Below, piece after piece: positions 1 through 64,000 of a stretch of 64,000 nt of DNA. The notes beneath the pieces are model-generated. The model made no database searches. It had not been told where the DNA came from and was given only the letters and a program-made list of their open reading frames with translations. Source of the DNA: Mobula hypostoma. Taxonomy: Eukaryota. Made by a program: the position numbers and the translations under genes. Within the stretch, counting starts at the first letter, position 1. Every line of letters starts with the position of its first letter. Where the stretch lies: assembly GCF_963921235.1 (NCBI RefSeq), contig NC_086097.1, forward strand, positions 6,014,001 through 6,078,000, read 5' to 3'.

Positions 1-478
1 GTCTTACAATGATGAGTAAAGTTCAGTTCAGTTCGTGGTATTGAGTTTAATAGTGATGGAGAGAGAGACAGGGAGAGATTTGAGTTTTCAGGTGAGCTGA
101 TGCCGTTGATCTTCCCATTGCCCTCTGAAATCCTTTAGAAGTCACCGACTGTGACCACAACCAAGGGGACTGTTCTTCTGTGGTGGAATTATCAACCTAG
201 GCAAGGGTCGGACACATAAATAAATCCCCACCGATCACACCTTTTTCACACTACCAGAGCCACTGATCGATCTGCCTGATCGATCCTCCAAAACCCACCT
301 TTTCTGTGGGCACAACAAAGCTCATTCAGTGTCCAAAACCATGTGTCTGTAGGTCCAACAGCCTTCGCCTCTCTGTCTCTTTCTTTCTCTCTCTTTTTAA
401 CAAGGTGTCTGTGTTCCACACCTCTCTCTCTCTCTTTCAAAAGCACAGTTCATAGGGGTAATTCAGGACCCCGTCACA
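1..478. mobile_element. Probable LTR (solo or terminal part), truncated by window edge
   Basis: Ends in ...GGACCCCGTCACA (TGT..ACA-type LTR end); contains GA/CT microsatellite tracts; non-coding. Left end is outside the window. Confidence 0.4.
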
Positions 479-756
479 AAGGAGAGTGGGTGAATATCCC
501 TGGTACACGGACCAGTATCTATATGAAGATGTGAGCATGTGAATGGGAAGCTAGTATATTTCATCAGTCATTTGGGCACATAGACCTCTATGCAGCTTAG
601 ACAATCAATGAGATATGAGATCATGGCAGATCCAAGTGTACCGTCATGTTCATGTTCCCATTAGGCTAGTGTAACCTGTTACAAATTTATTTACCTCTGC
701 TGTGAAAATATTCAAAGACTCGGCTTTTGGCATCCGCTACAAAAGAGAGTACCAGA

Positions 757-2600
757 TGCACCCCTCTCACTGGGGCTCATATACCAGCTTGGCTCATTAG
801 CTACTCTGCTAAATATGGCTCAGCTGTTCATTATCACACCTACCCGTCCACTGGCAGTCCTCCCCATTACTTCTGAGTCACCGCTGGGAGATTCAGAGAT
901 CTCTTCATCAATTTTTCAGGAGTTTGCATAAGATAAAGCATACATACTCCCATGTTCTCATCCTCTGAGTCCGTACAGTATTCTGTGGTTGGTCCCTCTT
1001 CAGGTCTTTCCGCTGAAATCACACAATTTGTCAGCGAGTTGCCTTTCTGTTCTCCTTCTTCTGTGCAGAGTTCTCCTACAAGGTGTAGGTTCTGTGTTAT
1101 GCTCCGGGTCAGCATCTACTTTCTGCCGTTGGGGTACAGGGTGATTCCGATAAAGAATTTCTGACAGGACCATTTCCATCCTCTGGTTTCACCCGGAGAA
1201 CTGGCAAATTTTACATCTGGCTGTCCATTGCGTAAGGCGTAAATACCCAGTAGTCAGCAACCTGTGCTCCCCTGGTAGTCCCAAATTTCCTATTAAAACA
1301 CTGTCTCCAGGCATCAGTTGGGAGAACCTAATTTTTTGTTCATATCTCCTCTCCTTTCCTTGATTTTGCCTGGTAGCAGAAACAGCTGCATGCCCATGAG
1401 CTTTTTGTAGATCATTCCTAATATCAGGCACATACTTGAGAATCGTCTTCTGTGGCAAGTTTTCACTGCCAGTTCCAAAATAGAGATCTACAGGTAATCT
1501 GGCTTCATGTCAAATAGTATGGTGAGCAGACAATAGCTCCATTCTGTGTACAGTTGTAGCAGCATACCAAAAGCCCAATATGCTGACTCCATTTGCTCTT
1601 TTTGCTGATATACAGGGTCCCAAGCATGTCTAACAATGTCCAGTTGAATCTTACAGGCTGAGGATCACCCAGAGGGTGATATTGTGTGGTCCTTGTCTTC
1701 TCGACCCCAAGCATGCTCGGTAACTGATGTACTCTCGAAATCCATTCTTTGATCGCTATATATCCTTCTTGGGAGACCATAATGAACAAAATACTTCTCC
1801 CATGGCACTTAGGCAACTGTGGATGCTCCCTGATTCTTTGCAGGGAAAGCTTGAGCATATCTGGTGTAGTGATCCATAATGACCAAGACTTTTGCAACGT
1901 TGCTCCATGGGGAGGAAATCCATACACACTAAATCAAGTGGCCCCACGCTCTGTAAATGGGATAATGGAGCAACTCTCGTCGGCAATGTCTTCCTCCAAA
2001 TACATCAAATGCAAAACTTACAGTACTCTTCAACCTCAGACTTCATTCGGGGATAGTAAAACCGATCTCTGACTAATTCATAGGTCTTGTCAAACCCCAA
2101 ATCACCTGAATCATCATGAATTGACTTCAACACAATATCCCAGTGCTTCTCAGCCAAACCTCATATTCTTCTTCCCCATCGGGGGTGGGCTTGACTCCAG
2201 CCTACGATAACTTCGGCCCTCTGCAGGTATACTTTGGCATTTATCAGCGAGTGAAGTAATTGTTGAAAACTTTCACATCAGACAACTTGTCTTTAAAGCC
2301 TTCACCCTCAGCTACATTTCCCCCCACTTCTTTAACAACCTTAGACCCCGAGGCAACCATAATAATGTACCTTAATTATGACACTCCTTACTTCCCCCTA
2401 ACACTAATTTAAACACGGCTTAAACACACAAATAAACCACTTAAACAATGCTTAAACGGCATTCACACAGCATCTGAAATCCCGGGAGAACCCTCACAAG
2501 TTCTACCCTATCACGAGAGCTCCTACACCATATTGGCTCATTGGCTATTCTGCTAACAGCCATGTCAATCAGTGGTGAGAAGGCCGCCTTTATAAGCAAT
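757..2600 (-). mobile_element. Decayed, internally deleted Ty3/Gypsy LTR retrotransposon (integrase remnant)
   Basis: Minus ORFs 1756-1986 (PLDLVCMDFL), 1505-1927 (RTTQYHPLGDPQPVRFNWTLLDML, SPYYL) and 1189-1458 are Gypsy integrase-like. Degenerate tRNA-Pro PBS at ~2478-2497. A ~40 bp segment (TTGGCTCATT.GCTA.TCTGCTAA) occurs at both ~790 and ~2533, consistent with paired LTR remnants. Confidence 0.7.
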
Positions 2601-3296
2601 ACACATGTAGGTTAATATGATTTGGGGTTCAACCAAACAGAGACGTCTTGATGTTCCAATTAAAGAAACCTCAATTTGATTGAATGCTGTGCAAATACTG
2701 CAAATCCACAGTTATCGGTAGCCCAGAATTGACAGATCGTACACCAGCATTAATTGTAAAGAATGTATATCAATTTTCAACTTTATCAAATGGTTAACAG
2801 TGAAAGAAAAAGAAAGATAAAATGGCCCACTACAGTTAAACCAGTCTAAATATGCACATAAACTTTGGATCTAATTTTTGTTGTAGCTGGCTGTATATCT
2901 TTATTCATGGTGCTGAACTCCCATGACCAACCATCAGTAGAACTCCCTTATTGGAATCTTCCACTTTGCAAGGCGCTCCTTGCAATCGGGACTCTCCTTT
3001 GAATGGGATTCTCCAGGTGTCTTCCCTGGTGCTCTTCTCCCAGCATTTCCCTCCAAAAATACTCCAAGCAAGACTACTGTCCTTCAGAACTCTCTTCCCA
3101 CCCACCTCTGTGGAGCCTTCTCTCTCATTCCACGATCCTGATTTGCTGACACAACTTTCCTAAGTTGGGCAACATGACTCCATATCTTCAGCTGAAGCCA
3201 AAACACTTTTACTGGCAGGACACACTGCTTTTACAGAAACTGCTAGAATAAAACAACTCACAGCATAGCAGCGGAAATCTTAACCAGGGCATTACA
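2600..3296. mobile_element. Possible solo LTR of a different family
   Basis: Ends in ...ACCAGGGCATTACA; non-coding; left boundary uncertain. Confidence 0.3.
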
Positions 3297-3365
3297 CAGA
3301 TAATAACCAGGTAGCCCATCAACACATCCAAAATTACAACCATGACACCACTCAAAATTCAAATA

Positions 3366-3580
3366 ACACAAGAGATTCTGCCGATGCGGGAGACCAAAGC
3401 AACACAGACAAAATACTGCAGGAACTCAGCAGGTCAGGCAGCATTTATGTTGGGAAGTAAACAGCCAGTGTTTTGGATTGAGACCCTTCAGACTGGAAAG
3501 GAAGGGGTTAGAAGCCAGAATAAGAAGATGGGGAGAGGGGGAGGAGTACAAGCTAGGGGGAAGGTGGGTAGGTGGGAGAG
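3366..3580 (-). mobile_element. Old Penelope-like pLTR fragment, hammerhead decayed
   Basis: GGAACTCAGCAGGTCAGGCAGCAT...GAGACCCTTCA is shared with the intact copies at 34578 and 63275; followed by a purine-rich tract. Confidence 0.65.
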
Positions 3581-4104
3581 CCGAGATGATGTGAGGAATA
3601 CTTCACTAAAGCTATTTCTGTGGGATTGGGCTGCAAAGCAAATGCCAAATGAAACTAATTGAAAATAAACTGCCCAGGTGAAAGCCGTTTGGTGATACGT
3701 CTTCACGTAGTGTAAAATTTCATGTGGAAATTCAGCACTTTTTGAAGGAAATATTTTGCATTGGTATTGAAAGGAAATGAAAGGAATCTTCAAAACTTCA
3801 AAGTTCAAAGTAAATGTATTATCAAAGTACATATATGTCACAATATACAGTCATTTTCTTGTGGGCATTCACAGAAACAATTAAGAAAAACAAATAAAAT
3901 AATAATAATAAATAAATAAGCAATGTATCAAGAACATGAGTTGAAGAGTCCTTGAAAGTGAGCCTATAGGTTGTGGGAACAGTTCAGTGTTGGGGCAAAT
4001 GTAGTTGAGTTAAGTTATCCCCTGTGTTTCAGAGCCTGATGGTTGAGGGGTAGTGACTGTTCCTGAACCTGGTGCCATGGGTCCTGAAGATTCTCTAACG
4101 ACTA

Positions 4105-6002
4105 TATCAGAATCAGAATCAGGTTTGTTATCACCGGCATGTGTCGTGAAAGATGCTAACTTATCAGCAGCAGTCAAATGCAATACATAATATAGAAGAA
4201 AATTCAAAATCAAAATAATAAATAAATGAATACATTGCAGTATATGTAAATTAAACAGATTAAAAACATGCAAATAAGCATAAATAATATATATTAAAAA
4301 AGTGAGGTAGTGCTCAGGGGTTCAATGTCCATTTGGGAAATGAATTGCAGAGGGGAAGAAGCTGTTCCTGAATAGCTGAGTGTGTTCCTTCAGGCTTCTG
4401 TACCTCCTACCTGATGGTAACAGTGGGAAAAGGGCATGTCCTGGTGCTGGGGGTCCTTAATAATGGATGCTGCCTTTCTGGGACACCGCTCCTTGAAGAT
4501 GTCCAGGATACTTTTCAGGCTAGTACCCAAGATGGAGCTGACTAGATTTACAACCCTCTGCGGCTTCCTTTGGTCCTGTACAGTAGCACCCCCATACCAG
4601 ACAGTGATGTAGCCTGTCAGAATGCTCTCCATGGTACATCCATAGAAGTTTTGGAGTGTATTTGTTGACATATCAAATCTCTTCAAAATCCTAATGAAGT
4701 ATAGCCGCTGTCTTCTTTATAACTGCATTGATATGTTGGGACCAGGTTAGATCCTTAGAGATCTTGACATCCAAGATCTCGAAACTCCTCACTCTCTCCA
4801 CTTCTGATCCCTCTATGAGGATTGGTATGTGTTCCTTTGTCTTAATCTTCCTAAAGTACACAATCAGCTCTTTTGTCTTACTGACGTTGAGTGCCATGTT
4901 ATTGCTGTGACACCAGTGCAATAATTGGCATACCTCACTCCTGTAGCCCTCTCGTCACCACCTGAGATTCTACCAACAATGGTTGCATCATCAGCAAAAT
5001 TTTAGATGGTATTTGAGCTATGCCTAGAAAGTAGGGCACTGGGCTAAGCACACACACACACACACACACACACCTGAGGTGCACCAGTGTTGGTCGTCAG
5101 CTGAAGACGAGATGTTACCAATACGTACAAATTGTGGTCTTCTGGTTAGGAAGTCGAGGATCCAATTGCCGAAGGAGGTACAGAGGCCCAGGTTCTACAA
5201 CTTCTCAATCAGGATTGTGGGAATGATGGCATTAAATGCTGAGTTATAGTCGATGAATAACATCCTGATGTAGGTGTCTGTGTTGTCCAGGTGGTCTAAA
5301 ACTATTGAGATTGCATCTGCCATTGACCTATTGTGGTGAGAGGCAAATTGCAATGGGTCCAGGTCTTTGCTGAGGCAGGAGTTCAGTCTAGTCATGATCA
5401 ATCTCTCAAAACATTTCATCACTGTAGATGTGAAGTGCTACCCGGTGATAGTCATTAAGGTAGCTCACATTACTCTTCTTAGGCACTGGTATAATTGTTG
5501 CCTTTTTGAAGCAAGTGGGAACTTTTGCCCATAGCAGTGAGAGGTTGAAAATGTCCTTGAATGCTCCTGCCCGCTGTATTACACAGGTTTTCAGAGCCTT
5601 ACCAGGTACTCCATCAGGACCTTCCACCTTGCAAGGGTTCACTCTCTTTAAAGACAGCCTAACATTGGCCTCCGAGTCAGAGATCACAGGGTCATCAGAT
5701 GCAGCAGGGATCTTCACAGCTGTAGTTATATTCTCCCTTGCAAAGCGTGCATAGAATACGTTGAGTTCATCTGGTAGTGAAGTATTGCTGCCACTCATGC
5801 TATTGGGTTTCGCTTTGAAGGAAATAATGTCTTGCAAACCCTGCCAGAGTTGTTGTACATCCCATGTCATCTCCAACCTCATTTGAAATTGTCTCTTTGC
5901 CCTTTAACTAGCTCTCTGCAAGTCATACCTGGTTTGCTGGTACAGGCCTGGGTCACCAGACTTGAATGCCACAGATCTAGCCTTCAGCAGATGACGTAGC
6001 TC
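4105..6002 (-). mobile_element. Rex1/Babar-clade LINE, 5'-truncated, frameshifted RT
   Basis: Minus ORFs with [39 protein letters not shown] motifs; (TTCTGA)n-type 3' tail at ~4105-4122. Confidence 0.85.
5049..5072. repeat. (CA)12 microsatellite
   Basis: Direct reading; lies inside the Rex1 RT coding remnant. Confidence 0.95.
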
Positions 6003-7412
6003 CTGATGGCAGCAGCAAGAAGAGAGCGAGGGGTCCGTGATGATGGCTGCTGCTTTCCTGAGGCAGCACTGTATGTAGAAGTGCTCAACAGTGGAGAAGG
6101 CTTTACCCATGATGGACTGGCCAGTATCCACTCCAGGAGGTAAGTACTCCACTCTTGTCATTGGTTCATTATGTGCTGTGATGTATGACATGGGGGATTG
6201 CGATTTTTCCATGACCATAGTTGTCCCTGGTAATTTTTCCTACAGAAGTGGTTTGCCATTGCCTTCTTCTGGGCAGTGTCTTTAGAAGACACATGACCCC
6301 AGCCATTACCAATACTCTTCAGAGATTGCCAGCCTGTCGTGAGTGACCACATAGCCAAGACTTGAGATAAGCACGAACTGCTCATACGACAAACCATAGC
6401 TTGATGTGATCCTGATCGGGGTGGGTAGGGCTAAGCAGGTGATACGCCTTACCCAAGGGTGATCAGCAGGCGAGCGAAGGGAAGGAATACCTTACACCTG
6501 CTTTGATAGAGACATACCTCCACTTCACCACACTTTATAATCATTTTGGTTCTTCAGCGCAATAGTGAAGATGAGTTCAAGATTGTGTGATGCTATTTCT
6601 AGTGCACAAGTGTAAAGGAGAACAAAATAATTGCTACTCAGGATCTGAAGCAGCACAAAAAAACACAAGAAGAAAAAGAACAGCAATATTAAAAAAACAC
6701 AATAAATATAAATACATAAGATAGCTTCTCTACATAGATTGATTATGTCCATAAAGTGACACCAAGGTGTACATAAAGTGATGGATGGGAAATAATAATA
6801 AAGTAGAGGTGGATTTAGTGGATGGAGGTTTTGATCAGCCTTACTGCTTGGGCTAAGTAACTGTTTATAGGCTTGAGCAGTTATAGACAGAGGGAAAGAT
6901 CTGATAATGTGAATATAAAGATAGAATTTTAACCTGCTTAACTAGAAGCATATGTTTGTCTGCAACCATATGGCTGGCAGGTGAACAGAGCTTATAGGTA
7001 TCAGAGTTTTCATTGTCCTCAGGAATACAGGGGCCAATCTGAATTGCAAAGGAATGCGAGGTCAGTGGATAGCAAATGCATGGATCCGGGTTTCACCTGG
7101 AGATCAAATAATGTTGTCAGAAGCTTTCTGAAAACTTCAGTGTTCCTGACAGATAAGTTGGCACGGAAGTGTTTACAATTGTAATCTGTGTATTATATCA
7201 CCATGAATGAATGCAGAAAAAGAATGCTCTGGATAAAGTCGAGATTAAAACTTAATAGCTTCTCAGAAACCAATTTAAGAGAAATGGTTCCAGATTGTCT
7301 GAAATGGCTAGCATGAGGGGACATAGTATTAAGGTGCTTGGAAATAGGTAAAGGGTGATGTCAGGGGTAAGTTTTTCACACAGAGAGTGGTGGGTGCCTG
7401 GAAAGCACTGCC

Positions 7413-8766
7413 TGTCACAATGGGGGGGTGTTGATGGTGGACCCAAGTGCAAGACAGATACTGAAGTTCTAGGAACAAGACAAGGAAGCAGGACCTGGGC
7501 TAGGACATGGACAAGAAACAGGGAAACTGGACATGAAACTATGAACAAGGGGCCTGGGCTTGTACCCTGAGCCAGAGACTAGACAAGGACCCAGAACCTG
7601 GGTCTTGCCTTGGGCTCAGGCCCCAGAAACAGGCAAGGACATGACATGACTGTGGGACTGGAGGCTGGGGTCTAGAGGCTTGAGGCTTGGAGACAGGCTT
7701 GGGGTCTTGAAGCTTGAGGCTTTGAGAGAGGCTTGGGGTCTTGAGGCTAGAGGCTTGGAGTCTTGAGGCTTGGGATCTTGAGGCTTGGAGTGAGGCTTGA
7801 GGTATTGAGACTTGAGGCTAGGAGACAGGCTTGGGGTCTTGGGGCTTGAGGCTAGGAGACAGGGTTGGGGTCTTGGGGATTGAGGCTAGGAGGCAGGCTT
7901 GGGGTCTTGAGGCTTGAGGCTTGGGGTCTTTGGTCTTGGGTCTAGGGTACTTCGAGGCTTGGGTATGGACTCCGAGCCAGAGACTGGGCAAGGACCCAGA
8001 ATCTGGGACTTGACTCGGGCTCAGACTCCAGAACTAGGTGAGGACAAGACAAGGCTACAGGACTGGACATAGCTTGGGTGAGGAACTCCTAGGTAGGGCG
8101 AGACACAAGGACAGGTAAAGGCACATGGACAGGACTCGGATAGGACTGGACTAGGCTCGGACTGGACGAGGGCTTTCAGGAGCACAGAGCCTTGGACTAG
8201 AAGAGATAGGATCACAGAACACAGAGCCGGGACCCCTCCTCCTTGGGAACAGGATGTAGTGCCAGAACTCATACACATAACACAGAGCCAGGACCCCTCC
8301 TTGGGAACAGGACGTAGGGCTGGGACTCATACACAGAATGCTGAACATGAAGAGACGGATCCTAACACAAGGTGGCAGCAAATGGCCAGACCCACCTAGC
8401 GAAGGCGAGGACACAGAGACAGTTCCCAACACTAGGAAGCGGCTAACAGCCAGACCTACCTAGCAAAGGAGTGGGCAAGCTCCGGTCTTGCTCCAGCAGT
8501 AAAACTTCAGCAATACAGGCGAAGTATACAGGCAGGGTATCCAGGCTAGGTGAGCAGGCAGAGAGTCAGGCGAGAGAGGAAAGACAAGGAGGGGAACAGG
8601 ACAGTCCAGCAGGGAATCCCTGGTTTGCAGAGGTATTTATGTCTCAGCCCCAAAATGAGAATCATGTGCCTATAACAGAAACTGGGGAAAACCAGAAACC
8701 CCGGAATAAGGAACTATGGACCAGACCGTGAACTGGAATACAGACTTCATGCACCGAACCATGACA
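7413..8766. mobile_element. Solo LTR (Gypsy-type) with internal tandem repeats, inserted in a CR1 3' fragment
   Basis: Termini TGTCA...TGACA; flanks CTGCC/CTGCT (imperfect TSD); the interrupted CR1 3' sequence resumes on both sides. Confidence 0.75.
7660..7962. repeat. Degenerate GAGGCTT/GGGGTCTT minisatellite inside the solo LTR
   Basis: Many tandem GAGGCTT(GG) and GGGGTCTT units. Confidence 0.85.
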
Positions 8767-9302
8767 CTGCTAGTGATGGTGGTGGAGAAAGATACAACAG
8801 AGTTTCTAGAGGAGATTAAATGGTCAGCACAACATTGTGGACTAAAGGGCCTGTAATGTGCTGTAGATTTCTATGTTTCTATGAAACTGTTGGAAGACAT
8901 CCTATGAATAACATTGTGGAATCAGTTTCACAATAGAACTGAATAATGGTTAAACTTTAATCCTCTAATTCTTCTTATTTATTGACTCTTCACCAGCTTT
9001 TCCATCTGTTCTGTCTTATCGCATTAGTATATCATTCGTACTCTGTAAAGATACAATATAATTATGAAATAAATGTTGCCAGAAGATTTTACGGATGATA
9101 CAGAACAATATCTGGATTTTAGTTTGCAGGATTTAATCCTTCAAGATTCAAGATTGCTCAATGTCATTTCCAGTACACAAGTGGAAAGGAAAACAAAATA
9201 ATCTTTACTCTGGATCGGATGCAGCACAAAAAATATAATAAAGGTAAAGAAGACAATAATAAACCATCATAAATATAATACATAAGGCAGCTTATAAAGA
9301 TA

Positions 9303-10927
9303 CAGTGCCTATAAAAAGTATTTACCTCCCCTTGGAAGTTTTCAAGTTTTATGGTTTTACAACACTGAATCATAATCGATTTAATTTGGTCCTTTTTGAC
9401 ACTGATCACAGGAAAAGACTCGTGTCAAAGTGAAAACAGATCTCTGCAAAGTGTTCAAAATTAATTACAAATATAAAACACAAAATAATTGATTCCTTAA
9501 GTATTCATCCCCTTTAATATGACACAACAAATCATCACTAGTACAGTCAATTGGTTTTAGAAGTCACATAATTAGCTAAGATGTCAGAGCTATAGATAAA
9601 CCTGTATGTAGTCAAGGTGTTTCAATTGATTGTAGTAAAACAACACCTGTATATGGAAGGTCCAATTGCTGGTGAGTCAATATCCTGGCAAAAACTACAC
9701 CATGAAGACAAAAGAACACTCTAAGCATCTGTGAAAGAGGTTATTGAAAAGTATAAGTCAGGAGATGGATACATGAATATTTCCAAGTCACTAAACATCT
9801 CTTGGAGTGCAGTTAAGCCAATCATAAAGAAATGGAAAAATAATATGGCATAACTGCAAATCTGCCAAGAGCAGGCTGCCCTCGAAAACTGAGTGACCAT
9901 GCAAGAAAGGGACTAGTGAGGGAGGCCACCAAGAAACCTACAACAACTCTGGTGAAGTTACAAACTTCAGTTACTGTGGTGGGAGAGATGTACATGCAAC
10001 AACTGCTGCCCGGGTACTTCACGAGTTGCAACTTGATGGGAGAGTGGTGAAGAGAAAGCCACTGTTGAAAAAAACCCACATGAAATCCTGGCTAGCGTTT
10101 GCCATAAGGCATGTGGGAAGCTCTGACGTCAGCAGGAAGAAGGTTCTATGGGCTGATGAAGCCAAAAGTGAACTTTTTGGCCATCAGACTAAATGCCATG
10201 TTTGGCATAAGTCAAATACCACACATCATCAAAAACACAGCACCCTTACTGTGAAGCATGGTGGTGGCCGCATCATGCTGTGGGGATGCTTCACTGCAGC
10301 AGGCTCTGGAAGACTTCTGAAGATAGAAGGCAAAATCAAAGCAGGAAAATACAGGAAAACCTGATGCAGTCTGCAAGAGAACTGTGACTTGGGAGAAGAT
10401 ATGGTTTCCAGCAAGACATTGACCCCAAGCATAAAGCCAAAGCTACACAGGAATGGCTTAAAAACAACAAAGTTAATGTCCTGGAGTGGCCAAGTCAGAG
10501 TCCAGACTTCAATCTAATTGAGAATTTGTGACTGGACTTGAAAAGGGCTGTTCACTCACAATCCCCATGCAATCTGACAGAGCTTGAACAAGTTTGTGAA
10601 GAAGAATGGGGAAAATTGCAGTGTCCAGATGTGCAAAGCTTATAGAGACCAATCCACATAGACTCAAAGCTATAATTGCTGCCAAATGTGCATCTACTAA
10701 ATACTGACTTGAAGGGGGCGAATAACTATGCAATCAATTATTTTGTGTTTTATATTTGTAATTAATTTTGATTATTTTGTAGAGATTTGTTTTCACTTTG
10801 CATGAAAGTGTCTTTTTTTCTGTTGAACAGTGTCAAAAAAGTCAAATTAAATACATTCTGATTCTATGTTGTAAAACAATAAAAAATGAAAACTTTCAAG
10901 GGGTGTGAATAATTTTTACAGGTACTG
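9303..10927 (+). mobile_element. Tc1/mariner DNA transposon, near full length, transposase disrupted
   Basis: Starts TA|CAGTGCC and ends GTACTG; ~200 bp inverted repeats. Transposase remnant ~9702-10708 with [34 protein letters not shown] and [10 protein letters not shown] (DD34E) motifs. Confidence 0.93.
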
Positions 10928-11253
10928 GAGATTGATTGTTGTCCATGAAGTGACACCAGGCACAGGAGTGTCTGCACATAAGGTGACTGACAGCAAATGA
11001 TAAAGTAGTGGTGGTTGAGCAGTGGCCACAAATTCTCAAAGTTGGGGGTGTAGAGGGGTGAGTTAGTGGGTGGCGGTGTTCAACAGCTGTCCTGTTTTGG
11101 GAAATTATCTGGTTTTGAGTCTGCTGGTCCTATCGAGGATGCTATGTAGCTTCCTCCCTGATGGGAGTGGGACAAACAGACCATGAGCATGGTGAGTGGG
11201 ATCCTTCATGATCCTTCAGGATATCTGTTGTACTCAGAATGAGTACATTTAGA

Positions 11254-11458
11254 CAGTTGTGGATGGGTTTGGCCAGTTCAATGCTGTGTATCCTCAGCTG
11301 CGGATTGGATTGTCCAATACAATGTTGTGTATCATCAGCTGTGGATGCGATTGTCCAATACAATGTTGTGTATCATCAGCTGTGGATGCGATTGTCCAAT
11401 GCAATGTTGTGTATCATCAGCTGTGGATGGGATTATCCAATGCAATGCTGTGTATCAT
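11254..11458. repeat. 41-bp minisatellite, 5 copies
   Basis: Units start at 11254, 11295, 11336, 11377 and 11418; consensus CAGCTGTGGATGCGATTGTCCAATACAATGTTGTGTATCAT. Confidence 0.92.
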
Positions 11459-11664
11459 GACACTTAGATTGTTGACTGTCACCTCCCTGTCTTTGTACGC
11501 TTGCAAATTCTCCCAGAACACAAAACTGTACTTTTCATTGTCAAATCCCTCTGGACTCCAGTGTAATTCACACCTGCAACTATCTGCAGATTTATTTTCC
11601 TTTAAACAAAAGGAATGCAATTATATGGAAGATTTAATTGCTTGAGGACAGGAAAAAATTGTTA

Positions 11665-11898
11665 GGGCAGCATGGTAGTGTAGTGGTTAGCATGACCTTG
11701 TTACAGTTTGGGCTGTCAGAGGTTGGAGTTCCTTTCTGATGCCATCTGTAGGAAGATTGTACATTTTCCTTTCTGATGCCATCCGTAGGAAGATTGTATG
11801 TTTTCCCCGTGCATTTCCTCCCACAGTCCAAGTCCATTAGTAGGTTAATTGGTCTTTATAAATTGTCCTGTCATTAGGCTAGGGTTAAATAGGTGGTT
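11665..11898 (+). mobile_element. tRNA-derived SINE (elasmobranch HE1/V-SINE-like), decayed
   Basis: GGCAGCATGGTAGTGTAGTGGTTAGC A-box-like head; body ends ATTAGGCTAGGGTTAAATA, as in the copy at 12736. Confidence 0.65.
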
Positions 11899-12735
11899 CA
11901 AATGTTCAAATTTGTTGTAAATTAATTATCGAAGTACATAATGTCACCATATAGAATCCTGAGATTCATTTTCTCGTGGGCATACTTAGTAAATCCAAGA
12001 ACCATGATAAAATCAATGGATGACCACACCCAACAGGACGGACAAACAACCAATGTTCAAACGGCAGCAAACTGTGCAATTACAAAGGAGAAAATAAATA
12101 GTTAAAAAAAAACAATAAATACCAAGAACATGAGATGAAGAGTTTTTGAAAGTGATTGACGGTGAGAGCCATGCAGCTGGTTGGGTTGGAAAGGTCCTTC
12201 CTGCACTGTATCTCTAAATAAAGAATAACAGAAAAAAATAACAAAAGAACTGAAAAGGGCTGGAATTGTTGGAATTGTGTGGATTAGTGTAAGAGTAGTG
12301 GTTGATAGTTAGCCTGGGTTTAATAGACTGTTTCCATGAAACTAAAATGCTTCATAAAATCACGATAAATTAAAGCATGGTCGGGCCCTTGCGCCAGCTC
12401 GACCATTTGACAAAGTCATGACTAATCCCCCACCACAGCTCCACTTTCTGCTTTTTGTGGAGCAGAATCTGTTACGTTTGTTCTTAATAAAGCCAAGCCT
12501 GTATGGTTTCAGGTTGACCACGTTTTATTCGAGACACCCAGCCGGCCAAGAATCAAATAGCTTAATTCTGCTTCTATGGTTTTTCCCATCCACTCCTTTT
12601 AACATTTGATTCTCTGCAAACTAAAACTCGATTGATAATCAGTCTCAAATGACTTCAGAGTCAGTGGGAAACAGGGCAGTCCATGGTACCCAGCAATACA
12701 GCTGGTCACAAGGTCAGGCAATTTACATTAGCCAT

Positions 12736-13030
12736 GGGGCGTCACAGTAGTGTAGTGTTAACGCAATGGTTTACAGTACCAGCAGCCACATTCAACTCCT
12801 GCCACCGTCTTTCAGGAGCTTGTGCGCGCTCCCCGTGAACCCTGCAGGTTACTTCTGCGTGCTCCAGTTTCGTCCTGCTGGCAGGTAAATTGTCTTGTGA
12901 TTAGGCTAGGGTTAAATAAGTGAGCTGCTGGTCCGTGTAGTTCAAAAGGCCTATTCTGTGCTGTAGCTCAATAAATAAACAAGCAGACAAATAAGTAAGT
13001 AAGTAAATAAATAAATAAATAAATAAACAT
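12736..13030 (+). mobile_element. tRNA-derived SINE, decayed, with (TAAA)n tail
   Basis: tRNA-like head GTAGTGTAGTGTTAACGC; shared ATTAGGCTAGGGTTAAATA block; TAAA tail. Confidence 0.65.
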
Positions 13031-13537
13031 AAGGTGAAAACATGAACTAAACTTTTCTGTGGGATCCTAATCTTGTACCCAAGAGCGGGGGCTTTGGTCC
13101 TACCTAATATTTCAAAAACGGCTGACTCCAGCAATAACCTACTGGCACTGACTGGATTACCAGTTGGACTGTTTGTGCTGGTCTCTCTGCAAGGGGAAAT
13201 TGACACTATTAAAACTGTTATAACTTCAGAGCATTCAATTTGGTTTTCCATTTTTATTTATTATTCTTATTTATAGATGCAGCACAGAATAGGAACATCT
13301 AGCCTGCTGAGCTGCATGGCCCAGAAACACACCCATTTAACACTAATCACAGGACAATTTACAATGACCAATTAACCTACTAGCCAGTATGCCTTGGCTG
13401 ACTGGCAGAAAACAGAGAGTGGGAATAAAAGGATTCTGTTCTGACTGGCTGCTGGTTACCTGTGGAGTTCCACAGGGGTTGGTGTTGGGACCCCTGCTTT
13501 TTACGATTTACGTCAATGATTTGGACTATGGGATTAA

Positions 13538-13956
13538 CCCTTACATACTGTTTAGGTCAAATTTGAACCGTTTTGACATTTGACAGCAGTAAAAACACCC
13601 TAAATGCCATTTTTTAAGCTGAAATTTGATGACTTTTCCTAAAGTGACCCAAAATCTGCAAAAATGAAAATATTTAAAAATTTTATACTTTTGTACAGGT
13701 GCTACAAATTTTTGTACATTCAGGCTGTTCCAGGTCAAATTTGACTCGTATCTATTGAAATGGATTTTAGATCTCTGAAACATTAATTAAGGATTAATCA
13801 CCCATTTAGTAATGTCAGATAGGCTGTTTATACATTCTAATTAGATCTATAGTTCAATATTTGGTATAGACACTTGTTGTGAGGGGATTCTTGGGCCAGG
13901 TCAAAATTGACCCGGACCATACTGTGAAGGTATAGAATATGAACAGGTTGCCTGGG
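13538..13956. mobile_element. Non-autonomous piggyBac-type element (MITE)
   Basis: TTAA|CCC...GGG|TTAA; removing it restores CR1 GGGATTAATGGATTTG; three GGTCAAATTTGACC-like palindromes (~13555, ~13733, ~13899). Confidence 0.8.
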
Positions 13957-14237
13957 TTAATGGATTTGCAGCTAAATTTGCCAATGATAGAAAGATAGGT
14001 GGAGGAGCAGGTAGTGTTGAGGAAACAGAGAGCCTGCAGAGAGACTTAGATAGCTTAGTGGAATGGACAAAGAAGTGGCAAATGAAATACAATGTTGGAA
14101 AGTGTATGGTCATGCACTCTGGTGGAAGAAATAAACAGCCAGGCTATTATTTAGATGGGGAGAGAATTCAAAACACAGAGAAGCAAGGGGACTTGGGAGT
14201 CCTTGTGCAAGATACCCTAAAGGTTAACCTGCAGGTT

Positions 14238-15328
14238 AAGTCATAGTCATAGTCATACTTTATTGATCCCAAGGGAAATTGGTTTTCGTTACAGTTGCTC
14301 CATAAATAATAAATAGTAATAGAACCATAAATAGTTAAATAATAATATGTAATTTATGCCAGTAAATTTTGAAATAAGTCCAGGACAAGCCTATTGGCTC
14401 AGGGTGTCTGACCCTCCAAGGGAGGAGTTGTAAAGTTTGATGGCCGCAGGCAGGAATGACTTCCTATGACACTCTGTGCTGCATCTCGGTGGAATGGGTC
14501 TCTGGCTGAATGTATTCCTGTGCCCACTCAGTACATTATGTAGTGGATGGGAGACATTGTCCAAGATGGCATGCAACTTGGACAGCATCCTCTTTTCAGA
14601 CACCACCGTCAGAGAGTCCAGTTCCATCCCCACAACATCACTGGCCTTACGAATGAGTTTGTTGATTCTGTTGGTGTCTGCTCCCCTCAGCCTGCTGCCC
14701 CAGCACACAACAGCAAACATGAAAACCCAGACCACCACAGACTCGTAGAACATCCTCAGCACCGCCCAGCAGATGTTAAAGGACCTCAGTCTCCTCAGGA
14801 AATAGAGACGGCTCTGATCCTTCTTATAGACAGCCTCAGTGTTCTTTGACCAGTCCAGTTTAGTGTCAATTCGTATCCCCAGGTATTTGTAATCCTCCAC
14901 CATGTCCACACTGACCCCCTGGATGGAAACAGGGGTCACCGGTACCTTAGCTCTCCTCAGGTCTACCACCAGCTCCTTAATCTTTTTCACATTAAGCTGC
15001 AGATAATTGTGCTCACACCATGTGACAAAGTTTCCTACCGTAGCCCTGTACTCAGCCTCATCTCCCTTGCTGATGCATCCAACTATGGCAGAGTCATCCG
15101 AAAACTTCTGAAGACGACAAGACTCTGTACAGTAGTTGAAGTCTGAGGTGTAAATGGTGAAGAGAAAGGGAGACAAGACAGTCCCCTGTGGAGCCCCAGT
15201 GCTGCTGATCACTCTGTCAGACAAACAGTGTTGCAAGCACACGTACTGCGGTCTGCCAGTCAGGTAATCAAGAATCCACAACACCAGGAAAGCATCCACC
15301 TGCATTGCTGTCAGCTTCTCCCCCAGCA
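14238..15328 (-). mobile_element. Rex1/Babar LINE, 5'-truncated, young; RT C-terminal ORF uninterrupted to the stop at 14391
   Basis: GAPQGTVLSPFLF, FSDD, LNVKKIKELVVD, RLYFLRRLRSF; AATAAA then (TATGAC)n tail. Confidence 0.92.
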
Positions 15329-17134
15329 GAGTCCGTTGTGAAGAAAGCAAATGCAATGTTGGCATTCATTTCTAGAGGTATAGAAGATAAGAGCAGGGAT
15401 GTGATGTTGAGGCTCTGTAAGGCACTCAAGAGACCACACTTGGAGTACTATGTGCAGTTTTGGGCTCCTTATTTTAGAAAGGATATAATGATATTAGAGA
15501 GGGTTCAGAGAAGATTCACAAGAATGATTCCAGGAATGAAAGTGTTACCATATGAGGAACGTCTGGCAGCTCTTGGCTGTATTTCCTGGAGTTCAGGAGA
15601 ATGAGGAGGGATCTCATAGAAACATAAATATGGCGAAGTTCTTTCTCATGGTAGGGGATTCTAGGACAAGAGGGCACGACTTCAGGATTGAAGGATGTCC
15701 ACTTAGAACTGAGATGCAGAGAAATTATTTTAGTCAGAATGTGGTAAATCTGTGGAATTTGTTGCCAGGAGCAGCTGTGGAGGCTAAGTCATTGGGTGCA
15801 TTTAAGGCAGAGAGAGATAGGTTCTTGATTAGCCAGGGCATCAAAGGGTATGGGGTGAAGGCAGGGGAGTGGGGATGACTGGATCAGCCCATGATTGAAT
15901 GGCGGAGTAGACTTGATGGGCTGAATGGCCTACATCTGCTCCTATATCTTATGGTTTTGTCTTATAATTTTTGTCCTGTGAGAGGAAACTGTCATAACCG
16001 GAGGAAACCCATGAAGTCACGAGGGTAGAACGTACAGAATTCTTACAGATGGTGCCAGAATTGAACTTCAAGCTCTGATGCCCCGAGCTGTAATAGCGGC
16101 ACACTAATCTCTACATTATTGTGGTGCTCACTTTGCATCCTTTGTCTCAAGAGTACAACCAAAGCTAATTCAAACTTTCCTCAAAGCTAAATTTTTGGGC
16201 GGGTCCTAAAAGCATCCTTCAAAATTTCTTCAACAACTTCTCCAGCACAGATATTCCTGTATTACAGTAATCTGGTGTTTGCAGGACACAATGTGTGAGT
16301 TAATTAACGTTATCTACATTTCCAGGATAACCATCCTAACCCTATATTCTATGTCTCAGTCATATTGTCCTGTGCTGCTACCCATTAGGATCCATAGTCA
16401 TACACACTAGGGTCCACTATTCTTTGAGAATGATCTCTTCTCTCACTCACTGTATGTTGTCTGTTCTCTTGTTCTGCCTTAAATGCATCACATCGCGCTT
16501 ATCTAAACTGAATTCCATTTGCTATTATTCAGTGTAATACAACTACCATCCATATTTTCCTGCTGTTTAAATTTTCCTCCATGTGTCAATTACAATGCTT
16601 GTATCATTGACAAATTTCTTTGGAATGTTCTTATTGAAGATAAATCATTAAACAGTATATATTACAATATGCAAGATTATTATCCAGGGAATTCCAAGCA
16701 TGTCCCTTTTTCTTCTGGGGAATAAGTTTACTTTGAAGCTCTTCAAGATTGCCCAATTGCTCTGCAACTAATTTATCTTTGAGAATCTGTTTCTGGTATA
16801 TTTTTTTATATTATTGGTTAAACAATAAATCACCTTCCCAAATTTATAACTTAATTTTATTTCATAGAACATAGAATGGTACTGCACAGGAACAGATCCA
16901 ACGGCCCACAAAGTTGTGCTGAACCTATTAAATTAGTAGTCAAATGGCTAACCAAACTAACCTCTTCTGGCTACACAATGTCTGTATCCTTCCATTTTCC
17001 TGACACTCATATGTCCACCTAAACATCTCTTAAAGGTCTCTACCACCACCCCAGGCAGCGCATTCCAGCCACCCACCACTTTCAGTACTAAAAACACTTG
17101 CCTCTTGCATCTCCTTTGATCCCCCCCCCCATCT

Positions 17135-17932
17135 TAAATGGTGGCAAAAATAGGAAAACAGATTATTATCTGAATGGTGGCCGATTAGGAAAAGGGGAGG
17201 TGCAACGAGACCTGGGTGTCATTATACACCAGTCATTGAAAGTGGGCATGCAGGTACAGCAGGCTGTGAAAAAGGCGAATGGTATGCTGGCATTTATAGC
17301 GAGAGGATTCGAGTACAGAAGCAGGGAGGTACTACTGCAGTTGTACAAGGCCTTGGTGAGACCACACCTGGAGTATTGTGTGCAGTTTTGGTCCCCTAAT
17401 CCGAGGAAAGACATCTTTGTCATAGAGGGAGTACAAAGAAGGTTCACCAGATTGATTCCTGGGATGGCAGGACTTTCATATGAAGAAAGACTGGATGAAC
17501 TGGGCTTGTACTCGTTGGAATTTAGAAGATTGAGGGGGGATCTGATTGGAACGTATAAAATCCTAAAGGGATTGGACAGGCTAGATGCAGGAAGATTGTT
17601 CCCGATGTTGGGGAAGTCCAGAACAAGAGGTCACAGTTTGAGGATAAAGGGGAAGCCTTTTAGGACCGAGATTAGGAAAAACTTCTTCACACAGAGAGTG
17701 GTGAATCAATGGAATTCTCTGCCACAGGAAACTGTTGAGGCCAGTTCATTGGCTATATTTAAGAGGGAGTTAGATATGGCCCTTGTGGCTACAGGGGTCG
17801 GGGGTATGGAGGGAAGGCTGGGGCGGGGTTCTGAGTTGGATGATCAGCCATGATCATAATAAATGGCGGTGCAGGCTCGACGGGCCGAATGGCCTACTCC
17901 TGCACCTATTTTCTATGTTTCTATGTTTCTAT
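17135..17932 (+). mobile_element. Young CR1 LINE 3' end (ORF2 C-terminus open)
   Basis: 251-aa ORF with RDLGV, LVRPHLEYCVQFWSP, RRLRGDLI and FFTQRVV; (TTCTATGT)n tail. Confidence 0.92.
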
Positions 17933-18097
17933 GCACGTTCTCTGGTATTAGACACTTTAATTCTGGGAAAAAGAGACTGTCTGTCTATGACTCTCATTAT
18001 CTTACAAACTTCAATAAGATCTCACCTCAGCTTCTGTCACTCTAGAAAAAAACAACGCAAGTTTGACCAGCCTCTCGTTATACCACATGTCCTTTAA

Positions 18098-18535
18098 TGG
18101 TGCTGGAGTTTTAGGACCTTAGCAAGGTTTAATCAACATGATTTGAGGATTGGACTCTATAGTTCGTGTTATGATGTGTTTCTGGTTTCTAGTTATGCAT
18201 TTTTTTATATTGCAATTTTGTGTGGATTTTGATCGGGGGGAGTTGGCTCTGTGACCAGCAGTCAACAAATGACACAACACTAAACTGAACTGAACTGAAC
18301 ATTCCTAGACTGTTTCAAATACTTTGTGGTTTTGTATTTTATATTCTATGTTTTTTGCTCATTTTTTGCTGTTTGTTGGATTTGTTCTTTTTCTTTTGCA
18401 CATTGGGTGTTCGATGATTTCTTTGAACAGCTTCCATGGGGTTTCTTTGTTTCATGTCTGTCTGTGGGAAGATGAATCTCAGAGTTGTATGCAGCATACG
18501 TACTTCGACAATAAATGTTCTTAGAAACCTTTGAA
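18098..18535 (+). mobile_element. Non-coding SINE-like repeat with LINE-type 3' tail (family shared with 24960-25392)
   Basis: Collinear similarity with 24960-25392 (GACTCT.TAGTT, TGTTTCTGGTTTCT, AAACTGAAC); AATAAA plus CTTTGAA tail. Confidence 0.6.
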
Positions 18536-20710
18536 TTTTAATCCAGGTAGCTTCCTGGTATTCCCTTGTGCACTCTCTCCAAAGCCTTACAACGCTTCCT
18601 GTGAAGGGTTGACCAGAACTCTGTACAATACTCCAAATGCAGTCTAACTACAGTTTATAAAGCTGCAACATAACTTCCTGACTTTTGAATTCAATGCCTC
18701 AACTGATAAAGGCAAGCATGTCATATGCCTTCTTAATCACCCTATCAACCTGAGTGGCCACTTTCAGGAAGCTACGACTTGAACTTCAAAATACCTCTAT
18801 TCATCAACACTGTTAAGGGTCTTGCCCTTAACAGTTTATTGTCTCTATATATTTGACCTACCATGATGTAAAACTTTACATTTGTCCGAGTTGACCTCTA
18901 TCTGCTATTTCTCAGTCGATATATTCAGTTGGTCTATACCCATTGTATTCTTCGCCAGACCGGATGCTAACCACACCACTAATCTTTGTATCACTTGCAG
19001 ACTTACTAACACACCCATTTATATTTTCATCTGGGTTAATTATGTATCAGTCACCTTTGTCACCTCGTCAAAATACTTAATCAAGTTAGTGGATGCGACT
19101 TGCTCCACACTAAGCTATGCTGTCTCTCCCTAATTAGACCATGGTTTTCCACATGTTCATAAATTCAATCCCTAAGAATTCTCGCCAGCAACCTTCCTGC
19201 CATTGGAGTTTCCAGGATTAGCCCTGGTTTCCTCCTTGAATAATGGAACAACATTAGCTTCGTGCCAGTCCTCTGGGACCTCACCTGAGGCTAGAGAGAA
19301 TGCAAAGATATTGATCAAGGCCTCAGCAATATCTTCTCTTGTTTCGCTCGAAAATTTGGGGTATTTCCCATCAGGCCCTGGAGATTATCCACCTTAATTC
19401 TCTGTAAGAGACCCAATACAATCTTCACTTTTATGTCAAGATACCCTATAATAGAGTTTCATATCACAACACTGTATATAAACAAGCCCTTCGACCCATC
19501 TGGACAGTACCAAACCATTAATCTGCATCGTCTCATTGATTTACACCTTGAAAATAGCCCTCCACAATCATCTCATTCTTGTACCTATCCACATTTCTCT
19601 GAAAATTTGAAATCGACCCTGCATACACCACTTGTGTTGGCAGCTCATTCCACACTCACACCACCCACTGAGTGAAGAAGTTTCCTCTCATGGTCCCCTT
19701 AACCCATGACCTCTAGTTCTACTCTCACCTATCCTCAGTGGAAAAAGCCTACTTGCATTTAGCCGAGCTATATCTCTCATAATTTTGTTCACCTCCATCA
19801 AATCTCTCTGTAATCTTTTACTTTCCAAGGAATAAAGTTCAAACCTATTCATTCTTTCCAGATAACTCATGTCCTCCAGTCCCAGCAAAAACCTTGTAAA
19901 TTTTCTTTGTACTCTTTCAACCTAGTTTACATCTTTCCTGTAGATGGGTGACCAAAACTGCACACAATACTCCAAATTATGACTCACCAATGCCTTATAA
20001 AATTTCAACATAACATCCTGTATGAAAGACATTGATTTATGAAGGCCAATGTGCCAGAAGCTTTCTTTATGATCATATCTCCCTGTTTTACCACTTTGAA
20101 GCAATTATAAATCTATATTCCTAGATCCCTCCCTTTTACCACACTTCTCAGTACCCTTTCACTCACTGTTTAAGAATTACCCTGGCCAGCTGTCCCAAAG
20201 TGCAATAGCTCACATTTGTATGCATTAAATTCCATCTGCCATTTTTCCATTTGGTCCAGATCCCACAGGAAGCTTTGATAGTATTCCTCGCTGTCCACTA
20301 TACTCCCGATCTTGATTTTGTCTGTAAATTTGCTGATCCAGTTAACCACATTATCATTCAGATCATTGGTATAGATGACAAACAATAATGGACCCAGCAC
20401 CAATCCCTGTGGCACACCACAAGTCACAGGCCTCCATTTAGAGAGGCAACCATCTACTACCACTCTCTGTCTCCTGCCATGAAGCCAATGTCTAATCTAA
20501 TTTACTATGTCATTTTAAATGCCAGGACACTGAAAATACTTGAACAACCTCCCATGTGGGACCTTGCTAAAGTCCATGTAGACAACATCCAGTGCATTGC
20601 CTTCTTCAACTTCCCTGGCAACTGCCTTGAAAAACTCTGTAATATTGGTTAGACATGACTTATCATGAATAAGTCCTTGTCTATCCAAATAGCTATAGAT
20701 CCTGTCCCAC

Positions 20711-21114
20711 AATGTGGAGAAGGATTATTCAAAGTGAAGAACGAACATTCGATGTGGAGAATGAACATTCAATATGTAGGAGCAACATTCAATGTGGATA
20801 TTGAACTTTAAATGTGGAGAAGGAATATTCAATGTGGAGATTGAACATGCAATGTAGAGATTGAACTTTCAATGAGGAGATTGAACACTCATTGTGGAGA
20901 TTGAGCATTCTATGTGGAGATTGAACATCCAATGTGGAGATTGAACATCCAATGTGGAGAAGAAACATTCAATATGGAGTTTGAACATTCAATGTGGAGA
21001 AGGAAGATTCAGTGTGGAGAAGGAAGATTCAGTGTGGAGAAGGAAGATTCAATGTGGAGAAGGAATATTCAGTGTGGAGATTGAACATTCAATATGGAGA
21101 TTGAGCATTCAGTG
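20711..21114. repeat. 20-bp minisatellite, ~20 copies
   Basis: Units AATGTGGAGATTGAACATTC and AGTGTGGAGAAGGAAGATTC in exact 20-bp register. Confidence 0.95.
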
Positions 21115-24100
21115 ATAGGCAGAGAGAACACTCATAAGCAGCTCTCTCCACTCTCAGTATTCAATATTTTCTGCTCTCTCCTCCAGGCTGCACATTAGTT
21201 CCCTATTGCAGTGGTACTTGTAGAACTAGATTCCTTGTCACTTTGTTATAAGGATCATCACAAAATCATAATACCAAAGAATTGTCTTTATGAAAAAGAC
21301 CCAAGTATGGAATCAGAAGTATATTAACTTTAGACATATTCTCAATGAATTCATGAATTGCATGCCTTGAAAATGAAGTATAAACTATATTCAAGTTCAT
21401 GTTTAATTGACATTCAGTCATATACATGAATATTACCAAACAAAACAGCATTTTGAGCAAGGAGTAAATACTGTCCCAGCAGCACACAAAAACATAAATT
21501 ATATATAAAAAATAATATATAATCCAAGTTCCAAAGTGTCATGGTCTGTAACTTGATGGTGTCCTGGAGCCATGCTGCAGTACCTCATAACACAATAGTG
21601 CAGCCACAGGTGAATGCAATCCAGCTTGCTTTCCACTGAGTGAACACTGGGGAGCAGCACAGACAGGAGAGGCCAAACCCCAACCCAGTGCTGAATCCAG
21701 CGCTACACAGCCAATTCCGGTGTCTTCTTCCCCTGTGGCCGCAACAGGCAACCCTGAGGCATGAATGAGAGCCTGCTCCATGCCACAACCGAGGCCGTGT
21801 TGTCGGTCTCACTCTGAAAGGCCACCCATTGAATATGTTTAAGAATGAGATTGAGAATTGGCCAATATTGTATTGAATGCTGTATCAGCTCAAAGGTTAA
21901 ATGTTTCTATTTTCCTATATTTCTATGTTCTACATTGCCTAGATCTCAAAGCTAGACTTTCCTCTTATTCATGTTTCTATTGTTGAAGCTTGATCTCAAA
22001 CTGAGAAAGTTATTTTTCTGCTCATCAAATTCAAGGCACATTTTAAATATTTAATCAAGTTTTGTTGAAGCAGTTGCTCTGGTCATACATTTGTCTCCAC
22101 TTGTCCTCCAGTGTTACTCCTGCTAAATTTTGATAAATGATATATCTCATCTACATATTCTGAACATGTTTAGCCATTCAGAATTTCATTGCAGGGTTTG
22201 TCAGATATATCATCTTCTCATTGCTACCATCAAAGAGGTGGGACAGAAGCCGGAAGACACACACTCAACACTTCAGAAACAGGTTCTTCCCCTCCATCAT
22301 CATGTTTCTGAACGGACAATGAGCCCATGTACACTACCTCACTATTTATTTTGCTCCCTTTTTTCCAATACTTATTTAATTTATATTTATAGGGTACATA
22401 CTGTTTGCTTCTTATTGTAATTCATCTTTTTTTATTATTATGTATTGCAATGTACTGCTGTCGCAAAACAACAAATTTTATGACACGTCAATGATATTAA
22501 ACCCGATTCTGATTCAAGCCCCAGTGATCGGTAAACTATATTGTTTTTTCACATCACACCATTCAATAAAAGGAATGAAGTGTATTTCATTGTTTTTCTT
22601 TGGCCATTAAAAACATAATTCATTCTAGTTACAAGAGAAATTATGAGGAAAGGTTGAGTGAGCAAATGCTTTTCTCTTTGGAACAAAGGAGGAAAAGAGG
22701 TGATCTGGTAGAGGTGTATAAGACAATAAGAGGCATAGATAGAGTGGGCAAGGTGAGGGAATAGGGATCATTGACTGGAAGATCAGGATCATTGGAGACT
22801 ATGATTCAAGTGACAAGGCCACTTAGGGATGTGATCAATGAGTGGGAGGAGCTGTTTCTCTGGGTAAAGAGCCTGGGTCTTAAAAGATAAGCTTAACTTA
22901 ATAGACCCCATGTCTAATACAGATCAAGGAAAATATAATTGTCTCAAGTATCACTTTTAGGACAACATAGACTAAATTTGTCCCAGTACAGCTCCAAACC
23001 ACAACATAGCCTCTTCTCATTGTTCCCATCGAGAAGGAGGTACAGGAGCCTGAAGCCACATAATTAACCTTTCAGGAACAACTTTTTCCCCTCTGAATTG
23101 ACAATGAAGCCATGAACACTGATTCATTATTTTTTTTTATTTTCTTGCATTATTTATTTACATATGCTACTTACAATAAATTGCAGGACACAGAAACTTT
23201 AAACAATAACATTGATTTTAACTCGAAGGGGAACCAGCACTTTTTTTTTGCAGCAGCAATACAGAGCAATGCATAAAATTAATACAGTACTGTGCAAAAT
23301 TCTTCGAGGCAGCTGCATAGGGTAACACCACGAGGTACTCTGTCTTCTTTTTACATTGTTTGATACAAATGCACTACACACCGGGAATGACAGTGCTTAT
23401 TGAATGAGAACATGCACTCTAAGGTATCTATTCTTTACAACGTAAGGTCAGTGGAATCCGGAGTAATGGAAAACAATCTGGCAGTGAACATTATCGTGCT
23501 TCACACTGGGACAAATCCATGTCCCTTTCTCTTAGTATTGAACACATTAGTACCCGAATGCCTTCTGCCAGGTACGAAAGCGTTGTTTAATTTTTCAATG
23601 TTGTAAATCTGCTAGTCTCACAATTTTGTGGAAAGTGCCTAACATAGATACAAACATTCAAATTTCCTTCTACAATTTCCCTATCTCCCTCTTTCTGAGA
23701 TTTATTTGTTGATATGCTATCCGTGATATCTTGGATTTATTACAGTCTAAAATGAAAATGTCAGAAACTAGAAACATCATAACATGACCTCAATAAATGC
23801 TTGCATATATATGAACCTCAAGGTGACCTATGGTAGAAATGTATATTAAATGATGTTAATTTTTGTTGTGTATCGTGCCAACATACCAGAACAAATTCCC
23901 AATACAGTATATACTATATACATTGAATAATGTTGATCCTTTGATAATAAATTTACTTGAACTATGATCTGAAAGGAAGACGGCAGTATCCAATTCAAGT
24001 GGAAGTGAAAACAGTGTGGGGCTCAAGTGAATTGGGTGGTGGTAGAGGCAGATACATTTGGGATTTTTAAAGAGACGTTTTGATAGACACATGAATGTGA

Positions 24101-24959
24101 GGAAAATGGATGGATACGGACGTTGTTCAGGCAGAAGGGATTTGTTTGATTGGCCACTTGACTACTAAGTGAATTCGTTCAGCACAACACTGTGGGCCAA
24201 AAGGCCTGTTCTTGTGCTGTACTGTTCCCAGTTCTATGTTTTACGGACAGAGTGAAGGGGCAAGCAACAGTATTTGCCAGTAGATTGAAGCAGGGAGAAT
24301 GGCATAATCTGAAGTAGACTAGGCAAAGTGAAGACGCATCGGGTAACAAGCCAGCGCGACAGGTTGTGTGAAGTATTAGGGGTGCTGAGAAGACAGAGTG
24401 AAGTAACAAGTATGCAGAGGTAGCAGGCGGCAGGCAGAAGCATGGCCCTGGCAGAGTGGATGAGGACCCAGCGAGATGGATCAGAGGCGGATCCGAAAGG
24501 GAAAGGCCAGAGCGGAGCTCAAGCAGATGAGAAAGGATGCTGGCCCAGCAGACCATCGAACAGACGGACAGAGTGAAGGGGCAACTAACGAAGGAGTGCG
24601 CGCAACAATTGGCCGCAGATTCAAGCTCAGACGAAACTGGAAGTACTACATCTGGGTGGATGCGGAGCTGAAAGGGTGAAGGCTTAGTGGACTGGGTAAG
24701 GTGAAGCAGGAGCAGGGACCGGCGGAGCGAAAAATTAACAAAGATGAACAGTGATTGGCCACAGGGTGAGTGGGGCACTTTAAAGTGGACCATGAAATAT
24801 AAAGAGGTTGCAGATGCGGTGAGATGAAACAGAAAATGATGTGGGTAAATTTAATTTGTGTAGGGGCCATATGGAAATGGTGAGCCTAAAGGCCAGTTTC
24901 GGTGCTGTTTGGCACTACAACTGTGACTTGCTATTCAGATGCTCCCTCTCCCTCTCCCT

Positions 24960-25392
24960 CTCCCTCGTGGCTGCCGGAGGATGGTGCCAGAGTCCTGGGC
25001 CCTGGGCAAGTTTTAATTGATGCAGTTTGAGTATTAGACTCTGTAGTTTATGTAATGATGTGTTTCTGGTTTCTGGTTACGCCTTTCTTTTTTGATACTT
25101 TGTGCGATTTTGATCAGGCCGGACAGGCTCTGCATCCTGCAATCAACAAACAACACTAAATTGAACTGACCTGAGATAAACTGAACATTCTTGGACTGTT
25201 TCAAGAACTGTTTGATGCTTTATGTTCTGTGAGCTTTTCACGCGATTTTTGGTGTTTGTGCGATCTGTTTATTTTTTGCACGTTGGATGTTTTTTTTAAT
25301 ATGTTCCATGCTGTTTCTTTATTTTGTAGCTGTCTGAGGATTGTACACTGCATGCAAACATGGATAATGAATGCTCTTTGAACTTAGAACTT
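24960..25392 (+). mobile_element. Non-coding SINE-like repeat (second copy of the 18098-18535 family)
   Basis: Similarity to 18098-18535; CTTTGAACTTAGAACTT tail. Confidence 0.6.
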
Positions 25393-27085
25393 ACCCGGCT
25401 TTAAAATATTTTGAATGGTTACGTTTTTCTTTGCTTCACAGAAGTCAGTAATCATTGACATGTACAAGATAGTGGGAGATGAAGACAAGCTAGAAGAAAG
25501 AGATTGGTTTTAAGGAACATTTAGAACAAGGAGAGATTTAGGGACTGATTTCCAGAGTTGCAAATAAGTTCCTCCAAGAGAACCACAAGCTTGTCATGGT
25601 TTGGAGTCTTGCCTGCCTCAATTCCCAAAGAGCTACATTGGCTGGAGTCAGGGTCCGAGCCAATCTGCACAGTTGCGGCATCACCTGTTTTCCCAAATAG
25701 CGGACCCCAATTTGTTGAGACCATTAGTCCCACTCAATCACTGGCCCGATCAGCCAGATCATCTACCTCATAATAGGCCTCCAGGCTATCCCAGACTTCC
25801 TAAGTCACTTCAGACACATAATACACAGAAAATGCCTTCAGGGCTTTTGGAGTGAAGGCAGATTTTGATAGATTCTTGATTGGTCAGGGTATGATGGGGT
25901 AAGGGAACAAGGCAGGAGACTGGGGCTGAGAGGAAAAATGGCTCAGCCATGAGGAAATGGCAGAGCAGATTCGATGCACCAAGCAACCTAATCTTGCTCC
26001 TGTATCTTATGCCCTTATGGTCTTAATGTTTTAGCTCCTGGTAAGATTACTCATGCCAAACAGGTCAAAGGGTAGAGGCCTGAACAAGAGTGGTCCACCA
26101 GTCCTCTGGGTTCAGGGGTTGAGCTTAGGGTTAGCAATCCTGATTGGTAAGGCAAAATTGTTATGAAAAAAGCCATGAAGATTCCTTCTACATCTGAGTG
26201 CAATAGTATTTTTGAATCTTCAGCTGGGACTTACATGACTAACAATAATGAAAACCAAGAGGAAGATATTGACATGATGAAGGAAGCCCTGAACACACCA
26301 AAGATGGAACAAGCTGCCAGTGTGGGTGATGGATGTGATTTCAATTTCAATGATTAAGAGAAATTTGGTTAGTTACATAGATGGGAGGGGTATGGACAGC
26401 CATGGTCTGGATGTAGTTTGATGGGACTGGGCAATTTAAATGGTTCAGCACAGACTAGATGGGCCAAAGCGCCCATTTCTGTGCTATGTTTTCTAAGACT
26501 CTATGGAGGACATTCATTGCTGTCGTAAATGCGAGAAGTGTAACAGGCAGTAAGCAAGGTAGCACTGTAAGTAAACAAGAAGTTGGAAGAACTCAGCAGG
26601 TCAGGCAGCATCTCAGATTGAGAGCTTCTTGATTATTGCTCCCAATTGCACCAACTGCAAACTTCTATGTCTCGAAATTCCAGAGTTTCTTGCCAGGGGA
26701 GCTAATTGGACAACCAGCCAAAGTGGACAATGGAAAATGGAACTGAATGTAATTTGAGTTCTCAAATCCTGCAGAAACCTTCAGAAGCACGGAAGAGTGG
26801 GGCATGGAAAGGTTTTGAAAACTGAGGAAATGCACAGTGAATAAACCTTGCATTTTATAATGCTCAGCCCAGGAATTGCCTATTGAAATCTTGGTACAAT
26901 TAATTTAGAAGAATTATAATTTCATCATTGGCCAAAGAGTGTCAGTCTTTCATATCTGTTCAATTTTATACAGCACATGATGTGAATGAGGAGAGCATGT
27001 GGAGATTTCAACAACAGATGAAATGTTCCCTTTTAAGCTTAGACATTTCTTTGAGCTTATACAGTTATGCTCATTTTTATTATTT

Positions 27086-27983
27086 TGTAGCCTGGGGAAA
27101 AGTACACACTCAGGACAACAAATACTTTTTCGGGTATTAATTCCTTTATCTGTTTCAGATGTTTTAGTGCCAGAAGAGGGTCTCAAAACAAAATGAATGA
27201 ATTTACAACCAGCTCCTGCTGTTCCAATCTCAGTTTAACTTTTGATCCACACCCTTGTGTATCGACCAATTGCATATGCAGAATAAAAATACATAAAGCA
27301 ATCCGCACAAAACTAATTTGGTAGTGGCAATTCTGAAGGAACACAATACAAACAACATTAGAATCCCACCAACCCTGTATCTTATACATAGCAGTGAAAA
27401 TGTAAGTGAATACATCTCATCTAAGACGTCTACTACTTATTAGCACACGCGTGCTGAACTTCCGAACAGAGACTAAACATTCACGTTACGCTGTTACATT
27501 CACAATCAGTCATGATACAATAAAGTTAGACAAAAGGTACACTTTGGCACAACTTTTACAAGATATTGCCTGGTAGTTAAATTACAGGAAGACTGACCTA
27601 CTTGGCCGGTAAGGAACTTTGCACAAGCCACGTTATCCAGCACCGATGTCTTCACTCGTGAAAATCTAAAGCATCCACATGTAAAATATGTCAAATTACC
27701 GATATTCTCATTCGCCAACAAGCATAAACGAACTCACATGGATATCGTTAATTAATACTCACCGCTCCTCACCATGCCCAGTATCTCTGGGAGGAACTTA
27801 ATCCCAAAGCCCCACAGGCATCTTTTGCAGAAAACAAAAATGGTCTCCCCACTATCCCCCGCATGCATAATGACATCACTGTCTCCACTTAAAGGCACAG
27901 ACAACTATTCTAGCATTACCCAGATGGATGCCTAAGTACACTTTTAACAATAATGAATGAGATTCGACGGTCACCCGGTTACA
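27086..27983 (-). repeat. 3' LTR
   Basis: TGTAGCCTGGGG...CACCCGGTTACA; direct repeat of 33564-34451. Confidence 0.95.
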
Positions 27984-27994
27984 TTCTCTCCTGC
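27984..27994 (-). promoter_or_regulatory. Polypurine tract
   Basis: Minus strand GCAGGAGAGAA immediately precedes the TGT of the 3' LTR. Confidence 0.75.
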
Positions 27995-28352
27995 ATTCAA
28001 GTATTCGTCCTCGATTACTCGCTCACTACAAGGGTGCTTTTAACCTCCTTAACTGCTTCCCTAAAGAGAACTGAACTGAGACTAGCCAGTATCTCAGACA
28101 CTGCTGCCGGACTTATGGAGACCTCATCAAGGACTGACCTAGGTTCGCGATGTGGGTTAGGGTGATGTCCAGCACTTACTCGTTTACTCCTGCAGCGTGC
28201 TGCTACAAGACGGCTACCAATCTCTGCCCCTGCATTAGCCGCTGTCGGCTCCCCATTCTCAGTTCCAAAAGGTGTCATATTTTTGGAAGATATGCTGTCT
28301 AGGCTAGGGTCAAGACTCTGTACACCCTGTTCTGACATATCTTCTACTACTA

Positions 28353-31300
28353 TCACACCATTCTCTGAATCCTCAGAATCTGATTCATGCCCCGGGGTGA
28401 GCTGGCCTGAGTTACTGGAGTTTGCAGTCTCCTTCGGGTAGCTGGAGTGAGATGGTTCTCACAGGGCCTAATGTCTACCCTGTTCACCCTCTTGCACAGC
28501 CCACCCTCCCAAGGTTCCACCATGTAGGTGTTACCCAGTACCTCTACCACCCTGTAGACAGTTGAGTTCCAAGCATCCTGGATCTTATTACGGCCTAATG
28601 GTCTGTTCCTCAAGTAAACCAACGCATCCACATCAACTTTGGGACAGTGCACTTTGTCCTCCTGCCAGGCAATGTGTTCTGCCGCCTTCTGTTCAGAGTA
28701 TTCTTTTGTTCTGGCATGCACATCCCTCAGTCGGCTCTGGTGTACAACTAGCCAGTCATGTTTCCAGTCCACTGTCTGTTCTTGCCCCAGCAGAGCATCC
28801 ACGGGCAAGTAGGGATCCACCCCAAACAACAGATAGTAAGGTGAATACCCGGTGGTGGTGTGAGGTGTCGCATTATATGCATACATCAACTCCAGTAGGC
28901 GTTCTGGCCATCTGCGCTTCTTTTTGGGAGGCAATGTATCCAACAAATCATGCATCGTCCTGTTGAAACGCTTGCACTGTGCGTTTCCAGTAGGATGATG
29001 AGGTGTGGTACAGCTTTACTTTACCCCGTATAGTTTGCAAAGCTCAGTTATGACCTCACTTTCAAAGTTACGGCCCTGGTCAGAATGCAATCTCTCAGGA
29101 ACACCGTACTTCATGAACCATTCCCTCAAGAGCACCTTTTGTATCCGCCTTTTGATCCCGAGTCGGAAATGCTTGGGTGAATTTAGTAAAAACATCTGTG
29201 ACCACTAAGACATTCTCATGCCTGTCAGTTGCCGGCTCCAACACAGTGAAATCTACCGCTACAATTTCAAGAGACCTAGAAGCTAGAAATGACTTCATGG
29301 GGGGACGGATACTAGGTTGTGGCATCTTAGTTAGTGCACAACGTGGACAATTTTTGATCCACCGTGCCACATCCTCGTGTATACCCACTCAAAAACATCA
29401 GCTTCTCAACAACTGCAGAGTACGGTCTATGCCTTGATGGCCCATAGAATCATGTACATACTCTAACACTTTGCTCCTCAAGCTGTTAGGTACCAGAAGC
29501 TGGTAACACTCCCCAAGCTTCTCATCTTCAACTACCCTATACAGTGACCCTTTACGCTCCCTGATACCGTCCCAGTGCCTTAACAGAGACAAAACAGGCT
29601 TAGGCAGAGTTTTACGCTCCTGGTCACTCAGCCTCCTTTTCTGATCCCATAAATCTCTTAGGACACCTAACACAGGGTCTTGCTGCTGAAAAGTATGTGA
29701 GTAACCTGGGAGGGTTGAGTGTTCCCTTGCGTCGGACCACTTACATCACTAGTACCAGCTTCTCAGGCTCGAATTTGCTTAACCCTACAGCTGTTAAGAC
29801 CAGCAGTAACCAGTGCCGGGTCAAGAGCAGTGCCGCGATTGACTAAACTACAGATCGCCGAAGGCCCATCAAACTCCGCATCTTCTGAGACAGGCTCAGG
29901 CTCCCCTGCTAGTGGCTGCCTAGAGAGTGCATCAGCCACGGTATTGCTACGACCCGGACGATACTGGACATCGAAGTCAAACACTGACAGCTGTGAGATC
30001 TATCTCTGCTCCACCGCTCCCAACTTGGCAGTTTTCAAGTGGGATAGGGGGTTATTGTCAGTGATTACAGTGAATTTGGAACCCAACAAACATCCACAAA
30101 ACTTCTCTACTACAGCCCACTTAAGTGCAAGCAACTCCAATTTCATGCTGCTATAATTCCTAGCATTCCTTTCAGCATTCCCTAATCGCCGGCTTGCATA
30201 TGCAATAACCCTCTTTCCTCTTCCCTGCTTTTGGTATAACACAGCTCCTAGCCCATGATTGCTGGCATCAGTCTCCACGATAAAGGGCTGGGAGAAATCG
30301 GCAAAGCCAAGGATGTGGGAAATGGTCAGTTTCTCTTTGAGCAAGTCAAAGGCAGTTTGACATTCTTCCGCCCAAGAATGTTCTAACAGCCGGTCTGTTT
30401 TACTTGGACTCCCTACATTTGTACACAAATTCACTACATCATGCAGTGGACCTGCAAATCTTTGAGAATCCCTGAATGAATCGTCGATAATAACTGCAAA
30501 AGCCAAGAAACGATCTTAAGTCTTTAACTGTCGATGGTACTGGCCACTGCTGAACAGCTGAGAACTTCTCAGGATCGGTGTCTATCCCCTTGGCTGATAT
30601 CTGGTGTCCTAAAAACTTGACCTCTGACTGGAGAAAATGACACTTCTCCAGTTTTACCTTCAGACCAGTCTCCTGGAGGCAGTTAAGCACAGTGTCGAGC
30701 CTCTCCAAGTGTTCCTGGAAAGTCTGTGAATACACCAGAATATCATCCAGGTACACAAGCATGATTTGGAAGATTAAGTCATTCATGCTTGCCTGCATGA
30801 ACCTTTGAAAAGTCATCAGCCCATTGCAGACTCCAAACGGCATGCGAAGATACTCATACAGACCAAACGGGGTCGAAAAAGCCTACCAGACTCCTCTACT
30901 GCCACTTGGTGGTAACCACTCGTGAGGTCTATTGTCGAGAAAAATTGCACTCCCAGCAGGGCATCCAAACTCTCATCAATACGCGGGAGCAGGAACACGT
31001 CCTTTCTGGTCTTAAGATTCAGTCGCTGATAATCTACACACAGTCTTATGCTACCACCAGCCTTCTGGACCAACACCACAGGTGAGGCATACGCAGTACT
31101 GCTCTCCTGAATCACACCCTTCCTCAACACCTTTGAGATGTGCTCTTTCACCTCATTGTACCGCTTCAGCGGAACGCGACGGTATGGCTGTGAAACAGGC
31201 TCGTCATCAATTAACTGACTTTCATGCTTGGCCTTGTCAGTGTACCCAAGGTCTTCCTTTTCAACTGCAAAGATATCCAGGTACGTAACCAGTAAAGATC

Positions 31301-31725
31301 TTAGCTGAGCTTGTTGTCCTTCACTGCCCCCAATATCGAGCTTGTCTGGAATTTACTTTAACTTGTGATTAGTACACTCCTCCTTTACACCCACTGTCAC
31401 GTGATCAATGCCAGCTGAGATCCGCTGAAATCTTACTGTACATTGTTGATCACTATCCATGCACTCCCCCTTTGACAGGATCCCAGCCGGGTCCTAGGTT
31501 CGAGCCATACATCCTCTCGAGAGAGGTTTAAAATCTGCACTGGCACTATACGATTACCAGAGTCAATGAGTGTAGGAATGACTACAATACCTCCTGATAA
31601 AGTGGTGTAAAGTGGCTCAAGTAACATTTTATGGTCACTACCAGCATCGTCAGTGTCCTTGCTAGCCGCAGTGGTGACAACAGATCCAGCAGGTATGTGC
31701 TCAGTGTCTTTTCCCAATACTCGAT
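28353..31725 (-). pseudogene. pol: Gypsy pol remnant (RT, RNase H, integrase), multiple frameshifts and stops
   Basis: [83 protein letters not shown]. Confidence 0.93.
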
Positions 31726-33231
31726 CTACTGCTTTCTTTTCAGTAGTGTGCATCTCACTTTCTGGAAAACATCTCTACAATCAGAGTCCAGCTTCCCTTC
31801 TAGGGTTGTGTCAAACTCTGCGTTATCAAGTTGCCTACACTGGCTGATAATGTTCATGCCTACAATACATGGGATAGGTGGTTTGGTGCTAACAGGATCC
31901 CTGACTGCTAGAAAGCTACAATTTGGTATCTTCATGCCCATTGCTTGAACCTCTAGCTCTAGATACCCAAGGTGAGGAATATCAAGACCGTTTGCAGCTG
32001 TTAGCCTAAGCCAGCCAGCAGTGGACAACATATCCTCATCCTCTCCATTCAAGTATTCTTGAAAGAACTGCTCAGTCAGGGTGCTTACCTGACTACCTGT
32101 GTACAAAATACAACAGACAGCGACACCTGATATTTCAAGCTCAACAACTGGACATGTCCCTATGGTGTGTTGCAGCAATTGGTCACGGGGTAGCTGTACA
32201 TTATCTGTATCTATGAGGTTTCGCCAAATTGCCCGACTCCCAACCTCTTGAGGGCGGGAGGATGCAGACTCCACTTCCCTTGCACCCCGTTTCTGTGGGC
32301 AATTCTTGGCCAAATGCCCTCCCACCTGACACTTGAGACATATTGGTTGCCCATCTTCTGTGAACATAGGCTGTAACTTATGTCTACTGCTAGTAGCGTG
32401 TGTAAAATCCCTCTGTACAGTGAGATATTTCCCTGCTTGAGTCAATTCACAAAGGGCTTTGCCCTGCTCTGCGACCACTTTAAGGACGTCATCTAGTGTG
32501 ACAGACTCAGATTCCCGAGCTTTAAGAATCGAGCACTGTGCTTGGCCACTGCTACACTTTGACTTTTTAGACCTTGTATTTCCCAGGGGCTCGTCTACGA
32601 GCCACAGACGAGCCTCCACCCTCACTTCTATCATTGAGGATTCAGGGTGGTCCCGCACGAATCTGTGGAGCTCCCTTCTGAGGGAAGGATCCCTGATCCC
32701 CTCTATAAATTGATCTCTTAGCACCACCCTCTCATTGGTCACAGCATCAGGGGAGTGCAAGTTAAGAGCTTGGGCTAGGGCATGTGAAAACTCTCTTACA
32801 TCTTCACCCTCACGCTGTTTGTGACTGTGGAAGCTATGCCACAGCTGGGGTGCTCTACGCTTGTCTCTAAAAGCTTCCCTGAGGTAGGTGAACAAGTCAT
32901 CAGCGTGGTCTTCCCCAGCATCCCTGCGCATACGTGCTTCCTCTAAGGCTGCACCCCTGAGCAGGGACATAACAAAGTCATATTGATCCTGGTCAGACTG
33001 ATTTCTACCATGAAGTGCACGTTGTACTTCTTCAATAAAGTCATCAACAGACCTCCCATCTTTCTCAACATCCCCTGTAAATGGAACAATGTGTCTTTCC
33101 CTTGGGACATATACGTAGGATATTTTGCTTAATTTGTCTATGGTTGCCATGACTTCATCATATCTACTGTGCAATTCCTTAATTTGTTCATTCAAATCAA
33201 GTTCAACTGGTGTGTCCTCTGAGTGTGACAT
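31726..33231 (-). CDS. gag: Gypsy gag (capsid plus CCHC zinc knuckle) continuing into aspartic protease; 501-aa open frame
   Basis: LRDQFIEG, CLKCQVGGHLAKNC knuckle; protease motif reads LYTGSQVS instead of LDTGS. Confidence 0.88.
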   Translation of the reverse strand: MSHSEDTPVELDLNEQIKELHSRYDEVMATIDKLSKISYVYVPRERHIVPFTGDVEKDGRSVDDFIEEVQRALHGRNQSDQDQYDFVMSLLRGAALEEARMRRDAGEDHADDLFTYLREAFRDKRRAPQLWHSFHSHKQREGEDVREFSHALAQALNLHSPDAVTNERVVLRDQFIEGIRDPSLRRELHRFVRDHPESSMIEVRVEARLWLVDEPLGNTRSKKSKCSSGQAQCSILKARESESVTLDDVLKVVAEQGKALCELTQAGKYLTVQRDFTHATSSRHKLQPMFTEDGQPICLKCQVGGHLAKNCPQKRGAREVESASSRPQEVGSRAIWRNLIDTDNVQLPRDQLLQHTIGTCPVVELEISGVAVCCILYTGSQVSTLTEQFFQEYLNGEDEDMLSTAGWLRLTAANGLDIPHLGYLELEVQAMGMKIPNCSFLAVRDPVSTKPPIPCIVGMNIISQCRQLDNAEFDTTLEGKLDSDCRDVFQKVRCTLLKRKQ

Positions 33232-33539
33232 AATAAAAGCTCAAGTCTTTAAAGTTTTCACGACAAGCCTGCAAAAGGAGTTGCGGCCATCCTTGGCTGA
33301 AAATGCAGTGGCTTCACGGCCTGCAGTTCCCTGGATCTACGTCTCCGTTCTGCATCCTGATGTCAGTCGCTGACGTCCCAGCCCATTCCCGAGGCTCTAC
33401 TGCGCTCTCCACGCGGCAACAGGCGCTCCTTCCTTCCGCCCGACGGGAACAGCGGTCCTGGTCTACACCACAACCGTATTGGGTATTGTATACTATACTG
33501 CATACAACAATCAAAGACCCTCCAAACTGGCTTGGAATT

Positions 33540-33558
33540 AACCCCACTCCTGGTGCCA
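33540..33558 (-). promoter_or_regulatory. Primer-binding site complementary to the tRNA-Leu(UAA) 3' end
   Basis: Plus strand AACCCCACTCCTGGTGCCA matches the vertebrate tRNA-Leu(TAA) end AACCCCACTCCTGGTACCA (recalled from memory) at 18/19; lies 5 nt from the 5' LTR. Confidence 0.85.
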
Positions 33559-33563
33559 AATTT

Positions 33564-34451
33564 TGTAGCCTGGGGAAAAGCACACACTCAGGACAACAAA
33601 GACTTTTTCGGGTTTTCATTCCTTTATCTGTTTTAGATGTTTTAGTGCCGGAAGAGGGTCTCAAAACGAAACGAACGAATTTACAACCAGTTCCTGCCAT
33701 TACAATCTCAGTTTAACTTTCAGTCTACACCCTTGTGTATCGACCAATTGTGTATGCAGAATAAAAATACATTAAGTAAACCACACAGAACTAATCCAGT
33801 AGTGGCAATTCTGAAGGAACACAATACAAACAACATTAGAATCCCACCAACCGTGTACCCTTATACATAGCAGCGAAAATGTAGGCAAATACATCTCATC
33901 TAAGACGTCTGCTCCCTTTTAGTACACATGTGCTTAACTTCCAAACAGAGACTAAACACTGTTACATTCACAATCAGTCATGATACAATAAAGTTAGACA
34001 AACGGTGCACTTTGGCACAACTTTAACAAGATATTGCCTGGTAGTTAAATTACAGGAAGACTGACTTACTTGGCCAGTAAGGAACTTTGCACAAGCCACA
34101 CTATCCAGCGCCAGTGCCTTCACTCGTGAAAATCTAAAGCATCCACATGTAAACCATGTCAAATTACCGATATTCTCATTCGCCAACAAGCATAAATGAA
34201 TTCACATGGATATCGTTAATTAATACTCACCGTTCCTCACCACGCCCAGTATCTCTGGGAGGAACTTAATCCCAAAGCCCCACCAGCTTCTTCTGCAGGA
34301 AACAAAAATGGTCTCCCCACCATCCCGTGCGTGCGCAATAACATCACCGTCTCCACTTAAAGGCACAGACAACTATTCTAGCATTACCCGGATGGATGCC
34401 TAAGTACACTTTTAACAATAATGAATAAGATTCGACGGTCACCCGGTTATA
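33564..34451 (-). repeat. 5' LTR
   Basis: TGTAGCCTGGGG...CACCCGGTTATA; roughly 90% identical to the 3' LTR by eye. Confidence 0.95.
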
Positions 34452-34630
34452 ATTAAATAAGATTTAATTTTTAAAACTTAATTCTGGTAGCTCAAGAATG
34501 CCAGTGGGTACAGGACACTCTGAGAGGAGAGGATGGGCAGCCAGAGGTTACGGTCCACATACCTCCCATACCTAATACTCACAACACGCTGGAGGAACTT
34601 AGCAGGTCGGGCAGCATCCATGGAAAAGAT

Positions 34631-34668
34631 CAGTCGACGTTTCGGGCCGGAACCCTTCATCAGGACTG
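34631..34668 (-). ncRNA. Minimal type-I hammerhead ribozyme motif
   Basis: CAGUC-CUGAUGA-A-GGGU(UCCG)GCCC-GAAACGUC-GACUG; stems I and II pair and the core is intact. Confidence 0.8.
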
Positions 34669-34694
34669 TATAGGGCCTCTGCCCCTTCCCTCTA

Positions 34695-34732
34695 CGGTCC
34701 TGACGAAAGGTTCCGGCCCGAAACGTCGACCG
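34695..34732 (+). ncRNA. Minimal type-I hammerhead ribozyme motif
   Basis: CGGUC-CUGACGA-AAGGU(UCCG)GCCC-GAAACGUC-GACCG; predicted cleavage after C34727; one stem II mismatch. Confidence 0.72.
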
Positions 34733-34824
34733 ATCTTTTCCACGGATGCTGCCTGACTTGCTGAGTTCCTCCAGCGTGTTGTGAGTGTTGCTTTGACCCC
34801 AGCATCTGCAGATTATTTTGTGTT

Positions 34825-35340
34825 CCCATACCCAATAAAATGGCCACTGACTGTATGTATGTGGTCTTCTGCTGTTGAAGCCTATCCACTTCATGATTCA
34901 ACATGTTGTGCATTCGGAAATGCTCTTCTGCAAACTACTGTTGTAACACATGGTTACTTGAGTTGCTCTCGTTTTCCTGTCAGCTTGAAATAATCTGGCC
35001 ATTCTCCGTCAACCTCTCTCATTAGCAAGGTGTCTTTGCCCATAGAACAGCTGCTCACTGGATGTTTTCACAAAATTCTCTGTAAATTCTTGAGACTGAT
35101 ATGTGTGAAAATCTTATGAGTTCAGCAGTTTCTGAGATACTCAAACCACCCTCTATGGTACCAACAATCATTCTGCAGTCAAAGTCACTTGTATTACATT
35201 TCTTCCCCTTTCTGATGTTTGGTCTGAAAAGCAGCTGAACCTTTTAAGCATGCCTGTGCTTTTCATGCTTTGAGTTGCTGCCACAGGATTCACTGATTAG
35301 AGATCTGCATTAATGAGCAGGTGTACTTAATAAAGCACTG
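34825..35340. mobile_element. Tc1-like non-autonomous element (host of the 34578 insertion)
   Basis: AATAAAATGGCCACTGA and GAGCAGGTGTAC.TAATAAAG Tc1-type terminal motifs; no intact ORF. Confidence 0.5.
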
Positions 35341-35354
35341 CATTTAGGTGCCAG

Positions 35355-37929
35355 AAAGAATAATGAGCCAACACCCAGGTGTGTTAAGCAGGAGGGAAGG
35401 AACAGATGATATAATTGATGATCCATTTACATTAGCAGAAATGGTGAGAGCAATAAAGAGATCGAGACCAACCTCCCCAGGGAAAGATCTGATATGCTCT
35501 GTGATGCTAAAAAATCTAGGAGAAGGAGCACTCTTGAAGTTGCTGCATTTTTATAACAGAGTGTGGGAGGAGGGAAGATTACCAAATGCATGGAAAGAAG
35601 CAGTAGTAATTCCAATAAGGAAGCCTGGCAAGGATCTGTCAAAACCCAGTCACTACAGACCAATTGCATTAACATCAAGTATATGTAAGATAATGGAAAG
35701 GATGATAACAGAAAGGTTATCATATGAGCTTGAGAAAAGGGGTATGCTGGCAAGTTATCAGAGTGGTTTTAGAAAGGGAAGGAATTCCATGGACTCAGTG
35801 ATTATGTTAGAGACTGAAATAAGGAAGGCCCAGGCAAATAAAGAGTCAGTAGTGGCAGTGTTCTTTGACATTGAAAAAGCCTATGATATGATGTGGAAGG
35901 AAGGATTATTAATTAACTGCACAAGATGGGGGTTGGTGGGAGAGTTTTTAATTGGATTAAAGATTTTTTGTTTGGTAGAAAAATTCAAGTTCGGATTGGA
36001 TCAGAATTATCAAAACAGTACATAGTGGAAAATGGCACACCTCAAGGTAGTGTGATTATCCCGTTACTTTTCATCATTATGATCAATGATGTCTTCACAA
36101 AGGTACCAGTAGGTCACTGTTTGCCGATGATGGGGCCTTGTGGAAAAGAGGCAGGAACATGGACTATATAATCAGGAAACTACAAGAAGCAATTGATGAA
36201 GTGGTGGAGTGGGGTTATGATTGGGGATGTAGATTTTCAGTAGATAAAACTCAAACTGTATTTTTTACCAGGAAAAGGTTTGAGGTAGGGAAGAAGTTAA
36301 GGATGTGTGGGGTTGAATTAGAAAGGGTTGCATCATTTAAATTTCTGGGAGTTATATTTGATTCACGATTAACATGGGCAGACCATATCAGGAAAGTTGA
36401 GGAGAAATGTAAAAAAGTAATAAATGTGATGAGATGTTTGACTGGTAGGGAATAGGGAGCAAGTTGTTCAGCTTTGAAGAGAATGTATGTGGCTTTAGTG
36501 AGATCTGTATTGGATTATGGAAATATAGTATATGGATCAGCAGCTAGGTCTCTTATAAGGAAACTGGATGTGATTCAGGCTCAGGCCTTGAGAGTGTGCA
36601 GTGGGGCTTTTAAAACGTCACCAGTGTCAGCCCTACAGGTAGAAATGGGAATAATGCCTTTGGAACTAAGAAGGATGCAACTGATGGCAAACTACTGGGC
36701 TAACTTGCAGGGGCACAATGATTCTCACCCTACTAAAGGAGTGTTGCAGGAGTGCTGGGAAAATGGGAGGTTTCAGAGGGATACCTTTAGTCGGGCAGGG
36801 AATGATATCGCGAAAGAATGTGGAGTGTTTGATCTGAGGATAAGTTCTTCAGTAGTTTATCTGGTTGTAGCTCCATGGAAGCTTGTATGGCCTGACATAG
36901 ACTGGCATTTGTTAGAGGTAAAAAGGAAAGAAAGATATAAAACAGATTTGGTAAATGCATTTAACTGTCATGTGATGGAAAAGTATAGTGATTATACTCA
37001 CATTTATACGGATGGTGCGAAGGAACCTGAAACAGGAGTGACAGGGTTTGGGGTGGTAATACCAGCAAAAGAAATTGGAATCAGCAGAAGAACATCTAAT
37101 AAGTTAGGGGTGTTTACAGTGGAGATGCTGGCAGTGTTGGTTGCGTTGCAATGGGTGCAGAAAGCCAGACAAGCCAAAGCATTGATATGTTCAGATTCAT
37201 CCTCAGTTCTAGCAAGTTTAAGGTCTTTTCACACAAGCAGTTGGCAAGATGTACTTTATGAAGTCCTTCAGTTAGTTACAAGAATTGCAAATCAGGGAGG
37301 TCAGGTAAAATTTCTATGGGTTCCAGCACATGTAGGGGTGAAGGGGAATGAGAGGGTGGATGAGTTGGCAAAGAGGGCGTTAAAGAAAGAAAATGTGGAA
37401 AGAAAATGTGGAAATGCACATTAGTACCAGGAAAGCAGAGGTTAAGTGTGTAATCTGGGAAAAAATCAACCGAATGTGGCAAGAAAGTTGGGACAGGGAG
37501 GGGAAAGGGAGGCATTTATATCAAATACAAAAGAGTGTTGCAGTTACTAGGGTAGGTAATGGAAACAGAAGAGAGGAAATTGTGTGGACTAGGTTAAGGC
37601 TGGGGCACTGTGCATTAAACAAAACATTGAAAATGATAGGGAAACGCCAGACAGGATTGTGTGAGGAATGTCAGGAAGAGGAGTCAGTAGAACATGTAGT
37701 TTTGTGTTGCAGGAAGTATGGGATACAGAGAGAGATGACGAGAAATAAATTAAGGGAGTTGGGGATGCAGGAATTTACATTAAAAGGGTTGCTGGGCATG
37801 GGTGAGAGAGCACAAGTCCGGGTATTTTTGGCGTTTTTAAGGGGTACAGGGGTTTTTTATAGAATATGAAGAATAAACAGGAATAGGATACTAGGATGGT
37901 CAAAGATGGGAGGGTGAAGTGTAGGTTTG

Positions 37930-37960
<31 letters not shown>

Positions 37961-38085
37961 ACGCGTGCGCGATTGGGTGAAGGGATTTAGAATGTATGTC
38001 TAGTGCACATTCTGGAGCAGAGGGTGGCGGTAATGCACCATTAAGCTGGATGCCAACCGCCGTAAAGCAAGATACAGACAGACAG
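35355..38085 (+). mobile_element. I/Nimb-clade LINE with RT, RNase H and C-terminal zinc knuckle, 5'-truncated
   Basis: YRPIALTS, QSGFRKGR, FFDIEKAYD, GTPQGS, FADD; RNase H YTDGAK/EMLAV/CSDS/WVPAHVGVKGNERVDELAK; CEEC..EHVVLCC; (CAGA)n tail; TSD ATTTAGGTGCCAG / ATTTAGTTGCCAG. Confidence 0.92.
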
Positions 38086-38098
38086 ATTTAGTTGCCAG

Positions 38099-38610
38099 TG
38101 GCTGGTAGGAGTAGAGATGAGGTCCTGCAAAGAGAATTTTCATAAGCTAGGTAGAAAGATAAAGAAGAAAAATTGCAATGTTGTTTTCTCAGGGTTTCTA
38201 CTCATGCTATGTACTAGTGAGGTGGGAAATAGATGGAAAATGTAGTTCAGTGTGTTGCTAAGGTGCCGGTGCAGGAGCGAGAACTTCATATTTATCGACT
38301 ATTGGGCTCCCTTCCAGGGCAGGTAGGACATGCGCAGACAAGACAGTTTGCATCTGAACTGTCGGGGAACCAATATCTGCTGGGAGATTTGCTAGTACGA
38401 CTTGAGGATGGAGTTTAAAGTACAGCAGCACAGGGAGGAGAATCACAGCACCACGGCTAAAGGTGATAGGGTCGGGGGCAAGAATGATGGTATGACAAGA
38501 GTGAAGGTCAGGCCAGCAAATGCCAGGATTAATACAAACATGGTGGGGCTGATGGGATGAAGTGTGTTTATTTCAACACATAAAGGTGATGAATTTAGAA
38601 ACTCAATCAA
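38099..38610 (+). mobile_element. Decayed CR1 ORF1 (esterase)/ORF2-start fragment
   Basis: GATGAGGTCCTGCAAAGAGAATT and CATCTGAACTG.CGGGGAACCAATATC resemble the CR1 ORF1 segments at 46170-46450 and 50720-51360. Confidence 0.5.
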
Positions 38611-38620
38611 AGATATATAT

Positions 38621-39309
38621 AAGGAGGAGGAGAAGATGGCGGCACGACACGGCATGTGTGGCCTCTCCTGTGAATGATATCTGTAATCTGTCAAGTAGGT
38701 ACCATGCACAATTCTGATTTGATGGAGACAGACGTGAGAGTACGGAGGAACACCTGGAGAAACTTCTGAAATGCCCGCTTCGCTGCCGCTGCTACTGTGT
38801 GGTCTGGAATCTCCGGAGGAGAAGGCCCCAAATCCTCGGCTTTGCTTGTTTCGGCGGCCAGGGCTAGGTCGAAGGCGCTCGGCAGAGGATGGCGCTCGGC
38901 AGACTGTATCGGAGGGGCTGATCGGAGGCTCGGAGTTTTCGGATGGATGGACTCGGTGTCGGCTGTGGTCGGCTGTGGTCGGCTGCTTCCAAGGCATCGG
39001 CAAGTTGACGGTGTCTGGAGGTTTATGGCAGGGAGTTTCTTCCTTTTGCCGCCTGCTATCAGGGACTCAGGAGTTGATCGGGACTTGAGACTTTTTTTTT
39101 ACCGTGCCCATGGTCTGTTCTTTATCAAATTATGGTATTGTTTTACACTGCTGTAACTATATGTTATAATTATGTGGTTCTGTCTGTGTTAGTCTTTGGT
39201 TTGTCCTGTTTTCTGTGATATCACTCTGGAGGAACATTGTATCATTTCTTAATGCATATAATCATTTCTAAATGACAATAAAAGAGGACTGAGTGTTCTC
39301 ATAATCTAA
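38621..39309 (+). mobile_element. GC-rich non-autonomous retroposon with LINE-type tail
   Basis: Starts GGAGAAGATGGCGGC; ends AATAAAAGAGGACTGAGTGTTCTCATAATCTAA; second copy at 53027-53643. Confidence 0.7.
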
Positions 39310-40095
39310 AATTATATATATATATATACACATACATACATATATATCACTATATAAAGTCCTGAGATTCAATTTATTGCAGCCATACTCAATAAAGCCA
39401 AGAGCCATAATAGAATCAATGAAGGACCTCACCCACCGGGGCGAACAAACAACCAATATACAAGAGACAACAAACTGTGCAAATACAAAAGAAAAAATAT
39501 AATAATAAATAAATAGCAATAACTATCCAGAATATGAGATGAAGGGTGGGTATAGTCCCAGCGACCACAACCGTAAAAACCTAGAGCTACAGAAATGCCA
39601 GGAGAACCTCCAAAGACCTCATTGTGGGAGAGGGGCTACTTCTGAGGACAACTTGAAAGACTGGCCCAGGACAGAGGACTATGGTGAGCTGCTGTCGACG
39701 GCCTATGCTTCAGTAAGGGTGATGGGTTTAAGTAAATAAATAATTGTGTTGCATTTCTATTCATTGGCTACCATATAGAAATTAAACCAGTCTCATTCAT
39801 GGTACATTTCTGAATAGTCAAGTGAGTGACAATATATTAAAGAGGAACCTGAGACGATTGTCTCCCACAATGTAACAAGCTCCTGTAAATTTACAAGATG
39901 TTGCCAGGACTTGGGGACCTGAGTTAAAGAGAAAGGTTGAATTGGCTAGTAATTTATTCCTTAGAGTGTAGAGATTGAGGAGAAATTTGATAGACGTATA
40001 CAAAATTATGGAGTATATGTAGGGTAAATGAAAGCATACTTTTTCCACTGAGGTTGGGTTAAGGATGAAAGATCAAAGTTTTAAGTCAAACGTGA

Positions 40096-40600
40096 GACCA
40101 TAAAACCATAAGACATAGGAGCAGAATTAGGCCATTCAGCCCATTGAGTCCGCTCCATAATTTCATCATGGCTGATCCCGGATCCCACTCAACCCCATAC
40201 ACCTGCCTTCTCGCTATATACTTTGATGCCCTATCCGATCAGAAAACGATTAACTTGCACCTTAAATATGCACTCAGATTTGGCCTCCACCTCAGTCTGT
40301 GCAAAGCATTCCACAGATTCACTGCTCTCTGGCTAAAAGAATTCCTCCTTATCTCTGTTCTAAAGGGTTGCCCCTCAGTTTTGAGGCTGTGTCCTCTAGT
40401 TCTGGACACCCCCACCATAGGGAACATCCTCTCCATATCCACCCTATGTAGTGCTTTCAAAATCCAGTAGGTTTCAATGAGATCCCCATACATTCTTCTA
40501 AATTCCAGTGAGTACAGGCCCAAAGCTGCCAAGCGCTCCTCATATGTTAACCCCTTCATTCCCAGAATCATCGTGAACGTCCTCCGGACTCTCTCCAATG
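40096..40600 (-). mobile_element. CR1 LINE 3' end
   Basis: YEERLAALGLYSLEFRR, RTRGHSLK; ACCATAA tail repeats. Confidence 0.85.
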
Positions 40601-42119
40601 ATTTAGCATGGACTAAATGGGCTAACTGTCCTGTTTCTATGCTGTAGTATGCTACAGTATGACCCTATGCACAGTGAAAGATCAGCGAGAACATGGAATG
40701 AGTTATTAAAGGACCACCACAAATGTTAGATCGAAATTATTGAAAAATTATTTTAAAAAACATAGAAATTGTGAATCTGAGCTTGAGCAAATTGATTAAC
40801 ACAGTGAAGCAATACATTGCTTGAGCCTTTTATTCGAAATAATCCAATTTCCTGCAATCCTTCTGAGAGCAAACAAACCATTAAACAGTGATTTTCAAAG
40901 AGAAGAACAATTTAATGAGATATGTAGAAGGCATGCGAATGATGTAAAAACTCCCAGTGGCAAAATCAATTTGCAAGTTGGTCTGTCTATTTCTCACGTT
41001 TTGTTCTTATTTTGGAACTTTTTAGAAAGTAGGAGAGTTATCAGCAATCATGCAATCATCCAGTTGCTTCCGAAGCACTGTCTCACTGATACTGTAATCG
41101 CCAATTAACTGGACACTGAAAAATGGCGTGTATTGCTCATTCATACTTTATTTACTTGTGCACAAGGAGAGCAGCATGGTCTCGGTCACTAAACTGTTCT
41201 AAAGTCAAAACAGAGGAATGACATTTTTATACAGAAATTCACTCGTTGGATACAGATATTCACCAATTGGTAATGTTCTGATTGTTCAGATTCCTTATTT
41301 GAATAATCATTCACCAATCACACAACAGTAACACTGGTATTAATAGCCAGTGGAATCCTCCAGCAGCCAGGCCATGCTCTCTTCTCGCTGCTGCCATCAG
41401 GAAGAAGGTACGAAAGCTTCAGAACTTGCAGCACCAAGTTCAGGAACAGTTGGTACCCCTTCATCATTAGGTTGCAGAACCAAAAGGGATAACTTCACTT
41501 GTTCCATCATTGAAATGTCCCCACATCCAATAGACTTCCTTTCAAGGACTCTTCATCTCATGACCTCGATATTTATTGCTTGTATATTTATTTTAAGAAC
41601 ATAAGAAGGTAAGAAATAGGAGCAGGAGTAGGCCATCCGGCCCATCGAGCCTGCCCCGCCATTCAATAAGATCATGGCTGATCTGTCTGTAAACTCAGCT
41701 CCATCTCCCTGCCTTTTCCCTTTAACCCTTAATTCCCTTACTATGTAAAAATCTATCCAACTGTATCTTAATTATATTTAGTGAAGAAGCCTCAACTGCG
41801 TCCCTGGGCAGAGAATTCCACAGATTCACCATTCTCTGGGAAATACAGTTTCTCCTCATCTCTATCCTAAATCTTCTCCCCTGAATCCTGAGGCAATGTC
41901 TCCTAGTTCTTGTATCACCTACCAATGGAAACAATTTTCCTACTTCTATCTTATCTATCCCTTTCAAAATTTTGTATGTTTCTATAAAATCCCCTCTAAT
42001 AATCTAATCTAATCTAATCTCATTCGAGGCGAATCAATCTCTCCTCATAGTTTAACCCTTTCATCTCTGGAATTAGTCTGGTGAACCTCCTCTGCACTGT
42101 CTCCAAAGCCAGTATATTC

Positions 42120-42408
42120 ACAGTTTGAGGATAGAGGGGAAGCCTTTTAGGACCGAGATTAGGAAAACTTCTTCACACAGAGAGTGGTGAATCTGTGGAA
42201 TTCTCTGCCACAGGAAACAGTTGAGGCCGGTTCATTGGCTATATTTAAGAGCGAGTTAGATATGGCCCTTGTGGCTACGGGGATCAGGGGGTATGGAGGG
42301 AAGGCTGGTGCAGGGTTCTGAGTTGGGTGATCAGCCATGATCATAATAAATGGCGGTGCAGGCTCAAAGGGCCGAATGGCCTACTCCTGCACATATTTTC
42401 TATGTTTC
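42120..42408 (+). mobile_element. Young CR1 3' end, same subfamily as 17135-17932
   Basis: Nearly identical to 17633-17920; TATTC on both flanks. Confidence 0.88.
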
Positions 42409-43522
42409 TATTCTTCCTCAAGTATGGAGACCAGAACTGCACACAGTACTCCAGGTGCGGCCTCACCAGTACCCTGTATAGTTGCAGCATGACCTCTCTG
42501 CTCTTGAATTCAATCCCTCTAGCAATGAAGGCCAACATTCCATTTGCCTTCTTAATAACCTGTTGTACCTGCAAGCCAACTTTTTGCGATTCATGCACAA
42601 GCACTCCCATGTCCCTCTGCATAACAGCATGCTTCAATCTTGAACCATTTGAATAATAATCTGCTCTTCTATTATTCCTTCAAGGTAGGTGATCTCACAT
42701 TTACCAATGTTGTATTCCGTCTGCCAGACCTTGGCCCACTCACTTAACCTATCTATATTCCTCTGCAGATTCTCCACATCCTCTGTACAATTTGCTCTTC
42801 CACTCAGTTTAGTGTCATCAGCAAATTTTGCTCCGCTACACTCAGTCCCCTCTTCCAAATCATCAGTGTAAATGGTAAACAGCTGCAGGCCCAGCACCGA
42901 CCCCTGCAGCACCCCACTCACCACAAACTGCCAACCGGAGAAACACCCATTTATACCAACTCCCTGCCTTCTATTGGTTAACCAATCCACTATCCATGCC
43001 AATATACTTCCTCTGATTCGATGCATCCGTATCTTATTTATAAGTCTCTTGTGTAGCACCTTATCAAATGCCTTCTGGAAATCCAAGCACACGACATCCA
43101 CCTGTTCCCCTCTATCCACTGCACTCATTATGTCCTCAAAGAACTCCAGTAAGTTTGTCAAACAGGACCTGCCCTTTCTGTATCCATGCTGCATCTGTCT
43201 AATGGAACTACTCCTTTATAAATGATTCGCTATTTCTTCCTTAATGACAGCTTCAAGCATTTTCCCGACTACAGATGTTAAGTTAACTGGCCTATAGTTG
43301 CCCATCATTTGCCTACATTCTTTTTTAACAAGTGGCGTGACATTTGCTGTCTTCCAATCCGCCAAGACCTGCCCAGAGTCTAGAGAATTTTGGTAAATGA
43401 TTACCAACGTGTCTACTATAACTTCTGCCAATTCCCTCAGCACCCTAGGATGCATCCCATCGGACCAGGGGACTTATCTACCTTCAGGCCCTCTAGTTTA
43501 CACTTCACTATCTCTTTAGTGG

Positions 43523-43826
43523 TGTTGGCGCGTGACCAAATGGTTAAGGCGTTCGTCTAGTGATCTGAAGGTTGCTAGTTCGAGCCTTGGCTGAGGCGGC
43601 GTGTGTGTCCTTGAGCAAGGCACTTAACCACACATTGCTCTGCGATGACACCAGTGCCAAGCTGTATGGGTCCTAATGCCCTTCCCTTGGACAACATCGG
43701 TAGCATGGAGAGGGGAGACTTGCAGCATGGGTAACTGCTGGTCTTCCATACAACTTTGCCCAGGCCTGTGCCCTGGAAACCTTCCAAGGTACAAATCCAT
43801 GGTCTCACGAGACTAACGGATGCCTA
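43523..43826 (+). mobile_element. tRNA-derived SINE with CORE-like block, full length
   Basis: A box TGACCAAATGG, B box AGTTCGAGCC, GTGTCCTTGAGCAAGGCACTTAACC; perfect 14-bp TSD TATCTCTTTAGTGG (43509-43522 / 43827-43840). Confidence 0.9.
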
Positions 43827-45589
43827 TATCTCTTTAGTGGCAGTGATTTTATCAAAGTCCTCATCTCTCATTTCATCCATAACATCATTCTTTGGCATAT
43901 TAGACGTGTCCTCCACCGTGAAGACAGACACAGAATAGTCGTTCAAAGCCTCAGCTATTTTCTTATCACCCAATATCAATTTTCCCTTCTCGTCTTCCAA
44001 GGGACCTACTTTGACTTTAGCCACCCTCTTCCGCTTTATATATTTATTAAAACTTTTACTATCTGTTTTTATATTTTGTGCTAATTTACTTTTATACTCT
44101 ATCCTTCCTTTCCTTATATCTTGCTTAGTTGTTCTTTGTTGTTTTTTAAAGTTTCCCAATCCTCCAGTCTCCCACTACCCTTTGCAACTTTGTACACTTG
44201 AACTTTTAATTTTATTTCCTTAGTTGTCCAAGGCTGGCTCCCTCCATACTTAATGTCCTTACTTTTGACTGGAATATAATTTTGTTGAGCACAATGAAAA
44301 GTCTCTTTGAAGGTATTCCACTGTTCCTCAACTGTCCTACCAAATAGCCTGTGCTCCCAATCCACATTAGCCAACTCCTCCCTCATCCTGTTGTAGTCTC
44401 CCTTGTTCAAGCATAATACACTAGTTTTAGATGTAATTATTTCGTTTTCCATCTGTATGCGAAATTCAATCATACTCTAAATCTCTTTCCAAGAGGATCC
44501 CTGACTGCAAGATTGTTAATCTTACCTGTCTCATTGCACAGGACTAGATCTAAGATAGCATTTTCCCTTGTAGGTTCACTAACATGCTGCTCAAGAATGT
44601 CATTACAGATGCATTCTAGTCCTCCTCAAGACTTCCTTGACCAACCTGATTCACCCAATCTAAGTGGAAGTTAAGATCCCCCATGACAACTGCTGTTCTG
44701 TTCTTACAAACCTCAGTTATTTCTTGGTTAATCGCCTCTGCCACTGCAATATTGCAATATTTTTATTAGGTGACCTATAGATTTAGACAACTCCTACCAG
44801 TGATTTTTTTCCCTTTACTATTCTTAATCTCTACCCAGATGGACTCAACATTCTGCTCCGTTGATCTTATATCGTCTCTCACAATCGCCATGATCTCATC
44901 CCTAATCAAGAGCGCCACCCCACCTCCTCTGCCTTCCTGCCTATCTTTCCATATTACCTGATACCCTTGGTTTCTTCTTTCTGTATTTGCAATGTGTTGT
45001 CTTCTGCACTCTGGTTGAACGCCCTAGACGGGTGGTCTTTCATTGATTGTGTTTTAGTTATTTTTTATAGATTTGTTGAGTATGCCCACAAAAAAATGAA
45101 TCTCAGGGTTGTATATGGTGCCCCACTGTATATGTATTAAATAATAAAATTTACTTTGAACTTTACATATTAAAGACAAATAATACATCAGAATTTTATA
45201 GTAACTGACAAATAGCGTCATCTTAGAATTCTTTGTTTGTATTCTTAACTTGACTCTGTATGCCAAATATTTCCGGTTCCCTGTTGAGCAAAGTGAAGCT
45301 ATGATTTTTAGAATCCGCTCTTCAAGGGATTCACTTGCCAGAGTTGATGGCACACTATCTGTAAACTACCCTTGCCTAGACATTAATGGAGCTAGAATAG
45401 AGCTTTGAACATTTGCCAATCTGGACATCGGAAGTTTGGAGAGGAGGGGGACTTCAATCAGGTCCACAGCTCGAAGATGAAAGGCACGAGTGGGTCGCGG
45501 CAGCATAATAAAGCTTTGACCAGCAACCAGCCGGAATTTGGGGTTGTTTAGGAGGAGTAAATTAAAGGAAAGCAGGGGCAAATGCAGCA

Positions 45590-46457
45590 GTCATCATCAC
45601 AGTGTTTGAGTGAACATAAGGTGGTGATCTTAAGGCTTTAGTGCTTCAAGGCTTTAGTGAAGAGAGGCTTCACTGAGAAAAAATAAAGGAAAGAAAAGCT
45701 CTTCCTTCTGTTAGTCCTGACGAAGGGTCTCGGCCTGAAACATCGACTGCGCCTCTTCCTATAGATGCTGCTTGGCCTGCTGCGTTCACCAGCAACTTTG
45801 ATGTGTGTTGCTTGAATTTCCAGCATCTGCAGAATTCCTGTTGTTTGTGAAAGAAAAGCTCAAGCTTTTTCCTTCTCTTCTTTATATCTGCTCAGCTAGG
45901 ATAGTAGGGATGACAGGCAGGATAGTAAAATGCTCCTTTTGTGAGATGCAGGAAGGCAGGGAGACCTCCAGTGTCCCTGACGACCACAACTGTGAGAAGT
46001 GCATCCAGCTGCAGCTTCTAACAAACCATGTTAAGGAGTTGGAGCTGGAACCGGATGAACTCTGGATGATTTTGGAACTGAAGCAGTGATAGTTAGGACA
46101 TATAGAGAGGTAGCTCCCCACAGTGCCTCTGAGACTCAGAAGGTAAGTGGGGAGAAGGGGCACGCTGTGGTGATAGGGGATTTGTTAGTTAGGGGAACAG
46201 ACAAGAGGTTCGCAGAGATTCCTGAATGGTATGTTGCCTCCCGGGTGCCATGGTCTGGGATATCTCAGATTGAGTCCTCAGTATTCTTAAGTGGGAGGGT
46301 GAACAGCCAGAAGTCATGGTCAATGTAGGTACCAATGACATGGGTAGGACGAGTGATGAGGTTCTACATAGAAGCTCAGTGAGTTAGGTGTTAAGTTAAA
46401 GGGCAGGACCTCCAGGGTTGTGAACACAGGATTGTTACCTGTGCCATGTGCTGGTGA
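45590..46457 (+). mobile_element. CR1 5' region/ORF1 (zinc finger plus SGNH esterase) remnant
   Basis: CSFCEM..CEKCIQLQLL; VVIGDLLVRG; VGTND. Confidence 0.8.
45702..45846 (+). mobile_element. Penelope-type mini-retroposon (subfamily A, single arm) with hammerhead motif at 45713-45748
   Basis: AGTC-CTGACGA-AGGGTCTCGGCCT-GAAACATC-GACT; TSD GAAAGAAAAGCTC (45689-45701 / 45849-45861). Confidence 0.85.
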
Positions 46458-48305
46458 ACTGTCAACTACAATATTGGTTTCATATGCAAATTTGCTGATC
46501 CAGTTAACAACATTATCATCCAGATCAGTGATATAGACAACAAACGACAAAGGACCAAACATCGATCACTGCAACACTCCACTAGTCGCAGGCCTCCAGT
46601 GAGCGAGACAATCATCTACTACCACTCTCTGGCTTCTCCCCAAAGCCAATGTCTATTCTATTTTACTACCTCACCCTGAATGCCGAGCGACTGAACCTTC
46701 TTGACCAGCCTCCCATATGGGACCTTGTCAAATGCCTTATGAAAGTCCATGTAAACATCTTCCACTACCTTTCCTTCATCCACTTTTCTGGTAATTTCCT
46801 CAAAATACTCTATATGATTGGTTAGACATCACCTATCATGCACAAAGCTAAACTGACTATCCTTAATCAGTCCGTGTGTATCCAAATACTTATATATCCA
46901 GTCCCTCAGAATACCCTTCAATAACTTTCCCACAATGGATATCAGACTCACCGGCCTATATTCCCTGGTTTATGTTCAGAGTCTTTTTTAAACAATGGAT
47001 AAATATCTCTGCTAGGGCCCTAGCAATTTCTGCACTTGCTTCCCGCAGGGTCCAAGGGAACACTTTATCAGATTTATCCACCCTGATTCTCCTCAGGATA
47101 GCTAACACCTCCTCCTCCGTAATCTGTACAGGGTTCATGAAGTTGATGCCACTTTCCCTTACTTCTTTTGACACTATATCTGTCTCCTGAGAAAATACAG
47201 ATGCTAAGAATGCATTTAAAAGCTGCCCCATCTGTTTTGGCTCTATACATGGATTACCAATCTCATCTTCTCGTGGACCAATATTATCCCTGGCAATCCT
47301 TTGCTCTTAACGCATCTGTAGAATCCTTTAGGATTCTCCTTCACCATGTCCACTAGAGCAACCTCATGCTTTCTTTTAGCCCTCCTAATTTCTTTCTTAA
47401 GTGTTCTCTTGCATTTCTTCTATTTCATAAGCATCTCATTTGTTCCTACTTGCCTACACCTGCTAGGCACCTCCTTCTTGCCCTTAACCAGGGCCTCAAT
47501 ATCTTATAAAATCAAAGGTTCCCAAGACTTGTTATCTTTACCTTTAATTCTGACATGCACACAGAAACTTTTCACTCTCAAAATTTTGTTTTTGAAGGCC
47601 TCCCACTTTCCAAATACACCTTTGCCAGAAAACAGCCTGTACTAATCCACACTTGCCAGATCATTTCTGATACCATCAAAATTGGTCTTTCTCCAATTTT
47701 GAATCCCAGCCCACGGACAAGACCTATCTTTTTGCAAATTTACTTTGAAACTAATGGCATTGTGGTCACTGGATGCAAAGTGTCCCCCCACACAAACTTC
47801 TGTCACATGCCCCTAACAGCAGATCCAGTATTGTATACCCTCTGGGACTTCCATGTACTGATGAAGGAAACTTTACTGAACACGTTTGACAAACTCTATC
47901 CTATCTAGCCCTTTTACAGTATGGTATTTCCAGTCAAGTCAATATATAAAACAGCCTACTGTAACAACTGTATTTTCTTGTAACGGTCAGCCATCTTTTT
48001 ACAAATTTGTTTTTCTAAATCCCTTGGACTGTTGGATGGTCTGTAAAATAGCCCTATTAACGTGGCCATACTTTTCTTATTTCTCAGTTCCACCCATATT
48101 GTTCAGTCTATCCTGATTGAGCACTGCTGTAACATTTTCCCTAACTACCAATGCCACCTCTCCTCCTTTAATCCCTCCTGGTCTGTCACATCTGAAGCAA
48201 TGGAACCCCAGAATATTGAGCTACCAGTCCTGCCCTCCTGCAATCAAGTCTCACTAATGATTACAATATCATAATTCCAGGTGTTGATCCATGCTACCAA
48301 CATTT

Positions 48306-50718
48306 GCCTCCACATCATAATAATAACAGGGTTGTCATGATGGGAGATTTTAATTTCCCCAAAGTTGATTGGCATCTCCCTGGAACACGGGGTTTGGATA
48401 GGATGGAGTTTGTTAGGTGTGTTCAGGAAGGTTTCCTGACACAATATGTGGATAAGCCTACAAGAGGAGAGGCTGTACATGATCTGGTATTGGGAAATGA
48501 ACTTGGTCAAGTGTCAAGTCTCTTAGCGGGAGCGCATTTTGGAATAGTGATCACAATTCTATCTCCTTTACCATAGCATTGGAGAGGGATAGGAACCGAC
48601 AAGTTAGGAAAGCGTTTAATTGGAGTAAGTGGAATTATGAGGCTATCAGGCAGGAACTTGGAAGCATAAATTGGGAACAGGCGTTCTCAGGGAAATGTAC
48701 TGCGGAAATGTGGCAAATGTTCAGGAGATATTTGTGTTTCGTTCTGCATAGGTACAGTCCAATGAGACAAAGAAAGGATGGTAGGGACCCTGATGTACAA
48801 AGGCTGTTGAAAATCTAGTCAAGAAGAAAAGGAAAGCTTACGAAAGGTTCAAAAAACTAGGGAAGGATAGAGATCTAGAGGATTATAAGGCTAGCAGGAA
48901 GGAGCTTAAGAATGAAATTAGGAGAGCCAGAAAGGGCCATGAGAAGGCCTTGCCGAGCAAGATTAAGGAAAACTCCAACACATTCTACAGGTATGTGAAG
49001 AGCAAGAGGATAAGATGTGAGAGAATAGGACTAAACAAGTGTGAGAGTGGAAAAGTGTGTATGGAACTGGAGGAGATAGCAGAGGTACTTAATGAATACT
49101 TTGCTTCAGTAACTATGGAAAAGGACCTTGGCGATTGTAGGAATGGCTTACAGCGGGCTGAAAAGCTTGAGCATATAGACAATAATAAAGAGGACATGCT
49201 GGAGCTCTTGGAAAGCATCAAGTTCGATAAGTCACTAGGACCGGATGAGATGTAGCCCAGGCCACTGAGGGAGGCGAGGGAGGAGATTGACAAGCTTCTG
49301 GCAATGATCTTTGCATCAACAATGGGGACGGGAGAGGTTCCGGAGGATTGGAGGGTTGCAGACGTTGTTCCCTTTTTCAAGAAACAGAGTAGAGATAGCC
49401 GAGGAAATTACAGACCAGTGAGTCTTTCAGTGGTTGGTAAGTTGATGGAGAAGATCCTAAGATGTAGGAATTTTGAACATTTGCAGAGGCATAATTTGAT
49501 TAGGAATAGCCAGCATGGATTTGTCAAGGGCAGGTCATGCCTTACAAGCCTGATTGAAGTTTTTGAGGATGTGACCAAACACATTGATGAAGGTTGAGCA
49601 GTAGATGTAATGTGTTTGGATTTCAGCAAGGCATTTGATAAGATACCCCATGCAAGGCTTATTGAGAAAGTAAGGAGGCATGGGACCCAAGGGGACATTG
49701 CTTTGTGGATCCAGAACTGGCTTGCTCACAGATAGCAAAGAGTGGTTGCAGATGGGTCATATTCTGCATGGAGGCCGGTGACCAGTGTTGTGCTTCAGGG
49801 ATCTGTTCTGGGACCCCTTCTCTTTGTAATTTTTATGAATGACCTGAATGAGGAAGTGGAGGGATGGGTTAGTAAATTCTGATGACACAAAGGTTGGGGA
49901 TGTTGTGGATAGTGTGGAGGGTTGTCGGAGATCACGAACGGACATTGGTAGGGTGCAAAATTGGGCTGAGATTCATTTTGGTTGGTCAGATATGATGGCA
50001 GAATACAGTATTAATGGTAAGACTCTTGGCAGTGTGGAGGATCGGAGGGATCTTGGGGTCCGAGTCCATAAGACACTCTAAGCTGCTGCGCAGGTTGACT
50101 CTGTGGTTAAGAAGGCGTATGGTATACTAACCTTCATCAACTGTGGTATTGAGTTCAAGAGCTGAGAGGTAATGTTGCAGCTATATGGGACCCTGGTCAG
50201 ACCCCACTTGGAGTACTGTGCTCAGTTCTAGTCGCCTCACTACAGGAAGGATGTGGAAGCCATAGAAAGGGTGCAGAGGAGATTTACAAGGATGTTGCCT
50301 GGACTGGGGAGCATGTCTTATGAGAATAGGTTGAGTGAACTTGGCCTTTTTTCCTTGGAGCAACAGAGGATGAGAGGTGACCTGATAGAGGTGTATAAGA
50401 TGATGAGAAGCATTGATCGTGTGGATAGTCAGAGGCTTTTTCCCAGGGCAAAAATTGTTGCCACAAGAGGACACAGGTTTAAGGTGCTTGGAAGTAGGTA
50501 CAGGGGAGATGCCAGGGGCAGGATTTTTTATGCAGAATGGTGAGTGTGTGGAATGGTCTGCCGACGACCGTAGTGGATGCAGATACAACAGGGTCTTTTA
50601 AGGGACTTGGTTAGGTACATGGAGTTCAGAAAAATAGAGGGCTATGGGCAACCCTAGGTAATTTCTAAAGTAAGTACATGTTCAGCACAACAATGTGGGC
50701 CAAAGGTTTTATATGTTT
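48306..50718 (+). mobile_element. CR1 LINE ORF2 remnant with 3' tail
   Basis: MGDFNFP, PTRGEA..DLVL, NYRPVSL, QHGFVKGRSCLT, RVQRRFTRMLPG. Confidence 0.9.
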
Positions 50719-50989
50719 CTAACATCTTCACTAACTCTTTTGGCACTCTGGTCCAATCCCCCTGCAACTCCAGTTTAAACCTCACAATGCATCATTAACA
50801 AACTTTGCCGCTAGGATATTAGTCCCTCTCCAGCTCAGGTGCTATCTGTCCCTTCTGAACAGGTCCCACCTTCCCTGGAAGAGAGAGCCCAGTGATCCAA
50901 AAATCGTATGCCCTCCCTCCTACACCAGTTTCTTAGCTACAAACTAAAGTGTATAATCTTCCTAGTTCTGGCCTCATTAGCATGTCAAT

Positions 50990-51304
50990 GTCTCCCATCC
51001 ACTACATAATGTACTGGTTGGGCACAGGAGTACATTCAGCCAGAGACTCATTCCACCGAGATGCAGCACAGAGCGTCATAGGAAGTTATTCCTGCCTGTG
51101 GCCATCAAACTTTACAACCCCTCCCTTGGAGGGTCAGACAACCTGAGCCGATAGGCTGGTCCTGGACTTATTTCATAATTTACTGGAATAATTTACATAT
51201 TACTATTTAACTATTTATGGTTCTATTACTATTTATTATTTATGGTACATCTGTAACAAAAACCAGTTTCCCCCTGGGATCAATAAAGTATGACCATGAC
51301 TATG
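50990..51304 (+). mobile_element. Rex1/Babar 3' end, same family as 14238-15328
   Basis: Reverse-complement match to 14240-14557; ends AATAAAGTATGACCATGACTATG. Confidence 0.85.
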
Positions 51305-51729
51305 TGGCAGGGTTAGCAATCTGGTGATCACAACCCTGGATGTCCTACCCTTTAATTTAGCAGAAATTATCTTCGGAGAAGGAAAATTCTGATCTCAAAC
51401 CTCTGCTGCCTTGCAGCTACACCCACACATAGGCAAGACTTCAGTAGTAAACCCTGAGTAAAGCAGTCCTATGTTGAGTTTGATGTTGACTGGCAACATC
51501 TATTATGCTTGTGCTTGAGGCTACTCGGAGAAAAGCTATCTCAGATTAGGTGTTGTGTAATAAACAGATCTTATTAGAGAGCTTAACGTAAAGGAACCCA
51601 TAGGAGGCAGTGATCATAATACCTCGCATTCATACTGCAATTTAAGAGAGGGAAGCATAAGCTGCATGTATCAGCATCATAATGGAATAAAGTGAATTAA
51701 AGAGGCATGTGAGAGGAACCTGCCCAGGA

Positions 51730-53026
51730 TACATGCATGGGATGACGACAGATCAGAGATGGCTGTAGTTTTTGCGAATAGCTTACAAGGCACAGGATAA
51801 ATATGTCCCACAAAAAAAGTTGTTCTCAAGTGGCAGGGCTAGGCAACTGTGGGTGACATAGGAAGTTAAGGACTGCATAAAAGCCAATTAAAGTGCATAT
51901 AAGGTAGCAAAAGTGAGTGGGAAGTTGGATAATTGGGAAGCTTTTAAAATCCAACAAAAGACAACTAAAAAAGCTATAAGAAGGGAAAAGATGAAATAAG
52001 AGGACAAACTAGACAATAATATACAGTAAAGCAGGATATTAAATGCTTTTTCCAGTAATATGAAGACTGAAAGGGAGATGAGAGTTCATATTCAGTTACT
52101 GGAAAATGATGCTGGTGAGATAGTAATGGGGGACAAAGAAATGGCAGATGAACTTTATGGGTATTTTGCATCTACCTTCACTGTGGAAGACACTAGCTGT
52201 GTGCCAGAGGTCCATGAGTGTCAGGGAGCAGGAGTGAGTGCCATTTCTATTACAAAGGAAAAAGTGCTAGGCAAACTCAAAGGTCTTAAGGTGGATAAGT
52301 CACCTGGACCAGATGGACTACATCGCAGAGTCTGGAGAGAATTTGGTGCAGAGATAACAGATACATTTTTAAAGATCATTCAAGAATCACTTAATTCTGC
52401 CATGATTCCAGAGGAGTGGAAGATTGCAAATGTTACTCCATTCTTTAAGAAGGGATGAAGGCAGAAGAAAGGAAATTATAGGCTAGTTAGCCTAACCACA
52501 GTGGTTGGGAAAGTGTTGGAGTCTATTATTAAGAAAGAGATTTTTGGAGACTAATGATAAAATAAGTTGAAGTAAGCATGGTTTCTGTCTAGGGAAATCT
52601 TGCCTGACAAATCTGTTAAAGTTCTTCGAGGAAGTAACAAGCAGGGTGGACAAAGGAGATGTAGTAGATGTAACTTACTTGGATTTTCAGAAGGTGGATT
52701 TTCGTGACGCTCTTAACAAGATAAAATCCTATCCTTTGGTGTTACAGGAAAAATACTGGCATGGATAATGGAGTGGCTGACAGGCAGGAGGCAGCGAGTG
52801 AGAATAAAAGGGGCCTTTTCTGGTTGGCTTCTAGTGACTATTGGTGTTCTTCATGTGTCAGTATTGGGACTGCTAATTTCCACATTGGTTGTCAATGATT
52901 TAGATAATGAAATTGATGGCTTTGTGGCAGAGTTTGTGGATGATATGAAGACAGGTGGAGGGGTAGGTAGTGCTGAGGAAGCAACGTGTGTGCAGCTGGA
53001 CTTAGACAAATTGGAAGAAAGGGCAA
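51730..53026 (+). mobile_element. CR1 LINE ORF2 fragment
   Basis: KSPGPDGLH, WKIANVTPFFKKG, WLTGRRQRV. Confidence 0.85.
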
Positions 53027-53643
53027 ATATCTGTTACCTGTCAAGTAGAGTGCCGTGAACAATCCTGATTTGATGGAGACAGACGTGAGAGCGTGGAGGA
53101 ACATCTGGTGAAACTTCTGAAATACCTGCTTCACTGCCACAGTTACTGTGTGATCCAGAATCTCCGGAGGGGAAGGCCCCGAGTCCTCGGCTTTGCTTGT
53201 TGCTCAGCAGCTGGGGCGGGGTCGAAGTGCTCGGCAGAGATGGTGCTCGGTGCTCGATGTCGGACGGCTGGTCGGAGGCTCAAAGTTTTCAGACGGACTC
53301 AGAGTCGGCTGAAGTCGGGTGCTTCCAGAGTGCTGCATCGGCAAGTTTGCGGCGCTGGAAGCTCATGGCAGGGAGAGCTTCTCCCTTCTACCGTCTGCAT
53401 TAGATGATGTGCTATCGGGACTTTGAGACTTTTTTTTACCATGCCCATGGTCTGCTCTTTATCAAATAACGGTATTACTTTGCACTGTTGTAACTATATG
53501 TTATAATTATATGTTTTTTGTCAATTTTAGTCTTGGTCTGTCCTGTGTTTCTGTGATATCATACTGGAGGAACATTGTATCATTTCTTAATGCATGCATT
53601 TCTAAATGACAAGAAACAAGGACTGAGTTTCCTCATAATCTAA
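53027..53643 (+). mobile_element. Second, 5'-truncated copy of the GC-rich retroposon at 38621
   Basis: Shared CTGATTTGATGGAGACAGACGTGAGAG and ...CTCATAATCTAA tail. Confidence 0.75.
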
Positions 53644-56600
53644 AAAAAAATTGAGTTAGCATGCACAACTTGTGGTGGCAGCTTTTTCCACACTCTCATG
53701 ACCTTCTTTTCTCCTCATATTCCCTTTAGACTTTTCACCTTTCAACCTTAACCACTGACCTCTAATTGTAGCCTCACCCAATCTTGACTTTCAAGCTTGC
53801 TGTGACTGCTTTTAGTCTACCTTGCCATACAGTGACTACACTATAGTTAGCCGATGGTAGTGAGTCCATTCCTGCTATGTTATTTTGCAGTTAAAAAGCA
53901 GTCTTCACTCCAAGTCAATCTGTGTTGGAAACCAGCCTTTCAGTAATTCCATAAACAGCATATCTTGTGTTGCTGAGCTCGTCCACAGAGCCTATAAATA
54001 CTCCATCAGCATTATCAGCTTTAAACTCAATGCTGTGCTGGGCCTTGCGTTTTCCATCATGTTTTTGAATGCTTGAGAAAGTCCATTTGCTATCCCGACA
54101 TCCCTGCAAACTGGCTCTCTTATATATTTCAGATTCCAGATTCCTCCGCTGAAGTAATGAGAGGTCGGACAAGCTCGGGTTGTTTTCACTGGAATGACAG
54201 AGTCTAAGGGGAGATCTGATAGAGGTTTATAAGATTAAGCAAGACATAGATAGAGTCGACCGACTATCTTTTTTCCCACGGTTGAAATGTCTACTATCAG
54301 AGGGCTTGTATTTAAGGGAAGGGGAATAATTTCAAAGAAGATGTGAGGGGTGATTTTTTTTACAGAGAGTGATGCGTGCCTGGAATGAGCTGCCTGGGGT
54401 GGAGGTAGAGGCAGATGCATTCAGAACTTTTAAAGACATTTAGATATACACATGAAAGCAAAGAAAATGGAGGGATAGGGATAGGCAAAGGAGAATAGTT
54501 TAGTTGGCCATTTGATTACTAATTTAATTGGTTCAGCACAACATTATGGGCTGAAGGGCCTGTTCCTGTTTTGCACTTCATTTTCTAGGTTTTACTGCCA
54601 CTGATATTTCTGAATAAGTCCCTCGTTCTAAAAATGCTGAATTCACTGCCAGTATGATGCTATTGATGCAATCTACCCATAGTGTTCTGCCTCTTATTGG
54701 TCTTGGGGACACCCTCATCTGTTTCCCTGACCAGTCTGCAGGTGTGTTTACCCACCTCATGGTGGTCATTCTGTGTTAACCTTCTTCCATTTGTGTTTTA
54801 TTGGCATCATGACACAAAATCTACCTCAATGCAGAAAGATAGAGATTTACGCAACACCTCCTGACATAAACTAAACAGCGTAGATTCATGAGCCTTGGGG
54901 AATGCTCTTGGCACTTTTGTGTTGTTTATAGTTTATATTTTGTATGTAGCTACTCCTATTGCAAATTTGTCTCTGGATAGATCATGAAAATTAAAACGAA
55001 CCTGCCTAGAGTTGGCACTGGTTATAGTAACAATCAATGCTGGAAATACACAGCAGGTCAGGCAGCATCAGTGAAAATATATCAATGCTTCCTCTCCATT
55101 CTGGTAAAGTATCTCAGAGCAGAAACATCACCATCTGGTATGGAGGGGCCACTACACAGGATCAGAAAAAGCTGGAGGAAGTTGTAAACTCATCCAGCTC
55201 CATCCCCAGCAAAAGGTGATGGCTCAAAAATGCGGCACCCACCATTAAGTACCCCCATCACCCAGGACATGCCCGCTTCTCATTGCTACCATCAGGGAGG
55301 AGGCACAGGAGCCTGAAGACACACACTCAACATTTTAGGAACAGCTTCTTCCTCTCTGCTATTAGATTTATGAATGGACAATGAATCCAAGTGCATTACC
55401 TCACTAATTTTGCTTCTCTTTTTACTGTACGTATTCAACTGAAACTTTAAAAAATATATTTCTTATTGTAGTTTACAGTTTTAATTATTATGTATTGCAC
55501 TGTACTGCTGATGCCAAACATCAAATTTCATGACTTTTGCCAATGATATTAAGCCTCATTCTGAATCTGATTCATTAACCCTTTGTTTCCAGTCACACTG
55601 GGAAATCTGTCAATTGCCCCCAGTATTTTCAGTTTCTCTTTCCGGCACCACATTCCTATTTAACTCTATCTGTGTCATGGGGATTGTGAGAGTGTGGAAT
55701 GAGCAGCCAGAGCAAGTGGTGCAGGCGAGCTCGATTTCAATGTTTAAGAGAATTTTTCATAGATACATGGATGGTAGGCTGTAGTCTGCATGCTGGTCGA
55801 TGGGAGTAGGCTGTTTAAATGGTTTGGTACAGATTACATGGGCAAAGGACCTGTTTCTGTGCTGTACTTTTCTCTGTGTTCGTCCATCGTTGACGTCGAT
55901 GAGGACCTCGACACCATAATGATGGTGTCAAGACTAGCGCGTTATTTGGATTTAAGTGAGGGAGAGTTGCGCAGCGTCAGCCTCACTCTCTCTTCCCAAT
56001 TCCCATCTGGATCCAGTGGCAAGACAGAGTCTAGATGGCTGGAGATGGGACTAGGCGCAGTGGATGACCGGGACGTCTTCTGTGTCTTGTCCTGCTCTAC
56101 ACGTTCCACGACATTTGCAGAGACCGCCTTCTTGACCGTTGGACTTCCATTAGTTTCGTCCATTCAATCCGCCGGAGTCTGTCTTCACATGCTGGGATAG
56201 ACAACTCCCTATCTCACCGAGGGTTTGAGAGCCGTTGGCTACCCTCACCTGGTTTAGCCGGCTTGTCGAAGCCACTGCCCGGGGTGTGGCCGCTGTCACA
56301 TGCAAACAGCTACGGGGAGCCACAGGTGAGAGCTGAGTGCCAGGTGGGGACCAAAGGTGGACTAACCGCCCTGAAAAGGACGCGACATGTTCCCTCACCA
56401 GAGGTGCTACCCCTACCTGACACCCCATACACCCCACTTTTCTATGACTCTAAGTTCACTACAGCCCTAGGTATTATATTACATGATCTTCTCTCTATTT
56501 ACTTACTTTGCAACACTTGTATACTTACAGCAAATGCAAGAAGATTTGCAAACCTTATCTGGTGTGATCTATTTGTAACTCCAGACCCACCATTGCAGAT

Positions 56601-56727
56601 GACTCTTGAGATGACTTTCGCTGTTCTGGCGTAACTGTGAATGAACAATAAGTGCCAGCGTAGTCAGTAATGTTCACATCATTTGAATGAATGGGTGAAT
56701 GAATGAATAAGTAGATAGTTAGATAGG

Positions 56728-56862
56728 CACTCGCAACACGACAAACGGTTCCAGCCCGAAATGTCGACTGATCATTTCCACGGATGCTGCCTGACCTGCT
56801 GAGTTCCTCCAGCATGTTGTGAGTGCTGCTTTGACCCCAGCATCTGCAGATTATTTTGTGTT
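56728..56862 (+). mobile_element. Penelope-type mini-retroposon (subfamily B); hammerhead 5' half missing
   Basis: Short inverted 5' stub CACTCGCAACACG; body matches 34708-34823; flanks TAGATAGGCA / TAGATAGACA. Confidence 0.75.
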
Positions 56863-56954
56863 TAGATAGACAGGCAGATGGATAGATGGGTAGGTAGATA
56901 GATAGATAGACAGACAGATAGATAAATAGATAGATAGAGAGACAGATAGATAGA
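56863..56954. repeat. (GATA/GACA)n microsatellite
   Basis: Direct reading. Confidence 0.85.
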
Positions 56955-59900
56955 AAGGTGAATGACTGAATGTGAATTGCTTTTCATTTGGATGCCTATC
57001 TGCAATAGATAGTGAAACCACAATTGAATTGAAATGGGAAAACTCAGTATTAGTTCTAATGCTGGTGTTTGAACATCTGGCACCTGTTTCTGTATCTCAT
57101 AACATCTCACTACCTGCATCCTTCTCTGTTGATCCATGCTCATCATGTCATTTAATTTCTGCTGCAGGACCTACCCTCCAGTTCATAGAGGGAGTCAAAG
57201 GCAGTTCCCAACCTGGGGTCTATGTCCCCCTCACTTAATGTTATGAGTCCATGGCATAAAAAAAGATTGGGAACCCCTAGTCGAAAGGCAAGAAAGTCAT
57301 GCCAAATACTTATAAAATATTTGCTTAGCCATAATTTGACTACTTGGTCCATTCCTGGACAGCATGCTTTAAGATAAATAACAAAGACTTTGGAGAGGAT
57401 GTAGAAAAGATTTACCAAAATACTTCTAAGCACAAAGTATTGAAATATTCAACTGTTCTCTATGGAACAGAGAAGAGCCGAGGGGATCAGAAATTGGTTG
57501 AAATCATGAAGGATATATCTATATTGACTGAGAGAGAGAATCAAATACAATCAATGGAGGAGTCAAGAACAAAGGGATGCATAATGAATATAATTCACAA
57601 AAGAATGATTAAAAACCTGAGGAAAAGTATTATTTTTACATTCAAAAGGAAGCTGAATAAGCATCTAAAACAGCTGTTCCCAACCTGGGTTTCATGAACC
57701 CCTGCTTAATGGTATTGGTCCATGGCATAGAAAAGGTTGGGAACCCTTGATCTAAAAGGAAAACGTTTGCAGGCTTTGAGTTGTAGGTCATTCCAATGCA
57801 GGGTTTTGATCTGAAATATCAACAGTTCTTTTCCTCCCACAGATACTGATTGATCCATTGAGTTCCTCCAGCAGATTGTTTGTTCCTCCAGCAACCTCAG
57901 TCTCTTGTGTTCCTGAGCTGTAATCATTCCCTGATCCTGAATCGCTGAGTGCGTGCCTTCGGGCTTCTGTACCTCCTTCATGTTTGTAGCAATTGGAAGA
58001 GAGCATGTACTGGATAATGGGGGTCTTCAATGATGGCTACCGACTTTCTAAAGCCCCACTCCTTGAAGATGTCTTGGATGCTATAGAGACTAGTGTCCAT
58101 GATGGAGCTGACTAATTTTACAACTTTTTGCAACTTTCTTTGATCCTGTGCAGTGCCAACCCCATCCCCCACCACCACCGATACCAAATTGGGATGCAAC
58201 CAATTGGAATGCTTTCCATTGTTTGTCTCACTCCCATCAGCGATGAGGCTACATAACATCTACACCAGGACCACCAGACTCAAAAACAGTTGCCCTCCCC
58301 CAGATCAACACCTCCGCTCACTAACACACCCCTCTACACCACAACCACCACTACTTTATCATTTCCTGTCAGAGTCACCTTATGTACAGACACTCCTGTG
58401 CCTAGTGCCACCTTATAGACATATAAGCAATCTATGTATACAAATTAGTCTATGCATCTTAAAATTAATATAATTATTGTGTGCTTTATCTTATTATGGT
58501 TTTTTTGTGTTGCATCGGATCTGGAGTAACAATTTTTTTTTCTCCTTTACACTAGTGTACTGGACATGACATTAAACAATTTTGAATCATGAAGCTTGAA
58601 TCTATATCACCACAGTAGAACTAACAGTGGCAAGAAATCATGACAGGGGCACTGTGTCAAGGTCCTGGGTAGCACCTGCAGCTTACCTGTATTACTCCGA
58701 TCATTTAGGCATAATGCTGGCCTGCTCACTAAATGCTGGAAGAACTCAGCAAGTCAGTTGCCTCACCGATTCCATGACAGTTCCCACTGTGGCTTTTTCA
58801 TTGCGCAAATAGTGGTATTAAAATTTTGCTGGATAAAGGCCAGTAAACACATTAATAAATGTTTAAATAAAAACACAAAAAGCCTAAATACTGTTCAAAA
58901 TTTCCAATATTGTCATTATTGACTTTCTGTCATATAAATCTTAGACAAAGTGATGAAAGAAACTCCCAGAGAGTTGTGAATTGCTAGAGCTCACTGCTCC
59001 TGAGGATTTTCTGTGCCCCACACAGAGGTAAACGTAAAGCACCTTGAGCTACCAATATGAAATTTGTTTGACACACATTTGCAATATGGTCATATCAGTA
59101 GGAAATTAACATGAGTCACACTCACAAAAAATATACATTACTTTAATCCCTGAATATACAGGATGTCCTCCTATGTCCTAAACTGATCTTCCACATCCCT
59201 CCCAATATGAAAGCCAGGCAGCCCTTAGAGAACCGTCAGCAGCCATCTCAGCCCATGTCGTTATGCATTTTACTGTAGATCTGGAACTTCCTAACTGTAC
59301 TCAGTGGAAAGGTCTCGCTCTGATGTCAGCAGGTAGAATGCTGGAAATACTGATTCCTGTTGAAGCCCAGGTAACTAAAATTAAGACACATCGATTACTT
59401 GCAGAGTATTGTGGATGCAATTCAGCCATTTCTTACAATAGGACAGAGCTGTTAGTATGGGAAACAGCTTTATCCCCCAGGCCGTCAGATTACTGAACTC
59501 TCTGCCACCACCCAGATCTCATCACATTTGAGCACCAGTAACGTTATACTTGTTTACTTTTTAACTTGTGCTGTAAATGCACCTTATTATTTGTTAACTT
59601 ATATGTGATTATATTACTTTATGTATTGTGTGCATGAGCTACAGAATATGTATTGTGTTTGTACCTTGGTCTGGAGGAACATTGTTTTGTTTGGCAGTAT
59701 ACATGTGTACAGTTGAATGACAATAATCTTGAAATTGAACTTTAGATGTCTTAACTAGGAGAACTCCTACGAAGTGTATCTACATGGACCTCACAGCATC
59801 TGATTTCTAAATAATTTACTCAGTTAACCTTGGAGAATTCAATGCTGTTTAGCTCATATAATGCAGATCACTCAAGCTCTTCACTCAAGCATTAGCACAA

Positions 59901-60339
59901 GGCGTCCAAACATATTAAACATAGCTCATATATTTATATTTATTGGATTTTTTTATTATTGTGTTCTTTATCTTATTGTGTTTCTTTTGTGCTGTATCAG
60001 ATCTGGAGTAATAATTATTTTGTTCTCCTTTACAAGTGTGTATTGGAAATGACATTAAACAATCCTGAATCTTGAATCTTGACAAATCTTGACAATACAC
60101 AAGTTCATAAAAATGTAACAGTTCGAAATAACAATGGTTAACTTCTTGTATCTTAATATCCTTTACAAGAGGAAGAGTAAAGTACTGTAGATAGAATTCA
60201 GCTTTCCTGCCAGAATAAAAGAATTATTTGAGAGACTGGCTCAGAATTAGGTTTAATATCACTAGCACGACATAGCACAATGAAATTTGTTGTTTTGCAG
60301 TTCAATACATAATAATAAGAAATGACAAATGAAAATAAA

Positions 60340-61052
60340 AAAACTGGTGCTAATGATCAATAACAAAATGAGTTGAATGAACTAAACTGATTCACTGAAA
60401 TAGAAACAGGCGTGGAAGGAAACAAACTGGGCAAAGGTCAATCAAACTGAAAGGTGAGGGTGTGGCAGATGTGACAGTTTAACCTTCAAATCACCAATTC
60501 TTACACTATGTCAAGAGTGAGCATAGCAATAAGGCACAAGGTGGTCAATCTGTATCAGCAAGGTCTCTCCCAAGCAGAAATTTTACGGCAGACAGGATAT
60601 GCTGTCCAAGCTTTTCTGAAGAATCACAAAGAAATGGGGAAGAATGAGGACCAAGTTTGCAATGGTCAACAAGGTAACTGAGTGCAGCGGATGAGAGAAA
60701 CATCAAACTAATATCCCTTCTAAATTTGCAGAAGTCCAAGACTGCTATTTGCTCTGGGCTCACAGAAGCCAAGTTAAATCCCTTTACAGTTCACAGAGGT
60801 CTTGTCAGATGTCGTCTTCATGGAAGAGTGGCTGTCAAACACCATTCCTCCAAAGAGAAAACAAAGCCAAGAGAGTGGAGTGCTGAACAATGGCAGCAAG
60901 TACTTTCGACTGATGAGTCCAAACTCAAAATTTTTCTCTCAGACAGGAGGCAGTTTGTCCACTGAAGGGATAGGGAGCACTACATGATGAGTGTCTGCAG
61001 TCAAGGGTGAAGCAAGGCAGTGGTTCCTGCAGATTTGTGTCTGCATTTCTAT
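60340..61052 (+). mobile_element. Tc1/mariner transposase fragment (different family); resumes at ~61921-61980
   Basis: EQWQQVLSTDESK, VKQGSG motif remnants. Confidence 0.75.
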
Positions 61053-61920
61053 AATAACACTGCTCCGACAGCGTGCAGTGTAAAGTGAGTCTAAGGACGG
61101 AAGATTGGTTTGTGTGATGTGCTGCGCTTGTGTTCATGATCTTCTGCAGCTTCTTCTGGTCTTGGACAGGACAACTTCCATACTTCCTGAGAAAACTAAA
61201 GAAATTTGGCCTGTCTCCTCAAACCCTCACTAATTTTTATAGATGACAGTAGAAAGTATTTTCCTATGGTGCATCACAACCTGGTATGGAAGTTGTCCTG
61301 TCCAAGACTGGAAGAAGCTGCAGAAGATCGTGAACACAGCCCAGCACATCACACAAACCAATCTTCCATCCTTGGAAACAACAGGAATTCTGCAGATGCT
61401 GGAAATTCAAGCAACATACATCAAAGTTGCTGGTGAACGCAGCAGGCCAGGCAGCATCTATAGGAAGAGGCGCAGTCGACGTTTCAGGCCGAGACCCTTC
61501 GTCAGGACTTCCATCCTTGGACTCACTTTACACCGCACACTGTCAGAGCAGTGCTGCCAGGATAATCAAGGACACGACCCACCCAGCCAACACACTTTTT
61601 ATCCCTCTTCCCTCCGGGAGAAGGCTCAGGAGCTTAAAGACTCATACGGTCAGATTTGGGAACAGCTTCTTTCCAACTGTGATAAGACTGCTGAAAGGAT
61701 CCTGACCCGGATCTGGGCCGTACCCTCCAAATATCCGGACCTGCCTCTCGGTTTTTTTGCACTACGTTACTTTCCATTTTCTATTTTCTATTTATGATTT
61801 ATAATTTAAATTTTTAATATTTACTGTCGATTTGTACTCCAGGGAGGGGGAAGCGCAGAATCAAATATCACTATGATGATTGTACGTTCTAGTATCAATT
61901 GTTTGGTGACAATAAAGTAT
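61053..61920 (+). mobile_element. Rex1/Babar 3' fragment with an inverted duplicate at its 5' side
   Basis: VESI..CITTWYG, KKLQKIV, LPSGRRLRS, SFFP motifs; 61057-61183 is the reverse complement of the downstream segment. Confidence 0.8.
61376..61509 (-). mobile_element. Penelope-type mini-retroposon (subfamily A, single arm) with intact hammerhead motif at 61474-61509
   Basis: Minus strand AGUC-CUGACGA-AGGGUCUCGGCCU-GAAACGUC-GACU; TSD CTTCCATCCTTGGA (61363-61376 / 61508-61521). Confidence 0.88.
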
Positions 61921-63333
61921 AAATGGAGCTGGTGATCTGGTCAGAATTATGGAATCCTCAATGCAGATGTACAAGCAGATTCCTCTTGTAAGTTTTCATG
62001 TTTTATTGTTTTACAACATTGAATCACAGTGTGTTTAATTTGGCTAATTTGACACTGATCAACAGAAAAAGACTTCTGCATCAAAGTGAAAACCGATCTG
62101 TACAAAGTAATCTAAATTAATTACAAATATAAAACACAAATAATTGATTGCAGAAGTATTCACCCCCTTTAATATGACACACCAAATCATCACTGGTGCA
62201 GCCAACTGGTTTTTGAGGTCACATAATTAGTTAAATGAAGATCTATTTTTGGAAACCTGTGTGCAGTCAAGGTGTTTCAATTGATTGCAGTAAAAATACA
62301 CCTCTATCTGGAAGGTCCAACTGTTGTTAAGTCAGAACCCAAGCAAAAACTAAAAAAGAAGACAAAGGAACACTCCAAGCAACTCCATAAACAATACAAG
62401 TCAAGATATGGAAACAAGAAAATTTCCAAGTCACTGAATATCCCTTAGAGTACAGCTAAGTCAATCATCAAGAAACAGAAAGAATATGACACAGCTGTAA
62501 ATCTGCCTAGAGCAGACTGTCTTCAAAAACTGAATGACTGTGCAAGAAGGAGACTAGTGAGGGAGGCCACCCACCTATGACAACTCTGGAGGAGTGGCTG
62601 AGATGGGAGAGACTGCGCAGACAACGACTGTTGCCCAGGTGCTTCACCAGTCACAGCTTTATGAAGGAGTGGCAAAGAGAAAGCCATTGTTGAAAAAAAC
62701 TCACATTAAATCTTGGCTAGAGTTTGACAGAGTCATGTGGAGAACTCTGAAGTCAGCTGGAAGAAAGTTCTATGGTTTGCTGAAACCAAAACTGAGCTTT
62801 TTGGCCATCAGACCAAATGTTATGTTTGGTGTTAGCCAAAAACAGTACATCATCAAAAACACACCTTCCCTACAGTGAAGCACGGTGGTGGATGCATCAT
62901 ACTGTAGGGATGCTTCACTCCAGCAGGCCCTGGAAGGCTTATGAATGCAGCAAGATACAGGGAAATCCCGGAGGAAAACCTGAGGCAGTCTGCAAGAGAA
63001 CCGTGATTTGGGAGATTTGTTTTCCGGTAAGACTATGACCCCTAGCATAAAGCCAAAGCTACACAGAAATGGCTTAAACAGAACAAAGTTAATATCCTGG
63101 AGTGGCCAAGTCAGAGCCCAGACCTCAATCCAATTGAAAATTTGTGGCTGAACTTGAAAAAATTAGTTCACTTATGATCCTCATGCAATCTGACAGAGCA
63201 TGAGCAGTTTTGTAAGGAAGAATCGGGAAAAATTACAGTGTCCTGGTGTGCAAAGCCAACACAGACTCAAGGCTCACACATAAAAGTTGCTGGTGAACGC
63301 AGCAGGCCAGGCAGCATCTCTAGGAAGAGGTGC

Positions 63334-63369
63334 AGTCGACGTTTCAGGCCGAGACCCTTCGTCAGGACT
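63334..63369 (-). ncRNA. Minimal type-I hammerhead ribozyme motif (core intact)
   Basis: AGUC-CUGACGA-AGGGUCUCGGCCU-GAAACGUC-GACU. Confidence 0.78.
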
Positions 63370-63432
63370 AACTGAAGGAAGAGTGAGTAAGGGATTTGAA
63401 AGTGGGAGCACTTACTCACTCTTCCTTCAGTT

Positions 63433-63468
63433 AGTCCCGACGAAGGGTCTCGGCCTGAAACGTCGACT
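63433..63468 (+). ncRNA. Hammerhead motif with a core mutation (CCGACGA)
   Basis: Same as the opposite arm, but U4 to C at 63438. Confidence 0.6.
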
Positions 63469-64000
63469 GCACCTCTTCCTAGAGATGCTGCCTGGCCTGC
63501 TGCGTTCACCAGCAACTTTGATGTGTGTTGCTTGAATTTCCAGCATCTGCGGAATTCCTGTTGTTTACAGACTCAAGGCTGTAATTTCTGCCGATAGTGC
63601 ATCTATTAAATACTGACTAGAAGGGGGTGAATACTTATTCAAGCACTTATTTTGTGCTTTATATTTGTAATTAATTTAGGTCACTTTGTAAAGATCTGTT
63701 TTCACTTTGGCACTAAAGAGTCATTTTCTGTTGTCAAAGCACCAAATTAAATCCACTGTGAATTATTGTTATAAAACAATGAAACATGAAAACTTCTAAG
63801 AGGGTGAATATTTTTTATATACATATATATTAAATAAATATTTCATAAAAAGAACAAAATAAGAAAAAAATAGTGAGGGAACATGGGTTCATTGTCCATT
63901 CAGAAATCTGATGGCAGAGGGGAAGAGGCTGTTCCTGAAATGTTGAGTGTTTGTCTTCAGACTCCTTGACGGTAGAAATGGCACAAGGACATGTCCTGAG

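Follow-up and report, generated by a model that had tools for sequence, protein, structure and literature searches.

The sequence at 34578-34823 of the window (the 64,000-nt stretch of Mobula hypostoma contig NC_086097.1 analysed here) is very probably a dead-on-arrival insertion of an endonuclease-positive Penelope-like retroelement (PLE), belonging to subfamily B of a family that we call Y. It is a single 246-bp insertion with a 14-nt direct repeat on both sides (13/14 identical). An antisense arm is followed by a short centre and by a sense arm, which continues into a tail of 34-38 nt. The inverted arms, 34574-34675 and 34688-34789, are 102 nt each, are 90% complementary and leave a gap of 12 nt. 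The sense part represents the last 158 nt of the element, and the adjoining inverted copy comprises 88-98 nt without the tail. The features are, in order:

34564-34577, left target-site duplication (TSD) TCCCATACCTAATA, 14 nt, 13/14 identical to 34824-34837
34578-34665, minus strand, inverted tail-less 5'-truncated arm, antisense of the PLE 3' region, beginning at the inner 3' end
34631-34668, minus strand, left-arm minimal type-I hammerhead motif, its features agreeing with the minimal hammerhead (min-HHR) as described in PMC4209133
34666-34694, plus strand, natural upstream leader of subfamily B; the same leader follows an ordinary 3'-UTR in the non-fold-back copies L037 and L038
34695-34732, plus strand, right-arm hammerhead motif (stem I CGGUC/GACCG, box CUGACGA, GAAAC-GUC)
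34733-34789, plus strand, right arm downstream of its hammerhead; the conserved block GATGCTGCCTG is at 34745-34755
34790-34823, plus strand, 3' tail on one side only, 34 nt (38 nt when 34786 is taken as its start); the conserved block CCAGCATCTGC is at 34799-34809
34824-34837, right TSD TCCCATACCCAATA, pairing with 34564-34577

The minimal motif in each arm is CUGAYGA...GAAACGUC. Stem I has 5 bp and uses the five bases after GUC, and stem II has 4 bp with the loop UCCG. Matches to CTGAYGA-N-GAAAC are located at 34639-34663 (minus strand) and 34700-34724 (plus strand), within the insertion. The window contains five such motifs against 0.41 expected, and none of 100 shuffles reached five. Every core position is intact in the left-arm motif (stem I CAGUC/GACUG, box CUGAUGA, bulged A, stem II GGGU-UCCG-GCCC, GAAAC-GUC). 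In the right arm the predicted cleavage site is between 34727 and 34728; position 10.1 of stem II is A, not G (AAGGUU), and the A.C mismatch breaks the conserved G10.1-C11.1 pair. The tail-less arm matches unit positions 23-124 on the minus strand with 90% identity and ends where the tail of the other arm starts. The leader holds a short inverted repeat, CTGTATAGGG...CCCTCTACGG, the second half of which reaches 34697 and so overlaps the hammerhead part by 3 nt. The axis of the fold-back lies in the loop of this inverted repeat.

Related copies were found elsewhere in the window. The sister subfamily, A, has the stem II loop CUCG; the loop UCCG places 34578-34823 in subfamily B.

45702-45848, plus strand, subfamily A, single copy
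61377-61507, minus strand, subfamily A, single copy
63275-63566, subfamily A, fold-back
56730-56861, plus strand, old B-type fragment starting inside the hammerhead box, with an 11-bp TSD (10/11)
3366-3444 and 26575-26612, minus strand, old B-type short pieces, 81-87% identity

Five window copies have TSDs of 14 (13/14), 13, 14, 14 and 11 (10/11) bp, those of the subfamily A copies being 13-14 bp; for a sixth copy, an old fragment, no TSD was found. The description given in the initial annotation is therefore accurate. It had reported a second, sequence-distinct subfamily sharing its layout with the CUCG copies, inverted arms with a hammerhead motif in each, a tail of about 38 nt and a TSD of 13-14 bp, and all of these are seen here. 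The stretch 63100-63260 adjoins the subfamily A fold-back, which seems to be inserted into it; judged by eye, this stretch resembles a remnant of a Tc1/mariner-type transposase.

Copies of the family are very numerous. In the assembly of the same genome (3.48 Gb), a degenerate hammerhead pattern of 31 nt has 29,483 forward and 29,519 reverse exact matches, and its reversed control has none on either strand. We considered two sets of loci, namely 1.5 kb around each of the first 20 pattern matches, and 30 loci retrieved with the fold-back as the query, the latter set being biased toward fold-backs. Only three of the 20 loci sampled around pattern matches are fold-backs. Among the 100 pattern matches listed, motifs on opposite strands occur in pairs 39 to 722 nt apart, and no same-strand pair is closer than 1 kb.

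The natural copies of both subfamilies extend more than 1.2 kb upstream of the arms and have many different 5' start points. The order in family Y is the end of an open reading frame, a poorly conserved UTR of about 300 nt, the hammerhead, and about 130 nt to the 3' end. The last 88 residues of this frame match GIY-YIG weakly (Pfam E 0.014, short of the curated cut-off), and are 31% identical (E 6e-9) to residues 447-527 of a 528-amino-acid ORF with RVT_1 and GIY-YIG domains, taken from a second PLE family (X) of the same genome. The next upstream piece of the frame is colinear with residues 265-297 and 399-445 of the 528-residue ORF, including the cysteine-rich linker. In 11 of the loci sampled by pattern (L054-58, 60-63, 66, 70; 20 in all), endonuclease-coding sequence directly precedes the hammerhead. 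It is also present in the B-type loci L037, L038 and L028, where its amino acid identity to subfamily A is 65-79%. Since PLE coding sequence precedes the hammerhead, the arms are very probably the last 100-160 nt or so of a PLE. Endonuclease-positive PLEs have one ORF in which a PLE-type reverse transcriptase is followed by a GIY-YIG endonuclease at the C-terminus. Judged from the sequences, family Y is placed among the PLEs by its endonuclease end, the colinear linker and the insertion signature considered below.

The members of family X, the source of this comparison (L071-L075, L046, and L079+L087), contain open frames of 528-755 amino acids with RVT_1 and GIY-YIG domains. They form tandem arrays, the periods being about 2.8, 4.9, 5.6 and 6.4 kb. 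Full-length PLE copies are expected to have a pseudo-LTR or partial-tandem organisation, and among the sequences read tandem arrays were observed for family X only. Many of the arrays are situated within tens of kb of contig ends, and between their units are short CCCTAA/TTAGGG-like repeats and 3' fragments of family Y. Their appearance is that of subtelomeric PLE arrays, here in a vertebrate. One complete PLE unit was read, the family X unit of about 8 kb in the tandem L079+L087; it has no hammerhead-like motif under a relaxed descriptor (CUGANGA...GAAA with helix II, including the U3-A8 variant, on both strands) and no match to the A or B arms. An upstream ORF in this unit has a weak GDSL-lipase-like Pfam match (E 0.0047, below the cut-off). 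Subfamily A units beside truncated family X copies were considered as template-switch chimeras; at least the C18 case is a plain insertion with duplicated flanks, and others may be chimeric.

The layout of 34578-34823 is the published insertion signature of PLEs. According to PMC8557442, PLE insertions are heavily 5'-truncated, often have an inverted 5'-truncated copy at the 5' end, and may carry a tail of 30-40 bp, in many cases at just one end. This tail spans the interval between two internal start sites of reverse transcription (PMC11167929). Each of these traits is found in family Y. The copies are variably truncated at the 5' end; an adjacent inverted 5'-truncated copy is present in 34578-34823, in the subfamily A fold-back of the window and in the three fold-backs among the 20 sampled loci; and there are an optional one-end tail of 34-38 nt and TSDs of 11-14 bp, where PLEs are expected to have a variable length of around 10-15 bp. 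The copies have one of two 3' ends, separated by about 35 nt, one beyond the tail and the other immediately ahead of it. Ten single copies in the sample are tailed and nine are tail-less. The fold-backs follow a stricter rule. Exactly one arm is tailed in all five that were not selected by structure (L051, L052, L065 and the A and B fold-backs of the window), and the same holds for 21 of 21 B-type fold-backs in the query-biased set. In L065 the tail-less arm ends earlier than in other fold-backs. At L075:1086-1237 an antisense arm is followed directly by the sense tail, with almost no sense arm.

In the initial annotation the structure was called a palindromic hammerhead element that keeps the plan of the other subfamily. 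This part cannot be retained: the plan is the known signature of PLE integration, and copies extend into the GIY-YIG ORF.

The end points suggest the following course of events. Most likely the two target strands were cut by the PLE endonuclease at points about 14 bp apart, and reverse transcription of a PLE RNA would then have been primed at both 3'-OH ends. One cDNA would have started from the outer site and become tailed, the other from the inner site and remained without a tail. Both would have stopped early, and the antisense cDNAs would have been joined through the short inverted repeat just upstream of the hammerhead. A purified PLE protein does cleave and extend both target DNA strands in vitro (PMC11167929).

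The resulting structure may be compared with the products of L1 elements. In L1 twin priming, the 3'-OH of the second target strand also primes reverse transcription, which gives an inverted 5' part. There the inverted part comes from another, more 5' segment of the same RNA, whereas here both arms are the same 3'-terminal segment, with two defined start sites.

One possibility is that the insertion is indeed a PLE 3' fragment, but that a single cDNA snapped back on the natural inverted repeat and copied itself. The position of the axis, exactly in the loop of the 10-nt repeat, agrees with this, as a self-primed hairpin would give such a centre. However, self-copying predicts that both arms or neither should be tailed, and exactly one is tailed in every fold-back of the unbiased and the query-biased sets. 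Moreover, about half of the B fold-backs have the natural leader beside the tailed arm, and the rest have it beside the tail-less arm, so that in these the tailed arm cannot have been copied from it. This split, together with the one-tail rule, argues against a single self-copying cDNA. The inverted repeat itself (CTGTATAGGG...CCCTCTACAG), just upstream of the hammerhead, is a natural feature of subfamily B that is present in non-fold-back copies too, and the fold-backs of subfamily A, which have no such repeat, have scattered junctions. We consider self-copying improbable.

No difference between the strands in the start site of reverse transcription was reported in vitro (PMC11167929), and thus the strict one-tail rule has no explanation in published data. 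The joining of two separately primed cDNAs could be extended to meet it: the geometry might record a coordinated two-headed integration complex that uses the outer site on one strand and the inner site on the other. We offer this extension tentatively and think it rather unlikely to be correct. In subfamily B the arms often meet in the conserved 10-nt inverted repeat, and the small hairpin upstream of the hammerhead may be a joining device in such a complex. If true, the two-headed complex would go beyond the published in vitro result, in which the strands did not differ. The one-tail rule and the hairpin pivot are mildly new; the kind of element is already well described.

A different explanation is that the fold-backs constitute a short palindromic family, in which the whole plan of two arms, a ribozyme on each strand and a tail is a selected and propagating unit. 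Two subfamilies in one window share the layout, and many fold-backs of similar length are retrieved when a fold-back serves as the query. However, the junctions and centres of the fold-backs vary from copy to copy, which indicates that they were made individually at insertion rather than copied from a palindromic master. Fold-backs are also a small minority of the loci sampled by pattern, and single copies continue upstream into PLE coding sequence. The inverted duplication accounts for the "hammerhead on each strand". Since a hammerhead read in antisense is no ribozyme, a transcript would have one motif, locked in a long hairpin. This explanation is largely refuted, and we assign it a very low probability.

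Two independent head-to-head insertions, or a later local inverted duplication, have next to no probability: the family is very abundant and nested insertions do occur (for instance, a copy inside a family X element), but a single 14-bp TSD surrounds the whole structure without an inner TSD, and the one-tail geometry is repeated in every fold-back examined. Equally implausible is a MITE or foldback DNA transposon, a tRNA-type SINE or a tandem non-LTR retrozyme, despite the inverted arms, the TSD, the short length, the high copy number and the hammerhead motif, since the arms show homology to the 3' end of a retroelement that codes for protein, and the two ends differ, only one of them having the tail. 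The insertion lacks the symmetric terminal inverted repeats of a MITE, which extend to both ends; its tail of 34-38 nt is found at a single end. Head-to-tail tandem hammerhead repeats, as in non-LTR retrozymes, were not observed either: the window copies are single or inverted, and the matches listed contain no close same-strand pair. A SINE-like unit with a fixed 5' end (position 7 of the A unit; position 89 of the fold-back query) was at one stage a candidate; the apparent end is an artefact of fold-back queries and references, and the natural copies continue upstream.

The natural copies of a PLE 3' region allow the conservation of the hammerhead to be assessed. For six natural copies of A and four of B, we compared the majority state of each column, in bins of 20 columns. 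The agreement between the subfamilies is as follows:

Endonuclease-coding part, 13-19 of 20 columns per bin
300-nt UTR upstream of the hammerhead, 3-12 of 20 columns per bin (15-60%), with many gaps
Hammerhead, 33/40 columns
Post-hammerhead region, about 68%
Tail block, 15/20 columns

The hammerhead and the region where reverse transcription starts are thus islands of conservation, which supports selection in the source elements. The claim that CUGAYGA and GAAACGUC are conserved while their neighbours have diverged is borne out by the contrast between the hammerhead and the upstream UTR bins. Over 71 arms the core columns are mostly at least 90% conserved; the exceptions are N7 and G16.2, both of them in CpG dinucleotides. 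Outside the hammerhead, the blocks GATGCTGCCTG and CCAGCATCTGC are conserved between the subfamilies as well as the core is. The comparison supports the view that the hammerhead sequence is probably kept by selection in the RNA of source PLEs.

The block GATGCTG at 34745-34755 is complementary to the tail block CAGCATC at 34799-34809. The two pair in the centroid fold of a single arm and enclose the inner start site of reverse transcription. Their sequences do not differ between the subfamilies, so covariation has no bearing on this pairing. On this model, the stem-loop may be the start point of reverse transcription.

For selection on the fold, as distinct from the sequence, covariation gives no support. 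Stems I and II of 71 arms (62 distinct) have a covariation score of 0.136; the mean of the shuffles is 0.134, and 213 of 500 equal or exceed the observed value. The test is weak because it covers two close subfamilies only. In the same arms, 89.2% of the cells are paired, against a shuffled mean of 88.8%, and no pair of stem II changed on both sides in the 71 arms. Thus, of the proposal that the ribozyme fold is selected in the source elements, the conservation of sequence stands, and the covariation is at the level of the shuffles.

The initial annotation had also noted that stem I reads CAGUC/GACUG in one arm and CGGUC/GACCG in the other, so that pairing is preserved. The sequences were read correctly, but their compensatory value is weak: among the 62 distinct arms the stem I pair concerned is A-U in 40, G-C in three, G-U in two and unpaired in 17. 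In subfamily B, stem I is ACAGTC/GACTGA in 11 of 35 arms and ACAGTC/GACCGA in five; ACGGTC/GACCGA occurs once, and this is the right arm of 34578-34823. Five of the ten differences between the arms of the insertion, both stem I differences among them, are at CpG sites, so that independent CpG decay, added there as a caveat, is the better reading.

The pair 10.1-11.1 is G.U in 29, G-C in 28 and unpaired in five of the 62 distinct arms. A pattern barring G at the first position of stem II has 1,066 and 1,019 matches on the two strands of the same genome, against 66 and 65 for the control. Most of the 100 listed matches are mutated A or B copies, and the few others among them show no consistent second hammerhead family. 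Without such a family in the genome there is no independent lineage for a covariation test.

The motifs resemble the min-HHR of metazoan PLEs as they appear in PMC4209133. They are of type I, with the core CUGANGA / GAAA / UC and a helix I of 5 bp. The core nucleotides C3-A9, G12-A14, A15.1/U16.1 and C17 are present in both arms in type-I order. The left arm has all three further traits, namely the extra unpaired nucleotide between A9 and 10.1, the G10.1-C11.1 pair, and the palindromic C15.2-G16.2 without loop 3. Abundance is another likeness, in that such motifs are very numerous, mostly single and sometimes in opposite-strand pairs; the same source places minimal hammerheads in PLE terminal repeats and mentions opposite-strand pairs 100-700 bp apart. 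There are also two differences from what is described there. Helix II has 4 bp here, compared with 6-8 bp in several invertebrate families, and at 10.1-11.1 subfamily A has G.U in its majority form. The ORF of the anole Poseidon element begins within the hammerhead, whereas in family Y copies the hammerhead follows the stop codon at a distance of about 300 nt, a position expected of the downstream repeat.

A search of Rfam gave no match in the window at the gathering score, and no hammerhead family in 34400-35000 at E up to 10. The Rfam hammerhead families have the catalytic core in common with the motifs of the insertion; their models expect a closed helix III. The hits to mir-3127 (33.1 bits against a gathering score of 82), mir-4850 and sR53, obtained at E up to 10, were dismissed as artefacts of the hairpin shape.

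The fold of the whole copy has an energy of -186.9 kcal/mol (z -22.7). A single arm folds no better than its shuffles (z about 0), and its minimum-energy structure pairs core nucleotides. On these models a read-through transcript of the insertion would form a hairpin of about 100 bp, in which the one sense motif of either strand would be sequestered. Monomers of minimal PLE hammerheads show no activity, and weak cleavage is seen in dimers or when the PLE protein is present (PMC11167929 and PMC4209133). No function can be supported for the hammerhead of 34578-34823, the right-arm motif having lost the 10.1-11.1 pair. It is also conceivable, though rather unlikely, that read-through of fold-backs by host transcription yields perfect hairpins of about 100 bp, which could feed small-RNA silencing of the ribozyme and of the region where reverse transcription of the element starts.

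For annotation, it follows that short hairpin inserts bearing hammerheads in this genome are to be treated as truncated PLE insertions, and not as a new ribozyme element, a MITE or a microRNA-like hairpin. With about 59,000 exact pattern matches, the copies are a natural record of the start sites of PLE reverse transcription, about 35 nt apart, and of the joining of cDNA ends. Such a population can be used to test models of the integration cycle of PLEs, which is still poorly understood.

Other high-copy repeats lie just 3' of the insertion, at 34934-35014 and 35096-35338. In contigs of four runs, their summed word depth is 10 to 100 times that of the unique flanks; these contigs are short, nothing informative was bridged across the insertion, and they showed no empty site.

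Finally, in the centres of four B fold-backs (L024, L025, L028 and L032), stem I is immediately preceded by a partial second hammerhead that runs from stem II to GAAACGUC, pointing to template slippage or a short tandem duplication at the junction.

Follow-up and report, generated by a model that had tools for sequence, protein, structure and literature searches.

A 292-bp hammerhead-bearing palindrome in a Tc1 element of Mobula hypostoma is very probably a single integration product of a Penelope-like element

The analysed window, a stretch of 64,000 nucleotides from Mobula hypostoma NC_086097.1, contains a palindromic insertion of 292 bp (63275..63566) within a Tc1 copy. Very probably, one integration event of an autonomous Penelope-like element (PLE) gave rise to this palindrome, and the insertion was dead on arrival. 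The PLE is about 3.5 kb long and encodes a reverse transcriptase (RT) and a GIY-YIG endonuclease. The reading of a dead one-off follows from the continuous series of 5' truncations among related copies, from a spacer composed of parental sequence plus filler, and from the single occurrence of the internal junction in the genome. The same three observations contradict the initial annotation, which had proposed a protein-free mini-retroposon mobilised in trans. The window element is the shortest form of the textbook PLE insertion pattern, not the member of a distinct mini-retroposon family.

The anatomy of the palindrome was confirmed as annotated. Two inverted arms of 117 nt each (63275-63391 and 63411-63527) differ by 2 mismatches and enclose a 19-nt spacer (63392-63410); an unpaired tail of 39 nt is present on one side only, and a perfect 14-bp direct repeat, ACAGACTCAAGGCT, flanks the entire unit as a target-site duplication. 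A repeat search of the window extended the arms to 125 nt at 96%, because five of the eight next bases pair by chance into the duplication. The inverted copy matches other copies at 93-100% over all of its 134 nt, which are contiguous in their 3' region, and the alignment to the L032 reference (2083-2216) has 97.0% identity. The direct copy, tail included, recurs at 97-100% identity over 156 nt in the 40 best-scoring candidates of 1816. The spacer consists of 17 nt of parental sequence, which continue the inverted copy, and 2 filler bases; past 63408 the other copies run on with different sequence, as seen in the loose ends of contigs. The RNA of either strand folds into a rod of -252.1 kcal/mol (z-scores -30.4 and -32.2), a stability matched by none of 200 shuffles.

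Table 1 Features of the palindromic insertion and of its Tc1 host, in window coordinates
Feature	Coordinates	Strand	Remarks
Host: decayed Tc1/mariner, transposase remnant broken at 63274/63275	61990..63795	+	Pfam domains and terminal inverted repeats
Target-site duplication, left, 14 bp, ACAGACTCAAGGCT	63261..63274	.	Perfect direct repeat; single copy in sister Tc1
Inverted tail-less copy of PLE 3' end, 134 nt	63275..63408	-	Outer end is the family's proximal 3' terminus
Intact minimal type-I hammerhead motif	63334..63369	-	Left arm; predicted cleavage after GUC, between 63338 and 63337
Filler CA, 2 nt, at head-to-head junction	63409..63410	.	Direct copy begins at 63411
Direct 5'-truncated copy of PLE 3' end, 156 nt, tail included	63411..63566	+	
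U4C hammerhead motif (CCGACGA)	63433..63468	+	Right arm; invariant core position altered
Tail, 39 nt, on direct copy alone	63528..63566	+	
Target-site duplication, right, 14 bp	63567..63580	.	Perfect direct repeat

The annotated insertion into a Tc1 transposase, with the empty site preserved in a sister Tc1, was upheld by Pfam domains and flank alignments. The host transposase remnant retains DDE_3 (E 3.8e-9) and HTH_Tnp_Tc3_2 (E 2.1e-7), both exceeding the Pfam cut-offs, between terminal inverted repeats at 61990-62169 and 63621-63795. The left flank aligns with the sister Tc1 at 10077-10639 (81%) and the right flank at 10660-10895 (79%), and the sister copy is uninterrupted at the site, with no insertion and one copy of the duplicated 14-mer. 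The two flanks were aligned separately in place of an exact pattern for the predicted empty site; with a sister Tc1 that is just ~80% identical, that pattern matched nowhere in the window.

Derivation from a PLE, also claimed at the outset, was borne out. The arms correspond to the 3' end of a ~3.5-kb PLE that is young and abundant and whose open reading frame combines an RT with a C-terminal GIY-YIG endonuclease, and more than 1,800 candidate copies of this 3' end were found in the genome. The window itself holds further copies of the family, at distances of 1.8 kb and 18 kb. The search for an autonomous PLE sharing the sequence returned an RT/GIY-YIG element with the same 3' end. A 559-codon frame at L032:5445-7121(-) matches RVT_1 (E 3.5e-5) and GIY-YIG (E 7.3e-5, above the Pfam cut-off), and L036, which reaches further upstream, carries a stop-free frame of 930 codons that matches RVT_1 (E 5.2e-5) and GIY-YIG (E 1e-3). 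The RVT_1 matches stand under the Pfam curated cut-off (23.5-24 versus 29.6 bits), as does the GIY-YIG match of L036 (19.8 versus 22.6). The nearest ESM Atlas clusters are animal proteins with RVT_1, GIY-YIG, HTH_animal and DUF8422 (score 0.98); PDB and NCBIfam gave no match to the 930-residue frame. The endonuclease translated from L032 has at least two Cys between VIY and YIG, the arrangement used as a criterion in the accessible part of PMC8557442. By the linker typing in that same part of the paper, the CX4CxxC motif in the translated endonuclease linker points to a parent of Neptune/Nematis type rather than Penelope/Poseidon. As for an upstream pseudo-LTR, L036 shows just the last 46 nt of a preceding unit before its 5' region, and no full upstream repeat was seen there.

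The palindrome carries one sense hammerhead motif per strand. Both had been annotated as ribozyme motifs: that of the left arm, on the minus strand, is intact, and that of the right arm, on the plus strand, has U4 mutated to C. The intact motif reads AGUC-CUGACGA-...-GAAAC-GUC-GACU and comprises the core boxes CUGANGA and GAAA and an N-U-H cleavage triplet. Helix I is formed by AGUC/GACU and a U-G pair, an extra unpaired A follows A9, and GAAAC runs straight into GUC. The pattern CTGANGA-N10-16-GAAACGTC occurs four times in the window and in none of 100 shuffles. As far as the available text of Cervera and De la Pena 2014 (PMC4209133) describes the metazoan PLE minimal hammerhead, the motif shares with it the CUGANGA and GAAA boxes, the GUC triplet, the lack of helix III, a palindromic C15.2-G16.2, a 4-5-bp helix I and an unpaired base located between 9 and 10.1. 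It differs in the U4 mutation of the plus-strand copy and in helix II, which is of ~4 bp with a CUCG loop here and 7-8 bp in Schistosoma, and is closed by G-U instead of the usual G10.1-C11.1. Of 52 copies, 48 have G-U as this closing pair and four have G-C, as does an older family, so this PLE family departs from the G10.1-C11.1 criterion of minimal hammerheads; the pair is highly conserved and not obligatory, according to that same text. In a related family at 34.7 kb of the window, an A-U pair of helix I is replaced by G-C.

The proposed check against the Rfam hammerhead models found no match, either at the gathering score over the whole window or at E<=10 for 63200-63650 and for a single arm. 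The Rfam hammerhead models include helix III, which is absent from this motif. Across the whole window no Rfam model of any kind matched at the gathering score. At E<=10, region 63200-63650 gave plant and animal microRNA hairpin models and PrrB/RsmZ alone, far below gathering scores, and the single arm gave just a 10-nt snoRNA fragment; the matches in region 63200-63650 were rejected as artefacts of a long perfect hairpin. In the lowest-energy fold of the motif monomer, the core GACG pairs with CGUC rather than adopting the active fold, and energy folding of the monomer and the dimer did not reproduce a hammerhead. This failure is uninformative, because the hammerhead core depends on non-canonical contacts. 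Published minimal hammerheads cleaved solely as dimers or with protein. Since the motif sits ~95-130 nt from the 3' end of the PLE family, the hammerhead motifs are passengers of the insertion.

To place the palindrome among its relatives, we compared it with two samples of copies, both made up of best-scoring candidates (the best 40 of 1816 and the best 40 of 540), whose frequencies are not genome-wide estimates. The 3' ends fall within one base of a common point in 30 of 30 loci and the 5' ends span 58 to 1501 (locus coordinates); a fixed 3' end with variable 5' truncation was also found further upstream, in 11 of 11 loci. At 11 of these 30 loci, the direct copy adjoins an inverted one that lacks the tail. 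Two further loci have long arms visible only after extension (L032, 1664 bp; L033, 1483 bp), and three others have an abutting inverted copy whose outer end runs into the edge of the locus or is atypical. Five loci contain inverted internal pieces and nine no inverted copy. Overall, an inverted 5'-adjacent copy accompanies 13-16 of the 30 sampled loci, in addition to the window element. L1-like 5' inversions also occur in this PLE family (L011, L020, L025).

The recurrence extends to the flanks and the tail. A duplication of 11-16 bp surrounds the entire head-to-head unit in 11 of the 12 units examined, L029 being the unit that has none. Inverted partners lack the tail in 11 of 11 cases in the first sample. 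The second sample, whose query lay upstream of the motif and which is less biased, comprises 29 copies, 13 with the tail and 16 without it; fourteen tail-less copies end 29-49 nt, mostly 32-39 nt, before the tail end, and all four head-to-head pairs with both ends visible comprise one tailed and one tail-less copy. Loose ends of contigs with diverse flanks cluster at 63531-63533 and 63274-63275 in all four sequencing runs. The annotated layout of an inverted 5' copy, a one-sided 39-nt tail and a target-site duplication is a PLE insertion signature that recurs in the sampled loci.

The less biased sample also clarified two base differences. In the first sample, the direct copy reads CCGACGA and its inverted partner CTGACGA in 10 of 12 pairs. 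A systematic difference between the arms, produced by editing or by two templates, was rejected as a ranking bias: the query used to rank the loci by identity carried C, and copies that share this C by chance were thereby enriched. In the less biased sample, all 28 recognised motifs have T at core position U4 (25 of them CTGACGA) and all 13 tails have A at the corresponding tail base, so the C and the tail G of the window copy are private changes.

Three other origins of the palindrome are each very improbable. The first is a family of hairpin-shaped, protein-free, non-autonomous retroposons mobilised in trans as a unit by a PLE protein, which we consider very unlikely. Such a unit bears the 3' end that a PLE RT would recognise, two more short hairpins (L006 and L010) occur among the 30 sampled loci, and non-autonomous PLE derivatives are known in the form of animal retrozymes, at least from the accessible portion of bioRxiv 10.64898/2026.07.22.740005. 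Against it, L006 and L010 have breakpoints different from those of the window element, and arm lengths among loci grade continuously from 110 to over 1600 nt. Only a plus-strand transcript of the hairpin would, in addition, have the RT start region at its 3' end. Moreover, the 34-nt internal junction has one match in the 3.48-Gb genome with up to 2 mismatches allowed (control pattern, 0), which indicates that the hairpin was never copied as a unit. The collection of copies and target-site duplications that the initial annotation called for thus yielded, from the best-scoring loci, the flanking duplications described above, but not a hairpin family.

There is equally little probability in a chance origin, either by two independent PLE insertions head to head or by a rearrangement after insertion. 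The great abundance of the family and its copies 1.8 kb and 18 kb off in the window would favour such an encounter. However, a single perfect 14-bp duplication surrounds the whole unit and none surrounds one arm, the same layout with flanking duplications was found in 11 of 12 other units, and the arms differ at 2 of 117 positions, consistent with one event.

An exapted function as a hairpin RNA gene derived from the PLE, for instance a regulated ribozyme or a precursor of microRNA or siRNA, is likewise highly doubtful. The extremely stable rod would suit it, and rearranged inverted-repeat Penelope copies gave siRNAs in transformed Drosophila, according to the available text of PMC3681739. The locus, however, is unique and young, differs by ~1% from the family majority and lies inside a dead Tc1, and the Rfam microRNA matches reflect no more than a long perfect hairpin. 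Finally, the inverted termini and the target-site duplication could suggest a DNA-transposon derivative, a MITE or foldback element, whose terminal inverted repeats would be the 117-bp arms. The probability of this origin is near zero: the arms represent the 3' untranslated end of an RT/GIY-YIG retroelement, a 39-nt tail on one side makes the ends asymmetric, and units differ in the length of the duplication (11 to 16 bp).

The single PLE integration can be laid out by analogy with published work. PLEs show strong 5' truncation, an adjoining inverted 5'-truncated copy and a tail of 30-40 bp at one end, as stated in the accessible part of PMC8557442. In vitro, both target strands are cleaved and extended, and the tail is the sequence between two RT start sites (PMC11167929). 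From this work on an Anolis PLE, we infer two-strand priming at two start sites for the window element. The endonuclease would nick the Tc1 target on each strand, with 14 bp between the two nicks. The bottom-strand nick would prime reverse transcription of the PLE RNA at its distal start site, producing the direct copy with its 39-nt tail and stopping at 156 nt; the top-strand nick would prime at the proximal start site, 39 nt further in, producing the inverted tail-less copy and stopping at 134 nt. Head-to-head joining of the two cDNA ends would then add 2 filler bases, and the 14-bp target would be duplicated as the gaps are repaired. The start site serving each strand is assigned presumptively here. 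Start-site use was equal on both strands in vitro (PMC11167929), whereas every head-to-head pair here is asymmetric; the strict pairing of a tailed with a tail-less copy (15 of 15 pairs) suggests that the two target strands use different RT start sites in vivo, unlike in vitro. The target of the window insertion is not AT-rich, in contrast to the cleavage preference of the Anolis element (PMC11167929).

Comparison with known systems places the window element among complex PLE insertions. As described by Frangieh et al. 2024 (PMC11167929) and in the accessible part of Craig et al. 2021 (PMC8557442), these insertions are alike in truncation, inverted copy and tail, and have in common with it the variable-length target-site duplication and the parent with an RT and, C-terminally, a GIY-YIG. 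There is no difference in kind, and the window copy is extreme in that its two copies measure just 134 and 156 nt. The available text of PMC4209133 already notes minimal hammerhead pairs 100-700 bp apart on opposite strands, and ascribes widespread single motifs to truncated PLEs. Animal non-LTR retrozymes, as presented in the accessible portions of Cervera and De la Pena 2020 (PMC7229834) and the preprint of Li et al. 2026, are also non-coding, hammerhead-bearing and related to PLE pseudo-LTRs. They propagate as families and are built of direct repeats in tandem, with canonical type-I hammerheads, whereas the window element, which was never copied, consists of one inverted pair and has a single sense motif on each strand.

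A further parallel is the twin priming that Ostertag and Kazazian reportedly described in 2001 for the 5' inversions of LINE-1. There, too, a second nick primes a second cDNA of opposite strand, leaving an inverted segment inside one duplication. The inverted part of a LINE-1 is the sequence upstream of the breakpoint, whereas both copies of the window PLE begin at the 3' end of the element, at start sites 39 nt apart, and a palindrome results.

The summed sequencing depth over the arms is enormous in all runs, because reads derive from the whole PLE family; among the pieces listed, both flank junctions are bridged by DNA contigs of X1 only. None of the runs listed is recorded as RNA, and the depth and the bridging contigs carry no weight for or against transcription of the locus. 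By analogy, short head-to-head PLE products may, when transcribed (for example by host read-through), yield near-perfect 117-bp hairpin RNAs and hence siRNAs against the young PLE. The ideas of a self-cleaver and of a dsRNA source have already been published for PLEs (PMC11167929 and the available text of PMC4209133 and PMC3681739). Inverted PLE repeats are a possible dsRNA source both here and in the rearranged Drosophila Penelope, as far as the available part of PMC3681739 goes, although the present host, unlike the fly, has a vertebrate-sized genome of 3.48 Gb. If true, the siRNA reading would be the vertebrate counterpart of the inverted-repeat Penelope siRNAs of Drosophila. Taken together, this reading and that of strand-specific start sites are unlikely.

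These results have a consequence for annotation, since hairpins of this kind could wrongly be annotated as MITEs or microRNA precursors, as the sub-threshold Rfam microRNA matches illustrate. The striking ribozyme-bearing palindrome is a known by-product of PLE integration, and no new class of mobile RNA element needs to be invoked. It is a compact record of one PLE integration, in which both 3' termini 39 nt apart, both cDNA stops, a 2-nt filler and a 14-bp staggered cut are preserved. The young and abundant PLE family found here could serve to test the model of two start sites and two-strand priming derived in vitro.

The arms, spacer, tail and 14-bp repeat reported in the initial annotation agree base for base with our reading of positions 62700-64000 and with a repeat finder. 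The host is interrupted by the element, and the window's other Tc1 copy runs without a break through the insertion site: the left flank aligns with 10077-10639 and the right flank with 10660-10895, contiguously and with a single 14-mer between them. The insertion and its target-site duplication, for which this sister copy had been proposed as the empty site, are therefore genuine. The two Tc1/mariner copies belong to one family with a mutual identity of ~80% and terminal inverted repeats of ~180 bp each.

Features of the palindromic element, its Tc1 host and other Penelope-like copies in the window
Feature	Position	Length	Details
Inverted copy	63275-63408	134 nt	
Direct copy	63411-63566	156 nt	
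Inverted arms	63275-63391 and 63411-63527	117 nt	two mismatches; sequence reading and repeat finder
Spacer between arms		19 nt	sequence reading and repeat finder
Unpaired tail	63528-63566	39 nt	
Perfect direct repeat	63261-63274 and 63567-63580	14 bp	
Motif, left arm, minus strand	63334-63369		AGUC-CUGACGA-A-GGGUCUCGGCCU-GAAAC-GUC-GACU
Motif, right arm, plus strand	63433-63468		CCGACGA, changed at invariant core position U4
Host, decayed Tc1/mariner copy	61990-63795		Pfam DDE_3 and HTH_Tnp_Tc3_2, both over cut-offs; terminal inverted repeats seen
Second Tc1/mariner copy	9331-10895		
Older head-to-head hairpin, related family	34580-34824		arms ~88 nt, spacer ~28 nt, one-sided tail 41 nt; flanking duplication CCCATACC(T/C)AATA
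Single-arm, tailed, 5'-truncated copy, family of the window element (-)	61376-61509	134 nt	11-bp duplication TCCATCCTTGG
Single-arm, tailed, 5'-truncated copy, family of the window element (+)	~45698-45848	~149 nt	11-bp duplication GAAAGAAAAGC
Decayed 3'-end fragment, older family	56740-56814		~78% identical; hammerhead core degraded

The right arm and tail were searched against the 3.48-Gb assembly of the window, giving 1816 first-look candidates, of which the 40 scored show identities of 97-100%. Thirty loci were extracted with 1.5-kb flanks for end mapping. The 3' end falls at the same position within one base in all 30, and the 5' end varies from 58 to 1501 (locus coordinates), which is the 5'-truncation series expected for a retroelement using target-primed reverse transcription. 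Extension of four long copies revealed inverted arms of 1.5-1.7 kb in two and an open reading frame of 559 codons matching RVT_1 and GIY-YIG. Walking further upstream yielded 2043 first-look candidates, a second truncation series, and one copy with a 930-codon stop-free frame that carries RVT_1 and GIY-YIG and ends ~440 nt before the 3' end of the element. The proposed search for a Penelope frame sharing this 3' end was thus successful. The closest ESM Atlas clusters are animal proteins carrying RVT_1, GIY-YIG, HTH_animal and DUF8422. Endonuclease-bearing Penelope-like elements (PLEs) are defined by a reverse transcriptase plus a GIY-YIG endonuclease domain at the C terminus, with cysteines between GIY and YIG (PMC8557442); the CX4CxxC linker in the 559-codon frame suggests the Neptune/Nematis type. 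The same PLE 3' end occurs at no less than 95% identity and comparable relative depth in sequencing runs X5-X8 (organism B), so the family is common to at least two labelled taxa.

An inverted, tail-less copy adjoins the 5' end of a direct, tailed copy at 11 of the 30 loci, and two more have the identical layout with long arms visible only after extension. Three others have an adjoining inverted copy whose outer end is atypical or lost at the locus edge, five contain inverted internal pieces, and nine lack a visible inverted copy. Three of the five internal pieces (L011, L020 and L025) are L1-like 5' inversions of the 'twin-priming' kind, in which the segment lying just upstream of the breakpoint is inverted and there is no second 3' end. 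The head-to-head junctions overlap by 0-2 nt or hold 2-66 nt of filler, and in 11 of the 12 cases examined the entire unit is bordered on both sides by a matching flank string of 11-16 bp, the exception being locus L029, where no such string was found. None of the 11 inverted partners examined in this first sample carries the tail. A second sample, queried upstream of the motif and hence not biased to tailed copies, has the tail in 13 of 29 copies and lacks it in 16; 14 copies stop 29-49 nt before the tail end, mostly 32-39, and all four head-to-head pairs with both ends visible join a tailed copy to a tail-less one. In contigs from four public runs, loose ends with varied flanking sequence occur at 63531-63533 and 63274-63275, the positions at which many other copies have their tail-less terminus. 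At L018, L021 and L023 the usual tail end is separated from the duplication by a few additional bases (GCGTTT...), directly following locus position 1656, and L006 and L016 have 1-3 such bases; these suggest either a further start site, distal to the other two, or bases added without a template. PLE insertions are described as heavily 5'-truncated, with an inverted 5'-truncated copy next to them and a tail of 30-40 bp that is often confined to one end (PMC8557442), and the sampled family agrees in all three respects. The hairpin layout is the normal integration by-product of the family.

The palindrome had been read as a protein-free, ribozyme-bearing mini-retroposon mobilised in trans by a Penelope protein. 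This reading is not supported: of all members of the truncation series, the window element is the shortest. The inverted copy reaches 17 nt deeper into the parental sequence than the direct copy, and the 'spacer' therefore comprises 17 parental nucleotides and a 2-nt filler. A 34-nt pattern over this internal junction has one match genome-wide with up to two mismatches (control pattern, 0), and the two other short hairpins of the sample break at other positions; the unit therefore arose a single time and was not copied afterwards.

By analogy with the Anolis PLE protein, which in vitro cleaves and extends both strands and starts reverse transcription from two neighbouring internal sites whose intervening sequence makes up the tail (PMC11167929), a two-strand, two-start-site scheme is most likely. 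We infer the following order of events. The endonuclease would make nicks staggered by 14 bp. The bottom-strand 3' end would prime cDNA at the distal start site, giving the tailed direct copy aborted after 156 nt, and the top-strand 3' end would prime at the proximal site, 39 nt further in, giving the tail-less inverted copy aborted after 134 nt. The two cDNA ends would then be joined with two filler bases, and repair would duplicate the target. In contrast to the Anolis reactions, where start-site use was not seen to differ between the strands, the head-to-head pairs here are always asymmetric, and the target of the window element is not AT-rich as Anolis PLE targets preferentially are (PMC11167929). 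The body block AGATGCUG (63483-63490) can pair with the tail block CAGCAUCU (63542-63549), and the tail-less terminus falls within a small stem (AGCAAC ... GUUGCU), either in its loop or on its 3' side. The same blocks recur in the older hairpin (~34744-34750 and ~34801-34807), which is ~81% identical to the window element, and are common to two PLE families. This pairing may set the two start sites; the blocks are invariant between the families, leaving no covariation signal to draw on.

A hammerhead had been claimed on each strand. The minus strand carries an intact core, but the plus-strand core is altered at U4. The Rfam hammerhead search proposed in the initial annotation gave zero matches at the gathering score or at E<=10 because the motif lacks helix III, GAAAC being followed directly by GUC. 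The pattern CTGANGA-N10-16-GAAACGTC occurs four times in the window versus none in 100 shuffles. Against a diverged sister PLE family in the window, 29 of 36 motif positions are kept, the best conserved segment, compared with 34/59 and 27/39 in the two downstream segments, and helix I has G-C as its outer pair in place of A-U; as a single comparison of two families, this gives modest evidence of conservation. Cervera and De la Pena (PMC4209133) described minimal hammerheads, predicted to act as dimers, in the repeats that flank metazoan PLEs. The motif agrees with them in its short helix I, the unpaired base that separates positions 9 and 10.1 and the palindromic 15.2-16.2, but its helix II closing pair is G-U in 48 of 52 copies instead of the usual G-C. 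The attribution to a PLE with a hammerhead is correct. The left arm of the older hairpin holds a canonical-looking CUGAUGA-A-GGGUUCCGGCCC-GAAAC-GUC with a G10.1-C11.1 pair, and in the copy at 61376-61509 the truncation falls at the motif's 5' edge, a single base upstream of helix I. In the first sample, direct copies often have C at U4 and inverted partners T; this apparent arm asymmetry is an artefact that arises when thousands of copies are ranked on their identity to a query with a private change, and in the second sample of 29 copies all 28 recognised motifs have T.

The arms disagree at 2 of 117 positions and the window copy has about three private changes from the family majority; it is therefore young. 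We found no indication of function. Each strand has a single sense motif, the plus-strand one is mutated, and the motif is fully paired in the predicted fold of the hairpin transcript, a rod of -252.1 kcal/mol on either strand (z -30.4 and -32.2). Among the sequencing runs listed as containing the element, none is recorded as RNA. Published minimal hammerheads showed no monomer cleavage (PMC4209133), and the Anolis motif cleaves only with protein and is dispensable for insertion in vitro (PMC11167929). The suggestion that the hairpin might be a dsRNA source has a precedent in transformed Drosophila, where rearranged Penelope copies with inverted repeats give rise to siRNAs (PMC3681739). The window palindrome is an ordinary example of an already known type.
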